A DNA stretch of 64,000 nucleotides, taken from positions 6,205 through 70,204 of the forward strand of contig DASTLR010000007.1 in assembly GCA_035714745.1 (NCBI GenBank), in the 5' to 3' direction. This document shows, in pieces, positions 1-64,000 of the stretch. Within the stretch, counting starts at the first letter, position 1. Each line of letters starts with the position of its first letter. A program made the position numbers and the translations under genes. The DNA comes from Minisyncoccota bacterium (GTDB lineage: Bacteria; Patescibacteriota; Minisyncoccia; Phycocordibacterales; UBA6065). Below the pieces are notes generated by a model. The model was given only the letters and a program-made list of their open reading frames with translations. It had not been told where the DNA came from and ran no database searches.

Positions 1-204
1 GATGCCCGCCCAGGAATGGATGGTCATGCCGCCCATGTGGGTGGCGGCGATGCCGGTCGAGGCGGTGATGCCCGCGTCGATCTCGTGCTGGCGCAGATAG
101 GCGATGTACGAGTTGACCAGGTGCGTCTTGCCGCTGCCGGCCGGGCCGGTGACGAAGACGTTCTTGCCTGTCTTCAATATCTCTAATGCCTGGGCTTGCG
201 TCAT
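1..204 (-). CDS. PIF1/RecD-like P-loop helicase, N-terminal part (gene continues beyond window start)
   Basis: Reverse translation from ATG at 204-202 gives MTQAQALEILKTGKNVFVTGPAGSGKTHLVNSYIAYLRQHEIDAGITASTGIAATHMGG. Walker A GPAGSGKT and the AAA_30/Pif1-like N-terminal pattern are present. It is truncated by the window edge. Confidence 0.55.
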   Translation of the reverse strand, partial: MTQAQALEILKTGKNVFVTGPAGSGKTHLVNSYIAYLRQHEIDAGITASTGIAATHMGGMTIHSWAGI

Positions 205-289
205 GGGGCAAGTCTATCACGGCAATATAAAGGAAAGATAAAAAATCTCCCGGGATATACCCAGGAGATGAGAGACGGAGCGGAACGGC

Positions 290-1075
290 TCAGATCACGT
301 AGTCCAGACTGGCCAGGCCGGCCGCGGCGAGTTTTTTCCAGACTGCCTCGGCATGCATGAAATGCCTGTCGAGCGTGCCGTCGACTATGCCAAGGTCCTC
401 AAAGACCGATGCCGCCCGCTTGATCTCTTCCCGGGCTTTCTCGAGCTCTTTGGAATAGACGTATTCTTCGGGATCAGCCGGCAAAGCCTTTTCCATAGTC
501 ACGACCTCCAGGGCAAGCTTGTCCAGGACGGCCTCGACCGCTACGCGCAAAGAATCGTAATACGGCGAGGACCGGTAAGTAGCGGCAGAGACGAGGAGCC
601 TCGTCGCCACATTCAGCTTCAATTTGTCGAGCATGAACAGATCCTCTGCTACCTGGGCGCGCCGCTGCATCATGACGATGAGCGAGAGAGCGCCAAAGAC
701 CGGAACGCCTGCGAGGACGATCCCGAGGAGCGAATCCCAGCCAGAAGCGATCGAGAGCGCCTTCGCCAGGCTGTGCTTGCCCCAGCCAAAGCTAAGCGTG
801 GCATAGACTATGCATACTGCCAGGACTGCTCCGCCGAACCGTTCAAAGAAAGCCATCCAGCCCAGGCGCTTCGCCTGTCCTGAGGCCAGATCTCTTACAC
901 TATTCTCGACAGTCGCGAGGTCAATGCCTTTCTTGGCTTTGTATGCCATGAGCAACTGTATGCGCTGGGCCTGAGGGAACTGCTCGATGGCGCGTCCGTA
1001 GCTTTCAAGCGTGGCGCGAACCGCCGCTTCTTGGTCTTGCGTATTCACCGTCGTTTCCTTTCGATGCCTCATGGC
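290..1075 (-). CDS. hypothetical membrane protein
   Basis: Long ORF with two or more hydrophobic segments (LAVCIVYATLSFGW, LLGIVLAGVPVFGALSLIVMM). Start moved to the internal Met (MRHRKETT) because the first 40 codons read like non-coding translation. Confidence 0.35.
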   Translation of the reverse strand, partial: AMRHRKETTVNTQDQEAAVRATLESYGRAIEQFPQAQRIQLLMAYKAKKGIDLATVENSVRDLASGQAKRLGWMAFFERFGGAVLAVCIVYATLSFGWGKHSLAKALSIASGWDSLLGIVLAGVPVFGALSLIVMMQRRAQVAEDLFMLDKLKLNVATRLLVSAATYRSSPYYDSLRVAVEAVLDKLALEVVTMEKALPADPEEYVYSKELEKAREEIKRAASVFEDLGIVDGTLDRHFMHAEAVWKKLAAAGLASLDYVI

Positions 1076-1232
1076 ATGTCGATAGAGCGTCGGTGCTCCG
1101 CTCACTTGGACGGTTTCGGGCCGCCAAACGAGGCTAGGGACATGAGAAAACCGAGGCAGGCGTTTCTGTCTCGAAATTACAATACACAGACGCACAGGTC
1201 AAACGGCAGCCGGTTTCCCTGCCGCCGTTTCC

Positions 1233-1475
1233 CTACCCCATCAGCACCTTCTTCCTCTCCTCGTATTCTTCCTTGGTGATCTCGCCCTTGGCGTAGCGCT
1301 CCTTGAGGATCTCCATGCCCTTGTCCGGCCATGGCATGCCCCAGCTCCAGCGGCCGCCGTTGGCGCGCCTGCGGCGGATGGCGGCGACGATGGCCAGGAT
1401 GACCAGGATCCAGAATATGGCGCCGATGAAGTGAAAGCCTCCATAATATGGTCCGTATCCGTATGCGTACATCAT
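1233..1475 (-). CDS. SHOCT-domain membrane protein
   Basis: N-terminal TM segment followed by the C-terminal motif ILKERYAKGEITKEEYEERKK, typical of the SHOCT short C-terminal domain. Confidence 0.55.
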   Translation of the reverse strand: MMYAYGYGPYYGGFHFIGAIFWILVILAIVAAIRRRRANGGRWSWGMPWPDKGMEILKERYAKGEITKEEYEERKKVLMG

Positions 1476-1524
1476 ATGCGTTCGATTACTGTGGTAATGC
1501 CTCTAGTATACCGCGTCTGGCACC

Positions 1525-2013
1525 CTAAAGCTTTCGCTCATAGACGCCCACGAGCTCGGCCTCTGCGACGATGTGCCCTTCCATGGCTTCCTGGACTTCT
1601 TTCTTGGTCGCTCCCTTTTTCAGGGCGAGCTGCGTGTCCAGGGCGTACAGGCGGAAGAAATAGCGGTGCTGGCGGTCCGGCGGGCACGGCCCCGCATAGG
1701 CGGCCTGGCCGGCGGAGTTGTTGCCGTAGGTACCCGGCAGGGCGGATTCGATCTCCTTTTCCTTTACGCCCGCGGTCTTTGGCGGGATGTTAAAGACCAC
1801 CCAATGGTCAAAGACACCCTCGGGCATGCGGTCCCGCGGCACGTCCGGGTCCTCCATGATCAGGACCAGGGATTTCGCCTCGGCGGGCACGCCCTGGAAG
1901 TCCAGGGGCACGTGCGAGCCCACGCCGTCCGTCGCGTCGCAGGTATACTGCGGCGGTATCGAGCCCCCAGGAACGAACGCGGGGCTGGTTATGTTCATAT
2001 GTGTCTGTGCCAT
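1525..2013 (-). CDS. YbhB/YbcL family PEBP (Raf-kinase-inhibitor-like) protein
   Basis: Motifs EDPDVP, HWVVFNIP and GPCPPDRQHRYFFRLYALD match the bacterial PEBP signature. Start set at the internal Met (MAQTHMNITSP). Confidence 0.75.
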   Translation of the reverse strand: MAQTHMNITSPAFVPGGSIPPQYTCDATDGVGSHVPLDFQGVPAEAKSLVLIMEDPDVPRDRMPEGVFDHWVVFNIPPKTAGVKEKEIESALPGTYGNNSAGQAAYAGPCPPDRQHRYFFRLYALDTQLALKKGATKKEVQEAMEGHIVAEAELVGVYERKL

Positions 2014-2143
2014 ACCATTACTACGTACGGAGAGGGCGATTCTATTCCCTTTCGCCGCACCCCGGCGCGCAGGCCCTGGCGCTTTATTTTCCGCGGCGGA
2101 TATGATAGTTTCTAGTGACATCGCGGCGCTCGCCGCGCCATAT

Positions 2144-2217
2144 TGCCGGATCGTCTAATGGTAGGACGTCGCTCTCTGAAAGCGAAAATTTTGGTTCGAT
2201 TCCAAGTCCGGCAACCA
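2144..2217 (+). tRNA. tRNA-Gln (anticodon CTG)
   Basis: Cloverleaf folds by hand: acceptor TGCCGGA/TCCGGCA, D-arm, anticodon stem TCGCT/AGCGA with loop CTCTGAA (anticodon CTG), T-arm TTGGT-TCGATTC-CAAG, discriminator A and encoded CCA. Confidence 0.85.
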
Positions 2218-2248
2218 AGTTGAGAGTAGTTTTTATCACTCAGGATCG
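2212..2248. repeat. attL-like direct repeat (overlaps tRNA-Gln 3' end)
   Basis: CAACCAAGTTGAGAGTAGTTTTTATCACTCAGGATCG recurs with about 33/37 identity at 22756-22792. The GC content drops sharply immediately downstream. Confidence 0.7.
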
Positions 2249-2263
2249 TTTATTGAATAACAA

Positions 2264-2290
2264 AACCGCCTATTGGCGGTTTTGTTGCCT
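2264..2290. terminator. bidirectional rho-independent terminator hairpin
   Basis: AACCGCC-TATT-GGCGGTT stem-loop with T-runs on both strands. It lies between the tRNA-Gln and the 3' end of the multicopper oxidase gene. Confidence 0.55.
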
Positions 2291-2291
2291 T

Positions 2292-3902
2292 CTATTGAAC
2301 CTTGAAATTGAGCATCATTCCGGCCTCCAAATGTTCTGAAATGTGGCAGTGCGCCATCCATTCTCCTAGATTATCCATTTCAACGAGAATCTCGACAGTA
2401 TCCCCTTTCTCTATGAGCGCCGTGTCTTTCCAGACAAGATTCTGATTTCTTTCGCCGTTGGTCGAAAGAACAAGGAATCTCTGGCCATGGAAGTGGATAG
2501 GGTGTTGCATAGGGTGTTCTGAATTTGGATCATTGAAGATCCTGATTTTCACTAGATCGCCCTTCTTGAAAGTCCAATTTATATTATCTCCGGTCTTTCC
2601 TGTATCCTGATCAGTAATTTTCCACTGAACAGAGTCAGCGTAGGACATCTCGTTCATCATCGCCATGGTATCCTCCCACTCAATTTTATCTTCGTCGCTT
2701 CCGCCCATAGTCATTCCTTCGCTGTTCATCATGGTACCGTCAGGCATCATATGCATGCCGTTGTTCGCCATCATTTCTCCGCCATGCATCGCGTGACTTC
2801 CATTCATGCTCATACTTCCCATATTCACAGTAAGAGAGATATTCTTGTCTGCTGCTTTTGAGAAGTAAGAATCGAGATTTGGAATAGCTTTGCGTATGTC
2901 ATTATTCGAACGCAATGTAGTGAACTGCTCCTTATATGATTTTGCTATCACGTGAGGCAATACAGAGATTTTTCCCATGATATACGTTTTGGAAGGAGTC
3001 TTATGCTCGAGAGAAAATTGTCCCGGCTTCTCGAAGAGCACATCAATCACCGCGCGTTCGGAAGGACCGAGAACGATGCTATTCACAAAGGATTCTTTCT
3101 CGTATCTTCCATTGTCGCCTCCCACTAATTTCATTTTTGCTCCTGGGATCGCAAGGTTGAATACTCGAGTATTCGCCGTATTCGTGACGTAAAACCTGAC
3201 AACTTCTTCCTGTTCAACAGAAAGCGCGTAGCTGTCACTGCCATTCACAAGCATCACATTTCCGAACCTGCCCATGAGAGCGTGATCTACGGTCTCTCCG
3301 AAAGGGGCGATCTCTCCGTTTTCCATCAAGAGATCATCGATTACGAGAGGAATTTCCCTGTTCGCGGCAGGCCAATAGGTCTGATCAGCCGGAGAAACGA
3401 TATAGTTTCCATAAAGCCCTAATTCTTGGGCGTAATCTTCTCGAAGGTGAGGGTGATACCAATACACTCCTGTATCCGGGAATTTTATTTTGTAACTAAA
3501 AGTCTCTCCTATGCCCACTTCCTTTTGCGTGCTTCCAGGCACCCCATCGAATTCATTATCGAGGCGGATTCCGTGAGAATGAATCGTCGTGGGCGCGTCT
3601 ATGTTGTTCGTGAAATTGATCGTTATCTCTGACCCTTGCGGTGCCTTCAGTATTGGGCCCGGTATTGATCCGTTATACGCGAGCATTTTCACCTCTCTTC
3701 CGGCGATCTTCTTCTTGACTATGTTTGCAGTGAGATTATAAGTATCTCCATTCTTGAGATTAACCACTTTTGCCTCCTGTGCTTCTGAGAGACCTGATAT
3801 GTCAGGAGATGTGAATCCGTTCTGTTTTTCTGTATTGAACAGCGCGAAACCCAAGATTCCGATTATGACGACTGCCAGTATGATGAATAATTTGTTCTTC
3901 AT
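2292..3902 (-). CDS. multicopper oxidase (CueO/CopA-type), secreted
   Basis: Signal peptide is present. Copper-site motifs WYHPHL, HPIHFHG and the C-terminal HCHISEHLEAGMM (type-1/trinuclear Cu ligands) match. Confidence 0.9.
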   Translation of the reverse strand: MKNKLFIILAVVIIGILGFALFNTEKQNGFTSPDISGLSEAQEAKVVNLKNGDTYNLTANIVKKKIAGREVKMLAYNGSIPGPILKAPQGSEITINFTNNIDAPTTIHSHGIRLDNEFDGVPGSTQKEVGIGETFSYKIKFPDTGVYWYHPHLREDYAQELGLYGNYIVSPADQTYWPAANREIPLVIDDLLMENGEIAPFGETVDHALMGRFGNVMLVNGSDSYALSVEQEEVVRFYVTNTANTRVFNLAIPGAKMKLVGGDNGRYEKESFVNSIVLGPSERAVIDVLFEKPGQFSLEHKTPSKTYIMGKISVLPHVIAKSYKEQFTTLRSNNDIRKAIPNLDSYFSKAADKNISLTVNMGSMSMNGSHAMHGGEMMANNGMHMMPDGTMMNSEGMTMGGSDEDKIEWEDTMAMMNEMSYADSVQWKITDQDTGKTGDNINWTFKKGDLVKIRIFNDPNSEHPMQHPIHFHGQRFLVLSTNGERNQNLVWKDTALIEKGDTVEILVEMDNLGEWMAHCHISEHLEAGMMLNFKVQ

Positions 3903-3911
3903 AGGATTTGA

Positions 3912-4916
3912 TTATATACCACACCCGCTGCTGCGCCTCTGTGAGGTCGCTCCACCAGTATCGACCCCGCAACCCGATCCACCACCTGAAGACTGGATCG
4001 GGCCCCTTACCTGTGAGGCGATTTTACTAAATCCCTGGGCACTCGACATGCTTGCACCTAATATCGTCTGAGGGTTGGCAGTCTTCCAGTCCCCACCACT
4101 CTGCCGTATGAATGTTGCAAGGATCTCATACTGATCAGGGAACCAGAACGAGTTGACTGCGACGCCGGCTTTATACATCTCCGCTTCAGTCGCGCCCTGC
4201 GAAGCCATCAGTTCAAGAAGCGCGAGCATCGCCATTCCATGATTGCAGTCTGGGAAATGCGTCGAGTTACCGCAACATGGTCGATACACGGTACGAGAGA
4301 CTTTGTCTACGAGTGCCTGCTGCTCGGGCGTTAGATTAAAGAAAACGTGTTTGCTGTAGTGGTCCATAGCGTTTCCTTTTGCCATCGTCCATCCTCCCGT
4401 AGAAGCGAAATTTTGCGCGCCGCCGTATCGTTTGTCCACCATTTCTCCCTGAGTTAGAATTGGATTGTCTTGAGCCAGTCCGAGCGCCCAGAGAAGGTTT
4501 AGGATGAGGCCTGCATTTTTTGGCGTAATAACGAGCCTGTCGGTGCTTTTTCCAAAAAGAAGCTTCTCATCATCTTTTGAAAATTGGCCTCGCTCTTCAT
4601 ACAATGCCCTGAGTCTCTCTCCATCGATAGCGCCAGTCTTCACTAATTGAACCCCCAGATCGCCCCAGACCACAGGAAGCCTGACTCCCGATAAGGGAGT
4701 CAACTCCTCATCAACAAGAGTTGTGTCCTGAGTTGGTTCATTTTCCCTGACTTGAGAAGCTTTAAGAGTCCTATACCGATCATCGGAGCTTGATTTCAAG
4801 AAAATTCCTGAGGCTACAATCACGCCCGCAATAACGATTGCTCCAGGGAGCATATATTTGCTTTTTGAGTCTTCGCGAACGGCTTCGTGATGTTCATGTG
4901 AATGATGTGTATTCAT
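3912..4916 (-). CDS. hypothetical His-rich membrane-anchored protein (possible metal-binding)
   Basis: N-terminal MNTHHSHEHHE followed by a TM segment, then the Cys cluster RPCCGNSTHFPDCNHGM. It lies inside the copper cluster. The family is not recognised. Confidence 0.35.
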   Translation of the reverse strand: MNTHHSHEHHEAVREDSKSKYMLPGAIVIAGVIVASGIFLKSSSDDRYRTLKASQVRENEPTQDTTLVDEELTPLSGVRLPVVWGDLGVQLVKTGAIDGERLRALYEERGQFSKDDEKLLFGKSTDRLVITPKNAGLILNLLWALGLAQDNPILTQGEMVDKRYGGAQNFASTGGWTMAKGNAMDHYSKHVFFNLTPEQQALVDKVSRTVYRPCCGNSTHFPDCNHGMAMLALLELMASQGATEAEMYKAGVAVNSFWFPDQYEILATFIRQSGGDWKTANPQTILGASMSSAQGFSKIASQVRGPIQSSGGGSGCGVDTGGATSQRRSSGCGI

Positions 4917-4940
4917 GGTATTTATGAATTGTTTATTTGG

Positions 4941-5591
4941 TTAGCGAATGCGAGGGATAAATCGAGGGACCTGTAACAAGTAGGCCGTATATGGAGCGCC
5001 GAACTCTTTCGTCATATCCTTCTCCTCAGATCGTGCAAGACGAGCATACATCCAGACAAGGATAGGAAACATCACCAATGTGATGAGCGTGGGCCACTGA
5101 AACAGAAATCCGATCATGATGAGGACAAACCCCACATACTGCGGGTGGCTTATTTTCGAGTAAGGTCCATCTGTAGCGAACCGATGTTCCTGCTGTGCCT
5201 TGTGAAGCACGCGCCACGCTTTCGAGAGCAAGATGAATCCTCCTCCAATCGCCACGTAACTAACTATATGGAGAATGTTGAAGTGCGGATCTCCTCCCAG
5301 ATTGAATATCGTCTCCCACAAGTGGCCCGAATTGTGAGCGTATAGATCGGTTCCTGGGTTCTTGCTTAGTAACCACCCAGAAAGGAGGTATATCGTGAGC
5401 GGGAATCCATACATCTCAGCGAAGAGGGCGACTATGAATGCGCTGAAGGCCCCGAAAGACCGCCAATCGCGCTTCGTCTTCGGCTTAGCGAAACTGAAAG
5501 CGAAGATGATAAACACCAGAGAATTCAAGACGACCATGAACCATAGACCATAAGATGAGCTGAACATGGCTTTTACTGGTTTAACTCCCAT
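4941..5591 (-). CDS. ICMT/PEMT-family membrane methyltransferase
   Basis: Multi-TM protein with DGPYSKISHPQYVGFVL and ARLARSEEKDMTKEFG, which fit the RHPxY / EE-x-x-L motifs of isoprenylcysteine carboxyl methyltransferase-like proteins. Confidence 0.65.
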   Translation of the reverse strand: MGVKPVKAMFSSSYGLWFMVVLNSLVFIIFAFSFAKPKTKRDWRSFGAFSAFIVALFAEMYGFPLTIYLLSGWLLSKNPGTDLYAHNSGHLWETIFNLGGDPHFNILHIVSYVAIGGGFILLSKAWRVLHKAQQEHRFATDGPYSKISHPQYVGFVLIMIGFLFQWPTLITLVMFPILVWMYARLARSEEKDMTKEFGAPYTAYLLQVPRFIPRIR

Positions 5592-6019
5592 GGGTAACTT
5601 CTTTCTCTGCCACCGAATCCAGAGATCTTCAAAAGAATCGAACGAGGTCTCGGATCAAGCGCCTTGAAAATGAGCTTGCCGGACCTGTGATGACCTCCCT
5701 CAGGGTCTCCCTCCCACCTCAGAGGCTCTAAGACCCTCCCGTCGTCGCTTACGATGTTTGCCGATCGAGTAAGATCCTGATCAAGAGAACCTGTATGTGT
5801 GTTAAGCGATACCTCAAAAACCCATTCCGATGAAGCAAGGTCTACAGGCTCAATCCCGATATCAATGTTTTCCGCCGAATCAGACGTAGACTCGAGCATA
5901 TCCATGCCCGCATTCGCATCGTTTGGATAGATGGATATCTCGCTTCGACGAGCAGATATCATAAACCCGACGACGCCGAGGACCGCTATGAGGCCGAGGA
6001 CGATAAGCTTATTCTTCAT
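5573..6019 (-). CDS. hypothetical secreted/membrane-anchored protein
   Basis: N-terminal signal/anchor sequence. No recognisable domain. Confidence 0.35.
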   Translation of the reverse strand: MKNKLIVLGLIAVLGVVGFMISARRSEISIYPNDANAGMDMLESTSDSAENIDIGIEPVDLASSEWVFEVSLNTHTGSLDQDLTRSANIVSDDGRVLEPLRWEGDPEGGHHRSGKLIFKALDPRPRSILLKISGFGGRERSYPWELNQ

Positions 6020-6458
6020 AATTTTTAATGAGAATTATTTTTCTGATAATGAACGCAAGACCTGCGATGTTTGCCAATATTCCGACCCAGAAGAACTCAA
6101 CTTGGTATGCGCCGATAAAAGCAAGGGCTCCAGTCGCTCCCAATATCGGTAGCACGTTCACCAAGTAGTGGGCGCAACAAGAGATCATGGACAGCGTCGA
6201 TGTCGTTCCTGTCACAGCTATCGTCTTCGACGATACCTTTCTACAAAGATTAGATGCGAGTCCTTTAAAATACAGATACAAGCCAACTTGCGCGCCGAAT
6301 CCGAGGGCAAGAGTCAGGAGAAACGGCCAGTACAATCCGAATTGCTTGCTCGCGAAAGCGGTTCCCGAAACAAGTGAGACTACCCCAAAATACACTCCGA
6401 GCAGTGCGATTGAGGCAGTGATGCCTATGATGTAAGATTTTCGATCGGTCTCTTTCAT
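6009..6458 (-). CDS. hypothetical 4-TM membrane protein
   Basis: Four hydrophobic helices and a CC pair (SCCAHYL). Confidence 0.35.
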   Translation of the reverse strand: MKETDRKSYIIGITASIALLGVYFGVVSLVSGTAFASKQFGLYWPFLLTLALGFGAQVGLYLYFKGLASNLCRKVSSKTIAVTGTTSTLSMISCCAHYLVNVLPILGATGALAFIGAYQVEFFWVGILANIAGLAFIIRKIILIKNYEE

Positions 6459-6667
6459 TGCTTTTTTACGAACTCATTCGGATGTGCCTCAAACTGCTTT
6501 CGGCAGTGTTCGGAGCAGAAGTGATAGTCACGACCTTCGAAGGTGAGACTCGGCATGCCCGACGTTGCTTCCATGCCACAGACGGGGTCGACAAGTGTAT
6601 TCTTAGGCTCAACCTTATATCCGAATCGAGCAAGTTTCTTTATGATTCCCTTAATTCTTTTTCTCAT
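6455..6667 (-). CDS. YHS/TRASH-domain metal-binding protein
   Basis: VDPVCGMEA...YHFCSEHCRKQF matches the YHS (CGM) copper-binding domain. Start chosen at the internal Met so that it does not overrun the upstream small gene. Confidence 0.55.
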   Translation of the reverse strand: MRKRIKGIIKKLARFGYKVEPKNTLVDPVCGMEATSGMPSLTFEGRDYHFCSEHCRKQFEAHPNEFVKKQ

Positions 6668-6878
6668 GACTTTGTGATTTATCTGACCATTCAGCTTCTC
6701 TAACCTCATCTTTTTTCTCGCGACTACGCATAGCCATATATCCGAGGACCGCGACCGCGAGAAACGCAAAGACGACCCACTTTCCACCACCCAGGGAGCC
6801 AGCACCGAAGATAATGAGGATGAGCGGTAATCCGCAGCAAATCGCCATCATCCAAAGATTTGATTTGTCAGAATCCAT
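6651..6878 (-). CDS. small membrane protein (CCG motif)
   Basis: Two TM helices. The MDSDKS start leaves a 5-nt gap to the upstream redoxin gene. The family is not recognised. Confidence 0.35.
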   Translation of the reverse strand: MDSDKSNLWMMAICCGLPLILIIFGAGSLGGGKWVVFAFLAVAVLGYMAMRSREKKDEVREAEWSDKSQSHEKKN

Positions 6879-6882
6879 GTTT

Positions 6883-7557
6883 TTACTGGTTAGATCGGAT
6901 CGCATCTACTTTCTCTGAAATAAGGTCATTATTGATTCCCATTCTCGGATCGTCATAGACAAATCTCACGACCCCTGCGGCGTCTATGACTACATAGCTA
7001 TGGCCAGGATACGCGCCCTTGTGCATGGAAGACGGCGTAGCGAGCATGCCGAGAGACGACGAAACGTTCTTATCCGTGTCGAAGAGAACCTTCGCGCCTG
7101 CGAGCTTCGGCATTTTCGCCACCGCTGTCCCCCAATTAGACGCTGAATCCACGACAATCGAATAAGAAGCAACTGATTCTGAATTTAGCCTTGGATCCGA
7201 GGAGAGCTGCACCATCTGATTCCAACAGGACGGATAGCACATGAGTCCTTCATTGAAGAATAGGACCACGGTCTTACCCTTAAGCTCTGAGAGACGAAGT
7301 GTATTGCCGTCCTTATCAGCGAGGCTGAAGTCCGGTGCAGGCTTATCGACGAGATCCTTTATCTCCGAAGCAGTCGAGGGCTGGCTTGAGTGATGGCCCG
7401 ACATGTCTCCCGAATTCGAGCGGGCCATGTGAGAACCGCCGGCGCTTGCTTGCGCTTGATCAGAGTCTCCCGAATTATAGTTTGCATATAGAACACTACC
7501 GATAATCGCAAGAGCTATGATCACGAAGCCGTAAAATATCTGATTTGAATTTTTCAT
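6883..7557 (-). CDS. thioredoxin-fold redoxin (AhpC/TSA-ResA-like), membrane anchored
   Basis: APDFSLADKDGNTLRLSELKGKTVVLFF is the AhpC/TSA-redoxin N-terminal signature. An active-site Cys pair (CYPSC) follows. Confidence 0.6.
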   Translation of the reverse strand: MKNSNQIFYGFVIIALAIIGSVLYANYNSGDSDQAQASAGGSHMARSNSGDMSGHHSSQPSTASEIKDLVDKPAPDFSLADKDGNTLRLSELKGKTVVLFFNEGLMCYPSCWNQMVQLSSDPRLNSESVASYSIVVDSASNWGTAVAKMPKLAGAKVLFDTDKNVSSSLGMLATPSSMHKGAYPGHSYVVIDAAGVVRFVYDDPRMGINNDLISEKVDAIRSNQ

Positions 7558-7572
7558 TCTTTTAGTTAGTTT

Positions 7573-8466
7573 TTACTTAGTTGATTTCCACTGCCTGAGA
7601 GCGACCCATGTGATAAGCGCAGCGATAGCCGTAACGATGAGAAGCCAGCCGATTACGGGGAGTCGAACGATTCCCGATAACGTTTCAGTTATCTTCGCAG
7701 CATAGATGTTTATGACGACGCCGCTTCCTGCGTGGGACAGAAGCTTTCCTGTAAATGCAAGATAGAGCGTTATGATTCCCATACCGAGGAACATGAGAGC
7801 AGACACCGACTCCATGAGCGTAATCTCGACTTTTTTAGATCCGAGAGAATAGGTTACCGGCGCAGCGAATTTCTCATGGAGCTTTCCTGACACCTTCGAG
7901 CTATCGAGAATGAAAGCGAGGATGAAGAGGGGCGCTACCATTCCAAGCACATACGCCAGAGTATAGATGCCGCCCCAGAAGAGAGAACCTGGCATAGCTG
8001 CAAGAGCAAGGACGCCGGCCAAGACAGGGGCGCAACATGTGGTCGCTATACCTGAGAATATTCCCAAGGAATAAACTGACACCGCATTGTGTTTTTTGAG
8101 CCGAGGCGTGACATGAAACGGCAACTTGAGATGAACTCCTGTGAGAGTCGACAAACCGAGAGCTATGAGCAGAATGCTGCCCGCGACGAAGATGGGCGTA
8201 TGGTAGGTGCTGAATACCTGTCCAAGTGCCGCCACGCCAAGTCCCAAAGGCAGAAACACGGTCAGTATCCCGAGAAAGAATATGAAGGTCATGAGAAAGA
8301 CCTTGTATTTTTCTCGAAAGATCGAGGCAAGGTATGAAGGCAGGAGAACAGTTATACAGCACGGGGCGAAGAGCGCTGCCACACCGGCGACAAAGGCCGA
8401 GATGATAGAAGCTCCGAGTAACATGTCCATGATGTTCTGATGAAGTTGATAAGAGATTCCAAGCAA
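7573..8466 (-). CDS. cytochrome c biogenesis CcdA/DsbD transmembrane-domain protein
   Basis: Multi-TM protein with FAPCCITVLLPSYL and TTCCAPVL, which fit the DsbD-family Cys-containing TM helix pattern. Confidence 0.65.
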   Translation of the reverse strand: MLGISYQLHQNIMDMLLGASIISAFVAGVAALFAPCCITVLLPSYLASIFREKYKVFLMTFIFFLGILTVFLPLGLGVAALGQVFSTYHTPIFVAGSILLIALGLSTLTGVHLKLPFHVTPRLKKHNAVSVYSLGIFSGIATTCCAPVLAGVLALAAMPGSLFWGGIYTLAYVLGMVAPLFILAFILDSSKVSGKLHEKFAAPVTYSLGSKKVEITLMESVSALMFLGMGIITLYLAFTGKLLSHAGSGVVINIYAAKITETLSGIVRLPVIGWLLIVTAIAALITWVALRQWKSTK

Positions 8467-8534
8467 GCAAAAAAGTCCCGTGAAAAAGGGACTTCAGGTA
8501 GCACAAATCTCCTTATCGAAAGAGAGAGTGCTAC

Positions 8535-8930
8535 CTACGCGAGAGACGGACTCAGTTCAAAGCGAGAAAGCCAGCTATGGACCTTATGTTTGAAAAAATA
8601 ATAAGCTTCGAGTGATCTGCGCCTATAGAAAACAAATAGCTTGTCTTGAGAAGAGAATAGAAAGGCGAGCGACCCAAGAAAAACGACAACAAAGGCTGCG
8701 AGAGCCAGGAGAGTACTCGCAAAAATGGAAAGCGTCGCATTCATCGCGCTCTGATATACAGAGATATTGTGGAGCGCCTCACCCCACTGCATCGGAGGAC
8801 AGGTCGTATTCGGCATCTCAGGATCACAACTCATCTGAGCATGGTTCATACCGATAAAGCCAAATACGCCCGAAAGTAATACAGCGAGGAGAAGCAGATA
8901 TCCGATTTTGTTTAAAGAAATCTTCGTCAT
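8535..8930 (-). CDS. hypothetical membrane protein
   Basis: Two hydrophobic segments and Cys/Pro-rich loop CDPEMPNTTCPP. Confidence 0.35.
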   Translation of the reverse strand: MTKISLNKIGYLLLLAVLLSGVFGFIGMNHAQMSCDPEMPNTTCPPMQWGEALHNISVYQSAMNATLSIFASTLLALAAFVVVFLGSLAFLFSSQDKLFVFYRRRSLEAYYFFKHKVHSWLSRFELSPSLA

Positions 8931-9012
8931 TTCATTACCTCACATTAGCACTTCCATTTTACCATTTTTAGTCTCGACACGCAATTTCATTGTTTCGAAA
9001 TATAACGTATCT

Positions 9013-11151
9013 CTACAACGCCTTGCGCTTAAGCGCGATGGCGTTTATCGCAACAACTATCGTGCTTACCGACATGAGAACAGCCGCGATCGCCGGATCA
9101 AGCAAGATACCTTTGAATGCCAACGCCCCCGCCGCGAGAGGCAGGGCGAAGATATTGTATCCAGCTGCCCACCATAGATTTTGGATCATCTTCCTGTATG
9201 TCATCTTTGACAAATTGATGATCTTCACGATGTCTCTCGGATCATCCCTTACGAGAATGATTCCTGCTGATTCGATTGCAACATTGGTTCCCGCCCCTAT
9301 AGCTATACCGAGATCTGCTTGAGTAAGAGCTGGTGCATCGTTGATACCATCGCCAACCATAGCGACCTTTAGATTTCTCTCTTGGAGCTCTTTTACCTTC
9401 TCAGACTTTTGATGAGGAAGCACTCGAGCGAAATATTCGTCGATCCCCAGCTCTTTACTCACCCATTCTGCGACGTCATGTGAGTCACCGGTGATCATGG
9501 CGGTTTGTACTCCTATTTTCTTGAGAGATTTTATCGTCTCAGATGATTCCTCTCGGATTATATCTGCAAGCGCGATCGCGCCGAGTAACACGCCGTCGCG
9601 AAGGACAAAAACAATGGTTTGTCCTTTTTTGCCCGCGGACTCCAACTTACCTGTCAGTGAATTGGGAAGGTTTATGCGTAGGTTCTCAAGCAGAGCTGGA
9701 CCTCCCACCATGACTTCCTTACCGTCGACATACGCCTTTACACCCTTACCCTTTAATGCCTCGAACTTCTTCGGTTCGAGAAGGGCAATTCTTCGCTCTT
9801 TCGCCTTTGCCACTATTCCTTTTGCAATTGGATGTTCAGAAAGAGAGTCAAGGGAAGCTGCGAGATTCAACACCTCGTCAGTGTCAGTAGTACCCACATT
9901 CCAAATATCGACTACTCCGAACCGTCCCTCAGTAAGAGTGCCGGTCTTGTCGAAAAGAACTATGTCAACAGTCCGCGCAGCTTCAAGCGCCAGCCTCTGC
10001 TTTACAAGAAAGCCATTGTGGGCGGCCTTGGTGGTCGAAATCGATGCGACCAGCGGCACAGCGAGTCCGAGCGCATGAGGACAAGCGATAACAAGAACAG
10101 CGACCAGACGTGCCATAGCAAACGCCACTTCCGCACCCGCGAAGATCCATGAGACAAAAGTAATCAAACCTCCAATAACAGCAACGAGAGTGAGATAAAA
10201 GGCGGCTCTATCGGAAAGCATCTGAAGCCTCGATTTGGAGGCCTGGGCTTCGGCTACGAGACGCATGACGCCCGCTAGAAAGGTCTTATCGCCAATATTG
10301 TCGACCTCGACGCGAAGTGCTCCGTCTCCGTTTATCGTACCCGCAATAACACTGTCATTGACTCTTTTCGAGACAGGCTTTGATTCGCCGGTTACCATCG
10401 ATTCATTCACATCTGATTCACCCTCCAAGATTTTGCCGTCAGCAGGTATTTTGCCTCCAGGTCGGACAAGCACCAGATCTTTCTCTCTAAGTTCAGAAAG
10501 AGAAATAGAGATTGTCTGACCATCACGCAAGACTTCGGCGGTGTCAGGCAAGAGCTTCGATAACTCCTTCAAAGCGCCTTGAGCGCCAGAAACCGCTCGC
10601 ATTTCGAGCCAATGCCCGAGAAGCATGATCGTAATGAGGGTTGTAAGCTCCCAAAACAATGCCTCTTTGCCCGCCAGTACCGCATATACGCTCCAAACAT
10701 AAGCGGCTGATATTGCGATCGCGATGAGCGTCATCATCCCCGGAAGACGACCCTTGATTTCTCTCCACGCGCTCGCGATAAAGACCCACCCACCGTAAAA
10801 GAAAACGAGCGTTCCGAGCACAAGCGGCATGTACTCTATTCCGCGAAACCCTGGCAACGTCCATCCGAACAAAGTCTTGAGGACATCAGCATATATCACA
10901 ACAGGAAGAGTAAGAATGAGACTCACCCAAAACTTTTTCAAAAATACTGATGTGCTGTGACCCGCATGTTTATCATGGTCCATGTGACCTCCTGAGTCCT
11001 TCTTCTTTGAAGACACGGGCAACAATCTCATACCGCATTCAGGACATATCCCCGGCGTCTTCTGAATGATTTTAGGATGCATCAGACACGAGTATACAGA
11101 CCCCTCTTGGAGCGTTGTCTGATGATCTGAATGAGTATGATCTTGCTTCAT
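9013..11151 (-). CDS. copA: heavy-metal (copper) translocating P1B-type ATPase
   Basis: The N-terminal metal-binding motifs (CLMHP...CPECGM), the transmembrane CPH motif, the DKTGTLT phosphorylation site and the GDGINDAP hinge are all present. Confidence 0.92.
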   Translation of the reverse strand: MKQDHTHSDHQTTLQEGSVYSCLMHPKIIQKTPGICPECGMRLLPVSSKKKDSGGHMDHDKHAGHSTSVFLKKFWVSLILTLPVVIYADVLKTLFGWTLPGFRGIEYMPLVLGTLVFFYGGWVFIASAWREIKGRLPGMMTLIAIAISAAYVWSVYAVLAGKEALFWELTTLITIMLLGHWLEMRAVSGAQGALKELSKLLPDTAEVLRDGQTISISLSELREKDLVLVRPGGKIPADGKILEGESDVNESMVTGESKPVSKRVNDSVIAGTINGDGALRVEVDNIGDKTFLAGVMRLVAEAQASKSRLQMLSDRAAFYLTLVAVIGGLITFVSWIFAGAEVAFAMARLVAVLVIACPHALGLAVPLVASISTTKAAHNGFLVKQRLALEAARTVDIVLFDKTGTLTEGRFGVVDIWNVGTTDTDEVLNLAASLDSLSEHPIAKGIVAKAKERRIALLEPKKFEALKGKGVKAYVDGKEVMVGGPALLENLRINLPNSLTGKLESAGKKGQTIVFVLRDGVLLGAIALADIIREESSETIKSLKKIGVQTAMITGDSHDVAEWVSKELGIDEYFARVLPHQKSEKVKELQERNLKVAMVGDGINDAPALTQADLGIAIGAGTNVAIESAGIILVRDDPRDIVKIINLSKMTYRKMIQNLWWAAGYNIFALPLAAGALAFKGILLDPAIAAVLMSVSTIVVAINAIALKRKAL

Positions 11152-11421
11152 TTAGTTACTCTTCAAGCTTGAGTTATGCATCCATACATAATACGCGCCG
11201 AAGATCCAAGCGAAGATGAGCATATACACTGCTCCAAGAGCCATGCTCCACGGATTGCCCCACACAAAACCAGGCAGAGTCTCAAACAATGCATGATGCA
11301 GATCCTGACCGACAGATGTTCTGCCAAGAGGGAGATATCCTCCGACAAGGCAAATCAAATATGCGACCTCTAATCCGAGCACGCACTTCCAAGCGTATGA
11401 CTTTAAAGCTAGTTTTTCCAT
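11152..11421 (-). CDS. small membrane protein (DUF-like) in copA operon
   Basis: Three hydrophobic helices. It lies between csoR and copA on the same strand. Confidence 0.4.
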   Translation of the reverse strand: MEKLALKSYAWKCVLGLEVAYLICLVGGYLPLGRTSVGQDLHHALFETLPGFVWGNPWSMALGAVYMLIFAWIFGAYYVWMHNSSLKSN

Positions 11422-11435
11422 AAAATTAAATAATA

Positions 11436-11705
11436 TTATCTCCTTCGAGATATCCTATAGACTGACAGCATTTCTTTAGTCGCCTTATCGTCTTCGCCCT
11501 TTCTCATCTGATCGGCCACATGTGTTTTCAGATGATGCTCGAGAACAAGGTTCTCAAAGCCTGAAAGAGCCTCCTTAACGGCGGCAGACTGGTTGATAAT
11601 GTCTATGCAGTATTTACCGTCTAAAAGCATTTTCTCGAGGCCGCTAATTTGCCCAGCCGCGATCCTAAGCCTTCTAACAGCATTTTTCAGGTAATCGCTT
11701 TCCAT
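11436..11705 (-). CDS. csoR: CsoR/RcnR-family copper-sensing repressor
   Basis: RLRIAAGQISGLEKML...YCIDIINQSAAV...LEHHLKTH matches the CsoR four-helix bundle, including the Cu ligands Cys and His-x-x-x-His. Confidence 0.85.
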   Translation of the reverse strand: MESDYLKNAVRRLRIAAGQISGLEKMLLDGKYCIDIINQSAAVKEALSGFENLVLEHHLKTHVADQMRKGEDDKATKEMLSVYRISRRR

Positions 11706-11712
11706 AGCTTAA

Positions 11713-11733
11713 GTATACCCCTAGGGGGTATAC
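11713..11733. promoter_or_regulatory. CsoR-type operator: perfect palindrome GTATACCCC-TAG-GGGGTATAC
   Basis: Nine-bp perfect inverted repeat around TAG, immediately upstream of the csoR start. It resembles the known GC-tract CsoR operators (TACCCnnnGGGGTA). Confidence 0.6.
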
Positions 11734-11770
11734 CCGCAAGAGCGTCGGTGGATAACTTTTATGGATCTAC

Positions 11771-13054
11771 TTAATTCAAAACGGTGATCTTCTTGTTCCT
11801 AAGAACAATCTTTGATTTAAAACATGTTAGTAAATCTCTCTTTTCAAAAATGTTACCCTCTTTTATTAAATACTTCGCGTAGTTCCTTATATCGATATCT
11901 TTGACTGAATAATCACATGTTTCTCCACCAAGAATTCCGATGCTAAATTTTTTATGCCTTTCGATTTCCTGATGAAGCTTCTTCCGCAACCCGGATTGGT
12001 CAAGATCTATCTTTTCAGTAAATTCGAGTAGTTGTTTTACGAGATCACCCTCTTCGAGATACCCGTTCTTGCAATGCGTATCTCTAATTTTCGTGCATCC
12101 GTAATAAATGTATTTTTTAACAGACCCATCGGCAAGATTCTTGAACTTCTCTTGAGCGGTAATACCTGATCCGCAAAGACCGCATGTCATGAGTTTCGTG
12201 AAAGCAAATTCTTTATTCGTCTCTTTACTCTTTCGCTGGCATCTCAGTTGATTCTGAACTTGGTCAAAAAGCTCCTTAGAGATGAGCGGGGTGTGTTTGC
12301 CTTGGTAGAACTTTGCGCTGTTCTTGGGATATTCAAAAGTGCCGTAATAGAAATGATTGTGGAGGATAATGAAAATATTGCTTAGCGTGAGAGGCTTTCC
12401 GCTCCGAGCAGTGAATTCCCGGTCTTTGAGCCACTGATACACTTTCTTTCCGCCCCAACCCTCATAGCCTACTTTCTCAAATACTTGTTTGATGATCGGG
12501 GCGCGAATCGGATCTATGTGGACCACGCAAACCTCATTCACGTTCGAACTATTCACGTATCCAGTAGGCGCAGGAGCAGGCCATAGGCCCATTTCGCACC
12601 TCGTCCTCAGTCCCCGCTTCACGTTCACGCTCTTATTGTCGTTCTCGAGCTTCGCCTGCGAGCAAAGAATCATGAGGAGGAACTTGTCATTCGGGTTGTT
12701 TGTGAACTTCTGCCCATATGTCCGTATCTCGGCGAGTAATTTCTGATCCATGAGATCCACGACCGAACCGAGGTCTCCTGCGTTTCGGGATAATCGGTCT
12801 GGATGCCAGACGAGAATGCCGTCGTACTTCTTCTCTCGTATCTCGTCGAGGAGCTTCTTGAACTCCTCTCGCTGTCCCGAAGCTTTTGCTGAATGCGCTT
12901 CCCTTTTTATATCGACTATCTCTAGCCCCTCCCGCTCCGCGATCTTCTTCATCTCGTTTACCTGCGATTCGATCGACAGAGCCTGCTTCTCCTCTTGTTC
13001 GGTAGACTTGCGGGCGTACAGGCAATATCGGACCTTGGTTGCTTGTTGTTCCAT
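11771..13054 (-). CDS. large serine recombinase (resolvase/integrase family)
   Basis: The N-terminal catalytic motif YARKSTEQEEKQALSIESQ (Ser nucleophile), a recombinase domain, and the C-terminal zinc ribbon CGLCGS...YYGC are present. Confidence 0.88.
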   Translation of the reverse strand: MEQQATKVRYCLYARKSTEQEEKQALSIESQVNEMKKIAEREGLEIVDIKREAHSAKASGQREEFKKLLDEIREKKYDGILVWHPDRLSRNAGDLGSVVDLMDQKLLAEIRTYGQKFTNNPNDKFLLMILCSQAKLENDNKSVNVKRGLRTRCEMGLWPAPAPTGYVNSSNVNEVCVVHIDPIRAPIIKQVFEKVGYEGWGGKKVYQWLKDREFTARSGKPLTLSNIFIILHNHFYYGTFEYPKNSAKFYQGKHTPLISKELFDQVQNQLRCQRKSKETNKEFAFTKLMTCGLCGSGITAQEKFKNLADGSVKKYIYYGCTKIRDTHCKNGYLEEGDLVKQLLEFTEKIDLDQSGLRKKLHQEIERHKKFSIGILGGETCDYSVKDIDIRNYAKYLIKEGNIFEKRDLLTCFKSKIVLRNKKITVLN

Positions 13055-13380
13055 ACATCCATTGATGACAGAACCATCGGTTTTGCTAAGCCCGAGGCAT
13101 TGGCATCATGTTGACAGCACTAGGTTAAAATCGCTTAACAAAAGGGTCTTTTAGCGATAATATGATGTCGTCAGTAACAACATAGTTACCTAACCCCGTA
13201 TGGCGACATGCGGGCACGGTACGAATACAGTTAGTCACAAGACGATAAAGAACCCATCATCAGGGGTCACGTCTTGTGCTATTTCAGGGAAACCTGCGAT
13301 ATGAGCTTCGGCTCTACCTGGTGGTGGGCTTTTTGTATTTACAGAGCGCCACTGGATTTATCAGAGATCTGAAATAAACA

Positions 13381-13755
13381 ATGGCGAAAATTCTCATATG
13401 TACCCAATGCGGCCACGTCGGAAAACCCGTGTACGCCACGAAAGGAAGCTTCGGCATCGAGATGCTTTTATGGCTCTTCTTCCTCGTACCGGGCCTCATC
13501 TACTCGATATGGAGGCTATCCTCTAAGACGAACGTCTGCGAGCAATGCAAGAGTCCGTCGCTCATACCAGTAACCTCCCCGAATGCGAAGAGTATATTTG
13601 AGAGCACGGGTCAGAACCAGGCAGAATATTTAGATACCGCAAAAAGTCTTGATGCCATCAACGCCAAGAGGGCAAAAACCAGAAAGATCGTCATACTTGT
13701 ACTCATAGCGGTCTTCATCGGGAACATAGTGATCATGTCGGCCATACTGTCTTAA
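13381..13755 (+). CDS. zinc-ribbon (CxxC...CxxC) membrane protein
   Basis: CTQCGH and CEQCKS motifs flank a TM helix. A second C-terminal TM helix follows. Confidence 0.4.
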   Translation: MAKILICTQCGHVGKPVYATKGSFGIEMLLWLFFLVPGLIYSIWRLSSKTNVCEQCKSPSLIPVTSPNAKSIFESTGQNQAEYLDTAKSLDAINAKRAKTRKIVILVLIAVFIGNIVIMSAILS

Positions 13756-13764
13756 ATCATTCCT

Positions 13765-14460
13765 ATGTTCACCTCGCTCAAACTTTTCTTAATACAGGCG
13801 CTCGTCGCCGTAGGAATCATGTCCCCCGCCACCACTACGTCCATTGCGCCCACACCGATCGTAGAACCTCAAGCAATCATCGAAACGATTGCGGAAACCC
13901 CTACGGCCACTACCACGACTATAGAAACTTCTCGTGTCGAAGAAAGACCTGTTACGACTAAGCCTGTCCAGGCTCAGACCTCTGCGCCCGCGGTGAAATC
14001 AAACAACGATGTCCTCATCGTCGTGGAAGAACCCGCACCAACGAAGGTTGATCCGGTCGTGTACGCAAAGCCCGTGAACGGCTCATGCGGGGATGTCGCC
14101 AACAGGAAATTAACGCAAGCGCCGACCGAGTCTCTCTGCACTACAGGAGATCCGACTTCGGTCGAGGAGAAGGACAATACCTACAGCTGGACATGCATGG
14201 GCAAAAACGGCGGCTGGAACGCATCGACATGCCAAGCGTACAAGACCGAGGACGGCGTATGCGGAAGCCTAGCGAACAGCATCGTTCCTCCAAAGTTCAA
14301 CGGCTTCACCAAGGACAAGCTCTGCACGGTCGGGTTCGAGACTATGGTCACGACCGTGGGACAACAGCTGAGCTGGCAGTGTGGCGGCTGGTTCGGCGGG
14401 AAGAACGCAATGTGCTACGCGATTCAGGCGGTAGATCCGAACTCGGTCAGGAGTTACTAG
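13765..14460 (+). CDS. secreted Cys-rich protein with two tandem ~55-aa repeats
   Basis: Signal peptide, then a Thr/Pro-rich linker, then two copies of a four-Cys unit (G-CG...C...W-C...C). Confidence 0.45.
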   Translation: MFTSLKLFLIQALVAVGIMSPATTTSIAPTPIVEPQAIIETIAETPTATTTTIETSRVEERPVTTKPVQAQTSAPAVKSNNDVLIVVEEPAPTKVDPVVYAKPVNGSCGDVANRKLTQAPTESLCTTGDPTSVEEKDNTYSWTCMGKNGGWNASTCQAYKTEDGVCGSLANSIVPPKFNGFTKDKLCTVGFETMVTTVGQQLSWQCGGWFGGKNAMCYAIQAVDPNSVRSY

Positions 14461-14906
14461 GCCCCGTCCTCCGATGAAGACCCCTTGGCTTTCATGCGTT
14501 CCGCATCCTTAACTTTCCGCTTCCTCTCGGCCTCCCATTCATTCACCCATTCTCTAACCTTCGCCTCCGCCTCCCTTCTCTTTCTCGCGGTACGAATCGG
14601 ATCCTCTTCCTGCTCCTGAGCAAATCCTCTCGCGTACCACGGCGATTGCTTGAATTTAGGATGCCTGCGACTAAGCCAATACTGAATGGCCTTCCAATCG
14701 CCCTGCTCCACTTTCTTGAATGCGCCCATTTCAGCCACGTCATTCAAAACTTCATCGCCAGACAAAATAGCTGCGTCGGCGAGTATTGCGAACCATTCCT
14801 CATGCGCCCTCCACCGATAATAGGTCTGTCGAGATATTCCGTGCTTCTTGCACGCGTAAGAAACGATGGAAACCTCTGACAGCGTTTCGAGGAATTTTTC
14901 TTGCAT
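14457..14906 (-). CDS. HTH DNA-binding protein, terminase-small-subunit-like
   Basis: HGISRQTYYRWRAHEEW helix-turn-helix and a charged C-terminal tail. A strong SD sequence (GGGAGGAGG) directly precedes the ATG at 14906. The gene overlaps the upstream MTase gene stop. Confidence 0.5.
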   Translation of the reverse strand: MQEKFLETLSEVSIVSYACKKHGISRQTYYRWRAHEEWFAILADAAILSGDEVLNDVAEMGAFKKVEQGDWKAIQYWLSRRHPKFKQSPWYARGFAQEQEEDPIRTARKRREAEAKVREWVNEWEAERKRKVKDAERMKAKGSSSEDGA

Positions 14907-14917
14907 CCTCCTCCCTT

Positions 14918-16198
14918 TCATTGGTGTATAATTTTTACCTTAAGACCCGTCAGCTTCTCCCAGCGACGGATGATGAGGTCGCAGAACCTCGGCTCAAGCT
15001 CGCATCCGTAGACCCTTCGACCGAGGGATTCGGCGGCAATAAGCGTGCTTCCCGATCCGAGGAAGCTATCGAGGATTATGTCGTTCTGTTTCGTGCACCT
15101 CTTTATCGCCTTCTCGTGGAGCTGTGGCGGCTTCGAGGTTGCGTGCTCATAGCTCCTTGCAGATAGGCGCTTGGCCGTCCACACATCGAACATGCCGTCC
15201 ACTTTCTCTATGAGGTCGTTACCCGTACCCAGCTCCTTATTCATCACTTCGTTGAGATCGGTGATCGATTCGGCGATGTACGGCCTCCCTCTCGTCCCAT
15301 ATACAGCGGGCTCATACGCCTTGTTGAAGGCGACGGTCGGCACGGGATTGAGCGCGTTCTTGAGCCAGAGGCACACGCGCCTGTTCGTGATATCCAGAGT
15401 GCGGTAGAGCTCTTGGACCACGCCAATATAGATCTGATCGCACCAGTAGAAGACGTGCGCGTCTTTGCCGAGATAAAGCAAAGCACACTCCATACTCTTC
15501 TTTAGGAATTCTTTATATTCTCCGAACGAGCGCGAATCGTTCACGTCGCCTCCATACGACTTCTCCCCTCCTATACCTCCGTTATAGTCCACGTCTATGT
15601 TGTAGACGGGATCAGAATAGATCATCGAGGCTCGGTCTTTTCCGAACAGACGCTCCAAAGTCTCCGTCTTCGTCGAGTCGCCACAAATAACCCGATGCTT
15701 TCCAAGAAAAATGATATCGCCAAGCCTCGTCTTCGGCTCCTCTATCTTCTCAAGCTCTGCTTCGACATCGAAATCCTCCTCTTTCACCTCCCTATCCTCG
15801 TCGAATATCTTAGAGAGCTCAATATCGTCAAAGCCTGCGAATTCGAGGGTTTCCAAGTCGAAGGACTTGAGCAGGTCGAAGTCCCAATCACCACCGATCT
15901 TGTTAGAGGCGATGAGATATTCCTTAGACTCTTGCTCAGTGAGCTTCCTGTTCGGAACCCGAACATCGATCAGCTCATCTCCCCTGCCAAGGATTTGGAG
16001 GGCCTTGATGCGCTGGTGGCCAGCCAGTATAGCGCCATTGGTATCGATGGCGGGAATTTCGACGAGATTGTACTTCTTGAGGCTCCTCTTGAGGTCCGAC
16101 ATCTGCTTGTCGGATATCTTGCGAGGGTTGATCTCCTGAGGGATAAGATCGTCCACCTTTCTCTGGACCGTGGTCCATGTGAGCTTCGTGTTTTTCAT
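14918..16198 (-). CDS. ParB-like nuclease domain fused to DNA methyltransferase (N6-A/N4-C class, beta architecture)
   Basis: N-terminal ParB/Srx-like motif (AILAGHQRIKA). The MTase motif IV (SDPVYN) precedes motif I (FLGSGST) near the C-terminus. Confidence 0.75.
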   Translation of the reverse strand: MKNTKLTWTTVQRKVDDLIPQEINPRKISDKQMSDLKRSLKKYNLVEIPAIDTNGAILAGHQRIKALQILGRGDELIDVRVPNRKLTEQESKEYLIASNKIGGDWDFDLLKSFDLETLEFAGFDDIELSKIFDEDREVKEEDFDVEAELEKIEEPKTRLGDIIFLGKHRVICGDSTKTETLERLFGKDRASMIYSDPVYNIDVDYNGGIGGEKSYGGDVNDSRSFGEYKEFLKKSMECALLYLGKDAHVFYWCDQIYIGVVQELYRTLDITNRRVCLWLKNALNPVPTVAFNKAYEPAVYGTRGRPYIAESITDLNEVMNKELGTGNDLIEKVDGMFDVWTAKRLSARSYEHATSKPPQLHEKAIKRCTKQNDIILDSFLGSGSTLIAAESLGRRVYGCELEPRFCDLIIRRWEKLTGLKVKIIHQ

Positions 16199-16355
16199 TG
16201 TGTCACGTGCGCTAGCGAATAAATAGACAGAGGAATCACAAAAGCCTGACTTCATACGAAGGCTCAGCGCACCAAAATCTGATGCACTCAGGCTTTATAT
16301 GAGGTCAGGCGGGTTAAATATGTCTATTTAAGCGGCACCAACACTCTATGTTTCC

Positions 16356-16712
16356 CTAGATAAGGAGACCTGCTCGTTTGAGCTCGCTCAGGCTGGCCTC
16401 TCGGTACGTCTTGCCACCGAGCGTCATTCGATCGGTCGTATCGAGTAGAGATTCAAGCTCTGAATCGGAGCTGTCAGGAAAATATATACCATTTATAGAT
16501 ATCTCCCCTTTCACGATCTTCTGCTTGAGATAAGGAGGGATGCGGAAATCGACCCGCACACTCCCGTCCGATCCGTCCAGACGAGCGTTCACCTTCTCTA
16601 GAAATATATTCTGTCGCTTGGAGGGGTCCCAGTTCTTCTCGTCGCGATTCCTGAGCTTCCTATTCGGGAAGCTTATGGAAACCGCTTTGGAATCCCTGAT
16701 TTCCGCCTCCAT
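16356..16712 (-). CDS. hypothetical protein (divergent from LexA-like gene)
   Basis: ORF only. No domain recognised. Confidence 0.35.
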   Translation of the reverse strand: MEAEIRDSKAVSISFPNRKLRNRDEKNWDPSKRQNIFLEKVNARLDGSDGSVRVDFRIPPYLKQKIVKGEISINGIYFPDSSDSELESLLDTTDRMTLGGKTYREASLSELKRAGLLI

Positions 16713-16736
16713 GACAAAATCGTAGCATTCTCATTA

Positions 16737-16768
16737 TGTGTGTACAATGTGTATAACCTGTGTACAAC
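16737..16768. promoter_or_regulatory. three tandem TGTGTA(C/T)AA repeats (putative operator) in divergent promoter region
   Basis: TGTGTACAA at 16739 and 16759, and TGTGTATAA at 16748. Each has a TGTACA palindromic core. The repeats lie 50-80 bp upstream of the LexA-like gene. Confidence 0.5.
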
Positions 16769-16820
16769 ATTTCTCGCGAAATGTCTTGCATGAGTAAAGT
16801 AGAAGAGGTAGGATTGGGTC

Positions 16821-17462
16821 ATGCATCAGATACAGAAAAAGCTCATAGAGCTCATCAGCAACCGCGAAGACGCAGGTTCGCTTAGCCTCAGGAAGATGGC
16901 GGAGATTGTCGGCGTACCAAATCGGCCCCAGACCATCAAACACCACCTCCAACAGCTCGAGAAGAACGGGCTGATCCAAATGAACCTTGAGGAGAAGTTC
17001 CTTAAGCTCGTGAAGAAAGGCTACAACAAGCCCGTAGCGAGCCCGCTCTATTCCCTGCCCGTCGTAGGCATGGCGAACTGCGGACCAGCCGCCGACATAG
17101 CCGAAGAGAACGTGAGCCAGTACCTCAAAGTATCGTCGAGGATGCTCCCCCGCAACAAGGAGAGGCTCTACGCCCTCATCGCGGACGGCCAGTCCATGAA
17201 CAAGGCGAAGATAGACGGCAAGACGATAGAGGACGGTGACTTTGTTCTCGTGGACGGAAATTGCAAGACGTTTAAGAACGGCGACATTGTAGTTGCGGTC
17301 ATCGACGGCATGGCGACCATCAAAAAGTATAGGTTCAACAAAGGGGATGAGACCATCGTTCTCGAGGCGGATTCAACGGAGAAGTACCTCCCCATCTTTC
17401 TCCATGAGGGCGACGACTTCCTCCTGAACGGGAAGGTTATCGGCATTATCAAAGCTAAGTAA
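16821..17462 (+). CDS. LexA/CI-like repressor (wHTH + S24 self-cleaving peptidase)
   Basis: N-terminal winged HTH. The C-terminal ADGQSMNKA...GDFVLVD...K fits the Ser/Lys dyad fold of S24 peptidases. Confidence 0.8.
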   Translation: MHQIQKKLIELISNREDAGSLSLRKMAEIVGVPNRPQTIKHHLQQLEKNGLIQMNLEEKFLKLVKKGYNKPVASPLYSLPVVGMANCGPAADIAEENVSQYLKVSSRMLPRNKERLYALIADGQSMNKAKIDGKTIEDGDFVLVDGNCKTFKNGDIVVAVIDGMATIKKYRFNKGDETIVLEADSTEKYLPIFLHEGDDFLLNGKVIGIIKAK

Positions 17463-17469
17463 TTACAAC

Positions 17470-18663
17470 ATGGCAGCAAAAATTGAATTCTTTCCCGTAG
17501 ACAACGGAGACATGACACTCCTGACGCTTGAGAGCGGGCGCCAGGTGCTCATTGATATCCACATCAGACAGATTGATGATTCTGAGGAATCACCACCAGA
17601 CGTTACGACCATGCTCCGCAATCGACTGAAACGAGATGAACAGAACCGCCTGTACGTCGACGCTTTCCTGCTCACCCACCCAGACGAGGATCATATCCTC
17701 GGACTCTCTGAACACTTCCATCTCGGACCAATCGAAGACTGGGACGAGGATTCCGACAAAATTATCATCCGAGAGATGTGGTCGTCTCCGATCATATTCC
17801 GCCGAAAGAGTACGCTGGCTGAAAAAGCGAGCGTCACACTTTGCGATGACGCCATCGCTTGGTGGAACGAGGCGCGCCGACGAGTAAAAGCTTTCAGGGA
17901 TGGAGACGGTCTCAACGACGGTAACCGAATTCTTGTGCTAGGAGACGATATTGGCGATAAGGAAGCGGGATTGGAACAAATCAATATCCGCATCGGAAAT
18001 AGCTTTAGCCACATCTGCGGAACCGAGGACGGCTCTGTGATTATTGACTTGCTCGGCCCATTGCCTCAGCAGGAAACCGAAGAGGACGAAGAGGCATTGG
18101 CGAAAAACCGCTCAAGCGTAATAGCCCGTTTCCGATTCACGATAGACGATACAGATGATGCATTCATGTTCCTCGCCGGAGGAGACGCCGAAGTGTTCGT
18201 ATGGGAGCGCATTTGGGACATGCATAAAGACCATCCCGCAACCCTCTCCTACGACCTTCTTCAGACACCTCATCATTGCTCATTTCATTCAATGTCCTCA
18301 GACAGCTGGTCCGAGCGAGGCGAGGATGCGAAGGTGAATTCGAAAGCGTTGAACGCTCTGTCCCAAGCAAAGAAAGGCGCAAGCATAGTTTCTAGTTCAA
18401 AGCCGATTTCGGACGATGACGATGATCCTCCTTGCGTTCGCGCCGCGCGCGAATACGAGGCAATTGCCAAAAGGGTTGGTGGAAAGTTCATATGTACAAT
18501 GACACACCACGGAGAGGGAGAGCCTGACGTGCTTCTCTTCACGCTTGGCGAAGATGGTGGAAATAAAGGATACCATTCCCCTATTCCAACCGGCCCAGTA
18601 ATCTCTCGCCTCGACCCGCCAACAGGAGAGTTTGAAAAACACGGTGGCGGTCGTTATGCCTAA
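17470..18663 (+). CDS. metallo-beta-lactamase-fold protein
   Basis: FFPVDNGDMTLL...LIDIH...LLTHPDEDH (HxHxDH motif) and later His and Asp ligands. The 3' end overlaps the next gene by 32 nt. Confidence 0.78.
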   Translation: MAAKIEFFPVDNGDMTLLTLESGRQVLIDIHIRQIDDSEESPPDVTTMLRNRLKRDEQNRLYVDAFLLTHPDEDHILGLSEHFHLGPIEDWDEDSDKIIIREMWSSPIIFRRKSTLAEKASVTLCDDAIAWWNEARRRVKAFRDGDGLNDGNRILVLGDDIGDKEAGLEQINIRIGNSFSHICGTEDGSVIIDLLGPLPQQETEEDEEALAKNRSSVIARFRFTIDDTDDAFMFLAGGDAEVFVWERIWDMHKDHPATLSYDLLQTPHHCSFHSMSSDSWSERGEDAKVNSKALNALSQAKKGASIVSSSKPISDDDDDPPCVRAAREYEAIAKRVGGKFICTMTHHGEGEPDVLLFTLGEDGGNKGYHSPIPTGPVISRLDPPTGEFEKHGGGRYA

Positions 18664-20467
18664 GTCAACAACAACACACCGCAGGACATTCCGTGAGTCC
18701 ATTTCGAATGTCGACAAGTTTCTTCGAGAAAAACTCGGAAACGCGATTAGCACCCTCTCAAATAGAGAGCTGAGCGGTTATGATAACGGCCATCGCTTTG
18801 TGCGTGGATGGAAAATCAAAGACAAATCGCTCGAGGCAATATTTAAAGTCTTGATTCCAAGCGACTTTCCATACGGTGTCCCAAGAATCGCGATTGAGGA
18901 TCTAGAAGAACCCGACAGGGATCTCGGTAAAACTGTCCCCCACATTGAAGGCAAGGGTCTCCTCTGCCTCCCGAAGCTCAATGCTTCTCCAAGCAACCCG
19001 ACAGGACTTGTGCGCGAGCTACTCCAGATGGCGAAGACATACATAGAGACCTTCTCTAACCAACCAGAAAGGGTTGATCAAGATTTCCAAGACGAGTTCA
19101 TCTCTTATTGGAATCGACATAGGACAAAGGATGCGGACCCGATCTTGTCGCTAATCGACCCCCTCTCTGAGACGCATGAGATAATGGTCAGCAAGACGAA
19201 GGATGGTTTCCTGATCGTTGGTGAATCGACCGAGACCATCAGCAGCTGGCATAAAAATCGATTTCCGATGACGAAAGAGCTACCTTTTCAAAAAGGTCTC
19301 TTTATAAAATTGGACAAACCCCCGATACCAGAGCAGTTTCCAGATACAGTTTCGGAACTTAAGAATCTGATCGTATCTAATGCTCCAAGCGCCCTAAATG
19401 CCTTTATGGGGCGCCTAATAAACGTGAACCCGTATGTCGTTATAATGTCGTTCGCCAAGGGCTCCGAAGTCGGACTTATCGGCGTAAGCATTCTTAGCAA
19501 CACCGACAAGTCGCGAATCACCCGCGGCTTCAGAGGCACCGCCTACATGACCCCCGAAATGAAACTGAATCGACTGACAGAGCACTCGGAAACCAAAAGA
19601 TGTCAGGTAGTCCGCCTAGAACATGATTGGGTGCACGGCCGAGGCAAAGACACGTCTCAAGGTATCTTAAAGAAATCGAGGGTAACAATCCTTGGTTGCG
19701 GTTCTCTGGGTTCTCATACGGCAGTACGGCTCGCACAAGCGGGCGTGGGACAAATCACCCTAGTGGACCCAGAAAGCCTTGATGCCGCTAACGTGGGGCG
19801 ACATGCTTTGGGAATCCGCCACATAGAAAGGTCGAAAGCATATTCTCTTTCAGAGGAGCTAAGGGAGCGATTCCCTCACCTTAAAATCCTACCTTGTCCT
19901 ACGAAATGGGAGATTCTGATGGAGAAAAATTCAGATCATTTTAAAAAAGCCGACCTCGTCATAAGCACGATTGGTGAATGGCATGCGGAGGGGCCATTAA
20001 ACGAATGGCAGTCATCAGAAGATTTAGCCCCACCAATCCTATACGGTTGGATGGAGGCGCGCGCATCGGTCGCACACGCAGTGCTGATAAAAAAACCAGG
20101 TCCATGTCTTCAGTGCGTATTGGAAGAAAACGGCGACATGAGGGCGCCTGACTCTGAAGGTTGGCCTGATAACGATGGATTGGAATCAGAACCAGCGTGC
20201 GGCTCAACGTTTCAACCCTACGGACCCATCGATCTAGCTTTCGCTGAAGCCCTCGTCTCGGACCTGGCCATCGCCATGTTGACAGGAGATCAGGTAGAGA
20301 GCATTCATAGGGTACACGCGGTGTCTAAAAGCCGCATGGAAAAACTTCGAGGAAAATGGACAGATACCCACAAAAAGTTTCGTCCCGAGGGTTTCAACGG
20401 GAGCTTCCAATATGAGAGGCCCTTAAAGAAACACAAAGAGTGTCCACTCTGCTCACAAAAAACATGA
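18632..20467 (+). CDS. Cap2-like E2-E1 fusion protein (UBC-like E2 domain + ThiF/MoeB E1 domain)
   Basis: N-terminal PHIEGKGLLCLPKL fits the E2 HPN-x-G-x-(I/L)C(L) catalytic-Cys motif. The central VTILGCGSLGSHTAVRLAQAGVGQITLVDPE is an E1 Rossmann/GxGxxG motif. The C-terminus has CLQC and CPLC Zn Cys pairs. Confidence 0.85.
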   Translation: MKNTVAVVMPKSTTTHRRTFRESISNVDKFLREKLGNAISTLSNRELSGYDNGHRFVRGWKIKDKSLEAIFKVLIPSDFPYGVPRIAIEDLEEPDRDLGKTVPHIEGKGLLCLPKLNASPSNPTGLVRELLQMAKTYIETFSNQPERVDQDFQDEFISYWNRHRTKDADPILSLIDPLSETHEIMVSKTKDGFLIVGESTETISSWHKNRFPMTKELPFQKGLFIKLDKPPIPEQFPDTVSELKNLIVSNAPSALNAFMGRLINVNPYVVIMSFAKGSEVGLIGVSILSNTDKSRITRGFRGTAYMTPEMKLNRLTEHSETKRCQVVRLEHDWVHGRGKDTSQGILKKSRVTILGCGSLGSHTAVRLAQAGVGQITLVDPESLDAANVGRHALGIRHIERSKAYSLSEELRERFPHLKILPCPTKWEILMEKNSDHFKKADLVISTIGEWHAEGPLNEWQSSEDLAPPILYGWMEARASVAHAVLIKKPGPCLQCVLEENGDMRAPDSEGWPDNDGLESEPACGSTFQPYGPIDLAFAEALVSDLAIAMLTGDQVESIHRVHAVSKSRMEKLRGKWTDTHKKFRPEGFNGSFQYERPLKKHKECPLCSQKT

Positions 20468-20961
20468 AAGACTTAACCTACAAACTACCTGGGTCTTTGG
20501 GCATAGTAATCTTCAGCGAGGCTGCGCTCAGAACAATCTCAACGTATCGTCAGTGCGGCTTCTTCAGCAAGGAAGCAGGAGGGCAGCTATTTGCAGAAAT
20601 TGAGAACGGTGTCATGCGAATAGTAGACGCGACCGAACCAAGAAAAAAAGACCGTCGAGGGAAATTCAGCTTTTGGCCCCACCGACCAACTGAACAAACC
20701 GAAATCAAGGAACGCTTTAAGAAAAAAGGCTTGCACTTCGTAGGCGACTGGCACACTCACCCTGAATCCACGCCATCCCCTTCTGGGAGCGATGCAAGAA
20801 GTATCGCAGAGACCATGAGGCAAAGTCGCCATACCCTGCCAGGCATCCTATTAGTAATCATAGGGACCTTAGAGCTTCCCGACGGTCTATATGTCGGATT
20901 CCAAACCAAAACGATGCTCTACAAGCTTGATGTGTTGACGACTGGCGAAAAAGTGGTTTAA
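20440..20961 (+). CDS. Cap3-like JAB/JAMM (MPN+) isopeptidase
   Basis: EAGGQLFAEIE...GDWHTHPESTPSPSGSD matches the E...HxH-x7-S-xx-D JAMM zinc site. The gene overlaps the E2-E1 gene by 28 nt. Confidence 0.85.
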   Translation: MSTLLTKNMKDLTYKLPGSLGIVIFSEAALRTISTYRQCGFFSKEAGGQLFAEIENGVMRIVDATEPRKKDRRGKFSFWPHRPTEQTEIKERFKKKGLHFVGDWHTHPESTPSPSGSDARSIAETMRQSRHTLPGILLVIIGTLELPDGLYVGFQTKTMLYKLDVLTTGEKVV

Positions 20962-20970
20962 GCGTATTAT

Positions 20971-21573
20971 TTGCTCATGACCGATAAGATATTCTCTAAG
21001 CTGAACGTATACGACCAGATCGGATATCTGCTTGTTGGCAGCATCGCCTCACTGGTTTTCCTTTTCAACAACAAATTACTCGGCTCCCCTATCGACATCC
21101 CGGCTTTTGATATCAGTAGCCTAATCATATGGGCGATCGTGGCTTATTTCGTGGGTCATATCGTCCACGCAGTTGCCAATATAATCATCAAAGAAAATAA
21201 AACCGATTTCTCCGAATCGGACAAGGAGATACTTGAACGAGGAAAGCACTTCTTCGACCTCAAGAAGCAAGAACTCAATGCCACATATCTCTTGTGTTAC
21301 ATGCTCGCGTCTGCAAAAGATGTAACGGGCCAAGTCCAATCATTCAATGCGTACTACAGCCTGTATCGGGGCTGGTTCATAATTTTCCTGCTAGAGATGA
21401 ATTTCCTTTCATTTACGAGCATAATGCATGGCTTCAGCCTGCACATCCTCATACTTTTCAGCATAGCCTCATTCATTGCCTATCTCACCCTCAATAGAAC
21501 ACGAAGGTTCTACGGCTACTCTCGCGCAAAGACACTTCAAACATTTACTCTGATTGAGAAACTCAAACTATAA
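20971..21573 (+). CDS. multi-TM membrane protein (candidate effector)
   Basis: About four hydrophobic helices. The start is 10 nt after the JAB gene stop, and the 3' end overlaps the next gene. Confidence 0.45.
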   Translation: MLMTDKIFSKLNVYDQIGYLLVGSIASLVFLFNNKLLGSPIDIPAFDISSLIIWAIVAYFVGHIVHAVANIIIKENKTDFSESDKEILERGKHFFDLKKQELNATYLLCYMLASAKDVTGQVQSFNAYYSLYRGWFIIFLLEMNFLSFTSIMHGFSLHILILFSIASFIAYLTLNRTRRFYGYSRAKTLQTFTLIEKLKL

Positions 21574-22141
21574 TCAGAATCGTATGAAGCCAAACAATTT
21601 TCTTCAGAAAATCGGCATAGAAAGAGGAAATCTCAAACCGTTTTCACTCTTCGTGCTGGGCATTATCCTAGTCACAACCGCATTTACTGTAACTCCATTC
21701 TTTGCAACTATCGGTCCAGCAATTCTTATCATCGTCTTTGGTGTCTTTTTCTCAATCCTGTGGTTTGTTGCTGGCTATGCTGTATTCCGCTCACTCCTCG
21801 TCGCGAGCGTCGGGCTCAGCTTCATCATATTCATAGGCCAGTCTTACTGCGACCTGCCTATTGACGAGCGCGTGGCAGACAGCGCGCTGATGACCCTTAT
21901 TGGATTCGGCTTCATCTATGTGACAGCGCAATTCGGCAAGTCTCTCTACAAGGAATTATTCGGAGACAAAGATGCAAAGGAAGATTGGAAGCAAAAGGGC
22001 ATGATTGGCGTTCTTAAAGAGATCAATCAGAACAAGCATTCATGGCTCGCGCTCATCACATATGGACTGCTTATAAGTCTGTTCATCTGGCAGGTTAATA
22101 GCGTAATCAGACCAATTATTAACGGCCTCTGCGTGTACTAA
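21554..22141 (+). CDS. multi-TM membrane protein (candidate effector)
   Basis: About four or five hydrophobic helices. Last gene of the overlapping operon. Confidence 0.45.
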   Translation: MRNSNYNQNRMKPNNFLQKIGIERGNLKPFSLFVLGIILVTTAFTVTPFFATIGPAILIIVFGVFFSILWFVAGYAVFRSLLVASVGLSFIIFIGQSYCDLPIDERVADSALMTLIGFGFIYVTAQFGKSLYKELFGDKDAKEDWKQKGMIGVLKEINQNKHSWLALITYGLLISLFIWQVNSVIRPIINGLCVY

Positions 22142-22142
22142 T

Positions 22143-22313
22143 ATGGCATTTGCAACGAATGGTACGCCCAACATGAAGGGTCTTGAGGATAAGGTAGAGA
22201 AGCTCCAAGAACTGCTCAAGAAAAGGAGGTGGTGGGAAACTACCTGGGTGCAGATCATTGCCTTTATAGGGGCAGTTGCTGGTATCGTCAGCCTCTATAC
22301 CCTTTTCGAGTAG
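22143..22313 (+). CDS. small C-terminally anchored membrane protein (56 aa)
   Basis: MAFATNGTPNMKGLEDKVEKLQELLKKRRWWETTWVQIIAFIGAVAGIVSLYTLFE. Not in the ORF track (<60 aa). It starts 2 nt after the previous gene. Confidence 0.3.
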   Translation: MAFATNGTPNMKGLEDKVEKLQELLKKRRWWETTWVQIIAFIGAVAGIVSLYTLFE

Positions 22314-22335
22314 CCACTGTCGCTCCCAAACAAAA

Positions 22336-22633
22336 TATGGAGAAAAAGAATTACAGGATGAAGGCCGAGGCAGGAACCTTCAAGCTCACCCTGAATGTGC
22401 TGAGGGTCACTCACATGAGGCCCGGCTTCAAGCGTTTCCTAAGAAGGGTCTGGGCAGGCTTTTCACTAAGTGGGGATACCACTAAACATCCCGAGGGAGT
22501 GATACTGAGCAGGGTCGTCGATAGAGAGAACAATAAGTACGAAGAGCTGGTAATCGATAATAAGACCGGCACGGTCGCACGATCCGTACAAGAACCGCTA
22601 ACCGAGCATTTCTCCAGATCAAAGAAATCATAA
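22336..22633 (+). CDS. hypothetical protein
   Basis: Internal Met (MEKKNYRMKAEAG) of the 22229-22633 ORF. No domain recognised. Confidence 0.3.
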
Positions 22634-22755
22634 TCCTTAAAGCAGTGTCACTTTTGTCACATTTTGGTCGCTCAGGACGGGTCGATTTGATAAAATTAGG
22701 AACGTCACAAAAGCGTTGCTGGGTATAGCATCGTTTGGTTCTATCCCGAGAACGC

Positions 22756-22792
22756 CAACCAAGTTGAGAGTAGTTTATATCGCTCAGGACGG
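22756..22792. repeat. attR-like direct repeat with degenerate tRNA-Gln 3' fragment
   Basis: CAACCAAGTTGAGAGTAGTTTATATCGCTCAGGACGG. A degenerate copy of the tRNA T-arm/acceptor lies upstream (TTGGTTCtATcCCgAGaaCGcCAACCAAG). An extra copy of TCGCTCAGGACGGGT sits at 22667-22681. Confidence 0.65.
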
Positions 22793-22841
22793 GTGCTCTA
22801 GTATCAAAGTTACAAATCAGAAAATCTGATACAATTTTGGT

Positions 22842-23822
22842 ATGAAAAATTATCAAGGGGATTTTATAGCTCCTACAGTCATCGGGTTAATTATTTTAAT
22901 TGCGGTAGGCGGTGGAATATATTTTGTTCAAAAGAAAAAAGTTCAGCCGATAACCGAAGGAACAAATAACGTCTCTGGCTTAACAACCTACAAAAACGAA
23001 CAGTATGACTTTGAGATTTCATACGATTCGTCAAAGCATTCTATAAAAGCAGAGGGAGATAAAATCGTCGGTTATACAGATTACGATTTAATTTTTAACG
23101 AATCTAATAAGCGCGGATTTGAAGAGAGTCATACGTTGTATGCCTTTCCGAAAGAAGTTGCTGAAACAATAGACAATGCTATTAAGAGAGTGATCCTCAC
23201 ATCTGAACATAATCCTAAGGATGTGTGTAGAGCATTGCCCCTATCAGAAATGGGCGATTATACAAGAAGGTACATAGACTGCGGTGACACTGAGACTGAG
23301 TATAAAAATTACGAGAAGCTCCCAACCTATTATGTTGGACGTTCCCCATCAGCATACTTCCTCTACAATCCATCGTATCCCCATGTTTTCTTTTACGCCG
23401 TGGGAGATCAAGTAAGTGACAATTTCTTGCTTACAGGCTTGAAATTCACCGGAGCAAGCAATGTGCCATCAATCAAAGTTACTTCTCCAAATGGCGGTGA
23501 AACTTGGAAAATGTCCGAACAGAAATCTATTGTTTGGACTTCATCTAACCTGCCAAGTAATGCAAAGGTTGGCATTAGGCTGAGGTCAGAAAAAGATTTT
23601 TCCTATTTCTGTGATCCTGTTGGGGCAGAAGTTTTAGCAAAGCAGGGTTCATTTGCTATCACCCCAGCAACTACTGTATGTGTCGGCATCACATCAAGTC
23701 GACCAGAAGACAGATTCAAGCTCACTGCTGGTAGGTATAAAGTCGAGCTCGGTGCCACGAATTACGGCGGTGGAAAGGGGCTAATGGATTCAAGTGACAA
23801 TTATTTCACCATTACGAATTAA
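22842..23822 (+). CDS. hypothetical membrane-anchored extracellular protein
   Basis: N-terminal TM anchor. The gene is low-GC. No recognisable domain. Confidence 0.4.
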   Translation: MKNYQGDFIAPTVIGLIILIAVGGGIYFVQKKKVQPITEGTNNVSGLTTYKNEQYDFEISYDSSKHSIKAEGDKIVGYTDYDLIFNESNKRGFEESHTLYAFPKEVAETIDNAIKRVILTSEHNPKDVCRALPLSEMGDYTRRYIDCGDTETEYKNYEKLPTYYVGRSPSAYFLYNPSYPHVFFYAVGDQVSDNFLLTGLKFTGASNVPSIKVTSPNGGETWKMSEQKSIVWTSSNLPSNAKVGIRLRSEKDFSYFCDPVGAEVLAKQGSFAITPATTVCVGITSSRPEDRFKLTAGRYKVELGATNYGGGKGLMDSSDNYFTITN

Positions 23823-23843
23823 AAGTCATCTCGTCTTTAGGTT

Positions 23844-25289
23844 ATGATCACGAAAGAGCTCATTGAACATATAAAAAATCAATCCGCTCTAGGGAAAAAT
23901 TCTCTGGATATAAAACAGGAGCTGATTTCTAGTGGTGGATGGTCAGCGTCAGATATAGATGAAGCGTTCAGGGTTATTAACTCCACACCAAGAAGATCGG
24001 TCCTGCCTTATATCTTTTCTGCTATATTATTCCTAGTTTTAGGAGGTGTCGCATTCGCGCATATAACGAAAAGCGCTCAACCCAACCTACGTCAGACCGT
24101 AGAAAATCCTGATGTCTCAGAAATGATATTTAGAGATAATTCTATAAATATCGATAACTCTAAAAATACCGTCGTCCCACCGATTCAAGACGAGACTAAA
24201 GAAGCTCCACTCGCTCAGGACCAAAAAACTCCTACAGAAAATCAGAAACCGATCAAAAGCTACAATCTCGGCACTATTTCTATCCGAGCAATCGTTGCAA
24301 ATATAGATGAAGTGAGCGATAAGTTTGGATCCTATGGGATGAAATTTGGTAAGTCGAAATTATCCGAAGTAGACCAAGCACTTCAGAGATTGAATACGTT
24401 TGTAAAGAAAAGTTCATACGAAAAAGCACAATTAGAATGGACTACCTCGGGTGTATATGAACTTGGGAGGGGTGTATGTGACAAGAGTTCGTATGGAGCC
24501 AAGGTAAATGATCTCATCGAACGAGCTTTGAAAGCTGCTGATTCAGAAAGTCCACTCGAAGACTATTCTTTCTACGTTGTAATTCATCCATTGCCCGATT
24601 GTCCGAGTGGTGAATATTGGAGTTATGAAGGACGGGGTCAATTCAAGACATATAGTCTCAATGGTAGGACCGTCAACCTAAGAGGCATACATATAAGCGA
24701 CTTGTCCGATCATTATCTCTTTCATGAATTTGGACACTCACTTGGCTATAAACTAGAAAAAGGAATCGGTCACCCCGACTATATGAACTGTCCAATAACA
24801 ACAAATGGCAGTGAAGTTCAAATCGCTATATCAAATACCTGTCGCCATATTTTCGATTTCAATAGTGGTGCAACACCGATCTACACAATGATGTCTACGC
24901 CAAACACTTTGGCTGATTATAGTGCTATCGAAAAGGAAACTGCTGATTGGTTGGATGGTTCCGATATCATTACAGCGACATCCGGAGAATATCTTTTATC
25001 AGCACTCGAACAAGCTGGACCAAGTCCGAAAGCTCTAAAAATTCCTATCCGGGGAACAAACTATACGGCATACGTGTCCTTCAGACTGCTCGGTGACAAC
25101 AAACCAAATGGTGTTATTTTGGATATAACAAACGGCGGAGTCGATAGCTTCCTTGTGACCAACAGTGCTGACAAAAATCAGCCACTCAAAATAGGGACAT
25201 CTTACCGTCTGGGGACAAATGGTCCGATCATACGGGTTATCAATATCGAAGATAATTCTGCTTCGGTCAGTATATCTAGCTCAAATTAA
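23844..25289 (+). CDS. membrane-anchored zincin-like metallopeptidase (HEFGH)
   Basis: N-terminal region followed by a TM helix. LFHEFGHSLGY contains the HExxH zinc-binding motif. Confidence 0.5.
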   Translation: MITKELIEHIKNQSALGKNSLDIKQELISSGGWSASDIDEAFRVINSTPRRSVLPYIFSAILFLVLGGVAFAHITKSAQPNLRQTVENPDVSEMIFRDNSINIDNSKNTVVPPIQDETKEAPLAQDQKTPTENQKPIKSYNLGTISIRAIVANIDEVSDKFGSYGMKFGKSKLSEVDQALQRLNTFVKKSSYEKAQLEWTTSGVYELGRGVCDKSSYGAKVNDLIERALKAADSESPLEDYSFYVVIHPLPDCPSGEYWSYEGRGQFKTYSLNGRTVNLRGIHISDLSDHYLFHEFGHSLGYKLEKGIGHPDYMNCPITTNGSEVQIAISNTCRHIFDFNSGATPIYTMMSTPNTLADYSAIEKETADWLDGSDIITATSGEYLLSALEQAGPSPKALKIPIRGTNYTAYVSFRLLGDNKPNGVILDITNGGVDSFLVTNSADKNQPLKIGTSYRLGTNGPIIRVINIEDNSASVSISSSN

Positions 25290-25348
25290 AAGCTCGCCCG
25301 ACTTGGAGCGAGTTTCGACAAAGTTTGAACGTATTTGTCTGATTACGT

Positions 25349-25570
25349 TTAATAGTAGCGGAGTTCCTTTCCTTTGAAGCTAACCGAAAACGGGCTGACG
25401 AGAAGTGTTCGTCCGCCAGCGATGGGTTTAACTTTCATCTCTCCGCCTTTGATGATCTCTAGGAAAATGAATTCTCCTCGGCCGTTTGATACGGTAACTT
25501 GATCACCGGGCTTGACGCCCGATTTCTCAATCATCTTCCGTTTGACGATTGCCTTCTTATAGGGGTGCAT
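25349..25570 (-). CDS. hypothetical small protein (possible AbrB/MazE-like swapped-hairpin)
   Basis: MHPYKKAIVKRKMIEKSGVKPGDQVTVSNGRGEFIFLEI. Weak resemblance only. Confidence 0.25.
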   Translation of the reverse strand: MHPYKKAIVKRKMIEKSGVKPGDQVTVSNGRGEFIFLEIIKGGEMKVKPIAGGRTLLVSPFSVSFKGKELRYY

Positions 25571-26055
25571 AGGGAACCTCAGGTACTGAAACACTTGCTT
25601 CCGCTACCGACGTATTCAGGTCTATCAGCCCCGACTTCAAAAAGTTGGGATGCGACAAAGCCGAACGAGCGACTCCCGATGTAGCCGTTCTGGTATACGA
25701 ACAAGTCAAAGACGCTGATTATCCGCAGATCTTCGGCAGCTTGGATCAGAGCCTCGATCGTCTGGTGTTGACCACCCCGCAGATCAAGAGCTTTGTGGCG
25801 AATCATGCAAAGGACCACCTTCTCGAGGCAGAATGGACATGTTTTCGCTTTCTCTTTAAGACGGGTAACGAGTTCTTCATTGCGGACGCGCGCGTTCTCT
25901 CTGACGGCGGCCGCGAGGTTCGCGTCACCCGCTTCCTGGACGGCTCTGTCCGGCATGCCAAATACCGCCATCGTATCGTGGTTCCTCAACTAGCTGAGAA
26001 CTAGTTCTCTAACATCGTCCCACGCCACCGACCAATAGGATATACTCTAAATAAT

Positions 26056-26919
26056 ATGTGGTTCATCTACGCGCTTTCAGGCGCACTAATATCATCGTTT
26101 CGAAAGATAAACGAAAAGCATCTAAGCCATGCGGTCGATCATTTGCATTTAGCATGGATGACGCGACTAGCATCATTGCCTGTGATAGCAGCGCTTGCAG
26201 CCATGACCGGACAGCTCTTGGTAGATCGCCCGCTGTCGATGTCGTTTTGGGTCAGCCTGACCGTCGTCATCTGCGTGACGACGCCGCTCGATACGATTGT
26301 GTATCTACAGAGCCTACAGCACGGGCAGCTATCAAAGATATCCCCACTCCTTTCTTTGTGGCCAGCGCTCACGCTTGTGACCGGCGCTGTTTTCTTGAAG
26401 CAGATTCCAAGCATTGCGGCCGTACTGGCAGTGCTCATCATTGTAGTCGGAGTATATGTATTGAATACAAAGCGAGGTGAGGGAAATGTCTTTCGTAACC
26501 TGTGGAACGATCGCGGCACGCGCTTTGCCCTCATTGGAATCGTCACGCTTGCCTGTAACTCGACTCTAGGCGCGATCGGGGTCGCCCAGTCGGCGCCGCT
26601 GTTCTTCGCTCTCTGGATGACCATCGGGTCAGTAGTGGTCCAGTTCGTGTACGCTCAGATCATCGCGCCAGGCAAATATCGCGGCGCGAACAAGGGCATG
26701 ATCGCTCAAAACGGCGCCATTCAGGGCTCCGCGGCCGCTTTCTATTTTTACGCCGTGGCGACGGGGCCGATCGCCTATGTGACGGCCATCCGGTCGCTCT
26801 CCTCTACGTTCTCGGCCATCTTTGGCGCCCGCGCTTTCAATGAAGACCTGGGTAGGCGCAAGATCATCGCCCTTGCACTGATCGCTGTCGGCGCAGTTGC
26901 GCTGGGCTTACTGACATAA
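26056..26919 (+). CDS. EamA/DMT-family transporter
   Basis: About ten TM helices with two-fold internal repeat architecture typical of drug/metabolite transporters. Confidence 0.65.
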   Translation: MWFIYALSGALISSFRKINEKHLSHAVDHLHLAWMTRLASLPVIAALAAMTGQLLVDRPLSMSFWVSLTVVICVTTPLDTIVYLQSLQHGQLSKISPLLSLWPALTLVTGAVFLKQIPSIAAVLAVLIIVVGVYVLNTKRGEGNVFRNLWNDRGTRFALIGIVTLACNSTLGAIGVAQSAPLFFALWMTIGSVVVQFVYAQIIAPGKYRGANKGMIAQNGAIQGSAAAFYFYAVATGPIAYVTAIRSLSSTFSAIFGARAFNEDLGRRKIIALALIAVGAVALGLLT

Positions 26920-26982
26920 AGCTTGCATTATTGATCCGCGGCGCTGATTGTTTGCCATCTGCCAGCATCCCTATCACCATGC

Positions 26983-27444
26983 TCAGAGCGCTCTTTCGAG
27001 ACCCAGCTCGATCTCTTTGAATCCGGAATTCTTGTAGAAGCCGATAGCCTTTGCGTTGTCGAAATAGACTCGGACAAAGACCCGGTCGAAACCCTTCTCT
27101 TTAGCTATCTTGAAGCATTCGTCTAGGAGCATCCTCCCCACGCCTTTTGATCGATAAGCAGGGCTTACTCCCATATCATTCACTTCCAAGTATCTGCTTT
27201 TGCGCCCTACTTCTTCTTTTTTGCTTCCTGCCAAATAGCCGATCCTCTTGCCATTCTCTTCGGCAATGAGACAAAGAGCGTCGGCATCCCTCGCCATCGA
27301 TGTGTAATAGCCCTTTGCTTCATCAGTCAGCGACCACCCAACCTGAGGGTCACTGTCGTATTGTTGGTTGTCGACGAAGACTTCGTTGTTCAGCGCCTGT
27401 AGATACGACACATCCTGACCGGTCGCTCGACGTATGGTTATCAT
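26983..27444 (-). CDS. GNAT-family N-acetyltransferase
   Basis: Acetyl-CoA binding motif A (RSKGVGRMLLDE) and the overall GNAT layout. Confidence 0.82.
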   Translation of the reverse strand: MITIRRATGQDVSYLQALNNEVFVDNQQYDSDPQVGWSLTDEAKGYYTSMARDADALCLIAEENGKRIGYLAGSKKEEVGRKSRYLEVNDMGVSPAYRSKGVGRMLLDECFKIAKEKGFDRVFVRVYFDNAKAIGFYKNSGFKEIELGLERAL

Positions 27445-27610
27445 CCCTTAACTATAGCAGATATACTCCGCCGTGTTCTTTAACAAGGAAAGGGCTATAC
27501 TATCGTCAGCCAGAAAAAACCTATGAAAGCGACCAGCGCCCGCGCGGCCCTGGTGGCGCTACACGGCCGAGAGAAAAAAGAGATTTCCTGGAATCTAAAG
27601 CGGCGATCGC

Positions 27611-28117
27611 CTAGATCCTGTATTGCTTGTGCAGGCTGATCTTGATGCCGTTGGCAACCGCCTTTCTGATGGTGTCCTGGGTGCCGGTCGAGCCGTTGAC
27701 CTGGAAGGCATAGACCTCCTGGGCGGCGCGGACCTCTTCCCTGTCGCGCAGGTCGTAATGCTCCTGGGTGATGGTGGTGTAGGGCATCTCGACCAGGTTG
27801 CGCGGATTGGCCCTCTTGATGGCCCACAGCAGGCGCGCCAGATTGTCGATATCTCGCATGGTCAAGGGAAAGAGCACGCCGTTGGCGCGGTTGTCCTCGA
27901 TGTAGCTCTCCAGGTCGGCGGGGATGATGACTTTCAAGTGGGCGCAGGTCGGATCGAGCCGAAAGGCCTCGTCCATGGCGAAGTAGTCGACGCCGGTGGC
28001 GCCGCCCGTCAGCACGCCGTCGCCGCGGGCGATGACCTCGCGCACGGCCTCTCTGACGTCAGCCTCGACGCGCTTGTCGGTCAAGCGAAAGGTGCCGGTA
28101 AAGAGGACCCATTTCAT
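27611..28117 (-). CDS. DprA/SLOG-family Rossmann-fold protein
   Basis: MKWVLFTGTFRL...VLTGGATGVDYFAMDEA resembles the DprA/LOG-like (SLOG) nucleotide-binding motif. Start set at the internal Met. Confidence 0.4.
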   Translation of the reverse strand: MKWVLFTGTFRLTDKRVEADVREAVREVIARGDGVLTGGATGVDYFAMDEAFRLDPTCAHLKVIIPADLESYIEDNRANGVLFPLTMRDIDNLARLLWAIKRANPRNLVEMPYTTITQEHYDLRDREEVRAAQEVYAFQVNGSTGTQDTIRKAVANGIKISLHKQYRI

Positions 28118-28211
28118 ACGTAGATAAGATAGTATCATATTTCGCCATCCATGAAGCCGTCTGCTACACTTCTTTCGTACCAATAATGCAGACCGCATAA
28201 GCAAAGAACGA

Positions 28212-28637
28212 ATGCCCAACAAACAAACCATCACTGTCGAGACCTCGATCCAGGCGCCCGTCGAGCGCGTATGGGAGATATGGAACGAGCCCGAGCATAT
28301 CGTGCGATGGTGCCACGCCTCGGACGACTGGGAGGCTCCGACCGCCGAGAACGACCTGCGCGTCGGCGGGACCTTCCGCACAGTCATGGCCGCCCGCGAC
28401 GGCAGCGCCCGCTTCGATTTCGCGGGAACGTACGCGCGGGTGACGCCGCACAGGGAGATCGACTACGTCATGGCCGACGGGCGCCGGGTCTCTGTCCGCT
28501 TCGAGACCGTGGGCAGCGCCACAAAGATCGCCGAGACCTTTGATCCGGAGAGCGAGAACCCCCTAGAGATGCAGCGCGCCGGCTGGCAGGCGATATTAGA
28601 CAACTTCGCCCGCTACGCGGAGAAGGCAGCGAAATAA
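28212..28637 (+). CDS. SRPBCC / AHSA1 (activator of Hsp90 ATPase-like) domain protein
   Basis: ITVETSIQAPVERVWEIWNEPEHIVRW is the START/Bet-v1-like AHSA1 signature. Confidence 0.8.
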   Translation: MPNKQTITVETSIQAPVERVWEIWNEPEHIVRWCHASDDWEAPTAENDLRVGGTFRTVMAARDGSARFDFAGTYARVTPHREIDYVMADGRRVSVRFETVGSATKIAETFDPESENPLEMQRAGWQAILDNFARYAEKAAK

Positions 28638-28640
28638 TAT

Positions 28641-29126
28641 ATGAAGATACAAAAGATCACTCCGTTCCTGTGGTTCGATAGCCGGGCCGAAGAAGCCGCT
28701 CATTTCTACGTCTCGATATTCAAGGATTCCCGGATCCTGGATGTGGCCCGCTACCCCGAGAATTCCCCGGGCAAGGCCGGCTCGGTGATGCTCGTCTCTT
28801 TCGAGCTTTTCGGCCAGAAGTTCTCCGCCCTGAACGGCGGGCCGGTCTTCACATTCACCGAGGCCGTCTCCTTTATGGTCGAGTGCGAGGACCAGGCCGA
28901 GATCGACCATTATTGGAATAGCCTGACCGCCGACGGCGGCAAGGAGGTCGAGTGCGGCTGGCTCAAGGACAAGTACGGCCTCTCCTGGCAGATCGTGCCA
29001 AAGATGTTCTCGGAGCTGATGGCCCGGGGAGACAAGGAGAAGAACGACCGCATGCTCAAGGCCCTCTGGACGATGAAGAAGCTCGACATCGCAGAGCTTC
29101 AAAAGGCGTACGACGGCACGCAGTAA
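28641..29126 (+). CDS. VOC-family protein (PhnB / 3-demethylubiquinone-9 3-methyltransferase-like)
   Basis: ITPFLWFDSRAEEAAHFYVSIF...VSFELFGQKF is the glyoxalase/bleomycin-resistance fold PhnB pattern. Confidence 0.8.
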   Translation: MKIQKITPFLWFDSRAEEAAHFYVSIFKDSRILDVARYPENSPGKAGSVMLVSFELFGQKFSALNGGPVFTFTEAVSFMVECEDQAEIDHYWNSLTADGGKEVECGWLKDKYGLSWQIVPKMFSELMARGDKEKNDRMLKALWTMKKLDIAELQKAYDGTQ

Positions 29127-29156
29127 CGGCAGCGAGCAAAAAGCGAACAAGAAAAA

Positions 29157-29174
29157 GCCACCCCTAGGGGTGGC
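29157..29174. terminator. terminator hairpin GCCACCCC-TA-GGGGTGGC between convergent genes
   Basis: Perfect 8-bp inverted repeat. On the minus strand it is followed by TTTTTCTTGTT, so it terminates the 29182-30015 gene. Confidence 0.55.
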
Positions 29175-29181
29175 TGTGCCG

Positions 29182-30015
29182 TTAGGACGTGACGGCCGCG
29201 ACCTTCTCGTATTTGTTCCTGATAAGGATGCGCGACCGACCAACCTGATCGAGCGGGATGACCTTTACGGCCAGGGCGACGCGATTGTCGGCGTTGAGGG
29301 CCTGCCAATACGCCTCGAGGATCTCCTCGGGACTCCCCCGCAGCGGCATGAGCAAGGGCTCACCATGAAACGACGGCAGCGGATTGCCGTCACCCCTGTA
29401 GGTAGTGACACAGTAGCCGAATCCGCGGCCGATGGTCTGATACCGATAGCCGATCCGCTCGCACGAATCGTCCCGGGACGATTTGCGGATGATGACGATC
29501 TTGTAGTGCCGCTCGCCGGTGATGGGATGGATCCCGAAAACTCCCGTGATGCGCGGAGTAAAGTTCGGCACATCCGATTCGTATGTATAGTCCATGAGAC
29601 CCACATCCATATTCCTCGAAGCCATCACGTCATCGGTCTGGCGGCCATTGCTGACCACAAAATATGCGCCATCGTCGAGCATGGCGTCATAGACGATGAG
29701 CTCAAGCTGTTTCGGATCCGTGGACTTTGACGGGTCGGCGAGCTCGACTGAGAGGCGGCCGAATTCCTGGCCAAAGACGCGATTGCGGCTGCTCTCGCTC
29801 CGCCCCATGATCCAGTAGACCTGGAGGGCGTTATTGCCCTCCTCGTCCATGCCGAGGATGAGGCCCCGGCCGGGATAGGGATTTTGGGCGAGGGCGTTGA
29901 AGTTCTCCAATGCCAGCTGCGCAGGTATCTTCATGACTGAATGTTCAGGATTGAGGTTGAAGGGTTCTTTCCCCACATTAAGCAAGGAAAGTGCTTTGTC
30001 AATGAGATGTCCCAC
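29182..30015 (-). CDS. IMP cyclohydrolase PurO-like protein
   Basis: LQVYWIMGRSESSRNRVF resembles the conserved AYRVSSRSFPNR segment of archaeal-type PurO. Confidence 0.5.
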   Translation of the reverse strand: MGHLIDKALSLLNVGKEPFNLNPEHSVMKIPAQLALENFNALAQNPYPGRGLILGMDEEGNNALQVYWIMGRSESSRNRVFGQEFGRLSVELADPSKSTDPKQLELIVYDAMLDDGAYFVVSNGRQTDDVMASRNMDVGLMDYTYESDVPNFTPRITGVFGIHPITGERHYKIVIIRKSSRDDSCERIGYRYQTIGRGFGYCVTTYRGDGNPLPSFHGEPLLMPLRGSPEEILEAYWQALNADNRVALAVKVIPLDQVGRSRILIRNKYEKVAAVTS

Positions 30016-30257
30016 GCGACGCGAGCCATTCGCGTCGGGGATTTACCTTCCCTTTTCATAGTCAGCAATTGCATACCTCCGGTTTTCTATATTCCAAGCC
30101 ATATCTTTCGGTCAGCAATTGCTAACTATATTTTTAAAACACTGCGCGCCGCGCGTGATTTTGTGCGACCATTTTAGAAATTCTGCCCTGCACAGCACCG
30201 CCTAGCAATTCAAAGGCAGTTAACATCTACATCAGATAGGGATATGATGGAGGGCGA

Positions 30258-30572
30258 ATGTCCCTCATCATCCGCGACCAGCTCGTGACACCGCCGACGT
30301 GGTTCTCGTCCTTTCGCGACCTGACCCTCTACTGCAACGTCTTCCTGCATGCAGAGATCCTCATCGAATCCGAGGATCCCGACCCCTACTGGAAATGGAT
30401 CAAGCCGCGCGGCGGCATGGACTTCATCGAAGATTTCGTCCGGCCCGGCAGCGAGGACGGCGTCAGGCTCGACATCGAGCCGAACTTCCCCCGCACCGTG
30501 GTGACCGACCGCATCGCTCCCGAGAACGTCCATCGGCTCATCGCCCAGCTGAGATTCTGCGGCAGGTTATGA
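30258..30572 (+). CDS. hypothetical protein
   Basis: ORF in the expected frame with reasonable codon usage. No domain recognised. Confidence 0.3.
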   Translation: MSLIIRDQLVTPPTWFSSFRDLTLYCNVFLHAEILIESEDPDPYWKWIKPRGGMDFIEDFVRPGSEDGVRLDIEPNFPRTVVTDRIAPENVHRLIAQLRFCGRL

Positions 30573-30652
30573 CGAGCGGCCACCACCCGCGATCAAGGCG
30601 CCGACTGAAAAGGTTGGCGCCTTTTTCATTGCGTCGTTCGTACTAGAGGCGT

Positions 30653-31189
30653 ATGGAAAGCATAAAGAAGAAAGACTCAAAAAAGATCGGCGTGACGTTC
30701 AGCGCCTTCGACCTCTGCCATGCCGGGCACATGAGGATGCTCAAGGATGCCAAAAATCAGTGCGACTATCTCATCGTCGGCCTGCAGGACGATCCGGCGC
30801 AGTCCACTGACCGAGACTACCGCCTGCGCACGGGCGGCAAGCCAAAGAACACGCCCATCATGTCCCTGGCCGAACGCCGCGAGATCCTGGAGGGCGTCCG
30901 CTACGTCGACGAAATCTTCGTCTATTCTACGGAGGAGGACCTCTTGAACTGGCTGAAAAACAACCGCTACGACGTGCGCATCCTAGGCTCCGACTGGGAG
31001 GGCAAGCCCTACACCGGCCACGACCTGCCGCATACGGCCTACTTCCACCGCCGCGACCACCCCTACTCCACTTCGGAATTGCGCGAGCGCATCTATCTGG
31101 CCGAACATGCCAAGCGCGAGGCCCTAGAGCTCGACCGATCCATCGAGGAGAGCCTCAAAAGCATGCTGAGCGGCCCGCAGAAGGCGTAA
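30653..31189 (+). CDS. cytidylyltransferase-like (glycerol-3-phosphate cytidylyltransferase family)
   Basis: GVTFSAFDLCHAGH is the (H/T)xGH nucleotidyltransferase motif of TagD-like enzymes. Confidence 0.75.
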   Translation: MESIKKKDSKKIGVTFSAFDLCHAGHMRMLKDAKNQCDYLIVGLQDDPAQSTDRDYRLRTGGKPKNTPIMSLAERREILEGVRYVDEIFVYSTEEDLLNWLKNNRYDVRILGSDWEGKPYTGHDLPHTAYFHRRDHPYSTSELRERIYLAEHAKREALELDRSIEESLKSMLSGPQKA

Positions 31190-31254
31190 TCACGGATTAC
31201 AGAGGCAAGAAAAAAGACGCCCGGTGAGGGACGCCCTTGCTATCGAACTGTCGG

Positions 31255-32070
31255 TCACTTCTTGGCTTCGGCCGGCCTGACCGCTTCGAGCAGTCGGACC
31301 GTCACGAGCGAGTATCCGATTGCACCGAGGATGGCTCCGACCGACGCCCCGACGAGCGGCGAATCGAACTTCCATCCGACGACGGTGCCGATCATGGCGT
31401 AGGTGGCGGTCTGGACCCGGGCTTCGCAGTGGATCTTGCGGAACACGAGAGCCGTGAACTTCGCCATGTGCACGAAGAACCACGTGACGCCTTTGCCTAT
31501 CGTCGCGCGGTGCCTGTAGAGCGCCGATACGGTCAAGGTGATCAGGCGCGCGGTGCCAATGGGTAGCAATGACCACCTCAGATCGGAGAACATTTTCTTG
31601 CCATACGCCGCATCGCCGATGATGAGCATGAACATGGCCGGACAAAGTGGCATTGCCGCAGAGAAAAGCAGCGATGCACTCATCGTAACTGATGCCGGGA
31701 GAATATCGCCACCCGAGTAGCCACTTACGATCAAACATACGACAATATTTGTCGCGCTCATTGCCACTCCGACGATCACAAACACAATCGTCCAGCCGGC
31801 CCATCGAAGGAAAGCAACAGTCTTCCGACCAATCCATGCCGCCACCCGACTGAAGTAGAGGCCGAAGTCGCATTCCTTCCAGGCCTCGATGACGGCCACG
31901 GCCACGCTCTTCGGGTCGAGGAGCACGTAGCCCGCCGCACCGCCGGCGATGAGGCCGATGGCGAGCGACAGGAAGGACTTCTCGAACCAGCGGACGCTGA
32001 CAACGGAGCCAAAGAAGGCCCCGGCAAAGATGGCAAAGGCCACCTGGAACAAACGATTCTGAGTCTTCAT
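31255..32070 (-). CDS. hypothetical polytopic membrane protein
   Basis: At least six hydrophobic helices. Start at MKTQNRLF. Confidence 0.4.
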   Translation of the reverse strand: MKTQNRLFQVAFAIFAGAFFGSVVSVRWFEKSFLSLAIGLIAGGAAGYVLLDPKSVAVAVIEAWKECDFGLYFSRVAAWIGRKTVAFLRWAGWTIVFVIVGVAMSATNIVVCLIVSGYSGGDILPASVTMSASLLFSAAMPLCPAMFMLIIGDAAYGKKMFSDLRWSLLPIGTARLITLTVSALYRHRATIGKGVTWFFVHMAKFTALVFRKIHCEARVQTATYAMIGTVVGWKFDSPLVGASVGAILGAIGYSLVTVRLLEAVRPAEAKK

Positions 32071-32349
32071 GAGGAAATTCCCTGTGCCGTGTACCGATGG
32101 CACGGTCCTGAAGTGACGTCAAGGAACGTATATTTTTCATATTATACAATATTAACAGTACTAAATCAATACCCCTCGCCGCCCGCCCTGTCGCGTCAAG
32201 CGGGACAGTGGCCGAATGGCTCAATGGGGCCTTTATAGGGATGGACTTGCGCTCCATACGGGTTCCTGTATACTCCTGGCGCCCCTGAACGACCGTGGAT
32301 GCCGAACTTCCGTTAGCGGGGCCTTCCCTCCCCGCGAAAAGCACGCTAC

Positions 32350-34065
32350 ATGAGAACCATTGCAGTATTGTTAGACCCTTTGAGAAAGGTTGTGTTGGCT
32401 CTGGCCGTGGTCGCAGCGGCAGCGGCCTCGATCCATGCGACGGCATACGCAGCGACGCCCGTTAACGCAAGCGTAAATATCTGGTGGCCGGCCCAGAACG
32501 CCGCCCTCGACGGCACTCAGCCCTTCAAGGCGGTCGTCGACGGCCATGATCTGTCCGACTACGACATGTACTGGTCCGTCGACGGCGGCGGCCAGGTCAA
32601 GATGTACGACAGCCAGGCGGACTATCCCCACAAGGAAGCCATAGTCGACCTCTCCGGATGGAACTGGAGCTCGACCGGGACCTATTCCCTCTCGTTCATA
32701 GCCAAGGACCATTCAGGGAACGAGATCGCCCGCAGCGCGGTGACGATCAAGCACGGCGCGCCTGCCCCAGCGCCTACGGCGCCAAACCCTCTTACAAACC
32801 CTACTGCTCCTACCCCTACCATCTCGGTCGCCCCAGCGACGACCACGGTAACGCCGGTAGAAACCGCAAGGCTTGATATCCGAGTTTGGTGGCCGACGGC
32901 GAACGCGACCGTGAGCGGCGTCCAGCCCCTCAAGGCCGTGCTCGGCTCGAACCTCTCCGCCTATAGGATGTACTGGTCCGTCGATGGCGGGGCCATGACC
33001 GAGATGAAGGACAGCTACGCAGACGCTCCCCACAAGGAGGCGATGATCGACTTTTCCAGCTGGACCTGGAAGGGCTCGAGCGCCTACGTCATCACCCTGA
33101 CGGCCAAGGACCTGAAAGGCAACGTCGTCGGCACCGGCAGCGTCTCGGTGTATGTGAAGAGCGCGGCCCCCGCCCCGGTGGCGGCGTCCGCTCCGACAGT
33201 TTCCTCCGCGAAGCTGTACGTAGACCCCAACAACCCTGCCATCGCCCAGTCGCAGGCATGGGCAAGCTCCCGGCCAGCCGACGCGGCCGTCATGGCCAAG
33301 ATCGGCACCCAGTCCACGGGCATCTGGCTCGGCGGCTGGAACGCAGACGTGCAGTCTGACGTCTCCCGCGCCATGAGCGCCGCTTCGTCCCAGGGCTCGA
33401 TGCCCACCTTCGTGGCATATAACATCCCTGGCCGCGACTGCGGGTCGTATTCGGCCGGCGGCGCCTCGAACGCCAGCGAGTACCTGGGCTGGATACGCAA
33501 GGTATCCGCAGGCCTCGGCTCGGGCAAGGCCATCCTCATCCTCGAGCCGGACGGCATCGCCTCGATCGACTGCCTCTCTGATTCCCAGAAGGCGGACCGC
33601 TACTCGATGCTCTCCCAGGCCCTGGACATCCTGAAAGCGAACAATGCCGGGACCAAGGTCTACGTCGACGCCGGCCACTCCGGCTGGGTGAACGAGACCG
33701 AGATCGCCAGCCGCCTGGCCAAGGCCGGCATCGCCAAGGCAGCCGGGTTCTCCCTGAACGTCTCGAACTTCGTCGGCACGGACGAGAACGTCGCCTACGG
33801 CGCGCGCGTCTCGCAGATCGCCGGCGGAGCGCACTTCGTCGTCGATACCTCCCGAAACGGCTCGGGATCGAACGGAGAGTGGTGCAACCCTTCGGGCAGG
33901 TCGCTTGGCCAGCAGCCGACCCTGTCCACGGGCAAGACCCTCGTAGACGCCTTCCTCTGGGCCAAGAAGCCCGGAGAGTCGGACGGAAGCTGTAACGGCG
34001 GCCCAAGCGCCGGACAGTGGTGGCCAGAGTACGCTCTCGGCCTCGGCCAGAGGGCGGGCTACTAA
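32350..34065 (+). CDS. glycoside hydrolase family 6 (cellulase) with two tandem N-terminal ~120-aa domains
   Basis: Signal peptide and a duplicated WWP...MYWSVDGG...PHKEA domain. The GH6 catalytic motifs are VAYNIPGRDCG, LILEPDGIAS, DAGHSGW and LWAKKPGESDG. Confidence 0.88.
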   Translation: MRTIAVLLDPLRKVVLALAVVAAAAASIHATAYAATPVNASVNIWWPAQNAALDGTQPFKAVVDGHDLSDYDMYWSVDGGGQVKMYDSQADYPHKEAIVDLSGWNWSSTGTYSLSFIAKDHSGNEIARSAVTIKHGAPAPAPTAPNPLTNPTAPTPTISVAPATTTVTPVETARLDIRVWWPTANATVSGVQPLKAVLGSNLSAYRMYWSVDGGAMTEMKDSYADAPHKEAMIDFSSWTWKGSSAYVITLTAKDLKGNVVGTGSVSVYVKSAAPAPVAASAPTVSSAKLYVDPNNPAIAQSQAWASSRPADAAVMAKIGTQSTGIWLGGWNADVQSDVSRAMSAASSQGSMPTFVAYNIPGRDCGSYSAGGASNASEYLGWIRKVSAGLGSGKAILILEPDGIASIDCLSDSQKADRYSMLSQALDILKANNAGTKVYVDAGHSGWVNETEIASRLAKAGIAKAAGFSLNVSNFVGTDENVAYGARVSQIAGGAHFVVDTSRNGSGSNGEWCNPSGRSLGQQPTLSTGKTLVDAFLWAKKPGESDGSCNGGPSAGQWWPEYALGLGQRAGY

Positions 34066-34608
34066 GGCCGCAGAATGCTCGGAAGATTGTCGCGAAACGC
34101 TCGGCTCCCTGCCGGGCGTTTTGCTATGAGGCCGCCCCCTCTTCAAAAAATGACGTTCGTCAAAATGGAGTTTTAAAGCTCCATTTCGGCGAAAAGGAAA
34201 TTTTGCGATATCCTTGCCTCCGAAGCAGCATAAGTCTTTGCATGTAAAACTATCCATGCTAGATTTATGCCAGTGCCACTGTTCTTCAGCCTTCGGGCAT
34301 GTGCGAGTAATACGCGGAAACCTAGCTTGCCGGCGAGTAATGGTGGACCTGTTGCGCCACGATGAATACCGGATCGAAAGAAGGGTTCGCGACCTATCAG
34401 ATAGTTGGCGGGGTAATAGCCCACCAAGTCTATGACGGGTAGCTGTCGTTGAGATACACACAGCCGGAGAAGAACGCAATCAGACGCACGATATAGAAAT
34501 GACCGGCCGGTCATGACGCCGGAGTATATACCCGGCCTTAAGGAGACCCTCGGGCCCACCCGAGCTATCCGAGCCCCGACTTCGCGTCGGGGCTTTTGCT
34601 ATATACTT

Positions 34609-35289
34609 ATGGCCATGACCCTCTTCACCCACCTACCCCAGAACGTCGCGGCGATATACAAAGGGAAGAATCTAGCCTGGCAGGCCGCGGCAGTCGCCCT
34701 GACCTATGCCATCGTGGCAAGCGGCCTGGACTGGAGGTATTTCCTGGCCACGCGCCCTATCCCCTGGTCGGCCGTCATGCCGGCCGTGGCCCTGGGCGGC
34801 ATCGTGCCGATCGTCCTGCCGCTCTGCGTCGTAGCCGTCGGCTCCCTGCGCAAGGACGCGCTCCTTAGGGCGCAGGGCTGGGCACTGGGCCAGGCAACGC
34901 TTCTGGGCCTGCTCATATCTTCCTTGTACAAGGCGTTCACCGGCCGCATCCCGCCCGAACTGGCGACAGGCCTCGGCGGCGCGGACTCCCTCATGGATAT
35001 CAGCCACGGCTTCCAGCTGGGCTTTCTCCGCGGCGGCGTCTTTTGGGGCTGGCCATCCTCGCATACCGCCGTAGCCTTTGCCCTGGGCGCGGCGCTCTAT
35101 GCTATCTCCCCCGGCAGGCCCTGGCGCTGGGCGAGCCTGGCCTGGGCTCTCTACGTCGGCCTGGCGGTCTCGGTCTCGATCCACTGGCTCTCCGAATTCG
35201 TCGCCGGCGCCATCATCGGCACGGTCATAGGCCTGGCCGTAGGACGTGGTATAATGGCTCAATGGCAAGCAAAAAGAACCTCATCATAG
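34609..35289 (+). CDS. PAP2-family phosphatase (membrane)
   Basis: KAFTGRIPP (KxxxxxxRP), WPSSHTA (PSGH) and SIHWLSEFVAG (SRxxxxxHxxxD-like) motifs are present. Start at the internal Met. Confidence 0.72.
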   Translation: MAMTLFTHLPQNVAAIYKGKNLAWQAAAVALTYAIVASGLDWRYFLATRPIPWSAVMPAVALGGIVPIVLPLCVVAVGSLRKDALLRAQGWALGQATLLGLLISSLYKAFTGRIPPELATGLGGADSLMDISHGFQLGFLRGGVFWGWPSSHTAVAFALGAALYAISPGRPWRWASLAWALYVGLAVSVSIHWLSEFVAGAIIGTVIGLAVGRGIMAQWQAKRTSS

Positions 35290-35654
35290 GCATAGCGGCC
35301 GTCATCGCCGTGGCCGCTGCGGCATACCTCCTCTTCGGCATGCCGAAGAACGGCCCTGTCGTCATAACCCGCGAGCTTACCCAGGCCGATAACGGCAAGG
35401 CCGTAGACATGAACAGAGGCGACCGCTTGGTCATCAAGCTCGGCGACAAGGAATCCTGGGCCCTCTCCATCAAGCCGACCGGCGTCATCGACCGAGCCAA
35501 GAACATAGCGGCCGTGCGCGGTTCTCAGGGCGTCTATACGGCCAATACCGTCGGAACCGCCGTCGTCACGGCCCAGGGCCGCCCCGTCTGCGCCTCGGGC
35601 ACCATGTGCGCGCAGTACATAATCGAGTTCGCCGCCACGGTGAACGTCAAATAG
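35262..35654 (+). CDS. small membrane-anchored extracellular protein
   Basis: MASKKNLIIG anchor followed by a beta-rich domain. A chagasin/I42-like inhibitor fold is possible but the motif match is weak. Confidence 0.35.
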   Translation: MASKKNLIIGIAAVIAVAAAAYLLFGMPKNGPVVITRELTQADNGKAVDMNRGDRLVIKLGDKESWALSIKPTGVIDRAKNIAAVRGSQGVYTANTVGTAVVTAQGRPVCASGTMCAQYIIEFAATVNVK

Positions 35655-35655
35655 C

Positions 35656-36255
35656 ATGAGCCTGCTCGCGTTCATGGGAGTAGTGGGCGGCGTCTGCTCG
35701 CTCGCGGGCTATGTCCCCTATGCCCGCGAGATCATCCAGGGCAAAAGCGCTCCTCAGCGCGCCTCGTGGCTGATCTGGACCCTCTCCAGCTGCCTGGTGC
35801 TCTTTTCATACTGGGAGGTCGGCGCCCGCACGACCATCTGGCTCCCCCTGGCCTACGTCATCGGCTCCGCCTTCATCACCGTCCTGGCCTATACCCACGG
35901 CAAGGAAGGTTGGGGCGTCCTCGAGCAATTGGCCCTGGTGGTAGCCATCATCTCGTCGATCCGCTGGATCTACTTCGCTCAGCCGTTCGTCACCCTAGCC
36001 CTGAACATGGCCATCGGCTTTTTGGGCTATCTGCCGACGATCAAGGCCCTGGCCCTGAACAAGACGAAGAGCGAGGAGCTGGCCCTGGAGGGGTGGACGC
36101 TCTTCTTCTTGGGCTCGATCTTTAACCTGATGGCCGTCTCTTCGTGGACCATGACCATCGCCGCCGTGCCGATCGTCATCTTCGTCATGAACGGCATCAT
36201 ATTGGGCCTGTCCCTGCGCAACTCCTTGGCCCAGGAGAGGACGCCGACGCTCTAG
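35656..36255 (+). CDS. hypothetical 6-TM membrane protein
   Basis: Six hydrophobic helices. The start is 2 nt after the previous gene. Confidence 0.4.
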   Translation: MSLLAFMGVVGGVCSLAGYVPYAREIIQGKSAPQRASWLIWTLSSCLVLFSYWEVGARTTIWLPLAYVIGSAFITVLAYTHGKEGWGVLEQLALVVAIISSIRWIYFAQPFVTLALNMAIGFLGYLPTIKALALNKTKSEELALEGWTLFFLGSIFNLMAVSSWTMTIAAVPIVIFVMNGIILGLSLRNSLAQERTPTL

Positions 36256-36270
36256 GCTGTCATCAGATCC

Positions 36271-37824
36271 CTAGAGGGCATCCGCCGTCACGCTGGCCGA
36301 GTCGGGCTTCTGCGGGGTGAACACCGCTTCGTGGAGCGGCTTCAAGCGCTTGCGCATGTAGCCCTGCGGAGCCGCCGCGAATATGTACGGCAGGAACATG
36401 CCGACGTTAAAGGCGCACCACGAGGCGTTGTTGATGACCGATGCCGAGAAGCCCTCGCGCCCGACCGCATAGCCAAAGCCGACGACGGCCAGGACGACGT
36501 AGGCGATGTGCGGCGCCGCCAGGTGGAGGAAGTTGCCCTTCAGGCCTTTCTTTGCCGTCACCGAGAAGCCGACCTTCTGTCCGGTCAGCACGGACCAGAG
36601 GGCGCGGATCTGGATCCAGAACGACGAGAGCGAGAAGGACAGGGCGCGGAAGGAGAAGCGGTCGTTCGAGGTAGCGGACAGCACGCCTATGGTCAGGAAG
36701 ATATACGGGATGAAGACCAGGGCCAGGAGCATGGTGTCGATCCTCACTGGGATCAGGTCGAAGTAGAAGAAGAGCAGCGGCAAAGAGACGTTCATGAGCA
36801 CCACCGCGCCCGAAAGGAAGTACGAGACGGACGAGAGGTACTGGATCTTTTGCTGGAAGCGGAGGCCGCGGCGGAAGAGCAGCCCATAGCGAAAGACGAC
36901 GTCGAGCGCTCCCCTGGCCCACCTGAACTGCTGCTTGGTGTACGACAGGAAATCCTCGGGCGCCAGGCCTTCGGCGAGCACTTCGGGCACATAGAGCGAT
37001 CGCCAACCCCTCTCGTGGATGAAGAGCCCTGTGGCGAAATCCTCGGCGATGGATTCCGTGCACATGCCGCCGACCTGCTCCAGGGCTTTGCGCGAGATGA
37101 CCATATTGGTGCCGCACATAGTGGCGGCGTTCAAGCGGTTCTTGCCCCTGCAGATCGGGCCAAAGAAGAGCTCCTGCTGCTCCCAGGACGACAGGGCGAC
37201 GGCGTTCTCATGGGCGTTCTTGTAGAACTGCGGGGTCTGGACGAAGCCCAGCTTTGGGTCGGCGAAATATCCCATGGTCTTTTTCAGGAAATCGGCGTGC
37301 GGCACGTGGTCCGCGTCAAAGACAGCCACGTACGGCGAGCGCGTCTCGCGCAGGGCGTTATTGATATTGCCCGCCTTTGCCCCTCCCGGCGCCGTTCGGG
37401 TGATGCAATGGACGCCCAGCCTCTTTGCCAGGGCTACCACGTCTTCCCAATCGTCTTTTTTGGCCACGAAGCCGTCGTTCAATATATAGACCTTGTGGTT
37501 CGGATAGTCCATGTCGCGCGCGGCCGCCGCGGTCGCCTCGACGATGTCGATCGGCTCCCCTGCCACGGTGATGAAGACGTCGACTGGCGGCGCGAGATCC
37601 GGGTCGTGCCGGGCTTTGTGGTCCAGGCGCCAGACCGTATGCAGATACGTCAAAGCCTGCCAGGTATGGAAGACCTCTCCGGCGATCAGCAGCCAAAAGA
37701 GGATCTCGTTGCCGTGCGGAAAGAAGAACAGCAGGACGAAGAAATAGACGAGGGCCATAAGGAGGTTCGCCCCCAGGATGAGCCGGGTCGGCGCGCTCGA
37801 CAGGAATTGGGTTTTCGATGGCAT
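36271..37824 (-). CDS. family-2 glycosyltransferase, cellulose-synthase-like
   Basis: DAD (VFDADH), TED (ESIAED) and QQFRWARG (QxxRW) motifs of processive GT2 synthases. N- and C-terminal TM helices. Confidence 0.8.
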   Translation of the reverse strand: MPSKTQFLSSAPTRLILGANLLMALVYFFVLLFFFPHGNEILFWLLIAGEVFHTWQALTYLHTVWRLDHKARHDPDLAPPVDVFITVAGEPIDIVEATAAAARDMDYPNHKVYILNDGFVAKKDDWEDVVALAKRLGVHCITRTAPGGAKAGNINNALRETRSPYVAVFDADHVPHADFLKKTMGYFADPKLGFVQTPQFYKNAHENAVALSSWEQQELFFGPICRGKNRLNAATMCGTNMVISRKALEQVGGMCTESIAEDFATGLFIHERGWRSLYVPEVLAEGLAPEDFLSYTKQQFRWARGALDVVFRYGLLFRRGLRFQQKIQYLSSVSYFLSGAVVLMNVSLPLLFFYFDLIPVRIDTMLLALVFIPYIFLTIGVLSATSNDRFSFRALSFSLSSFWIQIRALWSVLTGQKVGFSVTAKKGLKGNFLHLAAPHIAYVVLAVVGFGYAVGREGFSASVINNASWCAFNVGMFLPYIFAAAPQGYMRKRLKPLHEAVFTPQKPDSASVTADAL

Positions 37825-37829
37825 AGTCG

Positions 37830-39317
37830 TTATGGATAGCGAAGCTTATAAACGTACAGGGTCAGGCCGGGGGAGAACGGCACCATCTCGAGCCTCTGGT
37901 AGTGCTTGTCCATATAGAGGCGCAGGTCTTCCTCATAGCCCTGGTCATAGCCCATCAAGAGATAGAGTCTGCCGTAGACGCCCGACCACGTATCAAGGCT
38001 CTGCCGGAGCGCCCCTTCAGAGTACGGCTGGGCGACCTTGCCCTTGGCGAAACGATCCCAGCGCGGGAAGCTCTGCAGGCTGGCCGATCCCCGGTAGTAG
38101 TACTCGACCGGGTACGTGATGAACGGAGCGGAAACGACGAAGAGGTCGCTCGGGGTCGCATGGGCAGTCACGTACGCTGATGCCGAGCGGAAATCCTCCT
38201 TGACCGGCGACGACGGATCAAACGCTTGGGCCGCCAGAGCGGCAAGGAGGAGGGCCGCCAGCGCTCCCACGGCAAGGCTCCTGGCCCAGCCGCGATACGA
38301 GGAGAGGAAGAAAGAGGCCAGGATATAGAGCGACGGCAGGCAGATGATCAGATAGCGCGAAAGAAAGATCGGCTGGAGCGTCGCCGAGACCAGGAAGGCC
38401 AAGACAACCGGCACGAAGGAGGCGGCGAGCAGGTATGCGGTCTCCGGCTCGCGCGATCGCCTGCGCGCCAGAAAAGTGAAGCCTACAAGGACCAAGAGAG
38501 GCCACAGCGAGAGGAAGACGGTGTTGACCGGATCCGACTGGAAGCCGATGATGAAGTTCGAGAAGACGTTGAAGAAGTCAACCGTCGTCGGCCGCTCCAG
38601 CACAGGGTTAGTCAGGCCGGCGCCGGCCGCGTAACGGTAGGCGAACCACGCCAGGTACCCGGCGCCGGCCGCCGCCATCAGCCATAGGAACCTCTTGAGC
38701 GCGTCCTTTTGAAAGAGTTCTTTCCGTACCGCGAAGAACGCGACCTGCACCGCGGCGATAAAGACGAAGAAGAGGTGCGTAAAGAGGCCCAAGAGGATGA
38801 CGAGCGAATACCAGAACCAGCCGTCGGCGGTCGGCCTCTTCCACAGCCTGATAAAGAGCAGGTGGCTGAGCGCGGCCAACAGGAACATCAGCGAATACAT
38901 GCGCGCCTCCGAGCCATACCAGTTCATAAAGGGCGAAACGGACGTGACCAGGGCGGCTACATAGGCCACGCGGGGAGAATAGGCCTCCAGAGACAGATAG
39001 AACACCGCGGGCACGGAGAGCACGAAGAATACCAGAGAGAACAGGCGCAGAGCGGCCGCAGAGGTGCCAAAGGCGACCTCCCAGAAGTGCAGGCCGATGA
39101 AGTAGAGCGGCACGTGCACGTCCTTTGCCACAACGTTCAGGACTCCGCCGAGCGAGCGGGACGTCTGCCAGATGCTCTGGGCCTCGTCCAGGCGGATGCT
39201 CTGCCCCATCCAGACAAAGAACGAGAGGAGAGCGGAAAGGAGGCAGAGCAGGCTCAGATAGGCCGCCGGAGCGAGGAGGAGGCCGTCTGTTTTCAGCGCG
39301 CGTTCTCGTATAGCCAT
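37830..39317 (-). CDS. polytopic membrane glycosyltransferase, GT39/ArnT (PMT_2)-like
   Basis: At least ten TM helices in the layout of dolichyl-phosphate-mannose-protein mannosyltransferase-like enzymes. Start set 4 nt downstream of the upstream gene stop. Confidence 0.5.
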   Translation of the reverse strand: MAIRERALKTDGLLLAPAAYLSLLCLLSALLSFFVWMGQSIRLDEAQSIWQTSRSLGGVLNVVAKDVHVPLYFIGLHFWEVAFGTSAAALRLFSLVFFVLSVPAVFYLSLEAYSPRVAYVAALVTSVSPFMNWYGSEARMYSLMFLLAALSHLLFIRLWKRPTADGWFWYSLVILLGLFTHLFFVFIAAVQVAFFAVRKELFQKDALKRFLWLMAAAGAGYLAWFAYRYAAGAGLTNPVLERPTTVDFFNVFSNFIIGFQSDPVNTVFLSLWPLLVLVGFTFLARRRSREPETAYLLAASFVPVVLAFLVSATLQPIFLSRYLIICLPSLYILASFFLSSYRGWARSLAVGALAALLLAALAAQAFDPSSPVKEDFRSASAYVTAHATPSDLFVVSAPFITYPVEYYYRGSASLQSFPRWDRFAKGKVAQPYSEGALRQSLDTWSGVYGRLYLLMGYDQGYEEDLRLYMDKHYQRLEMVPFSPGLTLYVYKLRYP

Positions 39318-39321
39318 GGTT

Positions 39322-40593
39322 TTATTTCGCGCTATGCGCGGCATAATTGATATCGCCATACAGGTTCGTAAGCTCGCCGGCATACAGGGCTATGCCGAAC
39401 CACGCCCAATTCTCGTCATAATAGGACTGCGGCTTGGCCCACTTCGACTCGTTGGTGTCATAGACGGCCTCAAGCTTCCGCCGATAGACAGCGTCGGCAT
39501 CGGCCACATCGGATACGGCGAAATACCCCATCGCCCCGCCGTACATAGAGAGCGCCTGGTCCTCGGTCAGCCTCGCCCCGTCGTGGCGGTACGATGTCGC
39601 CAGACTGCCCTTGGCCCGCCATTCGCTCCGCAGGAAACCCATCTTGTCCAAGGCCTCCTTTGCCCGCGGATCGCTCGTCCAGGCATAATCCAGAGCCAGG
39701 CGCCACGGCAGGCGCATAGCGTCAAAGCTGAAATTCGTCGAGAGACCCGTCGAGGCAGGCGCGGCCGAGACGGCGCCCGTCGCCTTGTCGACGACCACCC
39801 AATCGGGCGGAATGGTGGCGCTCGCCCCCGAATCCAAGGTCAGCCGCATGCTCTGGTCGATCACTTCGTATGAGGTCGAAGCCAGGGCGCGCCAGTCATG
39901 GACAGGGTCGACCTCAGCGAATATCTTGTAGGCATAGGGCGAGAGATAGGACGGATTGACCACGATGGTGCCCTTGCTCGTCGTCTTCTCGACGTTGTTG
40001 GCGGCCAGGTACGGCCTGCCGCCGATCGTCACCACCTCCTTGTTCCAGATGTCGCGCACGATGAGGATGCCGTCGCCGAAATACTTCTGGTCGTTCCAGC
40101 GCCGAGAGGCGAAGATGAGCGCCAGGGCGATATCGCTGTCTGCGTCCGAGGCCGTGTTGTAGCCACCCTGGTCTCGCAGGACGCCGTACGATCCGTCGGC
40201 CCTCTTGCCAAAGAGCCAGCTCACCAGATGGTCCTCCTTTCTCTGGAGGTTGTCCTTCGTCCACTGCCAGGACGAATCGAACGTGTCCTTGTCGTCCATC
40301 CAGGCGGCGCGCAAAAGGGTATAGCTCTGCCCTTCCGAGGTCGTGATGTTGTCTCTCTGCTTGTCTAGGCTGCGCAGCGAGCTGGGCTCCAGATAGTTCA
40401 GCTTGTACTGGTACCAGAGGGCGGCCAGCATGTTCCTCTTCGAGAATTCCGGCGGGCGCATGTCTAAGATGCCCCCAATGTTAAGAGCGAAAGCCGCTAC
40501 AAGGACGACGATGACGATACACGTGCCGTACACGAGGGCCGAGAGTTGGGTATGGCTTTGTTCGGTCATGGTGAAAATCTGCTTATGATCCAA
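39322..40593 (-). CDS. glycoside hydrolase family 8 endoglucanase (BcsZ-like)
   Basis: TTSEGQSYTLLRAAWMDD matches the GH8 signature (ATSEGQSYGM). N-terminal TM anchor. Confidence 0.82.
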   Translation of the reverse strand: MDHKQIFTMTEQSHTQLSALVYGTCIVIVVLVAAFALNIGGILDMRPPEFSKRNMLAALWYQYKLNYLEPSSLRSLDKQRDNITTSEGQSYTLLRAAWMDDKDTFDSSWQWTKDNLQRKEDHLVSWLFGKRADGSYGVLRDQGGYNTASDADSDIALALIFASRRWNDQKYFGDGILIVRDIWNKEVVTIGGRPYLAANNVEKTTSKGTIVVNPSYLSPYAYKIFAEVDPVHDWRALASTSYEVIDQSMRLTLDSGASATIPPDWVVVDKATGAVSAAPASTGLSTNFSFDAMRLPWRLALDYAWTSDPRAKEALDKMGFLRSEWRAKGSLATSYRHDGARLTEDQALSMYGGAMGYFAVSDVADADAVYRRKLEAVYDTNESKWAKPQSYYDENWAWFGIALYAGELTNLYGDINYAAHSAK

Positions 40594-40641
40594 GCCGGTC
40601 GTATGTAGTACGCATGTACCGGCGCCGTTGTCTCATATACA

Positions 40642-41502
40642 ATGGAGGGCATGAAGACCATCTGCATATACCACAAAGACTGCACGGACGGCACGGCCGC
40701 TGCGGCAATAGTCCTGCGCAAGCATCCCGACGCCGTCCTCTACCCCCTCGGCCACGGCTATGATCCGCGAGAACTCGAGCCCATCCTAGCCTCCGTCGAA
40801 AAAGGCGATCGCATCCTGACCGTCGACTGCGCCATAGGCGCCCGCGAGTTCCTGGCCGCCGGCCACGCCGTCACGACCATCGACCACCATGTCGGGGCCC
40901 AGGGCGAATATGCGAAGCTCGCCGCCGAGAACCCTGCCTATACCTTCATCTTTGACGAGAAGCATTCGGGCGCCGGCCTGACGTGGATCACCCTCTTTCC
41001 CGACGAGCCGATGCCCGAGCTCGTCAAGCTCGTCGAGGACCAGGACATCTGGAACTGGCGCTATTCGCCTGATACCGATAACGTCACCAACCGCCTGTGG
41101 ATGCTCGACAACCGCCCCGACGAGGTGCTGCGCCTGATGTTCCAACCGCTCGACGGCCTAAAGAAAGAAGGCCGTGCGATCACCGAATACAAGCAGGCCC
41201 TAATCCAGAGGGCTATGGCCAAGGCCGAGCCGACCCAAGTCATGGTCGGCGCCTTCAAGGTGCCTTTCTATAATCTGACGGACTTCAAGTCGGAGCTCGG
41301 CAACCTCCTCTGCGCCAAGCATGGGGGTACGGTCGCGCTCTACACCGTCGAGGCCCTCCACATGCGCGTCAGCTTCCGCTCGCTCGAGGCCCATACGCCC
41401 TCGGCCCTGGACATCGCCAAGCTGGTCGGCGGCAACGGCCACCGCAACGCCGCCGGAGCAAAGATGGAGCTGGACAAGTTCTACGGGAATATCGTGAGAT
41501 AA
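40642..41502 (+). CDS. DHH-family phosphoesterase with DHHA1 domain (NrnA-like)
   Basis: ICIYHKDCTDG (DHH-family N-terminal motif), TIDHH and C-terminal GGNGHRNAAGA (DHHA1 GGGH motif). The true start may be Met4 at 40651. Confidence 0.75.
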   Translation: MEGMKTICIYHKDCTDGTAAAAIVLRKHPDAVLYPLGHGYDPRELEPILASVEKGDRILTVDCAIGAREFLAAGHAVTTIDHHVGAQGEYAKLAAENPAYTFIFDEKHSGAGLTWITLFPDEPMPELVKLVEDQDIWNWRYSPDTDNVTNRLWMLDNRPDEVLRLMFQPLDGLKKEGRAITEYKQALIQRAMAKAEPTQVMVGAFKVPFYNLTDFKSELGNLLCAKHGGTVALYTVEALHMRVSFRSLEAHTPSALDIAKLVGGNGHRNAAGAKMELDKFYGNIVR

Positions 41503-41507
41503 AAGAA

Positions 41508-41546
41508 AGAAGGCGGGGAATCTTGCCTCCCCGCCTTCTTTTATAG
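41508..41546. terminator. bidirectional rho-independent terminator
   Basis: Perfect 10-bp stem GAAGGCGGGG/CCCCGCCTTC followed by TTTTAT. It lies between convergent genes. Confidence 0.6.
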
Positions 41547-41558
41547 ACCCTGTGGCCC

Positions 41559-41711
41559 TTAGGCTACAGGATTGCGGCCTTGGATGATCCTGACCAGGAA
41601 CATGATGATGGCCACGACGAGGAGGATGTGGATGAACCCGCCGAGCGTATACGAAGTGACCAGGCCGAGGATCCAGAGGACCAGAAGGATCGTTGCTAAA
41701 GTTATGAGCAT
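41559..41711 (-). CDS. lmo0937-family small membrane protein (50 aa)
   Basis: MLITLATILLVLWILGLVTSYTLGGFIHILLVVAIIMFLVRIIQGRNPVA matches the conserved LVLWLLG...GGxIHxLLVIAIV...RLIQGR pattern. Not in the ORF track. Confidence 0.55.
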   Translation of the reverse strand: MLITLATILLVLWILGLVTSYTLGGFIHILLVVAIIMFLVRIIQGRNPVA

Positions 41712-42110
41712 GTTCTTTATATGCTAATCGCTTGTAATCAGTGGTTCGTGGATACTACGCGGCTCCCGCTCCAAAAGTTACCATCCCGAAACGCAAAATG
41801 CCTCCCGAGAGGAGGACATTATGCGACGCTGAACCGGCTATGCCGGCCCTGGGACGAAGAGATCGCCCAGGAAGCGTGATTCCCTTGCAGCACTATTTTG
41901 ATCTTTTGAGATTGTGTGTACAAAGAGCTTCCGTATCTAATACGCCCCTCGGGCCCCCATAGGCTCTGTACATGAGCATGGATATGTAGTCCGATTCGGG
42001 CGCCAAAGCCGAAACAATGGCGGAAAGGCTCCCGTACTATCGGTGAGAGACGCTCGGGACGAACAGGCTATCGGCATGACCTCTCTCGGCTCGCTTACAT
42101 CGACAGACAT

Positions 42111-42578
42111 ATGGCGCTCGCAAAGACCATCGCATCTCGGACATACGGATCGCGCCTCGCGGAATACGCAAGATTCGGCTTTACCGGGGCTCTCAATACA
42201 GGTACGGATTTCGTCGTGCTCAACAGCCTTCTCTCTATCACCGGAGGCTCTCACGGCGCATATCTGGCATGCAAGGCCGTTTCGTTCGCCATCGCGGTCG
42301 TCCAAAGCTACTTCCTGAACAAGTATTGGGTATTCCAAGCCAAAGGCGAGGGCAAGAACATGGAAGAGACCGCTCGCTTCTTTGCCGTGTCAGTCGCAGG
42401 GCTGGTCTTCAATATCGTGGGATCGTCCATAGTCTTTGGCCTCCTGGGCGCCCTTAACGTCTTTGACTTCAGGGTCAGGGCGAACATCGGCGCCCTAGTC
42501 GGCACCCTGCTCGTCCTGGCCTGGAACTACACCGGCTATAAATTCTTCGTCTTTAAAAAGCTCGCCACCCTAAAATGA
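42111..42578 (+). CDS. GtrA-family membrane protein
   Basis: Four-TM protein with N-terminal YARFGFTGALNTGTDFVVLNSL, typical of GtrA-like flippase-associated proteins. Confidence 0.72.
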   Translation: MALAKTIASRTYGSRLAEYARFGFTGALNTGTDFVVLNSLLSITGGSHGAYLACKAVSFAIAVVQSYFLNKYWVFQAKGEGKNMEETARFFAVSVAGLVFNIVGSSIVFGLLGALNVFDFRVRANIGALVGTLLVLAWNYTGYKFFVFKKLATLK

Positions 42579-42587
42579 AACCTCCCC

Positions 42588-43487
42588 ATGAACAACATAT
42601 ACCTTTCCGTAGTGATCCCGGCATATAACGAAGAAAAAAGAATCGGCGCCACCCTCGCCGATTTAAAGCGATATTTTTCCGACAAGGGCTATGCTTACGA
42701 GGTTATCGTCGTGTCAGACGGCTCGACCGACGGCACGGCCGAAGCGGTATCGCGGTTCGCCAAAGGGTTCCCCGCCCTCAAGCTGATCGACAACAAAGAG
42801 AATCGAGGCAAGGGCTATGCCGTGCGCTGCGGCATGCTCGAGGCGCGAGGGCAATACCGCCTCTTTATGGATGCAGATAATTCCGTGACCATCGACACCG
42901 TAGAGCCGTTCATAGAAGAAGCGCGAAAAAGCGGCTGCGACGTGACCATCGGCTCGATCGCCTTTTCAGCCGAAGCCAAGGTCGTCGAGCATAACGGCTG
43001 GCATAGGCGGGTCTTTGGCTCGGTGTCGAAGCTCCTAGTCCGCGCGGTGGCCACTCCGGGCATCTACGACACGCAGCGCGGCTTCAAGCTTTTCACCGGC
43101 AGGGCCGCCCAAGCCGTCTTTCCCCAGCAGAAAGTCGACCGCTTCGGCTTTGACATCGAGCTCCTGGTCATCGCGCGCGCCCACGGATTCTCCATCCGCG
43201 AATTGCCGGTGGCCTGGGATAATCCAGCGGGATCAAAGGTGCATATGCGCGCCTATCTCGATTCTTTCGTCGAGCTGTGGAAGATATACGCGAATATGCT
43301 GCGCGGCTCGTATGACCCGAACGGCGAGCGCCGCACCAGCCTGCAGAGAGCCAGCTTCCTCGTCCTCTTTCTGGGCGAGTTCCCAGCCCTGCTCTCGCGC
43401 TTCGTCCGCGAGCTCCTGACGACAAAGATCCGCCTACAGGAGATCCGTGACGGCTTCTCGCGCCAAAGCCAGCATGAAGCGGCCTAG
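42588..43487 (+). CDS. family-2 glycosyltransferase (dolichyl-phosphate mannose/glucose synthase-like)
   Basis: LSVVIPAYNEE...VIVVSDGSTDGT...FMDADN are GT-A fold motifs. The gene follows gtrA-like with a 9-nt gap. Confidence 0.85.
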   Translation: MNNIYLSVVIPAYNEEKRIGATLADLKRYFSDKGYAYEVIVVSDGSTDGTAEAVSRFAKGFPALKLIDNKENRGKGYAVRCGMLEARGQYRLFMDADNSVTIDTVEPFIEEARKSGCDVTIGSIAFSAEAKVVEHNGWHRRVFGSVSKLLVRAVATPGIYDTQRGFKLFTGRAAQAVFPQQKVDRFGFDIELLVIARAHGFSIRELPVAWDNPAGSKVHMRAYLDSFVELWKIYANMLRGSYDPNGERRTSLQRASFLVLFLGEFPALLSRFVRELLTTKIRLQEIRDGFSRQSQHEAA

Positions 43488-43526
43488 ATGCGAGCGAAAG
43501 CCCGGCAAGTTCCGGGCTTTTTGCGT

Positions 43527-43988
43527 TTATCGAACCGCCGGCGAAGACGTTGCCATCCTAACGGGCCTGATCTGTACGGACTGGGCCGTGACGCTGCCGT
43601 CTGGGTTCGCCGATCCCGTGACCATAACGTTGGTGCCGACAGCCAAGTCTGCAAGCGACCCGGAAACGGTCTTTGCCACCTGGGTCGAGCCGCCGATAAA
43701 GACGATCTTCGAACCGCCGTCCTGAAGCTTGACCGTGACCGACTGGCCGTCCCGGGCTATGACCGTGCCGCCGATGAAGCCGCCCTGGACTCCGGGACCG
43801 CCCTGCCCTCCGATATTCCTTTGGAAGACCAAGCCTCCTCCGGCGCCGTTGGAATTGACGCGCATGCCGCCCGCCGCGGCCGCCCTCTGCGAGCCGCCCT
43901 TGGCGCCCGACGCCATGGCGTATCCTCCCCAAAAGAATATCGCCGCTATCGCTACCGCTCCTATCGCCGTCTTTGCGTTATTATTCAT
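43527..43988 (-). CDS. secreted Gly-rich protein
   Basis: Signal peptide and GG-rich low-complexity region followed by a beta-rich domain. Confidence 0.4.
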   Translation of the reverse strand: MNNNAKTAIGAVAIAAIFFWGGYAMASGAKGGSQRAAAAGGMRVNSNGAGGGLVFQRNIGGQGGPGVQGGFIGGTVIARDGQSVTVKLQDGGSKIVFIGGSTQVAKTVSGSLADLAVGTNVMVTGSANPDGSVTAQSVQIRPVRMATSSPAVR

Positions 43989-44042
43989 CTCCTTTCTTTC
44001 TGATTATCTTTGTGCTCTTTGTAATGTGTATGTTCTTTGCTC

Positions 44043-45275
44043 CTACTCATACCTCAACGCTTCTATCGGATTCAGCATCGACGCCCGCCGGGCCGGATAG
44101 TAGCCAAAGATGATGCCGATGCCCGCCGACACGCCGAAGGCCAGCAGGACCGACGACAGCGATACCTGCGCCTGGAGGATGCCGAAATACCCCAAGGCGA
44201 GCGATATGCCCCAGCCGATGGCGACGCCGATAGCCCCGCCCAAAAAGGTCAGGACCACCGCCTCGACGAGGAATTGCAGGCTGATGTCGCGCCGTTTGGC
44301 GCCAATGGCTTTGCGCAGGCCGATCTCGCGCGTCCTCTCGGTGACGGTGGTGAGCATCATGTTCATGATGCCGATGCCTCCGACCAAGAGCGATATGCCC
44401 GCCACGGCCGCCAGGAGCATGGTGAAAGTCCCCGTGACCGAGGACGCGGTAGCGACGATATCGGCCTGGTTGAGCACGCTGAAATCAGCCTGCGCCGGGT
44501 CCGAGATCCGGTGCCTGGCCAAGAGGATGTCGCCTATCTCGGCCTGCAGAGCAGCCATTGACTGGGCATCGCTCGCCTGGACGCTGATCGAGGTCACATA
44601 CGTTCCTCCCGCCAGGTACCTCTGGGCGCTCCCCAGGGGCACATATATCACGTCATCCTGGCTGCCGAAGCCCGATCCTCCTTTCGCCGCGGTCACGCCG
44701 ATGACCTTGAACTGCACGCCCTTGATACGGATGACCTGGCCGATGGCGCTCTGGGCGTCCGCATCCGCCCCGAACAGGTCGCCGAGCGCGGTGGGCCCGA
44801 GCACGGCGACCTTTGCCGCGCCCTTTGACTGCTCGTCGGCGATGAAATCTCCTGCCGCCACCTGGACGTTGCGCACGCCGGGATACGCCGCCGTCGCGCC
44901 GACGACCGAGGTATTGGTGTTCGTGCCCTTGGCCGTCACCTGGTAGCGCCCAGAGAGTTCGGGAGCCACTGCCTTCGCTAGGCTGGATTGCGAGGCGATG
45001 GCCTCGGCGTCCGAGCTCACGAGCGTACGCGAGGCCCCCCTGCCCGTGCTGACCTGGAAGCCCTGGGTGCGCTGGGCGCCCGGCGTGACGATGATGAGGT
45101 TCGAACCGATCGACTGGATGCTCGCTTGGATGGCGTTCTTGGCGCCGTTGCCGATGGCCGTCATGGCTATGACGGAGGCGATGCCGATGACGATGCCGAG
45201 CATGGTCAGACCGGTGCGTACTTTGTTAGCCGACAGAGCGGCGCGAGTCTCGTCGATAAGATCAATGGTTCTCAT
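44043..45275 (-). CDS. ABC transporter permease, MacB/FtsX-like
   Basis: N-terminal TM helix, a large periplasmic domain and a C-terminal FtsX 3-TM bundle. The gene overlaps the ATPase gene stop by 4 nt. Confidence 0.82.
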   Translation of the reverse strand: MRTIDLIDETRAALSANKVRTGLTMLGIVIGIASVIAMTAIGNGAKNAIQASIQSIGSNLIIVTPGAQRTQGFQVSTGRGASRTLVSSDAEAIASQSSLAKAVAPELSGRYQVTAKGTNTNTSVVGATAAYPGVRNVQVAAGDFIADEQSKGAAKVAVLGPTALGDLFGADADAQSAIGQVIRIKGVQFKVIGVTAAKGGSGFGSQDDVIYVPLGSAQRYLAGGTYVTSISVQASDAQSMAALQAEIGDILLARHRISDPAQADFSVLNQADIVATASSVTGTFTMLLAAVAGISLLVGGIGIMNMMLTTVTERTREIGLRKAIGAKRRDISLQFLVEAVVLTFLGGAIGVAIGWGISLALGYFGILQAQVSLSSVLLAFGVSAGIGIIFGYYPARRASMLNPIEALRYE

Positions 45276-46027
45276 ATGCGTGCGATGCGGCGCGCATGCG
45301 AAGCTGAATCGCTCTGGATGACGCCGTCCTTGATACAGATGATCCTGTCCGCATGCTCCGCCACGTCGTGCTCGTGGGTGATGAGCACGATGGTCCTGCC
45401 CTCCTCCCTATTCAGCCTCTGAAAGGTGCCCAGGACGATCTCGCCCGTCCGGGAATCCAGGTTTCCCGTGGGCTCGTCGGCCAGGATGAGCGTCGGGTCG
45501 TTCACCAGGGCGCGGGCGATGGCTACGCGCTGGATCTGTCCGCCCGACAGCTCGTTCGAGCGGTGATGGAAATGGCTCTCGTCGAGCCCCGCCGATATGA
45601 GCGCCGCCCTCGCCCTCTCTTCTCTGGTGTTCTTCGTGTTCTTAGTGTTCTTGGTGTTCTCTGTGTTCTTCGTATTCCCCGCGTCCCCCTCCCCATACAC
45701 CAGCGGCAATATGACGTTGCGCAGGACGGTCGTCCTCGGCAACAGGTTGAACGACTGAAAGACGAAGCCTATCTTGCTCCTTCTGATATCCGCCAGCTCG
45801 TCGTCGGAGAGGGTCGATACGTCCTTGCCATCCAGGACGTAGGTGCCCCGAGAGGGCGTGTCCAAGGCTCCCAAGATATGCATAAGGGTCGATTTGCCCG
45901 ATCCCGAAGGGCCCATAACGGCCACGAACTCGCCGTCGCGGACGGTAAAGCTCACCCCGCGCAGAGCCTGAAAGGCCACGTCGGTGCCTTCAGAATATGT
46001 CTTGGCGACGTCCTTGATCTCGATCAT
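45272..46027 (-). CDS. ABC transporter ATP-binding protein (MacB/LolD-like) with NTK-repeat insertion
   Basis: Walker A (GPSGSGKST), Q-loop, signature ([15 protein letters not shown]), Walker B ([11 protein letters not shown]) and H-loop are present. An insertion [21 protein letters not shown] precedes the signature motif. Confidence 0.88.
45626..45679. repeat. in-frame 9-bp tandem repeat (x6) NGTGTTCTT inside ABC ATPase gene
   Basis: GGTGTTCTT CGTGTTCTT AGTGTTCTT GGTGTTCTC TGTGTTCTT CGTATTC, encoding (NTK)n on the coding strand. Confidence 0.85.
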
Positions 46028-46030
46028 GGC

Positions 46031-47692
46031 CTATCGAGAGATGAATTGGACGTTACGCACCGCGCCCGTCGCGCCCGCGCTAGTCGCTCGGGTCCCGCCC
46101 AGGCTGTTCAAGATGCTCGGCGCGGCCGCTGCCTTTGCCGCCGCGACCGAAACGGTGCGGGCGATGACCTGGTCGCCCTCCGAGAGGCCGGAAACGACCT
46201 CGACCGACGTGTCGTTAGAATCGCCGACCTCGACTGGCACGTTGACCGGCGAGCCATCGGCACCCAGCTTCTGCACGTAGCGAGAACCGGAAGCGGTCTT
46301 GATCGCGCTCGCCGGGACCAAGAGGACGTCCTGCTTGGCCTGGGCGATGATGCCTGCGTTGACGGTCATGCCGGGCTTGACCCGCGGATCGACGTCGTCA
46401 AAGGCGATCTCGACCGAATAGCTCACCACTCCCTGCGAGACCGTGCCCACGATATCGACGTCGGATACGTGGCCGGCCAGAGTCAAGCCGTCGATGGCGT
46501 CAAAGGTCAAAGTGGCCTTGTCGCCTTTCTTGACTTTGGCCGCGTCGACCTCGTTCAGCGATATGTTCACGACCTGGCGGTCGGTCACGACCGTGGCGAT
46601 GGCCGTGCCGTTGCCCGCCTTGTCCCCGACCTTCGCCGATACTTTTGCCACGATGCCGTCGAAAGGAGCCCTGATGCGGTGGTCGGCAAGGGCCTTTTGG
46701 GCGTCCGAAAGCGCGGCTGCGGCCTGGTTCACCGCCAGCTCGGCCGACTTCATGCCCAGGTCGGCTGTGGTGCCGCTCGTCTTTGCGTCGTCGATGGCTG
46801 ACAGGGCGTTCGTCACGCTGGCCGCGTCGGCGTTCACCTTGCTCACATACGAGGTGACCGAGGCCTTGTCCGCGGCGAGCTCTCGAGGCGCCGAGCCCAG
46901 CCTGTTCTGGATGAAATCCAGGGTGCTGTACGTGCCCGAGAGGGCCGAGAGAAGCTTTTTGAGGATGACGTTGGTCTCGTTCAGGAGCGAGACGGTCTCT
47001 TCAGCCGACGATTCGCCAGAGATGTTCTTGTAGCGCGTGAAGTTAGCGTCGTATTCGGCCTTGGCCGCGTCAAAGGCCGCTCCGGCCTGGAGCTTGTACT
47101 CGGCGGCCGAGCTGCCGGCCTGGGCGGCGATGCTCAGATCCGAGAAGTACGGCGAATGCGAGGCAGAATAATAGATGTCGCTCATGCCCGAGAATATCGT
47201 CGGCAAGTCGATCGACGTAGCAACGATGGCGTTATAGCCATTCTGGTAAGCCTTGGCGATATCAGAGGCCTGCGAAGCGGGGGCCTGGTCGGCGGCCTGC
47301 TTTTTCGCCTTTTCATAAGAGACTTTCGCGTTCTCGAGAGCCAGCTCGGCGTTGCTCACGGCGCGCGCGGCGTCCGCGCTGTCGATCGCGGCCAGGGTCT
47401 GGCCCTCGACGACTCGGTCGCCGTTCGCCGCCGGCACCGAGATGACCGTGCCCGATACGGCGCTCGTGACCGACACCTGATTCTCGGCGGCTACCTGGCC
47501 AGACCCGGATATGGAAGTGATGAGCGTGCCCCGCGCGGCCTGGGCAAGGACGTACTTCGGCGCGGCTGACCCCGATTGCGCATGGCTCCAGACCGCATAG
47601 CCCGAGCCGGCGACGGCGACGAGGGCCACGGCAGAGAGGGCTTTATGGGCGAACAGGTACGAGCGGATAGCGTGGATTCGTTTCATGGTCAT
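46031..47692 (-). CDS. HlyD/MacA-family periplasmic adaptor (efflux membrane fusion protein)
   Basis: N-terminal anchor, a long coiled-coil/Ala-rich region, and beta-barrel/lipoyl-like segments. It lies upstream of the ABC ATPase/permease on the same strand. Confidence 0.7.
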   Translation of the reverse strand: MTMKRIHAIRSYLFAHKALSAVALVAVAGSGYAVWSHAQSGSAAPKYVLAQAARGTLITSISGSGQVAAENQVSVTSAVSGTVISVPAANGDRVVEGQTLAAIDSADAARAVSNAELALENAKVSYEKAKKQAADQAPASQASDIAKAYQNGYNAIVATSIDLPTIFSGMSDIYYSASHSPYFSDLSIAAQAGSSAAEYKLQAGAAFDAAKAEYDANFTRYKNISGESSAEETVSLLNETNVILKKLLSALSGTYSTLDFIQNRLGSAPRELAADKASVTSYVSKVNADAASVTNALSAIDDAKTSGTTADLGMKSAELAVNQAAAALSDAQKALADHRIRAPFDGIVAKVSAKVGDKAGNGTAIATVVTDRQVVNISLNEVDAAKVKKGDKATLTFDAIDGLTLAGHVSDVDIVGTVSQGVVSYSVEIAFDDVDPRVKPGMTVNAGIIAQAKQDVLLVPASAIKTASGSRYVQKLGADGSPVNVPVEVGDSNDTSVEVVSGLSEGDQVIARTVSVAAAKAAAAPSILNSLGGTRATSAGATGAVRNVQFISR

Positions 47693-48117
47693 TGAGCCGA
47701 TACGGGCATAAGGCGGATAAAGCGGGCCTGGATCGAGCCGCCGGCGTCCGGGTCTCCCAGGACGAAGGCATCGTCATCGACGCGTATGGCCGTCTGGCCG
47801 ACCGCTTCCCGAAAGCGCACCACCGATGTGCTCGAAGCGACGACGATGGTCTTCTCCGCGCCGTCAGGGCCTACGACAACGAACGAAGGCAGCGAGACCG
47901 AGACCACCCTGCCGGTCGCGCCATGGATCTGTCCGCGGCCCGGGCCGAACTGCCCTCGCGGCCCTTCGATCAGGCGCGCGTAGCGCTCGCCCCCGCGGTA
48001 GGAGAACAGGGCCTTGTGATAGCCGACGAATATGCCGGCCTGAAAGACGACGAGCCCGGCGATGACCGCTATGACCGTCAATATAAGGGCGCGCGTGCGC
48101 GCGGATAGCTTATGCAT
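47689..48117 (-). CDS. hypothetical membrane-anchored protein
   Basis: Internal Met (MHKLSARTRALILTVIAVIAGLVVF) of a longer ORF. The upstream part is Arg/Ser/Pro-rich, atypical for coding sequence. Confidence 0.35.
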   Translation of the reverse strand: MHKLSARTRALILTVIAVIAGLVVFQAGIFVGYHKALFSYRGGERYARLIEGPRGQFGPGRGQIHGATGRVVSVSLPSFVVVGPDGAEKTIVVASSTSVVRFREAVGQTAIRVDDDAFVLGDPDAGGSIQARFIRLMPVSAQ

Positions 48118-48511
48118 ATGAATATGTCTTGCGCCGCTTGATAATGCCGGCCGCCGATATGGCAGACCAGCCCAGGACGAGCGCCGCCGAAAGGGCCAGG
48201 GCGATGCCCAGCGCCGGCAGCGATTCCAGGATGGACAGGCCAAGCTCTTTCGAATACGACAGGGCTGCCGCCGTGTCCGAGAACATGAACGAGAGAAAGT
48301 CTCCCAGGCCCGAAGACGCAGAGGCATCCCAGATATAGGCGACCGCTGCGGCCAGGCCCCCGGCCGACGCGACAGCCAGGGCAGACGCCGCGGCCAGGCG
48401 CCGCGCGAGCCTTGCCCGAACGGCGGCGGCCACCCGGGCGATGACCCTGGATTCGAATCCGGAGTCCGGCTCGACCGGCTGGAGACGCTTGAACGGCGAA
48501 TGGGTATCCAT
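48110..48511 (-). CDS. putative anti-sigma factor (membrane)
   Basis: It lies immediately downstream of an ECF sigma gene. It has an N-terminal cytoplasmic segment and TM helices. Confidence 0.4.
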   Translation of the reverse strand: MDTHSPFKRLQPVEPDSGFESRVIARVAAAVRARLARRLAAASALAVASAGGLAAAVAYIWDASASSGLGDFLSFMFSDTAAALSYSKELGLSILESLPALGIALALSAALVLGWSAISAAGIIKRRKTYSYA

Positions 48512-48559
48512 GCAAACGGTATACGGATCAGATCGCCCGCCTGGTGCACCTGCCAGCCT

Positions 48560-49111
48560 CTAGCCCCTAAACCCGCGGTGGGCCAATATCTTGCGCAAAG
48601 CCAGGATCGCCCGTCGATAATGGCTCTTTTCGGTGTTGAGCGGCCGTCCGGTCAGCGACGAGATCTGCTCGAACGTGCGCCCTTCGACGTCGTGGAGATA
48701 GACCGCGTTGCGCTGGTCGAACGACAGCTCCCGCAGGGCCTCCTCGAGGACGCCCTCGGCTATGCGGGCGTCAAAGGACGCGGCCGCGCCGTCATCCTCG
48801 GCCGCCAGGCTTTCGTCGTCTTCATAGACGTCCGAGAGGGCCGCGTCGCGCCTCTTGCGCAAGAGGTCGTAGGTCGCGTTGCGGACGATGGCAAAGAGCC
48901 AGGGCCGGAACTCCCGGGAGAGGTCGTACGCGCCCAGGCTCTTCCACGCCTTGACGAAGGCTTCTTGGACCGCATCCTCGGCGACGTCCCGGTCTCCCGA
49001 CAGCCGATAGGCAAAGGCATAGGCTCGGCGGGCATGCCTGCGGACGAGCTCGCCAAAGGCGGCCTGGCGCCCCGCGAGCGCTTCCCTGACGATGTCCGCG
49101 TCGCTTTGCAT
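48560..49111 (-). CDS. ECF-type RNA polymerase sigma-70 factor
   Basis: Region 2 (FGELVRRHARRAYAFAYRLSGDRDVAEDAVQEAFVKAW) and region 4 HTH. Confidence 0.88.
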   Translation of the reverse strand: MQSDADIVREALAGRQAAFGELVRRHARRAYAFAYRLSGDRDVAEDAVQEAFVKAWKSLGAYDLSREFRPWLFAIVRNATYDLLRKRRDAALSDVYEDDESLAAEDDGAAASFDARIAEGVLEEALRELSFDQRNAVYLHDVEGRTFEQISSLTGRPLNTEKSHYRRAILALRKILAHRGFRG

Positions 49112-49206
49112 GGGTTGATTGTACTGTCAGCGGGACATATGCGCAAAAAAGCCTCTCTTTCGAGAGACTCTTTTTGCGCGCGGGAGCTCGACAGAGGCCT
49201 GCTGGC

Positions 49207-49947
49207 CTAGTATGCCCGCGTCTCGGCCGAGGAAGTGGCAGACGCCGACTGGTATCTGCTCTTCAATATCGACTGGAGGGCGTTGACGAGGCGTGCCTTG
49301 GCCGACGACGAGAGTGTCGTGGTGGCTTCGGCCTTGGCCAGGGTGCCCGCGGTGCTGTTCAGATCGCTCTCAAAGGCGGCCTGGGTCTCGTCTTTGACGA
49401 AGAGGCTGTACCACCATGGATATGCGACATCGACATTGCCGCCGGCATCGACCGTGGCGCGCACGGTGACGGTGACCGGCACGATGCCCAGGAACTTCGC
49501 CGGCTCATGGTACCAGACGGATACCTGCGAGTCGTCGGCCTCGATCTTGGCGACGTTATCGTCGCTCATCATCAAGGCGCGAGAATAGTCGCGGAGGTCG
49601 TCTGACGTCGAGACGTTCGTCGCCGAGACATAGGCGGTAGTCGATGCCTGGAGGTCTCCGCGTGAGATGGTGAAAGCGTGCAGGTCCGCCGCAGCGCCGC
49701 CATTCGTGCCGCCGTTCAGGGTGTTATACGAGCCGTTCATGGTCGTAGAGGCGTAAGCCGAGTCGCTCCCCGCCGAGCTGGAAGCCTTGTTCGCCGAAGC
49801 CGGATTCCCGACAGCGGCAGAGGCGTCCACCCCCACGCTCGACGCGGCGCCGTAGACGTCGGCCGAGACCCCTATCTGGGCAAAGGCCGGAGCGGCCGCA
49901 AAGATCGACAGCGCAGCCGCCACGAAGGTCAATCGCTGTATAATCAT
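49207..49947 (-). CDS. secreted Ala/Ser-rich hypothetical protein
   Basis: Signal peptide (AFAQ) and low-complexity N-terminal half. A beta-rich C-terminal domain follows. Confidence 0.4.
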   Translation of the reverse strand: MIIQRLTFVAAALSIFAAAPAFAQIGVSADVYGAASSVGVDASAAVGNPASANKASSSAGSDSAYASTTMNGSYNTLNGGTNGGAAADLHAFTISRGDLQASTTAYVSATNVSTSDDLRDYSRALMMSDDNVAKIEADDSQVSVWYHEPAKFLGIVPVTVTVRATVDAGGNVDVAYPWWYSLFVKDETQAAFESDLNSTAGTLAKAEATTTLSSSAKARLVNALQSILKSRYQSASATSSAETRAY

Positions 49948-50030
49948 AGAGTAGTATCGTTAATGATAAGGGACGCCGCCTTCTAATAGCGCATCCTTCT
50001 CAATAGTACGAATATCCTGCCCAAAAAGGT

Positions 50031-50948
50031 CTACAGCCTGAGGTATTTGCGCACCGCCAGATAGCTGGACAAAGCCCCGAGCAGGGCCCCCGCAGCCAAT
50101 ATGCCGCCTCCGATGGCGGCGAAATATCCCGTATAGTATCGAAAGACGCTGAAACCGCTGAAGAACGTGCCCGTGACCCGCGAGACCCAGAACGTAGCGG
50201 GATAGAAGAGGGCCAGGGTGATGATCGCCGAGACCAGACCGTACATGACGCCCGAGATGATGAACGGCCCTCTGACGAAACGGTTAGACGCGCCCACCAG
50301 CCTCATGACCGAGATCTCCTCGCGGGCGATGTAGATGGCCAGGCGGATGGTATTGAAGACGATGAGGATAGAGATGAAGACCAGCACGAGGCCCAGGAAG
50401 ATGCCGATGCGCGTGCCGCCGGCGATCATCTTCGTCAGGGTGTCGATGGCGGTCTTGTTCTGATAGTAATTGATCTTGTCGACGAAGGTCCCTGGCGTCC
50501 CCGATTCAGAATCGAGGAATTTGGCGATGCCTTCGTACTGCGAGGTCTGCTTTGCCTTGATGTTCAGGATGGCGCCCAATGGATTCTCGCCCAGTTCCGC
50601 CAAAGCCTGCAGGGTCACCTGGTCGTTGGCGTGCTTGGATTTAAAACCCTCCAGGGCCGCCTCGCGAGAGACGTACTCGACGTTGGCAACCTCGGGAAGG
50701 GCCTCGAGCTTCTTTTTGAGGCCCAAGATGTCCGCCTCCGCGGCCTGAGGGACGAAATAGACGTTCACGTCGACTTTCTTCTTTATCTCGTTCAGCGAGG
50801 AGTTCAGGAGAGCGCCCGCAAAGACCATGCCGCCGAGCGAGAACAAGGTCACCGTGATGATGAGCACGGACGAGAGCGAGACGAAGCCGTTCCTCCAGAA
50901 CGAGACGAAGCCCGATTTTATGATGCGCTTGGTGGTGGTCCAGAACAT
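50031..50948 (-). CDS. ftsX: cell division permease-like protein FtsX
   Basis: [28 protein letters not shown]-terminal signature, an extracellular domain and a C-terminal 3-TM bundle. It lies downstream of ftsE. Confidence 0.82.
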
Positions 50949-50970
50949 GCCGTATGTGGATATGGTTAGA

Positions 50971-51651
50971 TTATATCGCGTACCTGCCCTCCTTGTCGTC
51001 CCTGACGACCCTGCCCTTCTCCATGGTAACGACGCGCCCGCCGATGTTCTCAACGACGCCCTTGTTATGCGTGGTCAGGACGACCGTGGTGCCCAGGCCG
51101 TTGACCTTCTTTAATATCTGGACGATCTCGAAGGTGTTGACCGGGTCCAGGTTGCCCGTCGGCTCGTCGGCGATGATCAGGTCCGGCTGGTTGACGATGG
51201 CGCGGGCGATGGCTACGCGCTGCTTCTCGCCGCCCGAGAGCTCGTGCGGGAAGCTCCAGATCTTCTTGCCCAGGTCGACCAGTTCCAGGACATGCGGCAC
51301 GTCGGAGGCGATCTCCTCGTCCGTCCTGCCAGCCGCCTCCATGGCAAAGGCGATGTTCTCGTAGACGGTCTTGCCGGGTATCAGGCGGAAATCCTGGAAT
51401 ACCGTGCCGATGCGGCGGCGGTACTGCGGCATGGCCTTGCGCTTCTGCTTGTGGACGTCCACGGACTCGAAATAAACGGTGCCGCGGGTCGGCCGCTCCT
51501 CGGCCAGGATCATCTTTATGAGGGTGGTCTTGCCCGCGCCCGAGTGGCCAACGATTGAGACGAATTCCTTTGGCTGGATATGGAGCGAGACCTCGTCCAG
51601 GGCGATCGAGTCGTCGGCGTATACCTTCGTCACTTTGTCGAATTTGATCAT
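50971..51651 (-). CDS. ftsE: cell division ATP-binding protein FtsE
   Basis: [11 protein letters not shown]...[10 protein letters not shown]...[19 protein letters not shown]...[10 protein letters not shown] aligns along its whole length to the FtsE pattern. Confidence 0.9.
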
Positions 51652-51660
51652 GCTTGCCTA

Positions 51661-52542
51661 TTATAAACCTTTTTCTGCTTCCAAGAACATATCGAGATCT
51701 CCTTCTAGGACGGCGTCGATGTTCGAGGTCTCGGCGCCGGTGCGGTGATCCTTGACCATCTTGTAGGGATGCTGGACGTACGAGCGGATCTGGTTGCCCC
51801 ACTCGATGTCGGCGGTCCGGGATATCTGCATGCCCTTTTCCTTGGCCAGGCGCTCCTCCTCGCGGAGCTTGTAGATCTTTGCCTGGAGCATGGCCATGGC
51901 GCGCTCGCGGTTCTGGGCCTGGGAGCGTTCGGACGAGACGTGCACGGACATTTTTGTCGGCAGGTGGATCAGGCGCACGGCGGTCTCGCGCTTATTGACG
52001 TTCTGGCCGCCGGGACCGGACGATTTGGCGAATTCTATCTTTATCTCGTCGGGATTCAGGGGGATGTTCTCAAGCTTGTCGAATTTCGGGATGACCTCGA
52101 CCAGGGAGAACGACGTCTGGCGGAGCTTTTTGGCGTTAAAGGGCGAGATGCGGACCAGGCGGTGGACGCCGGATTCGTTCTTGAGCTCGCCATAGGCTCC
52201 CTTGCCCATGATCTCGAACGAGATATTACGGTAGCCGCCGTGGTCATTCGGGTTGTCGTGGACCAGATAGGTCTGCCAGCCGCGCTTGGCCGCGAAGCGG
52301 GAGTACATCTCGTAGAGCATGCGCGAGAAATCCTCGGCGTCGTCCCCGCCGGCGCCCGAAAATATGGTTACGACGGCGTTGCCCCGCTCGTAGCGCTCGA
52401 CTTCAGCCATGGCGGCCTTGAGCTCGTTCAATTCCTTGAGGATGCCCTGGGCGCGGTCTTTGTCATCCCAAAAAGAGGCCTCGGCCATGAGCGCCTCGAT
52501 CTCTGCTATCCTTTTGCGGGGGTCTGTGGCGGTGTTTGCCAT
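51661..52542 (-). CDS. prfB: peptide chain release factor 2 (no programmed frameshift; shortened domain 1)
   Basis: SPF tripeptide (RISPFNA) and GGQ (SGPGGQNVNK) are present. The FWDD...RAQ N-terminal motif is present, but domain 1 is about 70 aa shorter than E. coli RF2. Confidence 0.85.
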   Translation of the reverse strand: MANTATDPRKRIAEIEALMAEASFWDDKDRAQGILKELNELKAAMAEVERYERGNAVVTIFSGAGGDDAEDFSRMLYEMYSRFAAKRGWQTYLVHDNPNDHGGYRNISFEIMGKGAYGELKNESGVHRLVRISPFNAKKLRQTSFSLVEVIPKFDKLENIPLNPDEIKIEFAKSSGPGGQNVNKRETAVRLIHLPTKMSVHVSSERSQAQNRERAMAMLQAKIYKLREEERLAKEKGMQISRTADIEWGNQIRSYVQHPYKMVKDHRTGAETSNIDAVLEGDLDMFLEAEKGL

Positions 52543-52793
52543 AGGTCGAGTATATCAAACAAAAGGCCGGGGGCAGCGCTGAAGGGACATCCGTATCCTT
52601 CGCGCGAGCCGCCGGCCAAAAGCTACTGCAGGGTTTCGGGTCAGGACCGAGGTCCTGGGGTGGCGGGTGGAAACACTGGTGCTTTTATAGGTCGCGCCTG
52701 CTTGGGGGTTGAGCAGCAGAACAGGCGGCGACCGCTCTATCATGCTCGATTTCCGAGGGAAGTCAAGGAAACCGGAGGCCTACGCCGCCAATC

Positions 52794-52823
52794 TTGAAAA
52801 ACAGCCAGAATTATACTAGTATT
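52794..52823 (+). promoter_or_regulatory. candidate sigma70-type promoter for tRNA-Thr pair
   Basis: TTGAAA, an 18-nt spacer, then TAGTAT. It lies about 26 nt upstream of the tRNA 5' end. Confidence 0.3.
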
Positions 52824-52849
52824 TGGTCTCGGCTCTTTTACAGCACGCA

Positions 52850-53118
52850 GCCAACGTAGCTCAGTCGGTAGAGCACGTCATTGGTGGGTCGTAACCCCTG
52901 CCCACGCGCGCGGCAACGCTCGCGTGAATCCCGAATAACGGTTAAAGCCCTAGCGTCCTTGGACCGGGTCAAGACCGTGGCGCCACGTCTCCATTGACAG
53001 CGCCCGAACGACTGACAAGGGTCTCCGCTCTGCGGAGAAAGATACAGTCTAGTCCTCCCGCAAGGAGAGGTGTTAACGAATGACGAGGTCTCCGGTTCGA
53101 TCCCGGACGTTGGCTCCA
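52850..53118 (+). tRNA. tRNA-Thr (anticodon GGT) interrupted by a group I intron after anticodon position 36
   Basis: Exon 1 (52850-52885) and exon 2 (53079-53118) join into a perfect 76-nt cloverleaf. Acceptor GCCAACG/CGTTGGC, anticodon stem CGTCA/TGACG with loop TTGGT|AA (identical to the E. coli tRNA-Thr GGU loop), T-arm TCCGG-TTCGATC-CCGGA, and CCA. Confidence 0.75.
52886..53078 (+). ncRNA. group I self-splicing intron (193 nt, Azoarcus tRNA-Ile-like insertion site)
   Basis: Begins after U36 (U-G wobble at the 5' splice site) and ends with G (omega G). Contains the R-like element GAACGACTGACA and the S-like element AAGATACAGTCTAGTCC. The same 36/37 insertion position is used by the Azoarcus CAU intron. 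Confidence 0.7.
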
Positions 53119-53131
53119 GACGGAATAGAAC

Positions 53132-53205
53132 GCCACCTTAGTTCAGTGGTAGAACGGCGGTATCGTAAACCGCAGACCCCAGTCCGATTCTGGGCGGTGG
53201 CTCCA
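53132..53205 (+). tRNA. tRNA-Thr (anticodon CGT)
   Basis: Acceptor GCCACCT/CGGTGGC (one U-C mismatch at 7-66), D-stem GTTC/GAAC, anticodon stem GCGGT/ACCGC with loop ATCGTAA, T-arm CCCAG-TCCGATT-CTGGG, and CCA. Confidence 0.7.
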
Positions 53206-53248
53206 CGAAGTTGCTTCATGAACATTATCAGCTAATGCTCATGACAAT

Positions 53249-53710
53249 ATGCCTAATCCTAAAAAACCTAGGATCCTTTGTCCTATCTGCGGCAAAGAAC
53301 CCTATCGCTCTTTCTACAAATATTGCAGCAATGCGTGTCAGCAAGAATATCAATACCGTCAATATATTGAAAAATGGAAATCAGGAAAAGTGACCGGACT
53401 CCAAAGCATCGGCGTCGTCAACCCGTATATCAAAAAATACCTAAGAAGAAAATTCAATGATACGTGCATGCTGTGCGGCTGGGCGCAAAAAAATCCTATA
53501 ACCAATAAAGTTCCGCTGGTCGCAGACCATATCGATGGCGATTGGCGCAATAACGTCGAGAGCAATCTGCGGCTTATCTGCCCTAATTGCGACTCGCTCA
53601 CGCCGACATACTCAGGCCTAAATCGGGGCAAGGGTCGTCCCCATAGGACGCCGAGCAGAAGAGCTGCTCAGGCGAAGCTCCTGCTTACTCAGAGATCTCC
53701 CCTCTCCTGA
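53249..53710 (+). CDS. HNH endonuclease (free-standing, low-GC)
   Basis: LVADHIDGDWRNNVESNLRLICPNCD is the HNH motif with Zn Cys pairs. N-terminal CPICGK...C zinc ribbon. The gene is about 41% GC against about 62% in its surroundings. Confidence 0.78.
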   Translation: MPNPKKPRILCPICGKEPYRSFYKYCSNACQQEYQYRQYIEKWKSGKVTGLQSIGVVNPYIKKYLRRKFNDTCMLCGWAQKNPITNKVPLVADHIDGDWRNNVESNLRLICPNCDSLTPTYSGLNRGKGRPHRTPSRRAAQAKLLLTQRSPLS

Positions 53711-54389
53711 ACCTATTGACCAATTCGTGCGCCAGGCGCGTGGGCTCGGGCAAGCGATAGCCGCGCAGACAGGTCCGCACGACCTCCAGGGCGTCGTCGA
53801 CGCTCGTCATATGTCCCGGCGAGATGACGAGGGAATTTGCTCGCTGTTTCGACTTCAGGGCATAGCCGATCGCCTCGCCAGTCTTGGGATCGACCACGGG
53901 AGAAGCCTCGCCGACCCTCTGCGGCTCCTCGTACGAGCCATAGAGCCGCGACTTGGCGCAGCCGATGGTCGGGATGCCCGTGACGATGCCCAGGTGCGCG
54001 GCGATGCCCAAACGGCGCGGATGGGCGATGCCCTGCCCATCGACCATGATGAGGTCAGGGCTGTGACCCAGCTTCTCTCTGAGCTTTTCCAGGCAGGCCA
54101 GCAGGCCCGGAATCTCCCTGAACGACAGCAGGCCGGGTATATAGGGAAAGCCTATCCGCATGCGGACGACCGCATGGCCTATCGGCTCGAGCCTCGGATA
54201 CGTCATAGCCGCGACGCCCGCAAAAAGCTCCGTGCCAAAGCGCTCCATGGATACGTCAACGCCGGCGATGACCGTGACCGGCTTGCCCTGGCCGCGCAGA
54301 CCCGGCAAAGGCTGGATGCGGAGCTCCTCCCGCAGGCGGTCCTGCAGGGCTATAGCTTCCCGTGACGTTCTGGCTTGCATATGCTTCAT
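53685..54389 (-). CDS. nfi: endonuclease V (deoxyinosine 3' endonuclease)
   Basis: IAGVDVS...FPYIPGLLSFREIPGLL matches the EndoV catalytic core. Start at the internal Met. Confidence 0.8.
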   Translation of the reverse strand: MKHMQARTSREAIALQDRLREELRIQPLPGLRGQGKPVTVIAGVDVSMERFGTELFAGVAAMTYPRLEPIGHAVVRMRIGFPYIPGLLSFREIPGLLACLEKLREKLGHSPDLIMVDGQGIAHPRRLGIAAHLGIVTGIPTIGCAKSRLYGSYEEPQRVGEASPVVDPKTGEAIGYALKSKQRANSLVISPGHMTSVDDALEVVRTCLRGYRLPEPTRLAHELVNRFRRGEISE

Positions 54390-54478
54390 AATGTACGACA
54401 ATACTACGGTTCCAGTCCCAAAATCGGGTCGGAGAGACCTGAAACATCGCCCGCACCTGGAGCGTATAACTATCACGT

Positions 54479-55024
54479 ATGAGCATTATCCCGCCTGAAG
54501 TCATCGAACGCGCGAAAAAGGGCGACCTTATCGCCTTTGAGGAGATCGTCTCCACCTTCGAAAAGCCCCTGTGGAACTACCTGGTCCGCCTGGTCGGCAG
54601 CAAGGACGACGCAGAGGACCTGATCCAGGACACCTTCGTCAAGGTATACAAGCACCTCAAGAACATCGATTCCACCAGGAACATCAAATCCTGGATATAT
54701 ACGATCGCCACCAATACGGCCTACGACTTCCTCCGCAAGAAGAAGCGCGAGTCCACCACGGCTCTTGACGAAGAATACGAAACAAAGCCTGATAACGCAT
54801 CGTACTACAGTGTATCGGTAGAAGATAGCATTGAAAGGAAGGATGTGACCGCGGCGATAGACCAGCTCGACCTTCTGTACAGAGGGCCGATAATTCTCTA
54901 TTACAAAGATGGCTTCAGCTATGAAGAGATAGCCGAGATGCTCTCGATCCCGATCAATACGCTCAAGACCCGGCTCTCGCGGGCAAAGAAGCAATTGGCG
55001 AATCTGCTGGTGAACTACGAATAG
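54479..55024 (+). CDS. ECF-type RNA polymerase sigma-70 factor
   Basis: Region 2 (LWNYLVRLVGSKDDAEDLIQDTFVKVY) and region 4 (EEIAEMLSIPINTLKTRLSRAKKQL). Confidence 0.85.
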   Translation: MSIIPPEVIERAKKGDLIAFEEIVSTFEKPLWNYLVRLVGSKDDAEDLIQDTFVKVYKHLKNIDSTRNIKSWIYTIATNTAYDFLRKKKRESTTALDEEYETKPDNASYYSVSVEDSIERKDVTAAIDQLDLLYRGPIILYYKDGFSYEEIAEMLSIPINTLKTRLSRAKKQLANLLVNYE

Positions 55025-55039
55025 GTTTAAAAGATCAAC

Positions 55040-55441
55040 ATGAACACCACCCACATGAACGAACAGCTGAAGATGGACGACATACCGATGCCATCACACC
55101 TCCATGCCCGCATCATGAAGCGCGTCTTCCTGGCAGGATACGGCAAGTATCTGGCCTTCTCGAGCTCTATCCTGGCCCTTAACCTGGGCGTCCTGGGCCT
55201 GGACCTCTATCGCGCCTTCAGCAAGGAAGGCGCTGAGCAGGCCCTCCAGAGCCTCAAGGATACCTTCGCCATGACCCCGGCGTACTTCGCCTCGGCGGCG
55301 CAGACGATCTACGGCATCCTGCCCCTCCAGTCGATCATAGCTACCGCCTTTACCGTCGCCCTCTCGACCTACATCGCCGTCATCTTCGTAAAGATCTACA
55401 GGAACCCGGCGGGCATCCGATTGCTCAGAAAAGCCGCCTAA
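55040..55441 (+). CDS. putative anti-sigma factor / membrane protein
   Basis: Immediately downstream of the ECF sigma gene. Two TM helices. Confidence 0.4.
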   Translation: MNTTHMNEQLKMDDIPMPSHLHARIMKRVFLAGYGKYLAFSSSILALNLGVLGLDLYRAFSKEGAEQALQSLKDTFAMTPAYFASAAQTIYGILPLQSIIATAFTVALSTYIAVIFVKIYRNPAGIRLLRKAA

Positions 55442-55842
55442 GCCCTGCTCTGGGGCGCGGATAACGAACATCGCATCCTCGAGAGGATGCGATGCCTTGT
55501 TTTCTGGATAGGCCTTTCTCGGATCGCCTTACTGCTGCCCCGAAGTCCCGGAACCGTTGCCGCCGGTCGTGCCGCCCAGATTCACCTGGAGGGCTGGGTT
55601 CGTAGAGGTGGTCTCTACCGCCGGAGCCTTGCGAGCCATGACGAACCAGACGATGAAACCGACGACTATGACGACCAAGATGACCAGGATGGCGTTCGTC
55701 GTTGAATTGTTCTCATACATATGTTTTTCTATTTATTGAGCCTCGCTGTATATACGTAGCTGCGGCTGGCCTTGGGTTCGCCTCGATTTTTAGGCCAGGA
55801 TATGCTTAAATAGTGCCACGCCGTGCGCTGCATGGCAGTCTT

Positions 55843-55917
55843 GCGGGTGTAGCTCAGTTTGGTTAGAGCGCTTCCCTGTCACGGAAGAGGTCGCGGGTTC
55901 GAACCCCGTCACTCGCG
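55843..55917 (+). tRNA. tRNA-Asp (anticodon GTC)
   Basis: Acceptor GCGGGTG/CACTCGC, D-arm GCTC-AGTTTGGTTA-GAGC, anticodon stem CTTCC/GGAAG with loop CTGTCAC, T-arm GCGGG-TTCGAAC-CCCGT, discriminator G. CCA is not encoded. Confidence 0.8.
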
Positions 55918-55951
55918 CACGAGGGGCTTGAAATATGGCTAGGAACGATAT

Positions 55952-56025
55952 GTCGGGGTAGCTCAGTTGGTTAGAGCACAGGACTCATAAGCCTGGGGTC
56001 GTGGGTTCGACTCCCACCCCCGACA
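55952..56025 (+). tRNA. tRNA-Met (anticodon CAT; elongator-type, could be Ile2/lysidine)
   Basis: Acceptor GTCGGGG/CCCCGAC fully paired (not initiator). Anticodon loop CTCATAA. T-arm GTGGG-TTCGACT-CCCAC. Discriminator A. Confidence 0.72.
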
Positions 56026-56191
56026 CCGAAAAGGATGGTTTGAAAGAAATCTCCAGGTGCCCCGTAATATCAATGTGTCCTTCTAATAGTGATCGACCAG
56101 GGCGCCCTCCCGATGAGACGGCGCCTTTGTCTTTTGAAACAAACGCCTCGGCTCGACGGTACTAACAATATATCAATAGGCTTTATACATC

Positions 56192-56707
56192 ATGGATAAC
56201 CAAGATAATCGAGAGGCGTCGTCCGTAGGCTATTGGGTAGCCGGCATCATCATCCTCATAGTCGTTATCGGCGGCATAGTGCTCTGGAGGTCGAACGCCT
56301 CGGACACTGCCGGAACCGCCGCCCGGACAGGGTCTACGACCGTCCTTCCCTATGGAAGGACAACGGTGGCGGTCGGCCAAAGCGCTTCGTTCGACGGCAT
56401 AACCATCACCCCACTGACCGTCGCCGAAGACAGCCGCTGCGCCGCGGGCGTCCAGTGCGTCTGGGCGGGCACCGTCAGGGTCGCCGTCAGGTCGGACCTG
56501 GCAGCAGGTTCGTCCCGCCAGGACGTCATAGCCCTGGGCAGCACCACGCCCATCGGCACCTTCGCCGTCTCGCTCGTCAGCGTAACCCCAGACAAAAGAG
56601 CGGGCGTGGACATCGCCTCAAATGATTACCGCTTCACCTTTGAAGTACACCAGAACGGCAGCGGGGCAGCGGTCCCCGGCGCCGAGCCTCTCGAGGGCAA
56701 GGGATAA
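56192..56707 (+). CDS. membrane-anchored hypothetical protein
   Basis: N-terminal TM helix and a beta-rich extracellular domain. Confidence 0.4.
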   Translation: MDNQDNREASSVGYWVAGIIILIVVIGGIVLWRSNASDTAGTAARTGSTTVLPYGRTTVAVGQSASFDGITITPLTVAEDSRCAAGVQCVWAGTVRVAVRSDLAAGSSRQDVIALGSTTPIGTFAVSLVSVTPDKRAGVDIASNDYRFTFEVHQNGSGAAVPGAEPLEGKG

Positions 56708-56735
56708 ATCCCGCAGGACTTGCTATACTAGGGGC

Positions 56736-57536
56736 ATGAAGACCGCGGCCTCAAAGGCCCAGATCGTCGTCACCCTCGGACCGGCCTCTTCGAACGAAGA
56801 GGTCTTTTCCGCCATGGTGGCCCATCAAGCGGACGCGGCGCGCTTGAACTTCGCCTGGGGCGATTATGTCGAGAAGGCCGCGCAGATCGCCGTGGTGCGC
56901 TCGGTAGAGAAGCGCGCAGGCCGGCGCATCCCTATCATCGCCGACCTGCCTGGACCGCGGGTCCAGGGCGACCAGGGCCACAGCTTTCGCCTGGGCGCCC
57001 CTGCCCTGACGCCCCAGGACGCGGAACATATGAAGTTCGGCATCCGTCACGCCGTAGATTACTTTGCCCTGTCGTTCATCGGCTCGGCCCAGGACGTCAG
57101 AACGGCCCGCGCCGCCCTGGCCGCTGCCGGGGGCAGCCAACCCTTGATCGCAAAGATCGAGCGCGCCGAAGCCCTGGCCGACATCGACGCCATCATCGGC
57201 GCGGCAGACGCAGTCATGGTCGCCCGTGGCGACTTGGGAGACAATATACCTTTGGAAAAGCTCCCCTTTGCCCAGGCAGACATCATCAAGCGGGCCAACG
57301 CCGCCGGAAAACCGGTCATCACCGCCACCGAGATGCTCCTATCCATGAAAGAGAGCCTGCGCCCCACCCGCGCCGAGACGACCGACGTGGCGAACGCCAT
57401 CCTGCAGGGCTCGGATGCCGTCATGCTCTCGGAAGAGACGTCTGTCGGCAAGCATCCCGTCGAAGCAGTGGCCGTAATGGAGAGAATCGTCCTAGAAGCT
57501 GAGAAGCATACCCGCCGGGCCTGCGTGGTATTATAG
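56736..57536 (+). CDS. pyk: pyruvate kinase (short form, barrel domain only)
   Basis: VVTLGPAS...ARLNFAWG, MVARGDLG and TEMLLSM...PTRAETTDVANAILQGSDAVMLSEETSVGKHP are PK active-site blocks. No C-terminal regulatory domain. Confidence 0.7.
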   Translation: MKTAASKAQIVVTLGPASSNEEVFSAMVAHQADAARLNFAWGDYVEKAAQIAVVRSVEKRAGRRIPIIADLPGPRVQGDQGHSFRLGAPALTPQDAEHMKFGIRHAVDYFALSFIGSAQDVRTARAALAAAGGSQPLIAKIERAEALADIDAIIGAADAVMVARGDLGDNIPLEKLPFAQADIIKRANAAGKPVITATEMLLSMKESLRPTRAETTDVANAILQGSDAVMLSEETSVGKHPVEAVAVMERIVLEAEKHTRRACVVL

Positions 57537-57540
57537 TCGT

Positions 57541-58170
57541 ATGGGAAAGCTCATCCTTGCGCGCCACCACGAATCCGAATGGAACAAGCTCGGCCTATGG
57601 ACCGGCGTCCGCGACCGCCATCTGACCGAATACGGCTTCAAAAAATCCGAGGAAATGGGCCTCCTGATACGCGACTTCCGCATCGACCAGGCCTTTGCCT
57701 CCATGCAGGTCCGCTCGATCGAGACGCTTTCCTCGATGCTCAACGCCATGGGCCAGTACAGCGTGCCCACCGAACACGCCGCGGCCCTGAACGAGCGCGA
57801 TTACGGCGACTACACCGGCAAGAACAAATGGGAGATGGAAAAGCTCATCGGCGAGGAGCAGTGGAACAAGGTGCGCCGCGACTGGGACTGCCCGATACCG
57901 AACGGCGAGACCCTGAAGATGGTCTCGGCTCGCGCCCTGCCTTTCTATAAAGAAAAGATAGTGCCCGCCCTCTCAGCCGGCAAGACCGTACTCGTCGTAG
58001 CCCACGGCAATTCCTGCCGCGCCCTTATCAAATACATCGAGAACGTCTCTGACCAGGAAATCCAGGGCGTCGAAATGCCCTTTGGCGGCATCTTCATCTA
58101 CGACGTCGACGCGGACGGCCATGCGACGCACAAAGAAACCAGGCGCGTCGAATCGCAGGTCAATTCATAG
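57541..58170 (+). CDS. histidine-phosphatase family phosphoglycerate mutase
   Basis: LILARHHESEWN (RHGE motif), RDRHLTE and the C-terminal VAHGNS. Confidence 0.8.
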   Translation: MGKLILARHHESEWNKLGLWTGVRDRHLTEYGFKKSEEMGLLIRDFRIDQAFASMQVRSIETLSSMLNAMGQYSVPTEHAAALNERDYGDYTGKNKWEMEKLIGEEQWNKVRRDWDCPIPNGETLKMVSARALPFYKEKIVPALSAGKTVLVVAHGNSCRALIKYIENVSDQEIQGVEMPFGGIFIYDVDADGHATHKETRRVESQVNS

Positions 58171-58191
58171 CCATAGGCCCTATCCATCATC

Positions 58192-59160
58192 ATGAAAAAG
58201 ATATACATCACTCGTCAGATCCCGGCAGCCGGCCTCTCCCTCCTTCGCAAGCAAGGATATGCCGTAGACGTCTGGCCGCGCGATACGGCTCCGAGCAAGG
58301 GAGACATCATCAAGGCCCTCAAGAAGGGCGCCTATGACGGGGCCATCACTCTTTTGACCGACACCATCGACGCAGAGGTCATGGACGCCGCCCCGACGGT
58401 GCGCATATTCGCCAACTACGCCGATGGCTTCAATAATATCGACCTGGCCGAGGCGAAAAAGCGCGGCATCGCCGTGACCAATACGCCCGGCGTTTCCTCG
58501 CAGGCAGTGGCCGAGCACGCTGTGGCCCTGATGCTCGCCCTGGCTACGCGCCTCGTCGAAGCGGACGCTTTCACCCGCCGCGGCAAGTATCGCGGCTGGG
58601 CGCCCATGAATCTCATCGGCACCGATCTCGGGGGCAAGACCCTCGGCCTGGTCGGCGCCGGCCATATCGGAGCCCATGCCGCCCGCATCATGAAGAACGG
58701 CTTTGGGGCGCGCGTAGTCTATTACGACGTCGCGGAAAACGCCTCGATCGAGAAAGAATGCGGCGCCCAGCGCAAGCTCTCGCTCGAGGAGCTCCTCCGC
58801 GAGGCGGATTTCGTCAGCATCCATGTGCCGCTCCTGCCTTCGACCCATCACCTCATCGATGAAACGCGCCTCGGCATGATGAAACCGACGGCATTCCTGG
58901 TGAATACCTCGCGCGGCCCCGTCATAGACGAGAACGCTCTGGTGAAAGCCCTGCAAGCAGGCAAAATCGCCGGCGCTGGCCTGGACGTATACGAATTCGA
59001 GCCAAAGCTCACCCGCGGCCTGGCGAAGCTCCCCAACGTGGTGCTGACGCCCCATATCGCCTCGGCTCGCGACAGCGTGCGCAACGCCATGGCCGTCCTG
59101 GCGGCGCAGAACGTCATCGACTGCCTGGAAGGGCGCGAGCCACAGAATCGGGTGGCGTAG
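58192..59160 (+). CDS. D-isomer-specific 2-hydroxyacid dehydrogenase (GhrB/PGDH-like)
   Basis: GKTLGLVGAGHIGAHAA NAD-binding motif and the catalytic R/E/H (SIHVPLLPSTHHLI, NTSRG). Confidence 0.85.
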   Translation: MKKIYITRQIPAAGLSLLRKQGYAVDVWPRDTAPSKGDIIKALKKGAYDGAITLLTDTIDAEVMDAAPTVRIFANYADGFNNIDLAEAKKRGIAVTNTPGVSSQAVAEHAVALMLALATRLVEADAFTRRGKYRGWAPMNLIGTDLGGKTLGLVGAGHIGAHAARIMKNGFGARVVYYDVAENASIEKECGAQRKLSLEELLREADFVSIHVPLLPSTHHLIDETRLGMMKPTAFLVNTSRGPVIDENALVKALQAGKIAGAGLDVYEFEPKLTRGLAKLPNVVLTPHIASARDSVRNAMAVLAAQNVIDCLEGREPQNRVA

Positions 59161-59168
59161 GGCGGCAC

Positions 59169-60287
59169 CTAGCTTTTGAATTCCACTTCAAAGGGATACA
59201 TGCCCATGCCGCAGGTGCCTTTGTAGGCGCCTGGCTGCGGCGTGCCGATATCGATGTCGGTCGAGCCCGTCTGGGCCAATTGGCGGCTCACTGAGAGGCT
59301 CGGGATGCGCACCGACGACGAGCAGTCGAACGAGCCGCGCGTGATAAAGCGGATAACGGTCGGCAGACCAGCCTGGGCGACGCTCCGGCGCGGCTGATAG
59401 CCGCCTTCGGCGCGAATAGAAACGACCTGAATGCCGTTCTCAAGAGAGATGTTGCTGCTTGTGGCCCGTCCCTGCGCGCGTTCGGTTCCGCCATTCGACT
59501 CGCTCGGCCAGAGGCCCGCTGCCGTTAGGCTATATGCCAGATTCGTCACAGCTAGGACGATGACGAGCAGGCCGGCTGCCTTGAAAAAGACGCCCTTCCT
59601 CTGCCAGCCGCCGGCCCGGGCCGAGCCTACGCTCGCCAGGGCCAGGACAGGCAGCGTGCCGAGCGAGAACGCCAGCATAGCCAACCCGCCAGCCATAAAG
59701 CTGCCCGTGCCCAGGGCATAGACCTGCATGGATTGAGTAAAGCCACAGGGCAAAAAGAAGGTCGCCGCGCCAAAGAAGAACGGCGCCAGCCAGTGGCTGA
59801 CCGTCGAGGCTCCCCTGGCTCGATCGGCAAGCCATTCCGGCATCGAGGGCACCAGCCTCTCTGCCCAGGGAAAGATGCCGAGGAGGTTCAGCCCCAAGCC
59901 GAGCATGACCAGGCTGATAGCGATGCCGAGGAGCGACGACATCCAGGCGCTCAGGGTGAATGCCATGCCCAGGGCGCCCAGGGCCCCGCCCAGGACGAAG
60001 AACGAGGCCAGGCGGCCGACATGAAAGAAAGCCTGGGCGCGAGCGCCTCCCCTGCCGTCTTTGACGAAGGTCGCCGTCATAGAGAGCACCAGGCCGCCGA
60101 CGACGGCGGTGCACATCGAGAGCGAGGCGACCAGGCCGATGGCGAAGGCCGCGCCGAACGAGACGCTGCCCGCCTGGACGACGCTCAACAGGCCGCTCTT
60201 CTGCAAAGCCCAAAAGACCATGCCGAGCGCCAGGGCGATCGGCACGGCCAGCCACAGGTCTGCCTTGTCTTGAGGAGTTATCTCCAT
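59169..60287 (-). CDS. DsbD_2-like polytopic membrane protein with C-terminal Cys/Met-rich soluble domain
   Basis: SLSMCTAVVGG and FFLPCGFT TM Cys motifs. The C-terminal domain ends GTCGMGMYPFEVEF (possible metal site). Confidence 0.35.
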   Translation of the reverse strand: MEITPQDKADLWLAVPIALALGMVFWALQKSGLLSVVQAGSVSFGAAFAIGLVASLSMCTAVVGGLVLSMTATFVKDGRGGARAQAFFHVGRLASFFVLGGALGALGMAFTLSAWMSSLLGIAISLVMLGLGLNLLGIFPWAERLVPSMPEWLADRARGASTVSHWLAPFFFGAATFFLPCGFTQSMQVYALGTGSFMAGGLAMLAFSLGTLPVLALASVGSARAGGWQRKGVFFKAAGLLVIVLAVTNLAYSLTAAGLWPSESNGGTERAQGRATSSNISLENGIQVVSIRAEGGYQPRRSVAQAGLPTVIRFITRGSFDCSSSVRIPSLSVSRQLAQTGSTDIDIGTPQPGAYKGTCGMGMYPFEVEFKS

Positions 60288-60308
60288 CGTAACCCTATTG
60301 TACCAGAC

Positions 60309-60830
60309 CTAGTATTCCACTCCCCTCGCCGCCCGGACGCCCAGGGCGTAGGGATGCTTGATCTCGCACATCTCGGTGACCAGGTCGGCGCGCTCCATGA
60401 ACTGCTTGGGGCAGCCGCGGCCCGTCATGATGAGGTGCTCGCATTTGATGAGGGCGCGGTCGATGAAGGCCGAGACCTCGGCGGCAGTCAAAAGACCGAG
60501 CGACTGGGCCACCCAGATCTCGTCCATGATGAGGATGTCCCACTTTCCCGTCTTCAGCTCCTTGAGAGAAAAAGCCAGCGCATCGTGCGCGGCTTTGATG
60601 TGCTCTTCTATGGGAAGCTTGTCGCAGGGGGTCTTTACGAAGCCTTTGCCCATCTTGACGATATGGAAGTCGTCGCCGAACTTCCGCGAGGATTTATCTT
60701 CTCCCGACTCCCACGGCCCCTTGATGAGCTGGACCATGAGCACCCGGGAGCCGTTGCCGATGGCCCGGAGGGCCTGGCCGATGGCAGCCGTGGTCTTGCC
60801 CTTGCCGTTGCCTGTAAAAATGATGAGCAT
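60309..60830 (-). CDS. cobO: cob(I)yrinic acid a,c-diamide adenosyltransferase (CobA/CobO/BtuR)
   Basis: MLIIFTGNGKGKTTAAIGQALRAIGNGSRVLMVQLIKG matches the CobO P-loop signature. It lies directly downstream of the B12-dependent RNR. Confidence 0.82.
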   Translation of the reverse strand: MLIIFTGNGKGKTTAAIGQALRAIGNGSRVLMVQLIKGPWESGEDKSSRKFGDDFHIVKMGKGFVKTPCDKLPIEEHIKAAHDALAFSLKELKTGKWDILIMDEIWVAQSLGLLTAAEVSAFIDRALIKCEHLIMTGRGCPKQFMERADLVTEMCEIKHPYALGVRAARGVEY

Positions 60831-60834
60831 ATGG

Positions 60835-63168
60835 TTACAATGCCACCTCGCAGACCCCCGCCACGCAGGCGAGCTCTTTTTTCACGTCCAGCTCGTTGGT
60901 CTTCTCGTAGGTGATGATCTTCGAATAATCGATGTGGGCCAGCTTGGCGGCCAATTCCTCGTAGCGGGCCTTGTCGATGGCCTCGTACGGCGCCAGCTGG
61001 TAGACGTGGTTGTCGCGCGGCAGGAACGAGAGGCCGCCGACGATATCCCAGTTCTTGTAGACCCAATTGCCGACCTCGATCCACTCGCTCTCGCCGACCG
61101 AGACGGTCACCGAGGGGTTATGCTCGGTGTAATTGACCTTTACCGTCTTCCAGAATTCCAAGAGGTCGATGGCCGAGAGGTCGTCCTTGTAGATCGACCC
61201 TTCGGGAGCCTTGACCGGGAATTCCAGGACGTAGGTCGTGGCGCTGGAGGCCGACTGGCCGACCTCGGGATGGTACGGCACGCCCTGGTCCTTGAGCATC
61301 TTGAAGAGCGAATCGGTGGCCGAGATGCGCACGCGGCGGATGTAGTATTCCGCATGGCGCGGATGCATGCCCGACGAGCAGTCGACGGTCTGCGATACGG
61401 TGCCGGACGGCTTGACGCAGGTGATGCAGGTCGAGGCGTTGATGCCGAAGCGCGCGGCATACTCGGCATTGGCGCGGACCGACTCTTCTTTCATGGCTAC
61501 CATCGTCTCGGCCTCGCGAGCAACCGGCGAATCCCACTGGCCCGTCACCGAGACGCCCAAGAGGCGCTCATGCTCGCAGTGTTCCTGCCATTCTTTCGAC
61601 AGGTACGGGAAATAGGTCAGGGTCGACTGATAAGTGCCGATGAGCGTGGCCAGGCGAGCCTTGCGCAAGAGGTCCTGGCGCGAGTCCTCGCGGCGGGCCA
61701 CCACCTCGGAGAGGTTGCAGAACTGCTTTGACTGGAGGATGATCTCGCCGCAGGGATTGGTGCCGACAGGGCCGATGACGTTGCCGGCAGCGTCGAAGTA
61801 GCCTTCGTATTTTTTGAGCACCTCGATACGGCGGGCCGGCAGGGTCTTGGCCAGCGACCCGCGGTTAAAGATGCCGCGCTCTCCCGATCCGGACTTCATC
61901 AGGGCCACCCACTCGTCCATGAATTCGACGTTCGACGGCTTGGTCAGATAGACGGCCGAGTTGTTGGCCAGCATGCGCTGCGGCTCGGTGGCGTAGAAGG
62001 TGCCCTTTTTGGCATCGCGGATCTCGGTGTCGTCCAGGTCCGAGAGCGAGATCATGGCGCTCCTGCGCACGCCGCCGGCCACCACGCAGTCGCCGATGGT
62101 GCAGATGATGTCGTGGACGTCGATGTTGCGCAGGCGCTTGCCCTGACGCGCTAACATCTTCTCGCGGGTAAAGGCCAGGAGGCGCTTGAGCGGCTCGGGG
62201 CCCGAAGCCTTGCCTCCCATGGTCTTGAGCCTAGCGCCGGCAGGGCGGAGCTGGCTGAAATCGAAGTCGATGTCGGCGCCCGAGACCCAGGCCATGACGC
62301 CGGCGGTCAGGGCGTCGGCCCAGCCCTCCTTGCTGTCGGCGATGACGTGGGTCGGTAGCCTTTTGCCCGTCTGGACCTTTATCTGGTCGAATTTCTGGAC
62401 GTTCTGGCTCTCGACCGACCAGCCGACGCCAGTGCCGCACATGGATATGTACATGATCTCGGCCAAGTCGCGGAAGCTCTCGGGGGCGATGAACGAGCAG
62501 TTATAGGCGCAGACGTGCGTCTTGCGCGCGGCCGGGCCGGCGAACTGCAAGAGGCGCATCGACGGCATGACCTCCTGCCTGAGGATGCCCTCGCGGACCT
62601 CGGCGTATTCCGCGGCAGTGAGCTTCTCTCCCAAATTCTCGCGCATGAACGCCATATATCGATCGACTGTCTCGATCCAGGTCTCGCGGCGCGACTCGGC
62701 TTCGATCCAGCGCGCGTAGGTGCGGTAGTAGACGAACTCGCCCAGGGTATTGCGGAAGTATTTTTTGCTGTCCTCGGCCAATTTTCGGACGTGCTCGGGC
62801 ACTGCGGCACCAGCCTCGCGCAAGGCGGCCCGATTCTGGCGATACAGGATGAAGGTCTTGGCCGTCTGCACGTATTTACCCAAGATAAGCTCCTTTTCCA
62901 CGCTGTCCTGGATGCCCTCGACGTTGGGAATAAAGTTCTTGTATTTTGCCGCGATCGAGGCGATGTCCGTCCAGACCGCGTCCGCCACCTTTTCCGCCTC
63001 GGCGAGCGAGCCCTCCTGGGCCGAGCGCATGGCCTTGTCCACTGCCCGGACGATCTTCATGTAGTCGAAGGCCACGATGACCCCGTTCCTCTTCTGCACG
63101 CGCTTGACCAGAGCCTCCTTCGACATGTCATCCGTCTTGCCCCACAGGTTCCTTTGTTCGGCTGGCAT
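60835..63168 (-). CDS. nrdJ: class II (adenosylcobalamin-dependent) ribonucleotide reductase
   Basis: 777 aa. VCAYNCSFIAPESF active-site Cys region and a C-terminal Cys pair. Overall NrdJ layout. Confidence 0.88.
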   Translation of the reverse strand: MPAEQRNLWGKTDDMSKEALVKRVQKRNGVIVAFDYMKIVRAVDKAMRSAQEGSLAEAEKVADAVWTDIASIAAKYKNFIPNVEGIQDSVEKELILGKYVQTAKTFILYRQNRAALREAGAAVPEHVRKLAEDSKKYFRNTLGEFVYYRTYARWIEAESRRETWIETVDRYMAFMRENLGEKLTAAEYAEVREGILRQEVMPSMRLLQFAGPAARKTHVCAYNCSFIAPESFRDLAEIMYISMCGTGVGWSVESQNVQKFDQIKVQTGKRLPTHVIADSKEGWADALTAGVMAWVSGADIDFDFSQLRPAGARLKTMGGKASGPEPLKRLLAFTREKMLARQGKRLRNIDVHDIICTIGDCVVAGGVRRSAMISLSDLDDTEIRDAKKGTFYATEPQRMLANNSAVYLTKPSNVEFMDEWVALMKSGSGERGIFNRGSLAKTLPARRIEVLKKYEGYFDAAGNVIGPVGTNPCGEIILQSKQFCNLSEVVARREDSRQDLLRKARLATLIGTYQSTLTYFPYLSKEWQEHCEHERLLGVSVTGQWDSPVAREAETMVAMKEESVRANAEYAARFGINASTCITCVKPSGTVSQTVDCSSGMHPRHAEYYIRRVRISATDSLFKMLKDQGVPYHPEVGQSASSATTYVLEFPVKAPEGSIYKDDLSAIDLLEFWKTVKVNYTEHNPSVTVSVGESEWIEVGNWVYKNWDIVGGLSFLPRDNHVYQLAPYEAIDKARYEELAAKLAHIDYSKIITYEKTNELDVKKELACVAGVCEVAL

Positions 63169-63339
63169 CGTTCGTCGTTTATTTCGTAGTTTCGCAACTT
63201 GATAATAGAATGTGAAATCATTATACGGCCCTCGGGCCGAGCGCCGAAGGAAAACGGTGGATAACGAATTCTATGAAATGCGCCTTGGCGAGCTGTCAAT
63301 CGGCTGATATACTGGCCGCGTATACAAACTATCGAAACT

Positions 63340-63645
63340 ATGAAATCTCCCCTGCCGAAAGAGGCATACCAGAAGAACGCCCATATCTACAAGCTCCTGG
63401 CCAACCCAAAGCGCCTGGAGATCCTGAACATGCTCAAGAAGAAGGAGACCGCCGTCGAGGAGCTTCTCCGCTCTACGGGCCTGCCAAAAGCCAACCTATC
63501 CCAGCATCTGGCCCTCATGCGCCACAACGGCCTGGTAGTGCCCCGCCGCCACGGGCTCAACATCTTCTACCGCATCGTCGATCCCCGCATCGTCGAGCCC
63601 TGCAAGATCCTCCACGACCTCCGCCACAAGAAGCTGGTCGTATAG
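63340..63645 (+). CDS. ArsR/SmtB-family transcriptional regulator
   Basis: IYKLLANPKRLEILNMLKK...LSQHLALMRHNGLV winged HTH. Confidence 0.8.
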   Translation: MKSPLPKEAYQKNAHIYKLLANPKRLEILNMLKKKETAVEELLRSTGLPKANLSQHLALMRHNGLVVPRRHGLNIFYRIVDPRIVEPCKILHDLRHKKLVV

Positions 63646-63650
63646 CCATT

Positions 63651-63893
63651 ATGAAGACGGCCTTCGAGATCTTCGGCTGGTACGGCACCGCAGCCATAGT
63701 CCTTGCCTATGCGCTGGTTAGCTTTGGCTACTTGAGCCCCGCCTCGCTCGCCTATCAGGTCCTCAACGGAACCGGAGCTCTGGGCGTCGCCGCAATATCT
63801 CTCTATAGGCGCACCTACCAGCCAGGCATCCTCAATATCATCTGGACCATCATCGCCCTCCTCGCCATAGCTCGAGTCCTCTCCCTCTCCTAG
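63651..63893 (+). CDS. small 2-TM membrane protein
   Basis: The ATG is 3 nt after the arsR stop. Two hydrophobic helices. Confidence 0.4.
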   Translation: MKTAFEIFGWYGTAAIVLAYALVSFGYLSPASLAYQVLNGTGALGVAAISLYRRTYQPGILNIIWTIIALLAIARVLSLS

Positions 63894-64000
63894 CTCCTAT
63901 CTCTTATCTATCCCCCTCCCCTCTTGCGCTTTCTCTCGCGCAGTAGTTTAACTATTTCGAAACATTGAAATAGTGTCACATCGGGTCTACTCTAAGGATA

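What the first reader, a model, noticed from the sequence alone, without database searches (positions are those of the whole stretch)
52850..53118. tRNA-Thr(GGU) split by a 193-nt group I intron inserted after anticodon position 36
Removing 52886-53078 joins two exons into a perfect tRNA with anticodon loop UUGGUAA. The intervening sequence follows a U, ends in G, and contains R-like (GAACGACTGACA) and S-like (AAGATACAGTCTAGTCC) group I core elements. The 36/37 insertion position is the one used by the Azoarcus tRNA-Ile intron. Bacterial tRNA group I introns are rare outside cyanobacteria and a few proteobacteria, and I do not know of a tRNA-Thr example. An intact tRNA-Thr(CGU) follows 13 nt later.
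Basis: partly seen in the sequence, partly recalled or inferred. Interest (0 to 1): 0.8.

Follow-up and report, generated by a model that had tools for sequence, protein, structure and literature searches.

The report
Group I intron splitting tRNA-Thr(GGU)
A threonine tRNA gene is interrupted by a compact 193-base self-splicing-type (group I) intron. It belongs to a large, recently described family in ultra-small Patescibacteria that standard RNA databases miss, so the call is right but the case is not unique.

Summary
ARAGORN in intron mode calls tRNA-Thr(GGU) at 52850-53118 with a 193-nt intron (52886-53078) inserted at 36/37.

- An intron-agnostic scan of GTDB genomes hit its 120-locus limit and yielded 96 distinct homologous introns (176-266 nt). 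All sit at 36/37 of tRNA-Thr(GGU), and most are in Patescibacteria MAGs.
- On this alignment a P1-P9 group I fold is about 90% paired, against 28-49% in slid controls. Compensatory changes occur in P1ext, P2, P3, P6, P8, P9 and P9.0.
- The U•G pair at the 5' splice site, the terminal G, P4, P7 and the R/S elements are essentially invariant.
- A profile built without the window finds exactly the intron (E=1.5e-36).
- Rfam RF00028 finds nothing in the window.

The class is already published: Williams 2020, Castelle 2018 (as cited) and Nakagawa 2026 describe tRNA-Thr(GGU) 36/37 'divergent group I introns' missed by RF00028. This is therefore a new member of a known kind. Self-splicing of this class is still untested.

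Two extras:
- The P1 loop carries the same dinucleotide as J7/9, so it could pair with the intron's last three bases, including the terminal G. That pairing would be an alternative to P9.0.
- A free-standing HNH endonuclease gene lies next to the tRNA-Thr genes.

The parts
52794..52822 (+). Sigma-70-like promoter candidate (TTGAAA-17-TAGTAT) about 28 nt upstream of the tRNA
   Evidence: Consensus scan, (9/12 matches). A weak pattern match only.
52850..52885 (+). 5' exon of tRNA-Thr(GGU), positions 1-36, ending in anticodon GGU
52883..52885 (+). P1, exon strand (G34 G35 U36). U36 forms the U•G wobble at the 5' splice site.
   Evidence: Pairs with 52900-52902 (GCC). GC 96/96, GC 96/96 and UG 95/96 in alignment A1.
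52886..53078 (+). 193-nt group I intron
   Evidence: ARAGORN -i. Family HMM envelope 52886-53078, E=1.5e-36. Family CM 176.3 bits.
52886..52897 (+). P1 extension hairpin (GGGU/ACCC) with loop L1 = CGUA
   Evidence: Compensatory changes in 3 of its 4 pairs on A1 and in all 4 on A3.
52890..52892 (+). L1 triplet C5 G6 U7, complementary to the last three intron bases (53076-53078). Proposed alternative partner of the 3' tail.
   Evidence: L1/tail combinations CGC/GCG 39, CGT/ACG 15, CAC/GTG 5, CAT/ATG 3 and others. 96-97% paired with 15-22 double changes per variable pair.
52900..52902 (+). Internal guide sequence (G15 C16 C17) pairing with the exon GGU
52903..52926 (+). P2 hairpin with GNRA loop L2 (GCAA, 52913-52916)
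   Evidence: All 9 pairs show double-sided changes. L2 is GNRA in 91/96.
52930..52932 (+). P3 5' strand (CCC), pairs with 53019-53021 (GGG)
   Evidence: 99% paired. All 3 pairs show compensatory C-G to U-A changes.
52933..52978 (+). J3/4 (GAAUA), P4 (ACGGUU 52938-52943 / GACCGU 52973-52978), J4/5 AAA, P5-P5a (52947-52969), J5/4 CAA
   Evidence: P4 is 100% paired and almost invariant. The only frequent change is U•G to C-G. The P5 register is poorly aligned (50-55% paired). The blocks resemble the RF00028 consensus gAAUUGCGGgAAA ... uAAuCCGCA.
52979..53004 (+). P6/P6a hairpin (GGCGC...GCGCC)
   Evidence: 95% paired. 4-5 pairs show double changes, for example GGCG/CGCC to CCCG/CGGG.
53005..53018 (+). 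J6/7, P7 5' strand (GACUG 53010-53014) and J7/3 (ACAA). This is the 'R' element.
   Evidence: GAACGACTGACAA is identical in 91/96. It resembles RF00028 GUUCAaAGACUAAA.
53019..53021 (+). P3 3' strand (GGG)
53022..53038 (+). P8 hairpin (UCUCCGC ucu GCGGAGA)
   Evidence: All 7 pairs show double-sided changes.
53039..53049 (+). J8/7 (AAGAUA) and P7 3' strand (CAGUC 53045-53049). This is the 'S' element. P7 crosses P3 to form a pseudoknot.
   Evidence: P7 is 99.8-100% paired and invariant. The block matches the RF00028 consensus AAGAUAUAGUCu at 11 of 12 positions.
53052..53053 (+). J7/9 dinucleotide G167 U168, the P9.0 partner of C192 and A191 (53077, 53076)
   Evidence: P9.0 is paired in 90/96. 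On A3 it is 95.8% paired with 24-25 double changes per pair, against 4-51% in slid controls.
53054..53070 (+). P9 hairpin with GCAA loop
   Evidence: 98% paired. All 4 outer pairs covary.
53076..53078 (+). 3' tail A191 C192 and the terminal G (G193, 53078)
   Evidence: G is the last base in all family members.
53079..53118 (+). 3' exon of tRNA-Thr(GGU), positions 37-76 including the encoded CCA
53132..53205 (+). Neighbouring intact tRNA-Thr(CGU). Context only, not part of the intron.
53249..53710 (+). Free-standing HNH endonuclease gene (153 aa). Context; a possible mobile neighbour of the tRNA-Thr genes.
   Evidence: PHROG HNH endonuclease family, E=8e-18. Synteny.

Best explanation
The 193 bases at 52886-53078 are a compact, ORF-less group I intron inserted between positions 36 and 37 of the tRNA-Thr(GGU) gene. 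It belongs to the family that the literature calls the 'divergent group I introns' of Patescibacteria tRNA-Thr.

Proposed mechanism; the steps are inferred from group I chemistry and were not shown here.
1. The precursor is transcribed, possibly together with tRNA-Thr(CGU).
2. The exon end G34-G35-U36 pairs with the guide GCC (52900-52902) to form P1, with the U•G wobble at the splice site.
3. The P3-P8 core folds, comprising the P4-P6 stack and the P3/P8/P7 pseudoknot, with the GNRA loop L2 as a tertiary clamp.
4. An exogenous guanosine bound at P7 attacks the U36|G1 bond.
5. The terminal G (53078) is positioned by the 2-bp P9.0 (53052-53053 with 53076-53077) and enters the same site.
6. The 3'-OH of U36 attacks the G193|A37 bond. 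This ligates the exons into a mature tRNA-Thr(GGU) and releases the intron.

The anticodon stem (CGUCA/UGACG) probably helps hold the exons together, because P10 is at most 1 bp.
For: Shown here:
- Exact exon and intron boundaries come from an independent tool.
- At least 96 distinct homologous introns sit at the same site in the same tRNA, all with U-1 and a terminal G.
- The P1-P9 fold is 89-91% paired against 28-49% in slid controls. 35-40 pairs carry double-sided changes, and 0/500 shuffles reach this on four (A1) or all five (A3) measures.
- P9.0 covaries.
- P4 and P7 are invariant, and the R/S blocks are nearly so. They closely resemble the RF00028 consensus printed.
- A family HMM built without the window and its two nearest relatives hits 52886-53078 at E=1.5e-36, the only hit in 64 kb.
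- The family CM cross-hits two loci (L014, L095) that RF00028 itself calls group I, at 34.6 and 61.7 bits.
- RF00028 gives a weak overlapping hit on the Thr intron of L095 (26.9 bits, E=0.002).
- The exons are intact cloverleaves in every family member.
- The spliced product is 66/73 identical to an uninterrupted tRNA-Thr(GGU) in a related contig.

Literature:
- The same class is listed in three complete Patescibacteria genomes and is missed by RF00028. In one of these genomes (GCA_001029635.1) tRNAscan-SE and ARAGORN each find only 2 tRNA-Thr, where other genomes have 3. This suggests the split gene is the only GGU copy there (PMC13011429).
Against: - Rfam RF00028 gives no hit on the window even at E<=10 on a 421-nt slice, and none in 7 of the 8 relatives scanned (one weak overlap, L089); a further relative, L095, gave a weak overlapping hit.
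- P3 has only 3 bp and P1 only 3 exon pairs.
- P5 is poorly supported in my alignments (50-55% paired).
- No splicing assay exists for any tRNA-Thr member. Nakagawa et al. tested only Asn and Asp introns.
- I could not check whether another tRNA-Thr(GGU) exists elsewhere in this genome, because only 64 kb was seen.
Confidence: 0.87

Rival explanations
1. It has group I ancestry but no longer splices by itself. The minimal core (3-bp P3, 3-bp P1, no P10) would need a protein chaperone or maturase in vivo, or splicing would be slow or regulated, so the intron acts as a control point for tRNA-Thr(GGU) supply.
For: The helices are very short. No in vitro data exist for this class. Nakagawa et al. 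speculate that these introns have regulatory roles. An alternative L1/3'-tail pairing exists that would hold the terminal G away from the active site.
Against: All catalytic-core elements are conserved and covary like those of an active ribozyme. The related Patescibacteria Asn and Asp tRNA introns self-splice in vitro. No candidate maturase is consistently linked: the HNH gene is present in only 11 of the 120 loci from the scan (about 99 of them intron-bearing).
Confidence: 0.09
2. It is a dead relic. The tRNA-Thr(GGU) gene is a pseudogene disrupted by a decayed intron, and ACY codons are read by another tRNA.
For: Standard annotators do not call the gene. Only 64 kb of the genome was inspected.
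Against: Exons and core are under obvious purifying selection in at least 96 species, with compensatory rather than random changes. The window's copy has every invariant position of the family.
Confidence: 0.03
3. It is not a group I intron at all. It would be another kind of insertion, such as an integrative-element scar, a MITE, or an archaeal-type protein-spliced intron that happens to sit in the anticodon loop.
For: There is no Rfam group I hit.
Against: It is single-copy in the window. The position is always exactly 36/37, with U-1 and a terminal G. The P3/P7 pseudoknot topology and the J8/7 block match the RF00028 consensus. The family CM cross-detects bona fide RF00028 introns. The position is not the archaeal canonical 37/38.
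Confidence: 0.01

Closest known systems
Patescibacteria tRNA-Thr(GGU) 36/37 'divergent group I introns' (Castelle et al. 2018 as cited; Nakagawa et al. 2026, mSystems, PMC13011429; detected by tFind's gpI_bact_tRNA.cm, Williams 2020)
   Same: Same host tRNA, same anticodon and same 36/37 site. Same behaviour with tools: missed by RF00028 and by default tRNA finders. Comparable length. The window is homologous to a family that includes a complete Wolfebacteria genome, CP011209.1 (L039), by HMM/CM.
   Different: Nothing essential; it is another member. The paper lists three cases among 95 complete genomes. My scan shows the family is much larger (at least 96 species representatives, scan truncated). 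The family also appears in contigs labelled outside Patescibacteria, for example Niastella populi.
[quoted passage not shown]
   Same: Same insertion site in the anticodon loop ('5Ug' setting). A 3-bp exon/guide P1 (Azoarcus detail from my memory). A compact ORF-less P1-P9 layout with GNRA loops. P9.0 is present (PMC13168695).
   Different: Different tRNA. The core sequence is different enough that RF00028 fails. Nakagawa et al. place the Thr introns with the subgroup IA clade, and none of the Patescibacteria tRNA introns were assigned to IC. Many members are shorter than the roughly 205-nt Azoarcus intron (that length is from my memory), down to 176 nt.
Patescibacteria tRNA-Asn/Asp 35/36 group I introns (subgroup IA; self-splicing shown in vitro)
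   Same: Same phylum and the same kind of host gene. Said to be the phylogenetic sister group of the Thr introns.
   Different: Different insertion site (35/36). They are detected by RF00028, and some carry HNH homing endonuclease genes inside the intron. The Thr family is ORF-less, and its splicing is untested.
Other catalogued tRNA-Thr introns (Rba53.Thr.5Ug and Mti5.Thr.3Ug in the seed alignment of Williams 2020)
   Same: A tRNA-Thr gene is interrupted by a group I intron, and Thr.5Ug is also at 36/37.
   Different: The seed sequence shown (…AAAUUCGGGGAAA…GCCAAG…) has a core unlike this family's. I read it as IC3-like, which is my own judgement and was not tested. It appears to be an independent insertion.

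Membership tests
Group I intron | 5' splice site follows a U that forms a U•G wobble with the internal guide in P1 | tested here: met
   U36 (52885) pairs with G15 (52900). UG in 95/96 family members, and the two flanking G-C pairs in 96/96.
Group I intron | Intron ends in a guanosine (omega G) | tested here: met
   G at 53078. G in every family member.
Group I intron | Conserved core of P3-P8 with the P4-P6 stack and the P3/P7 pseudoknot, in the order P3-P4-P5-P6-P7-P3'-P8-P7' | tested here: met
   The topology was written out and counted. P3 is 99% paired, P4 100%, P6 95%, P7 100% and P8 80-83%. P3, P6 and P8 show compensatory changes, while P4 and P7 never vary. P5 is only 50-55% paired because of alignment register.
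Group I intron | P9.0: the bases just before omega G pair with J7/9 | tested here: met
   90/96 paired. 95.8% paired with 24-25 double changes per pair, against 4-51% in slid controls.
Group I intron | Sequence similarity of the core (R and S elements, J3/4-P4, J8/7) to the curated family consensus | tested here: met
   Compared by eye with the RF00028 consensus line printed by cmscan. AAGAUACAGUCU matches AAGAUAUAGUCu at 11/12. GACU is in the P7 5' strand. GAAUAACGGUUAAA compares with gAAUUGCGGgAAA.
Group I intron | Reaches the Rfam RF00028 gathering score | tested here: not met
   No RF00028 hit on the window at gathering, nor at E<=10 on 421 nt. Relatives give none or weak hits (21.6 and 26.9 bits). 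This is a known limitation for this class. It is offset by the family CM cross-hitting RF00028-positive introns.
Group I intron | Guanosine-dependent self-splicing with exon ligation | not testable with these tools
   Needs an in vitro transcript with GTP/Mg2+. This has not been reported for any tRNA-Thr member.
Patescibacteria tRNA-Thr(GGU) 36/37 intron family | Inserted between positions 36 and 37 of tRNA-Thr(GGU) | tested here: met
   ARAGORN -i: 'Insertion Position(36-37): ttggt-Intron-aatga'.
Patescibacteria tRNA-Thr(GGU) 36/37 intron family | Homologous in sequence and structure to the other members | tested here: met
   nhmmer with a leave-out profile gives E=1.5e-36 with the envelope equal to the intron. 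The CM gives 176.3 bits. 89% identity to L007.
Patescibacteria tRNA-Thr(GGU) 36/37 intron family | Host is a member of Patescibacteria (CPR) | tested here: inconclusive
   The window is an unlabelled metagenome scaffold (ENA ERZ28572737, 306 kb). The nearest loci by intron, PrfB (72-74%) and FtsE (80-85%) are MAGs labelled Saccharibacteria, Paceibacteria or Kaiserbacteria. No phylogenetic placement was done.
Subgroup IC3 (Azoarcus-type tRNA introns) | Assignment by subgroup covariance models or characteristic peripheral elements | not tested
   Subgroup models were not available here. Nakagawa et al. report that no Patescibacteria tRNA intron is IC, and that the Thr introns group with IA.

The most novel reading that the evidence does not exclude
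The family carries a built-in conformational switch for the 3' splice site. In about 70% of members the P1-extension loop (window C5-G6-U7, 52890-52892) has the same dinucleotide as J7/9, preceded by an invariant C. The intron's last three bases (A-C-G, 53076-53078) can therefore pair either with L1 or with J7/9. Pairing with L1 buries the terminal G in a C-G pair. Pairing with J7/9 forms the canonical P9.0 and leaves the terminal G free for the guanosine site. All three sites covary together. The L1 pairing could keep the terminal G out of the active site until the first step is done, suppressing 3'-site hydrolysis and full-length circle formation. Alternatively it could lock the excised intron against reverse splicing. 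I found no description of this in the papers I could read.
Probability: 0.35. Interest if true: 0.55.

Novelty: new member of a known kind. Interest (0 to 1): 0.38.

Why it matters
For annotation, this gene is invisible to default tRNA finders and to Rfam. Genomes carrying it look as if they lack tRNA-Thr(GGU), which distorts completeness and codon-reading inferences for Patescibacteria.

For ribozyme biology, the family offers roughly a hundred natural variants of a very small group I core (176-266 nt, with a 3-bp P3), which is a ready-made covariation data set. None has been tested for splicing. One apparent carrier, Niastella populi CCTCC AB 208238, is a cultured strain in which splicing could be checked directly.

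The finding itself does not overturn anything. It confirms and extends a class described between 2018 and 2026.

Tried and rejected
1. Rfam as the arbiter. RF00028 found nothing in the window. I rejected this as evidence against a group I intron, because the literature and my own scans of relatives show the model is blind to this class.
2. Phage origin. blastn of the split gene against 50,697 phage records matched only 34 nt of an unrelated tRNA.
3. 'Collaborative homing' with the adjacent HNH endonuclease, in which a free-standing nuclease cuts intron-less alleles and the intron protects. HNH homologues follow the intron-bearing tRNA in 11 of the 120 GTDB loci. But among 80 metagenomic HNH loci the gene is tied to tRNA-Thr(CGU) in 77. 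It sits next to intact tRNA-Thr(GGU) (about 13 loci) more often than next to the split one (5-6 loci). The specific link to the intron is therefore not supported. The sample was biased, so the idea is weakened rather than excluded.
4. P10. I looked for 3'-exon pairing with the guide strand and found at most U14-A37. No conserved P10 exists, so exon alignment is presumably left to the anticodon stem.
5. P5. My register for P5 is right for the window but not for most members (50-55% paired). I did not refine it.
6. Castelle et al. 2018 could not be read because it is not held. The phrase 'divergent group I introns' is taken from Nakagawa's citation of it.
7. I could not verify that CP011209.1 (L039) is the GCA_001029635.1 of Nakagawa's Table 1.
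Full report
OBSERVATION. The sequence is as described (coordinates checked by script).
- The 5' exon is 52850-52885 and ends in ...CAUUGGU.
- The insert is 52886-53078, 193 nt, from GGGUCG to UUAACG.
- The 3' exon is 53079-53118, beginning AAUGACG and ending with an encoded CCA.
- Joined, they give a 76-nt cloverleaf with anticodon loop UUGGUAA.

The session's default ARAGORN run and the Rfam tRNA model do not see this gene. The intact tRNA-Thr(CGU) lies at 53132-53205, 13 nt after the CCA.

IS IT MORE THAN CHANCE? I spent the single genome-collection scan on a pattern that says nothing about the insert. The pattern was the 5' half of a tRNA with anticodon GGT followed by any base except the universal A37. 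A script that required a matching anticodon stem, T arm and acceptor stem downstream rebuilt a split tRNA-Thr(GGU) in 99 cases. Ninety-six of these had distinct inserts of 176-266 nt (median 194). All sit between positions 36 and 37, all follow a U and all end in G. Nearly all hosts are MAGs labelled as Patescibacteria lineages: Kaiser-, Wolfe-, Nomura-, Moran-, Uhr- and Peregrinibacteria, Paceibacteria and Saccharibacteria.

The inserts align into one family (A1) with long invariant blocks. The consensus is GCCCA-P2-AAUCCCGAAUAACGGUUAAA ... CAAGACCGUGGCG ... CGCCCGAACGACUGACAAGGG-P8-AAGAUACAGUCUAGCCCUC ... GAGGUGUAAGCG. A profile HMM built from 93 members, leaving out the window and its two closest relatives, finds one hit in the 64-kb window. 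Its envelope is 52886-53078, exactly the proposed intron, at E=1.5e-36. A covariance model of the family scores it at 176 bits. The nearest relative is L007, at 89% identity.

WHAT IT IS. I wrote out a group I secondary structure from the window sequence and counted it on the family alignment.

Helix assignments (intron numbering, 1 = 52886):

| Helix | Bases |
|---|---|
| P1 | exon G34-G35-U36 with G15-C16-C17 |
| P1 extension hairpin | 1-12 |
| P2 | 18-41, with a GNRA loop |
| P3 | 45-47 with 134-136 |
| P4 | 53-58 with 88-93 |
| P5 | 62-84 |
| P6 | 94-119 |
| P7 | 125-129 with 160-164, crossing P3 |
| P8 | 137-153 |
| P9 | 169-185 |

Results on the MAFFT alignment:
- 89.0% of cells are standard pairs, against 30-48% when the 3' partners are slid by 1-3 columns.
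- 35 of 53 pairs carry changes on both sides.
- No shuffle out of 500 reaches the observed values.

On the model-guided alignment A3 the figures are 90.7% paired and 40 pairs with double changes.

By helix:
- P2, P8 and P9 covary at every pair.
- P3 is 99% paired, with C-G to U-A exchanges at all three pairs.
- P6 shows four to five covarying pairs, including whole-helix swaps (GGCG/CGCC to CCCG/CGGG, visible).
- P4 and P7 are invariant, so they say nothing either way.
- P5 is badly aligned (50-55% paired) and is the weak point.
- The U•G wobble at the 5' splice site is present in 95/96.
- L2 is GNRA in 91/96.
- The canonical P9.0 is present: J7/9 nucleotides 167-168 pair with the two bases before the terminal G in 90/96. 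On A3 it is 95.8% paired with 24-25 double changes per pair, against 4-51% in slid controls.

WHY RFAM IS SILENT, AND THE BRIDGE TO CANONICAL GROUP I. RF00028 gives nothing on the window, even at E<=10 on a 421-nt slice. It also gives nothing on the Thr introns of most relatives. The exceptions are two weak overlapping hits: L089 at 21.6 bits, and L095 at 26.9 bits with E=0.002.

The RF00028 consensus printed by cmscan for an unrelated intron lets the cores be compared without relying on memory:

| Element | RF00028 consensus | This family |
|---|---|---|
| J8/7-P7' | gAAGAUAUAGUCu | AAGAUACAGUCU (11/12) |
| J6/7-P7-J7/3 | GUUCAaAGACUAAAcGg | CGAACGACUGACAAGGG |
| J3/4-P4-J4/5 | gAAUUGCGGgAAA | GAAUAACGGUUAAA |
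| P4'-P6 | uAAuCCGCAGCC | CAAGACCGUGGCG |

The family model's only weak extra hits are L014 7667-7867 and L095 7036-7263. These fall on loci that RF00028 itself calls group I introns, at 34.6 bits and at 61.7 bits, the latter above the gathering score. The family is therefore a divergent branch of group I rather than something else. The short P3 and the different spacing plausibly defeat the Rfam model; that reason is my inference.

HOW IT MOST LIKELY WORKS. This follows standard group I chemistry and is inferred, not shown here.
1. P1 presents U36•G15.
2. An exogenous guanosine bound at the G-C pair of P7 cleaves after U36.
3. The terminal G (53078), placed by P9.0, replaces it.
4. The 3'-OH of U36 attacks the bond between G193 and A37, joining the exons.

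I found no conserved P10. At most U14 pairs with A37, so the anticodon stem probably aligns the exons, as reported for the Anabaena pre-tRNA intron (title of reference 29).

That the intron must splice is inferred from selection.
- The exons stay perfect in about a hundred species.
- The window's spliced product is 66/73 identical to an uninterrupted tRNA-Thr(GGU) in a related contig.
- In one complete genome of the published set, tRNAscan-SE and ARAGORN each find only two tRNA-Thr where other genomes have three. This suggests the split gene is the only GGU copy there.

AN UNEXPECTED DETAIL. The loop of the P1 extension hairpin covaries with the 3' end of the intron. Positions 5-7 against the last three bases are CGC/GCG (39), CGU/ACG (15, including the window), CAC/GUG (5), CAU/AUG (3), CGU/GCG (3), CUU/GAG, CUC/GAG and CGA/UCG. 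This pairing is 96-97% paired with 15-22 double changes per variable pair.

The same two tail bases also form P9.0, so L1 and J7/9 carry the same dinucleotide in most members. L1 pairing is possible in 68/96, P9.0 in 90/96 and both in 64/96. The two pairings exclude each other. The L1 version would put the terminal G into a C-G pair, which I expect (from memory of group I structures) to be incompatible with its docking at P7.

I read this as a possible switch. It could hold the terminal G back during the first step, or silence the excised intron afterwards. That is inference only. A subclade whose introns begin UAAUUAAAUAGCC lacks it. Nakagawa et al. do not mention P9.0, P10 or pseudoknots. 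The Azoarcus pre-tRNA cryo-EM paper, from the passages returned by my term search rather than a full reading, describes register shifts of P1ext and no such pairing.

COMPARISON WITH WHAT IS KNOWN. The class is published.
- Williams (bioRxiv 2020) expanded interrupted bacterial tRNA types from 4 to 21. The seed alignment includes Thr.5Ug and Thr.3Ug introns.
- Nakagawa et al. (mSystems 2026, PMC13011429) list tRNA-Thr(GGU) introns at 36/37 in three complete Patescibacteria genomes. They state that these 'divergent group I introns' (a term they attribute to Castelle et al. 2018) are missed by RF00028. Two of the three are mis-called by ARAGORN as Arg(GCG) 34/35, and all three are found by tFind's gpI_bact_tRNA.cm. 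They group the Thr introns with the subgroup IA tRNA introns of the phylum.
- They tested splicing only for the Asn and Asp 35/36 introns.

The window's intron is thus a further member of that family. It is not right about the lineage, because no Patescibacteria tRNA intron was assigned to IC.

The window itself comes from an unlabelled 306-kb metagenome scaffold. Its Patescibacteria affiliation is inferred from the closest loci: PrfB 72-74% and FtsE 80-85% identity to L007 and L068.

THE HNH NEIGHBOUR. The 153-aa ORF at 53249-53710 is an HNH endonuclease (PHROG families, E=8e-18 to 8e-14; Pfam only marginal). It lies in a lower-GC stretch. Homologues at 56-71% identity lie just downstream of the split tRNA-Thr(GGU) in 11 of the 120 GTDB loci.

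I tested the idea of a free-standing homing endonuclease cooperating with the intron by fetching 80 metagenomic loci that encode the protein.
- In 77 of them the gene sits immediately upstream of tRNA-Thr(CGU), often abutting it.
- Upstream of the gene lie tRNA-Gly(CCC) in 21 loci, an intact tRNA-Thr(GGU) in about 13, and an intron-bearing one in 5-6.

The endonuclease gene is therefore a variable, probably mobile, neighbour of the tRNA-Thr cluster and not a specific partner of the intron. In the window its position, after tRNA-Thr(CGU), differs from the common one.

VERDICT. The novelty claim is not: this is a new member of a known, recently described kind.

Three things add modest interest beyond a routine annotation. 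The first is the size of the family (at least 96 species representatives, with the scan truncated). The second is its appearance in a cultured Niastella strain. The third is the three-way covariation among L1, J7/9 and the 3' tail. Self-splicing of this class remains to be shown.

Noticed in passing
window 53249-53710 (+); loci L121-L200: A free-standing 153-aa HNH endonuclease gene lies next to the tRNA-Thr genes. In 77 of 80 metagenomic loci its homologue sits immediately upstream of tRNA-Thr(CGU) on the same strand, often abutting it. It is present or absent among close relatives, which fits a mobile gene tied to the tRNA-Thr cluster. In the window it lies downstream of tRNA-Thr(CGU) instead.
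   Followed up: partly
window 34304-34466 (+): An isolated 163-nt fragment matches small-subunit rRNA (bacterial model positions 107-310, 57.2 bits, above gathering; archaeal model 42.8 bits). No other rRNA pieces were found in 31-38 kb or elsewhere in the window. It overlaps long ORFs listed on both strands.
   Followed up: partly
window 2000-26000: A block of about 24 kb has 43-53% G+C, against about 59-65% G+C in the rest of the window. It starts next to tRNA-Gln at 2144-2217 and may be a genomic island or prophage.
   Followed up: no
L042 5234-5414 (-) (Niastella populi CCTCC AB 208238, NZ_LWBP01000002.1): A 181-nt member of the same intron family (CM 179.7 bits) sits in a 300-kb contig of a cultured Bacteroidota isolate. 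The surroundings are about 40% G+C, with a resolvase and a TrwB/HerA-like ATPase nearby. Other carriers with non-Patescibacteria labels are L055 (Gammaproteobacteria), L074 (Bdellovibrionales) and L110 (Azotimanducaceae).
   Followed up: partly
L024 2927-3165 (+) and 3214-3230: A canonical RF00028 group I intron (37.5 bits) is followed by a match to the 3' end of tmRNA. It looks like a tmRNA gene interrupted by a group I intron, in the same Vogelbacteria contig that carries the Thr intron.
   Followed up: no
L095 7051-7263 (-); L014 7683-7869 (-): Second, RF00028-positive group I introns (61.7 and 34.6 bits) lie next to other tRNA genes in contigs that also carry the Thr intron. These genomes therefore hold at least two intron-split RNA genes within 8 kb.
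   Followed up: no
L003, L016, L049 (Solirubrobacterales MAGs): A tRNA-Thr(GGU) 5' half is followed by GACTACGCC... instead of A37. In L003 a matching 3' half lies 2.5 kb downstream. This is not the family described here. It may be an integrated element or a long intron.
   Followed up: no
L006 5193-5222 and 5452-5481: Two pattern matches lie 260 nt apart, each followed by the same intron start (GGGACGCAATCCC). The second has a different acceptor stem and runs off the contig end. This may be a tandem pair of intron-bearing tRNA genes.
   Followed up: no

Follow-up and report, generated by a model that had tools for sequence, protein, structure and literature searches.

A free-standing HNH endonuclease gene beside tRNA-Thr(CGU) in a Candidatus Paceibacterota genome, read as a probable homing endonuclease of tRNA-Thr loci

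The window, by which we mean the whole 64-kb stretch of DNA that was analysed, comes from a metagenome-assembled genome of Candidatus Paceibacterota (CPR) and carries an intact 153-aa open reading frame that combines a zinc ribbon with an HNH core (Table 1). It has tRNA-Thr(CGU) on one side and nfi on the other. As an earlier sequence-only reading of this DNA had stated, it is outside the intron of the neighbouring tRNA-Thr(GGU). That reading gave the span as 53211-53710, of which the end is right and the start is not: translation begins at the ATG at 53249, whereas the TTG at 53211 opens an unrelated frame of 60 aa at about the onset of a low-GC stretch. Its distance of 130 nt to the tRNA-Thr pair likewise holds from the end of tRNA-Thr(GGU) but not from the pair, with the ATG located 43 nt past the 3' end of tRNA-Thr(CGU). 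On the other side, nfi is convergent with the HNH gene, and the last 26 nt of the HNH frame overlap its 3' end.

Table 1. Features of the tRNA-Thr/HNH locus, in positions of the window
Feature	Position	Strand	Basis
Promoter-like site TTGAAA-17-TAGTAT, upstream of the tRNA-Thr pair	52794..52822	+	Consensus scan alone
tRNA-Thr(GGU) exon 1: acceptor, D arm, 5' strand of the anticodon stem, loop through GGT	52850..52885	+	ARAGORN
Group I-like intron, 193 nt, ORF-less, after anticodon nucleotide 36	52886..53078	+	Homologous inserts, covariation
tRNA-Thr(GGU) exon 2	53079..53118	+	ARAGORN with introns allowed
tRNA-Thr(CGU), constant partner, probable target/homology arm	53132..53205	+	tRNA scan; Rfam tRNA, 54 bits
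Spacer between tRNA-Thr(CGU) and HNH gene, 43 nt	53206..53248	+	Comparison with family loci
Zinc-ribbon and HNH endonuclease gene, 153 aa, intact, free-standing	53249..53710	+	ORF, profile and fold matches
nfi (endonuclease V), host gene, right edge of the insertion	53685..54389	-	Synteny with relatives

The HNH gene is compositionally foreign. GC content falls to 0.40-0.41 at 53200-53500 against 0.58-0.66 in the flanking DNA, which bears out the low-GC patch noticed earlier; it is 0.48 across the whole frame and 0.556 on average in the window. The GC3 of the gene is 0.51 (0.42-0.48 in its first 280 nt), and that of its neighbours (nfi, prfB, ftsE, a sigma-factor gene and orf133) is 0.74-0.89. 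Further low-GC stretches occur in the window at about 11.5-12.2 kb and 21.3-25.2 kb.

On the plus strand, the stretch from the tRNAs to the HNH gene contains neither a promoter-like site nor a terminator. The site upstream of the pair is the sole candidate promoter for a putative tRNA-Thr(GGU)/tRNA-Thr(CGU)/HNH transcription unit; the consensus scan behind it returned 2 sites where 0.8 were expected. In the window, the HNH gene is probably co-transcribed with both tRNA-Thr genes. Most family members have a conserved promoter and palindrome cassette upstream of the HNH frame, in which the palindrome (CGACCA-N16-TGGTCG) overlaps the -35 box. The window spacer lacks this cassette and has TGCTCATGA in common with the syntenic L025/L089 copy.

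The encoded protein contains the motif ADHIDGDWRNNVESNLRLICPNCD quoted in the sequence-only reading, and both its four-cysteine zinc ribbon and its intact HNH core are real. The N-terminal motif CPICGK...YCSNACQ is invariant across homologues. In an alignment of 25 sequences, 52 columns are invariant along the full length, among them D93, N101, N102, N106, N113 and D115 as well as a second set of cysteine pairs, C73/C76 and C111/C114, which flanks the HNH core; the catalytic H94 of the DH pair is kept in at least 90% of these sequences. Matches to PHROG HNH families (E = 8e-18, 2e-14 and 8e-14) and to the PADLOC 'homing endonuclease' model (E = 8e-11), together with the similarity of the predicted fold to phage HNH endonucleases (TM 0.63-0.72), uphold the earlier identification as a free-standing homing-type HNH endonuclease; Pfam HNH_3 scored 16.9 bits, under its cutoff of 24.8. 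The AlphaFold model (mean pLDDT 82) places two strands (91-94 and 107-110) ahead of a helix (112-115), which corresponds to a beta-beta-alpha metal finger. By its motifs and this predicted fold, the protein falls into the HNH/His-Me finger class. Weak fold matches include McrA, the Cas9 HNH domain, Cap5, T4 endonuclease VII and I-HmuI. Fold and sequence searches of the PDB returned no close solved relative, the best Foldseek match being DotN (E 1.6e-3), which covers the zinc part. A role in a defence system was considered and rejected: PADLOC gave only generic HNH and ZorE-like matches, and partner genes are absent nearby.

The intron-containing tRNA-Thr(GGU), which the sequence-only reading had also proposed, spans 52850-53118 and is found by ARAGORN when introns are allowed; a default tRNA scan and Rfam leave it uncalled. 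When spliced, its exons match the intron-less tRNA-Thr(GGU) of two relatives, L085 and L086, at every position, and homologous inserts occupy the same site of this tRNA in 23 loci. In a consensus structure of these introns (RNAalifold), 47 pairs were predicted, 27 of them with compensatory changes, which fall in P1, P2, P6, P8 and P9. The insert has the features of a group I intron: a U.G pair at the 5' splice site in P1 (15 of 16 intron sequences), a terminal G in all introns, and a P3-P9 core with an invariant P7 (GACUG/CAGUC), where the P3 pseudoknot (CCC/GGG) was recognised solely by eye. The assignment rests on covariation in place of Rfam, since RF00028 gave no match in the window at E <= 10 and none at E <= 0.1 in nine loci that carry the homologous intron. 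A 197-aa frame beside the intron of L172 was examined as a possible LAGLIDADG enzyme and discarded, with Pfam returning weak HTH matches only. In the literature, we found no paper that connects the HNH family with tRNA-Thr or with tRNA introns of CPR bacteria, and only a brief mention of group I introns in some CPR tRNAs (PMC8172020).

The HNH protein belongs to a tight family (55-91% identity), which forms one separate CPR cluster at 50% identity and occurs in at least 245 GTDB species-representative genomes, with at least 1771 homologue clusters. We compared 80 species-representative HNH loci, 78 of which had enough sequence to read the tRNA neighbour. In all 78, a tRNA-Thr(CGU) gene adjoins the free-standing HNH gene on the same strand, downstream of it in 76 and upstream in 2; the window thus shows the minority arrangement. 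The frame reads into the 5' end of the downstream tRNA in 41 of the 76 loci, and in 29 of these 41 the stop codon is a TAG at tRNA nucleotides 8-10. Every HNH-bearing genome retains an intact tRNA-Thr(CGU) beside the gene. All 80 sampled copies are intact and the catalytic and zinc-binding residues are invariant, and we therefore conclude that the gene is under strong selection, which could also be compatible with a function useful to the host. The HNH gene follows the neighbouring tRNA-Thr(CGU) and not the nearby intron in hundreds of ultra-small CPR bacteria, and its place in Parcubacteria is always beside that tRNA gene.

Presence of the gene is patchy even among close relatives, which we compared within the same sigma factor/nfi/tRNA/prfB context. 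The window and L089 carry the HNH gene at the same locus, and L085, L086, L088, L173 and L174 do not. The closest relative, L085 (84% mean identity over five proteins), has no HNH gene at the syntenic site; here and in L086, a gap of 4-24 nt that lacks the HNH gene separates tRNA-Thr(CGU) from the stop codon of nfi. The tRNA-Thr(CGU) of the window differs at 20 positions from the allele common to the HNH-less relatives, and its tRNA-Thr(GGU) exons differ from theirs at none. Within the clade of the window, such divergent tRNA-Thr(CGU) alleles are confined to the two HNH-bearing genomes, and it is chiefly the anticodon arm in which HNH-linked alleles depart from the alleles of HNH-less relatives. 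L088 and L174, which lack the gene, have larger spacers, where tblastn detected no HNH remnants; these two spacers contain inverted tRNA-like 3' fragments. A metagenome scan with the nfi alignment recovered only distant nfi homologues (40-54% identity) without synteny, none of them with the HNH gene and one with tRNA-Thr(GGU).

Several features of the wider family point to a cassette of about 0.5-0.6 kb that moves horizontally into tRNA-Thr(CGU) loci and contains an upstream promoter and palindrome, the HNH frame, and part or all of tRNA-Thr(CGU). HNH proteins that are 83-91% identical occur in hosts whose flanking proteins share 40-56% identity, and blastn reveals nucleotide islands of 84-90% identity around the gene in diverged genomes. 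These islands begin about 30-90 nt upstream of the ATG and end 15-61 nt downstream of the stop codon, and the flanks outside them are 65-70% identical or unalignable. The GC3 of the HNH gene is below that of the host in 66 of 73 loci. In 11 loci, a displaced 5' tRNA fragment that ends at the anticodon stem or loop is fused to the cassette. L076 and L029 have donor tRNA nucleotides 1-34 and 1-23, respectively, after the HNH gene and then a different, complete tRNA; L051 has an additional 3' tRNA fragment. Family members thus display the signs of co-conversion, namely islands, tRNA fragments and divergent tRNA-Thr(CGU). For the copy in the window, acquisition is suggested only by its GC3, by the divergent tRNA-Thr(CGU) and by the lack of the gene in the closest relative; its nearest homologue is only 72% identical, and there is no sign of a recent transfer into this lineage.

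Taken together, we consider the HNH gene to be an intact member of a family of free-standing homing endonucleases dedicated to tRNA-Thr loci, with a probability of roughly 70%. What speaks against this reading is the intact tRNA-Thr(CGU) retained beside every copy, in which no consistent resistant variant was seen, and, in the window, the missing promoter cassette and the minority position relative to the tRNA. The sequence-only reading had gone further and proposed a link of the enzyme to the group I intron; its homing-type nuclease tied to the tRNA-Thr locus stands, and the link to the intron is not supported. Collaborative homing, in which the HNH enzyme would cut the intron-less tRNA-Thr(GGU) at the insertion site and thereby mobilise the ORF-less intron in trans, has precedents in F-CphI with the cyanophage psbA intron and MobE with the Aeh1 nrdA intron (PMC3984707). 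It would fit the co-occurrence of both elements in the window and L089 and the lack of both in five syntenic relatives, as well as the breakpoints in the tRNA-Thr(CGU) anticodon arm, the equivalent of the intron site. Introns are also commoner in HNH-bearing genomes (23 of 39 versus 1 of 8, Fisher p = 0.02, with a small control sample and phylogenetically non-independent data points), a weak excess (p = 0.02-0.04) that two selfish elements using one hotspot could explain as well. We nevertheless regard collaborative homing as improbable. Of the 80 HNH loci, no more than 17 have the intron next to the gene; an intron-less tRNA-Thr(GGU) adjoins it in 13, and 45 have no tRNA-Thr(GGU) within 250 nt. 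The gene is present in many genomes without an adjacent intron, an outcome that the sequence-only reading had itself named as a refutation. In two loci with the intron-less neighbour, L039 and L031, the anticodon arm is identical to the exon context in the window, and this uninterrupted site argues against cleavage at the insertion site. Conversely, L172 has the intron and no HNH gene. Pairwise identities of introns and HNH genes are uncorrelated (Spearman -0.11), nearest neighbours by one differ from nearest neighbours by the other, and the universal partner is tRNA-Thr(CGU). The intron is a separate selfish element that shares one locus with the HNH gene.

Other origins of the gene were weighed against the same data. 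A domesticated nuclease, vertically inherited, co-transcribed with tRNA-Thr and repeatedly lost, might serve the host in DNA repair, recombination or uptake; such a history would agree with the full-length conservation, the lack of decayed copies, the partial tracking of host GC3 by HNH GC3 (slope 0.47, r = 0.70), and the position of the window and L089 copies at one site in syntenic genomes, with 66% identity between the two copies and 76% between host proteins. It is unlikely, however, in view of the high-identity islands in diverged hosts, the tRNA fragments and partial duplications, the absence from the closest relative, the detection in only about 245 species genomes of a very large clade, and nearest outgroups that are phage homing-type HNH genes. 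The remnant of a prophage or integrative element would also account for phage genes as the closest non-CPR homologues, and tRNA genes are common integration sites. Yet the insertion measures merely about 0.5 kb, it has no integrase or other phage gene nearby, it is flanked by conserved host genes whose order is also kept (sigma factor, nfi, prfB, ftsE, ftsX), and the duplicated tRNA pieces lie 5' rather than 3' as is typical of integrase sites, which makes such a remnant the most improbable origin considered here. Only slightly less remote is an addictive toxin-antidote pair, in which the HNH protein would attack the tRNA-Thr of its host, as RNA or gene, and the linked tRNA-Thr(CGU) would be its resistant replacement. 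The cassette does carry tRNA sequence along, and the concentration of allelic differences in the anticodon arm would suit this idea, but HNH/His-Me finger enzymes of such type are DNases (PMC5714182), and a consistent resistant ('immune') tRNA-Thr(CGU) variant was sought across the HNH-bearing genomes and not found. Co-conversion accounts for the same data more simply.

To our knowledge, free-standing homing endonucleases of tRNA clusters have been studied experimentally in few phages only (T4 SegB, T5 F-Tfl). The HNH gene is best read as a chromosomal variant of this kind. The segB gene of T4 lies free-standing between tRNA genes within a tRNA cluster, and its product recognises a conserved tRNA-gene motif, cuts inside the tRNA genes of relatives without SegB, and drives the inheritance of its own gene and of neighbouring tRNA genes; the SegB stop codon was proposed to be lost through tRNA processing (PMC2330249). 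The HNH protein is predicted, from genome comparison, to behave in a similar way. In SegB, too, the frame abuts a tRNA, the geometry seen in more than half of the HNH loci with a downstream tRNA. SegB differs in its GIY-YIG fold, in its preference for a tRNA-Asn site with recognition of the T-arm, and in its setting in a phage genome under co-infection rather than in a bacterial chromosome. The F-Tfl genes of T5 also lie within a tRNA cluster (PMC2330249), and the T5 tRNA-region enzymes (F-TflI, F-TflII, F-TflIV; hegA) share the HNH superfamily with the protein studied here, to which hegA is 35% identical over 60%.

Phage homologues of the HNH protein are 35-45% identical, and their genes are situated within tRNA clusters; in 7 of 10 sampled homologue groups, the gene directly next to them is a tRNA-Thr. 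A T5-like HNH gene beside tRNA-Thr is 41% identical to the window protein over 76%. In the T5-like phages HdH2 and MET_P1-88, unnamed HNH genes of about 130 aa abut tRNA-Thr(UGU), and, as in the CPR family, the frame of such phage genes stops at the 5' end of tRNA-Thr or inside it. They differ in being phage-borne and in their partner, tRNA-Thr(UGU) instead of CGU; when a common target motif was sought in the two tRNAs, they had only the anticodon loop, and sometimes an ACGGT/ACCGT stem, in common. Among the coding genes within tRNA arrays of mycobacteria and mycobacteriophages, those of the HNH homing type are the most widespread and were proposed to reshape tRNA repertoires; unlike the CPR family, with which we compare them by description, they have no reported tie to a particular tRNA isotype (PMC5966550). 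In the known collaborative pairs, the endonucleases target the intron insertion site, whereas the HNH family tracks tRNA-Thr(CGU), is mostly found without an intron, and coexists with uninterrupted insertion sites. I-HmuI (PDB 1u3e), the sole solved structure reached by sequence profile, shares the motif 'lv(a)DH.DGN..NN...NLR' in a weak match (E = 0.26 over 24 residues only). It is an intron-encoded nicking enzyme with another DNA-binding architecture and no N-terminal zinc ribbon.

As a homing endonuclease of tRNA-Thr loci, the HNH protein would be made at a low level, from its own promoter in the members that have one. Where the stop codon lies inside the tRNA 5' end, as it often does in these members, it would be removed by RNase P processing. 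The protein would then bind tRNA-Thr gene DNA in genomes without the cassette and nick or cut in or near the anticodon arm, a target and cut site that we infer solely from the recombination breakpoints. Recombinational repair from an HNH-bearing donor would copy the cassette and adjoining donor tRNA sequence into the recipient. A broader and more tentative version of this reading, to which we give less than even odds, is that one ancient clade of small zinc-ribbon and HNH enzymes has specialised in tRNA-Thr genes, both in CPR chromosomes and in phages of Proteobacteria, Firmicutes, Actinobacteria and Cyanobacteria, and would work as a gene drive on tRNA alleles. The enzyme would break the resident tRNA-Thr near the anticodon arm, and the cassette would rebuild the gene with the tRNA sequence it carries; the nuclease might also have opened the matching site in the sister tRNA-Thr(GGU) to invasion by the group I intron. 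If this were true, an essential tRNA gene would be continually replaced and mosaicised.

For annotation, the locus calls for caution: the cassette often reads into the tRNA, and standard tools miss the adjacent intron-containing tRNA. It also tells the HNH gene and the intron apart, as selfish elements with no more than a hotspot in common. The HNH family would be a chromosomal counterpart of the phage tRNA-cluster enzymes, widespread in CPR and always attached to the gene of one tRNA isoacceptor. Should the proposed mechanism hold, tRNA-Thr gene DNA would be a defined and easily tested substrate for an endonuclease of 150 aa. The same mechanism would account for the mosaic and divergent tRNA-Thr(CGU) genes between close CPR relatives, and the cassette would mark DNA exchange among these unculturable organisms.

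We found that the HNH gene of the window, a free-standing zinc-ribbon and HNH ORF beside a pair of tRNA-Thr genes, has tRNA-Thr(CGU) as its constant partner, and not the neighbouring group I intron. Its relatives were found in at least 245 species-representative genomes of GTDB, each a metagenome-assembled genome of CPR/Parcubacteria type. Of the best 80 of these loci, 78 have tRNA-Thr(CGU) immediately beside the HNH gene and on its strand, and the remaining 2 are truncated by contig ends. The other side is variable: within 250 nt upstream of the HNH gene lies tRNA-Thr(GGU) with the intron (17 of 80 loci), tRNA-Thr(GGU) without it (13), tRNA-Gly(CCC) (5), or no called tRNA or a contig end (45). 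The sequence-only reading had seen a homing-type free-standing gene that may have mobilized, or may still mobilize, the adjacent intron; profile matches and locus context bear out the first half, whereas adjacency in only 17 loci speaks against the second, as collaborative homing (PMC3984707), the model behind that idea, needs intron and endonuclease to co-occur across genomes. In 76 loci the HNH gene comes first, with the tRNA at -112 to +47 nt; the ORF reads into the tRNA in 41 loci, and in 29 of these its stop is a TAG at tRNA nucleotides 8-10. The window, L025/L089 and L078 show the minority order, in which tRNA-Thr(CGU) precedes the HNH gene by 43-79 nt.

Features of the HNH locus in the window
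Feature	Position	Strand	Remark
prfB	51661-52542	-	
Promoter-like site	52794-52822	+	
tRNA-Thr(GGU)	52850-53118	+	split by 193-nt insert; exons 52850-52885, 53079-53118
Intron in tRNA-Thr(GGU)	52886-53078		
Spacer between the tRNA-Thr genes	53119-53131		13 nt
tRNA-Thr(CGU)	53132-53205	+	
Spacer between tRNA-Thr(CGU) and HNH ORF	53206-53248		43 nt
HNH ORF	53249-53710	+	153 aa; confirmed as a real ORF
nfi (endonuclease V)	53685-54389	-	26-nt overlap with HNH tail
Sigma-70-type factor	54479-55024	+	

From this gene order, the HNH start lies 43 nt past the tRNA pair; the 130 nt first proposed for the pair is correct for the intron-containing tRNA. The scaffold around the window spans 306 kb and belongs to a metagenome-assembled genome of Candidatus Paceibacterota (CPR/Parcubacteria). 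The low-GC patch noticed initially is confirmed (GC 0.40-0.41 over 53200-53500), and its signal is more telling at synonymous sites, where the HNH gene has a GC3 of 0.51 (0.42-0.48 over the first 280 nt) versus 0.74-0.89 in five neighbouring genes. GC also drops markedly elsewhere in the window, at ~11500-12200 and 21300-25200, to 0.33-0.44 (measured over 300 nt) from a window median of 0.57; these stretches, too, may be foreign or otherwise atypical. The tRNA-Thr(CGU) of the window has an A at position 32 and an unusual T-loop, GTCCGAT, with C in place of the conserved T55, a variant found again in several CPR tRNA-Thr genes.

The HNH protein gave a sub-threshold match to HNH_3 and nothing else in Pfam, and is matched by PHROG HNH families (8e-18 to 8e-14) and by the PADLOC 'homing endonuclease' model (8e-11). 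Two four-cysteine sets (C11, C14, C26, C30 and C73, C76, C111, C114) and the DH...N...N...N.D catalytic core are near-completely conserved in an alignment of 25 homologues. The AlphaFold model (pLDDT 82) contains the beta-beta-alpha finger; its top structural matches are phage HNH endonucleases (TM 0.63-0.72), and its match to solved structures is weak. Profile matches, conserved residues and predicted fold together thus point to an intact zinc-ribbon and HNH nuclease. The family comprises at least 1771 clusters at 90% identity, every one 63-72% identical to the window protein, and forms one cluster at 50% identity within a superfamily of 536 clusters (E <= 1e-30). The window copy is intact, its nearest homologue being only 72% identical, and no decayed copies were seen among the loci examined.

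Several lines of evidence indicate that the gene moves as a cassette. HNH proteins that are 83-91% identical occur in genomes whose flanking proteins share only 40-56% identity (HNH versus flanks: L059/L060, 91% and 56%; L010/L065, 85% and 53%; L051/L059, 83% and 51%), and over 1899 locus pairs the two identities are barely correlated (r = 0.14). In blastn comparisons the HNH similarity forms an island of 84-90% nucleotide identity, from ~30-90 nt before the ATG to 15-61 nt past the stop, into or through the tRNA, with syntenic flanks 65-70% identical or unalignable. The GC3 of the HNH gene is below that of its host in 66 of 73 loci, with a slope of 0.47. Eleven loci hold the 5' part of a tRNA-Thr-like gene, not called as a tRNA and running from nucleotide 1 to ~27-33 and ending at the anticodon stem or loop, which is fused to the cassette ~90 nt before the HNH ATG and differs in sequence from the 5' part of the complete downstream tRNA. 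Elsewhere a partial tRNA lies between the HNH gene and a different, complete one: nucleotides 1-34 ahead of a tRNA-Thr(CGU) in L076, and nucleotides 1-23 ahead of a complete tRNA in L029. L051 has an additional 3' tRNA fragment. By their sequence, these fragments are footprints of earlier invasions.

Syntenic relatives of the window, located via nfi, give the same picture at close range. The closest, L085 (84% mean identity over five proteins), lacks the HNH gene, as do L086, L088, L173 and L174; L085 and L086 have just 4-24 nt between tRNA-Thr(CGU) and the nfi stop, while L089 (76% identity to the window) carries the gene at the window's site. Members of this clade have tRNA-Thr(GGU) exons with either no difference or 2. 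Their tRNA-Thr(CGU) is the same across HNH-less genomes (0-5 differences) but has 20 changed positions in the window and 12 in L089, the majority of them in the anticodon arm; this fits co-conversion, or replacement of this tRNA at cassette arrival. In the HNH-less L172 and L173, the hotspot that holds the HNH gene elsewhere is taken by other small ORFs. The one in L172 (3238-3831) encodes 197 aa with an HTH at the N-terminus and ends 41 nt ahead of the intron-containing tRNA-Thr(GGU); that in L173 (3937-4302) is acidic, 121 aa long and placed exactly between both tRNA-Thr genes. Neither matched a Pfam family. The nfi/tRNA-Thr(CGU) spacers of L088 (3619-3880) and L174 (3170-3599) contain repeated tRNA-like 3' fragments, composed of T-arm, hairpin insert and 'AGGTGGCTCA', which point the other way from the resident tRNAs.

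The insert in tRNA-Thr(GGU) is, judged from its sequence, a compact group I intron. In 23 loci (L006 3695-3944, L008 3660-3928 and L172 3873-4120, among others) a homologue interrupts the tRNA at the identical point, following anticodon nucleotide 36; together they form an ORF-less family, 174-210 nt long, that occupies the tRNA-Thr(GGU) anticodon loop in Parcubacteria. Covariation strongly supports this family: of the 47 base pairs in the RNAalifold consensus, 27 show compensatory changes. The U.G pair of P1 falls on the 5' splice site, P7 (GACUG/CAGUC) is invariant and every intron ends in G. Rfam RF00028 did not detect the family in the window or related loci. The intron is loosely tied to the HNH gene: L172 has the intron without the HNH gene, and among the 13 loci with an intron-less tRNA-Thr(GGU), L039 and L031 have an anticodon arm identical to the window's exon context. 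In the 18 loci with both, intron identity does not correlate with HNH identity (Spearman -0.11) and nearest neighbours differ too. An association appears in frequency, the intron being somewhat commoner with the HNH gene (18/31 adjacent, p = 0.04, or 23/39 overall, p = 0.02) than in a small, phylogenetically clustered control (1/8).

Group I introns have been noted in passing in some CPR tRNAs (PMC8172020). For the intron-bearing tRNA-Thr(GGU), ARAGORN often wrongly reports an intron-containing tRNA-Arg(gcg) or tRNA-His(gtg). Another HNH-bearing genome has a different ~211-nt intron in tRNA-Asp(GTC), with a group I S-element-like 'GAAGATATAGTCC' (L035 801-1086). Both strands of L015 6287-6409 match Rfam mir-9261 at 51-55 bits, under the gathering score of 86; a long palindromic hairpin of this CPR genome is the probable explanation.

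Most of the loci L005-L084 share a conserved non-coding segment ~100 nt upstream of the HNH start (e.g. L060 3935-4000), with the pattern ATCAAC.TACGACCAC..TAA..TTGAC...TGGTCG, then TATAAT. The -35 TTGAC lies within an imperfect palindrome, CGACCA-N16-TGGTCG, present in 48 of 78 loci, and the TATAAT-like box merely 6-9 nt before the ATG. This arrangement suggests a promoter giving a leaderless transcript, and the palindrome is possibly an operator. This segment is missing from the window copy, where the sole promoter-like site in the vicinity precedes tRNA-Thr(GGU), so the gene is probably co-transcribed there with both tRNAs.

A tblastn search of 50,697 phage records found homologues at 35-45% identity in 232, of which ten groups were sampled for context. 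The HNH ORF runs 15 nt into the start of tRNA-Thr(UGU) in Enterococcus phage iF6 (182 aa), ends at, or 20 nt before, tRNA-Thr(UGU) in T5-like HdH2 and MET_P1-88, and overlaps an unannotated tRNA-Thr(UGU) in Synechococcus phage DSL-LC03. It follows tRNA-Thr(UGU) after 52 nt in E. coli jumbo phage vB_Ec-M-J, 76 nt in Xanthomonas phage XbC2 and 0 nt in Raoultella phage Ro1, and lies 47 nt past tRNA-Thr(CGU) and tRNA-Thr(GGU) in Streptomyces phage Forrest. It adjoins tRNA-Val in Synechococcus phage RN05-S and tRNA-Gly in Streptomyces phage PumpkinSpice, and crAss-like phage cr53_1 has no nearby tRNA. A direct tRNA-Thr neighbour in 7 of 10 groups far exceeds chance for a cluster of ~20 tRNAs, which argues that the DNA of the tRNA-Thr gene itself is what this clade recognizes. 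Small homologous HNH genes adjoin or overlap tRNA-Thr genes in phages of very different hosts (L176, L178, L180, L182, L183, L184, L186, L187), and the records of MET_P1-88, iF6 and DSL-LC03 leave several of these ORFs or tRNAs unannotated.

No publication on this family, or on its linkage to tRNA-Thr, turned up in our literature search. Among described systems, the nearest are T4 SegB, located in a tRNA cluster and recognizing a tRNA-gene motif, with stop codon removal by tRNA processing proposed (PMC2330249), the T5 F-Tfl HNH endonucleases, whose genes lie in the tRNA region of T5 (cited in PMC2330249 and PMC5714182), and the HNH genes of mycobacterial tRNA arrays (PMC5966550). At the level of sequence comparison, our data demonstrate site fidelity, horizontal movement of a ~0.5-0.6 kb cassette, co-transfer of tRNA sequence and patchy presence among close relatives. 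The evidence best supports a free-standing gene of the homing-endonuclease kind that is dedicated to tRNA-Thr loci; its enzyme would nick or cut the DNA of the tRNA-Thr(CGU) gene near the anticodon arm, and its cassette would then spread via recombinational repair.
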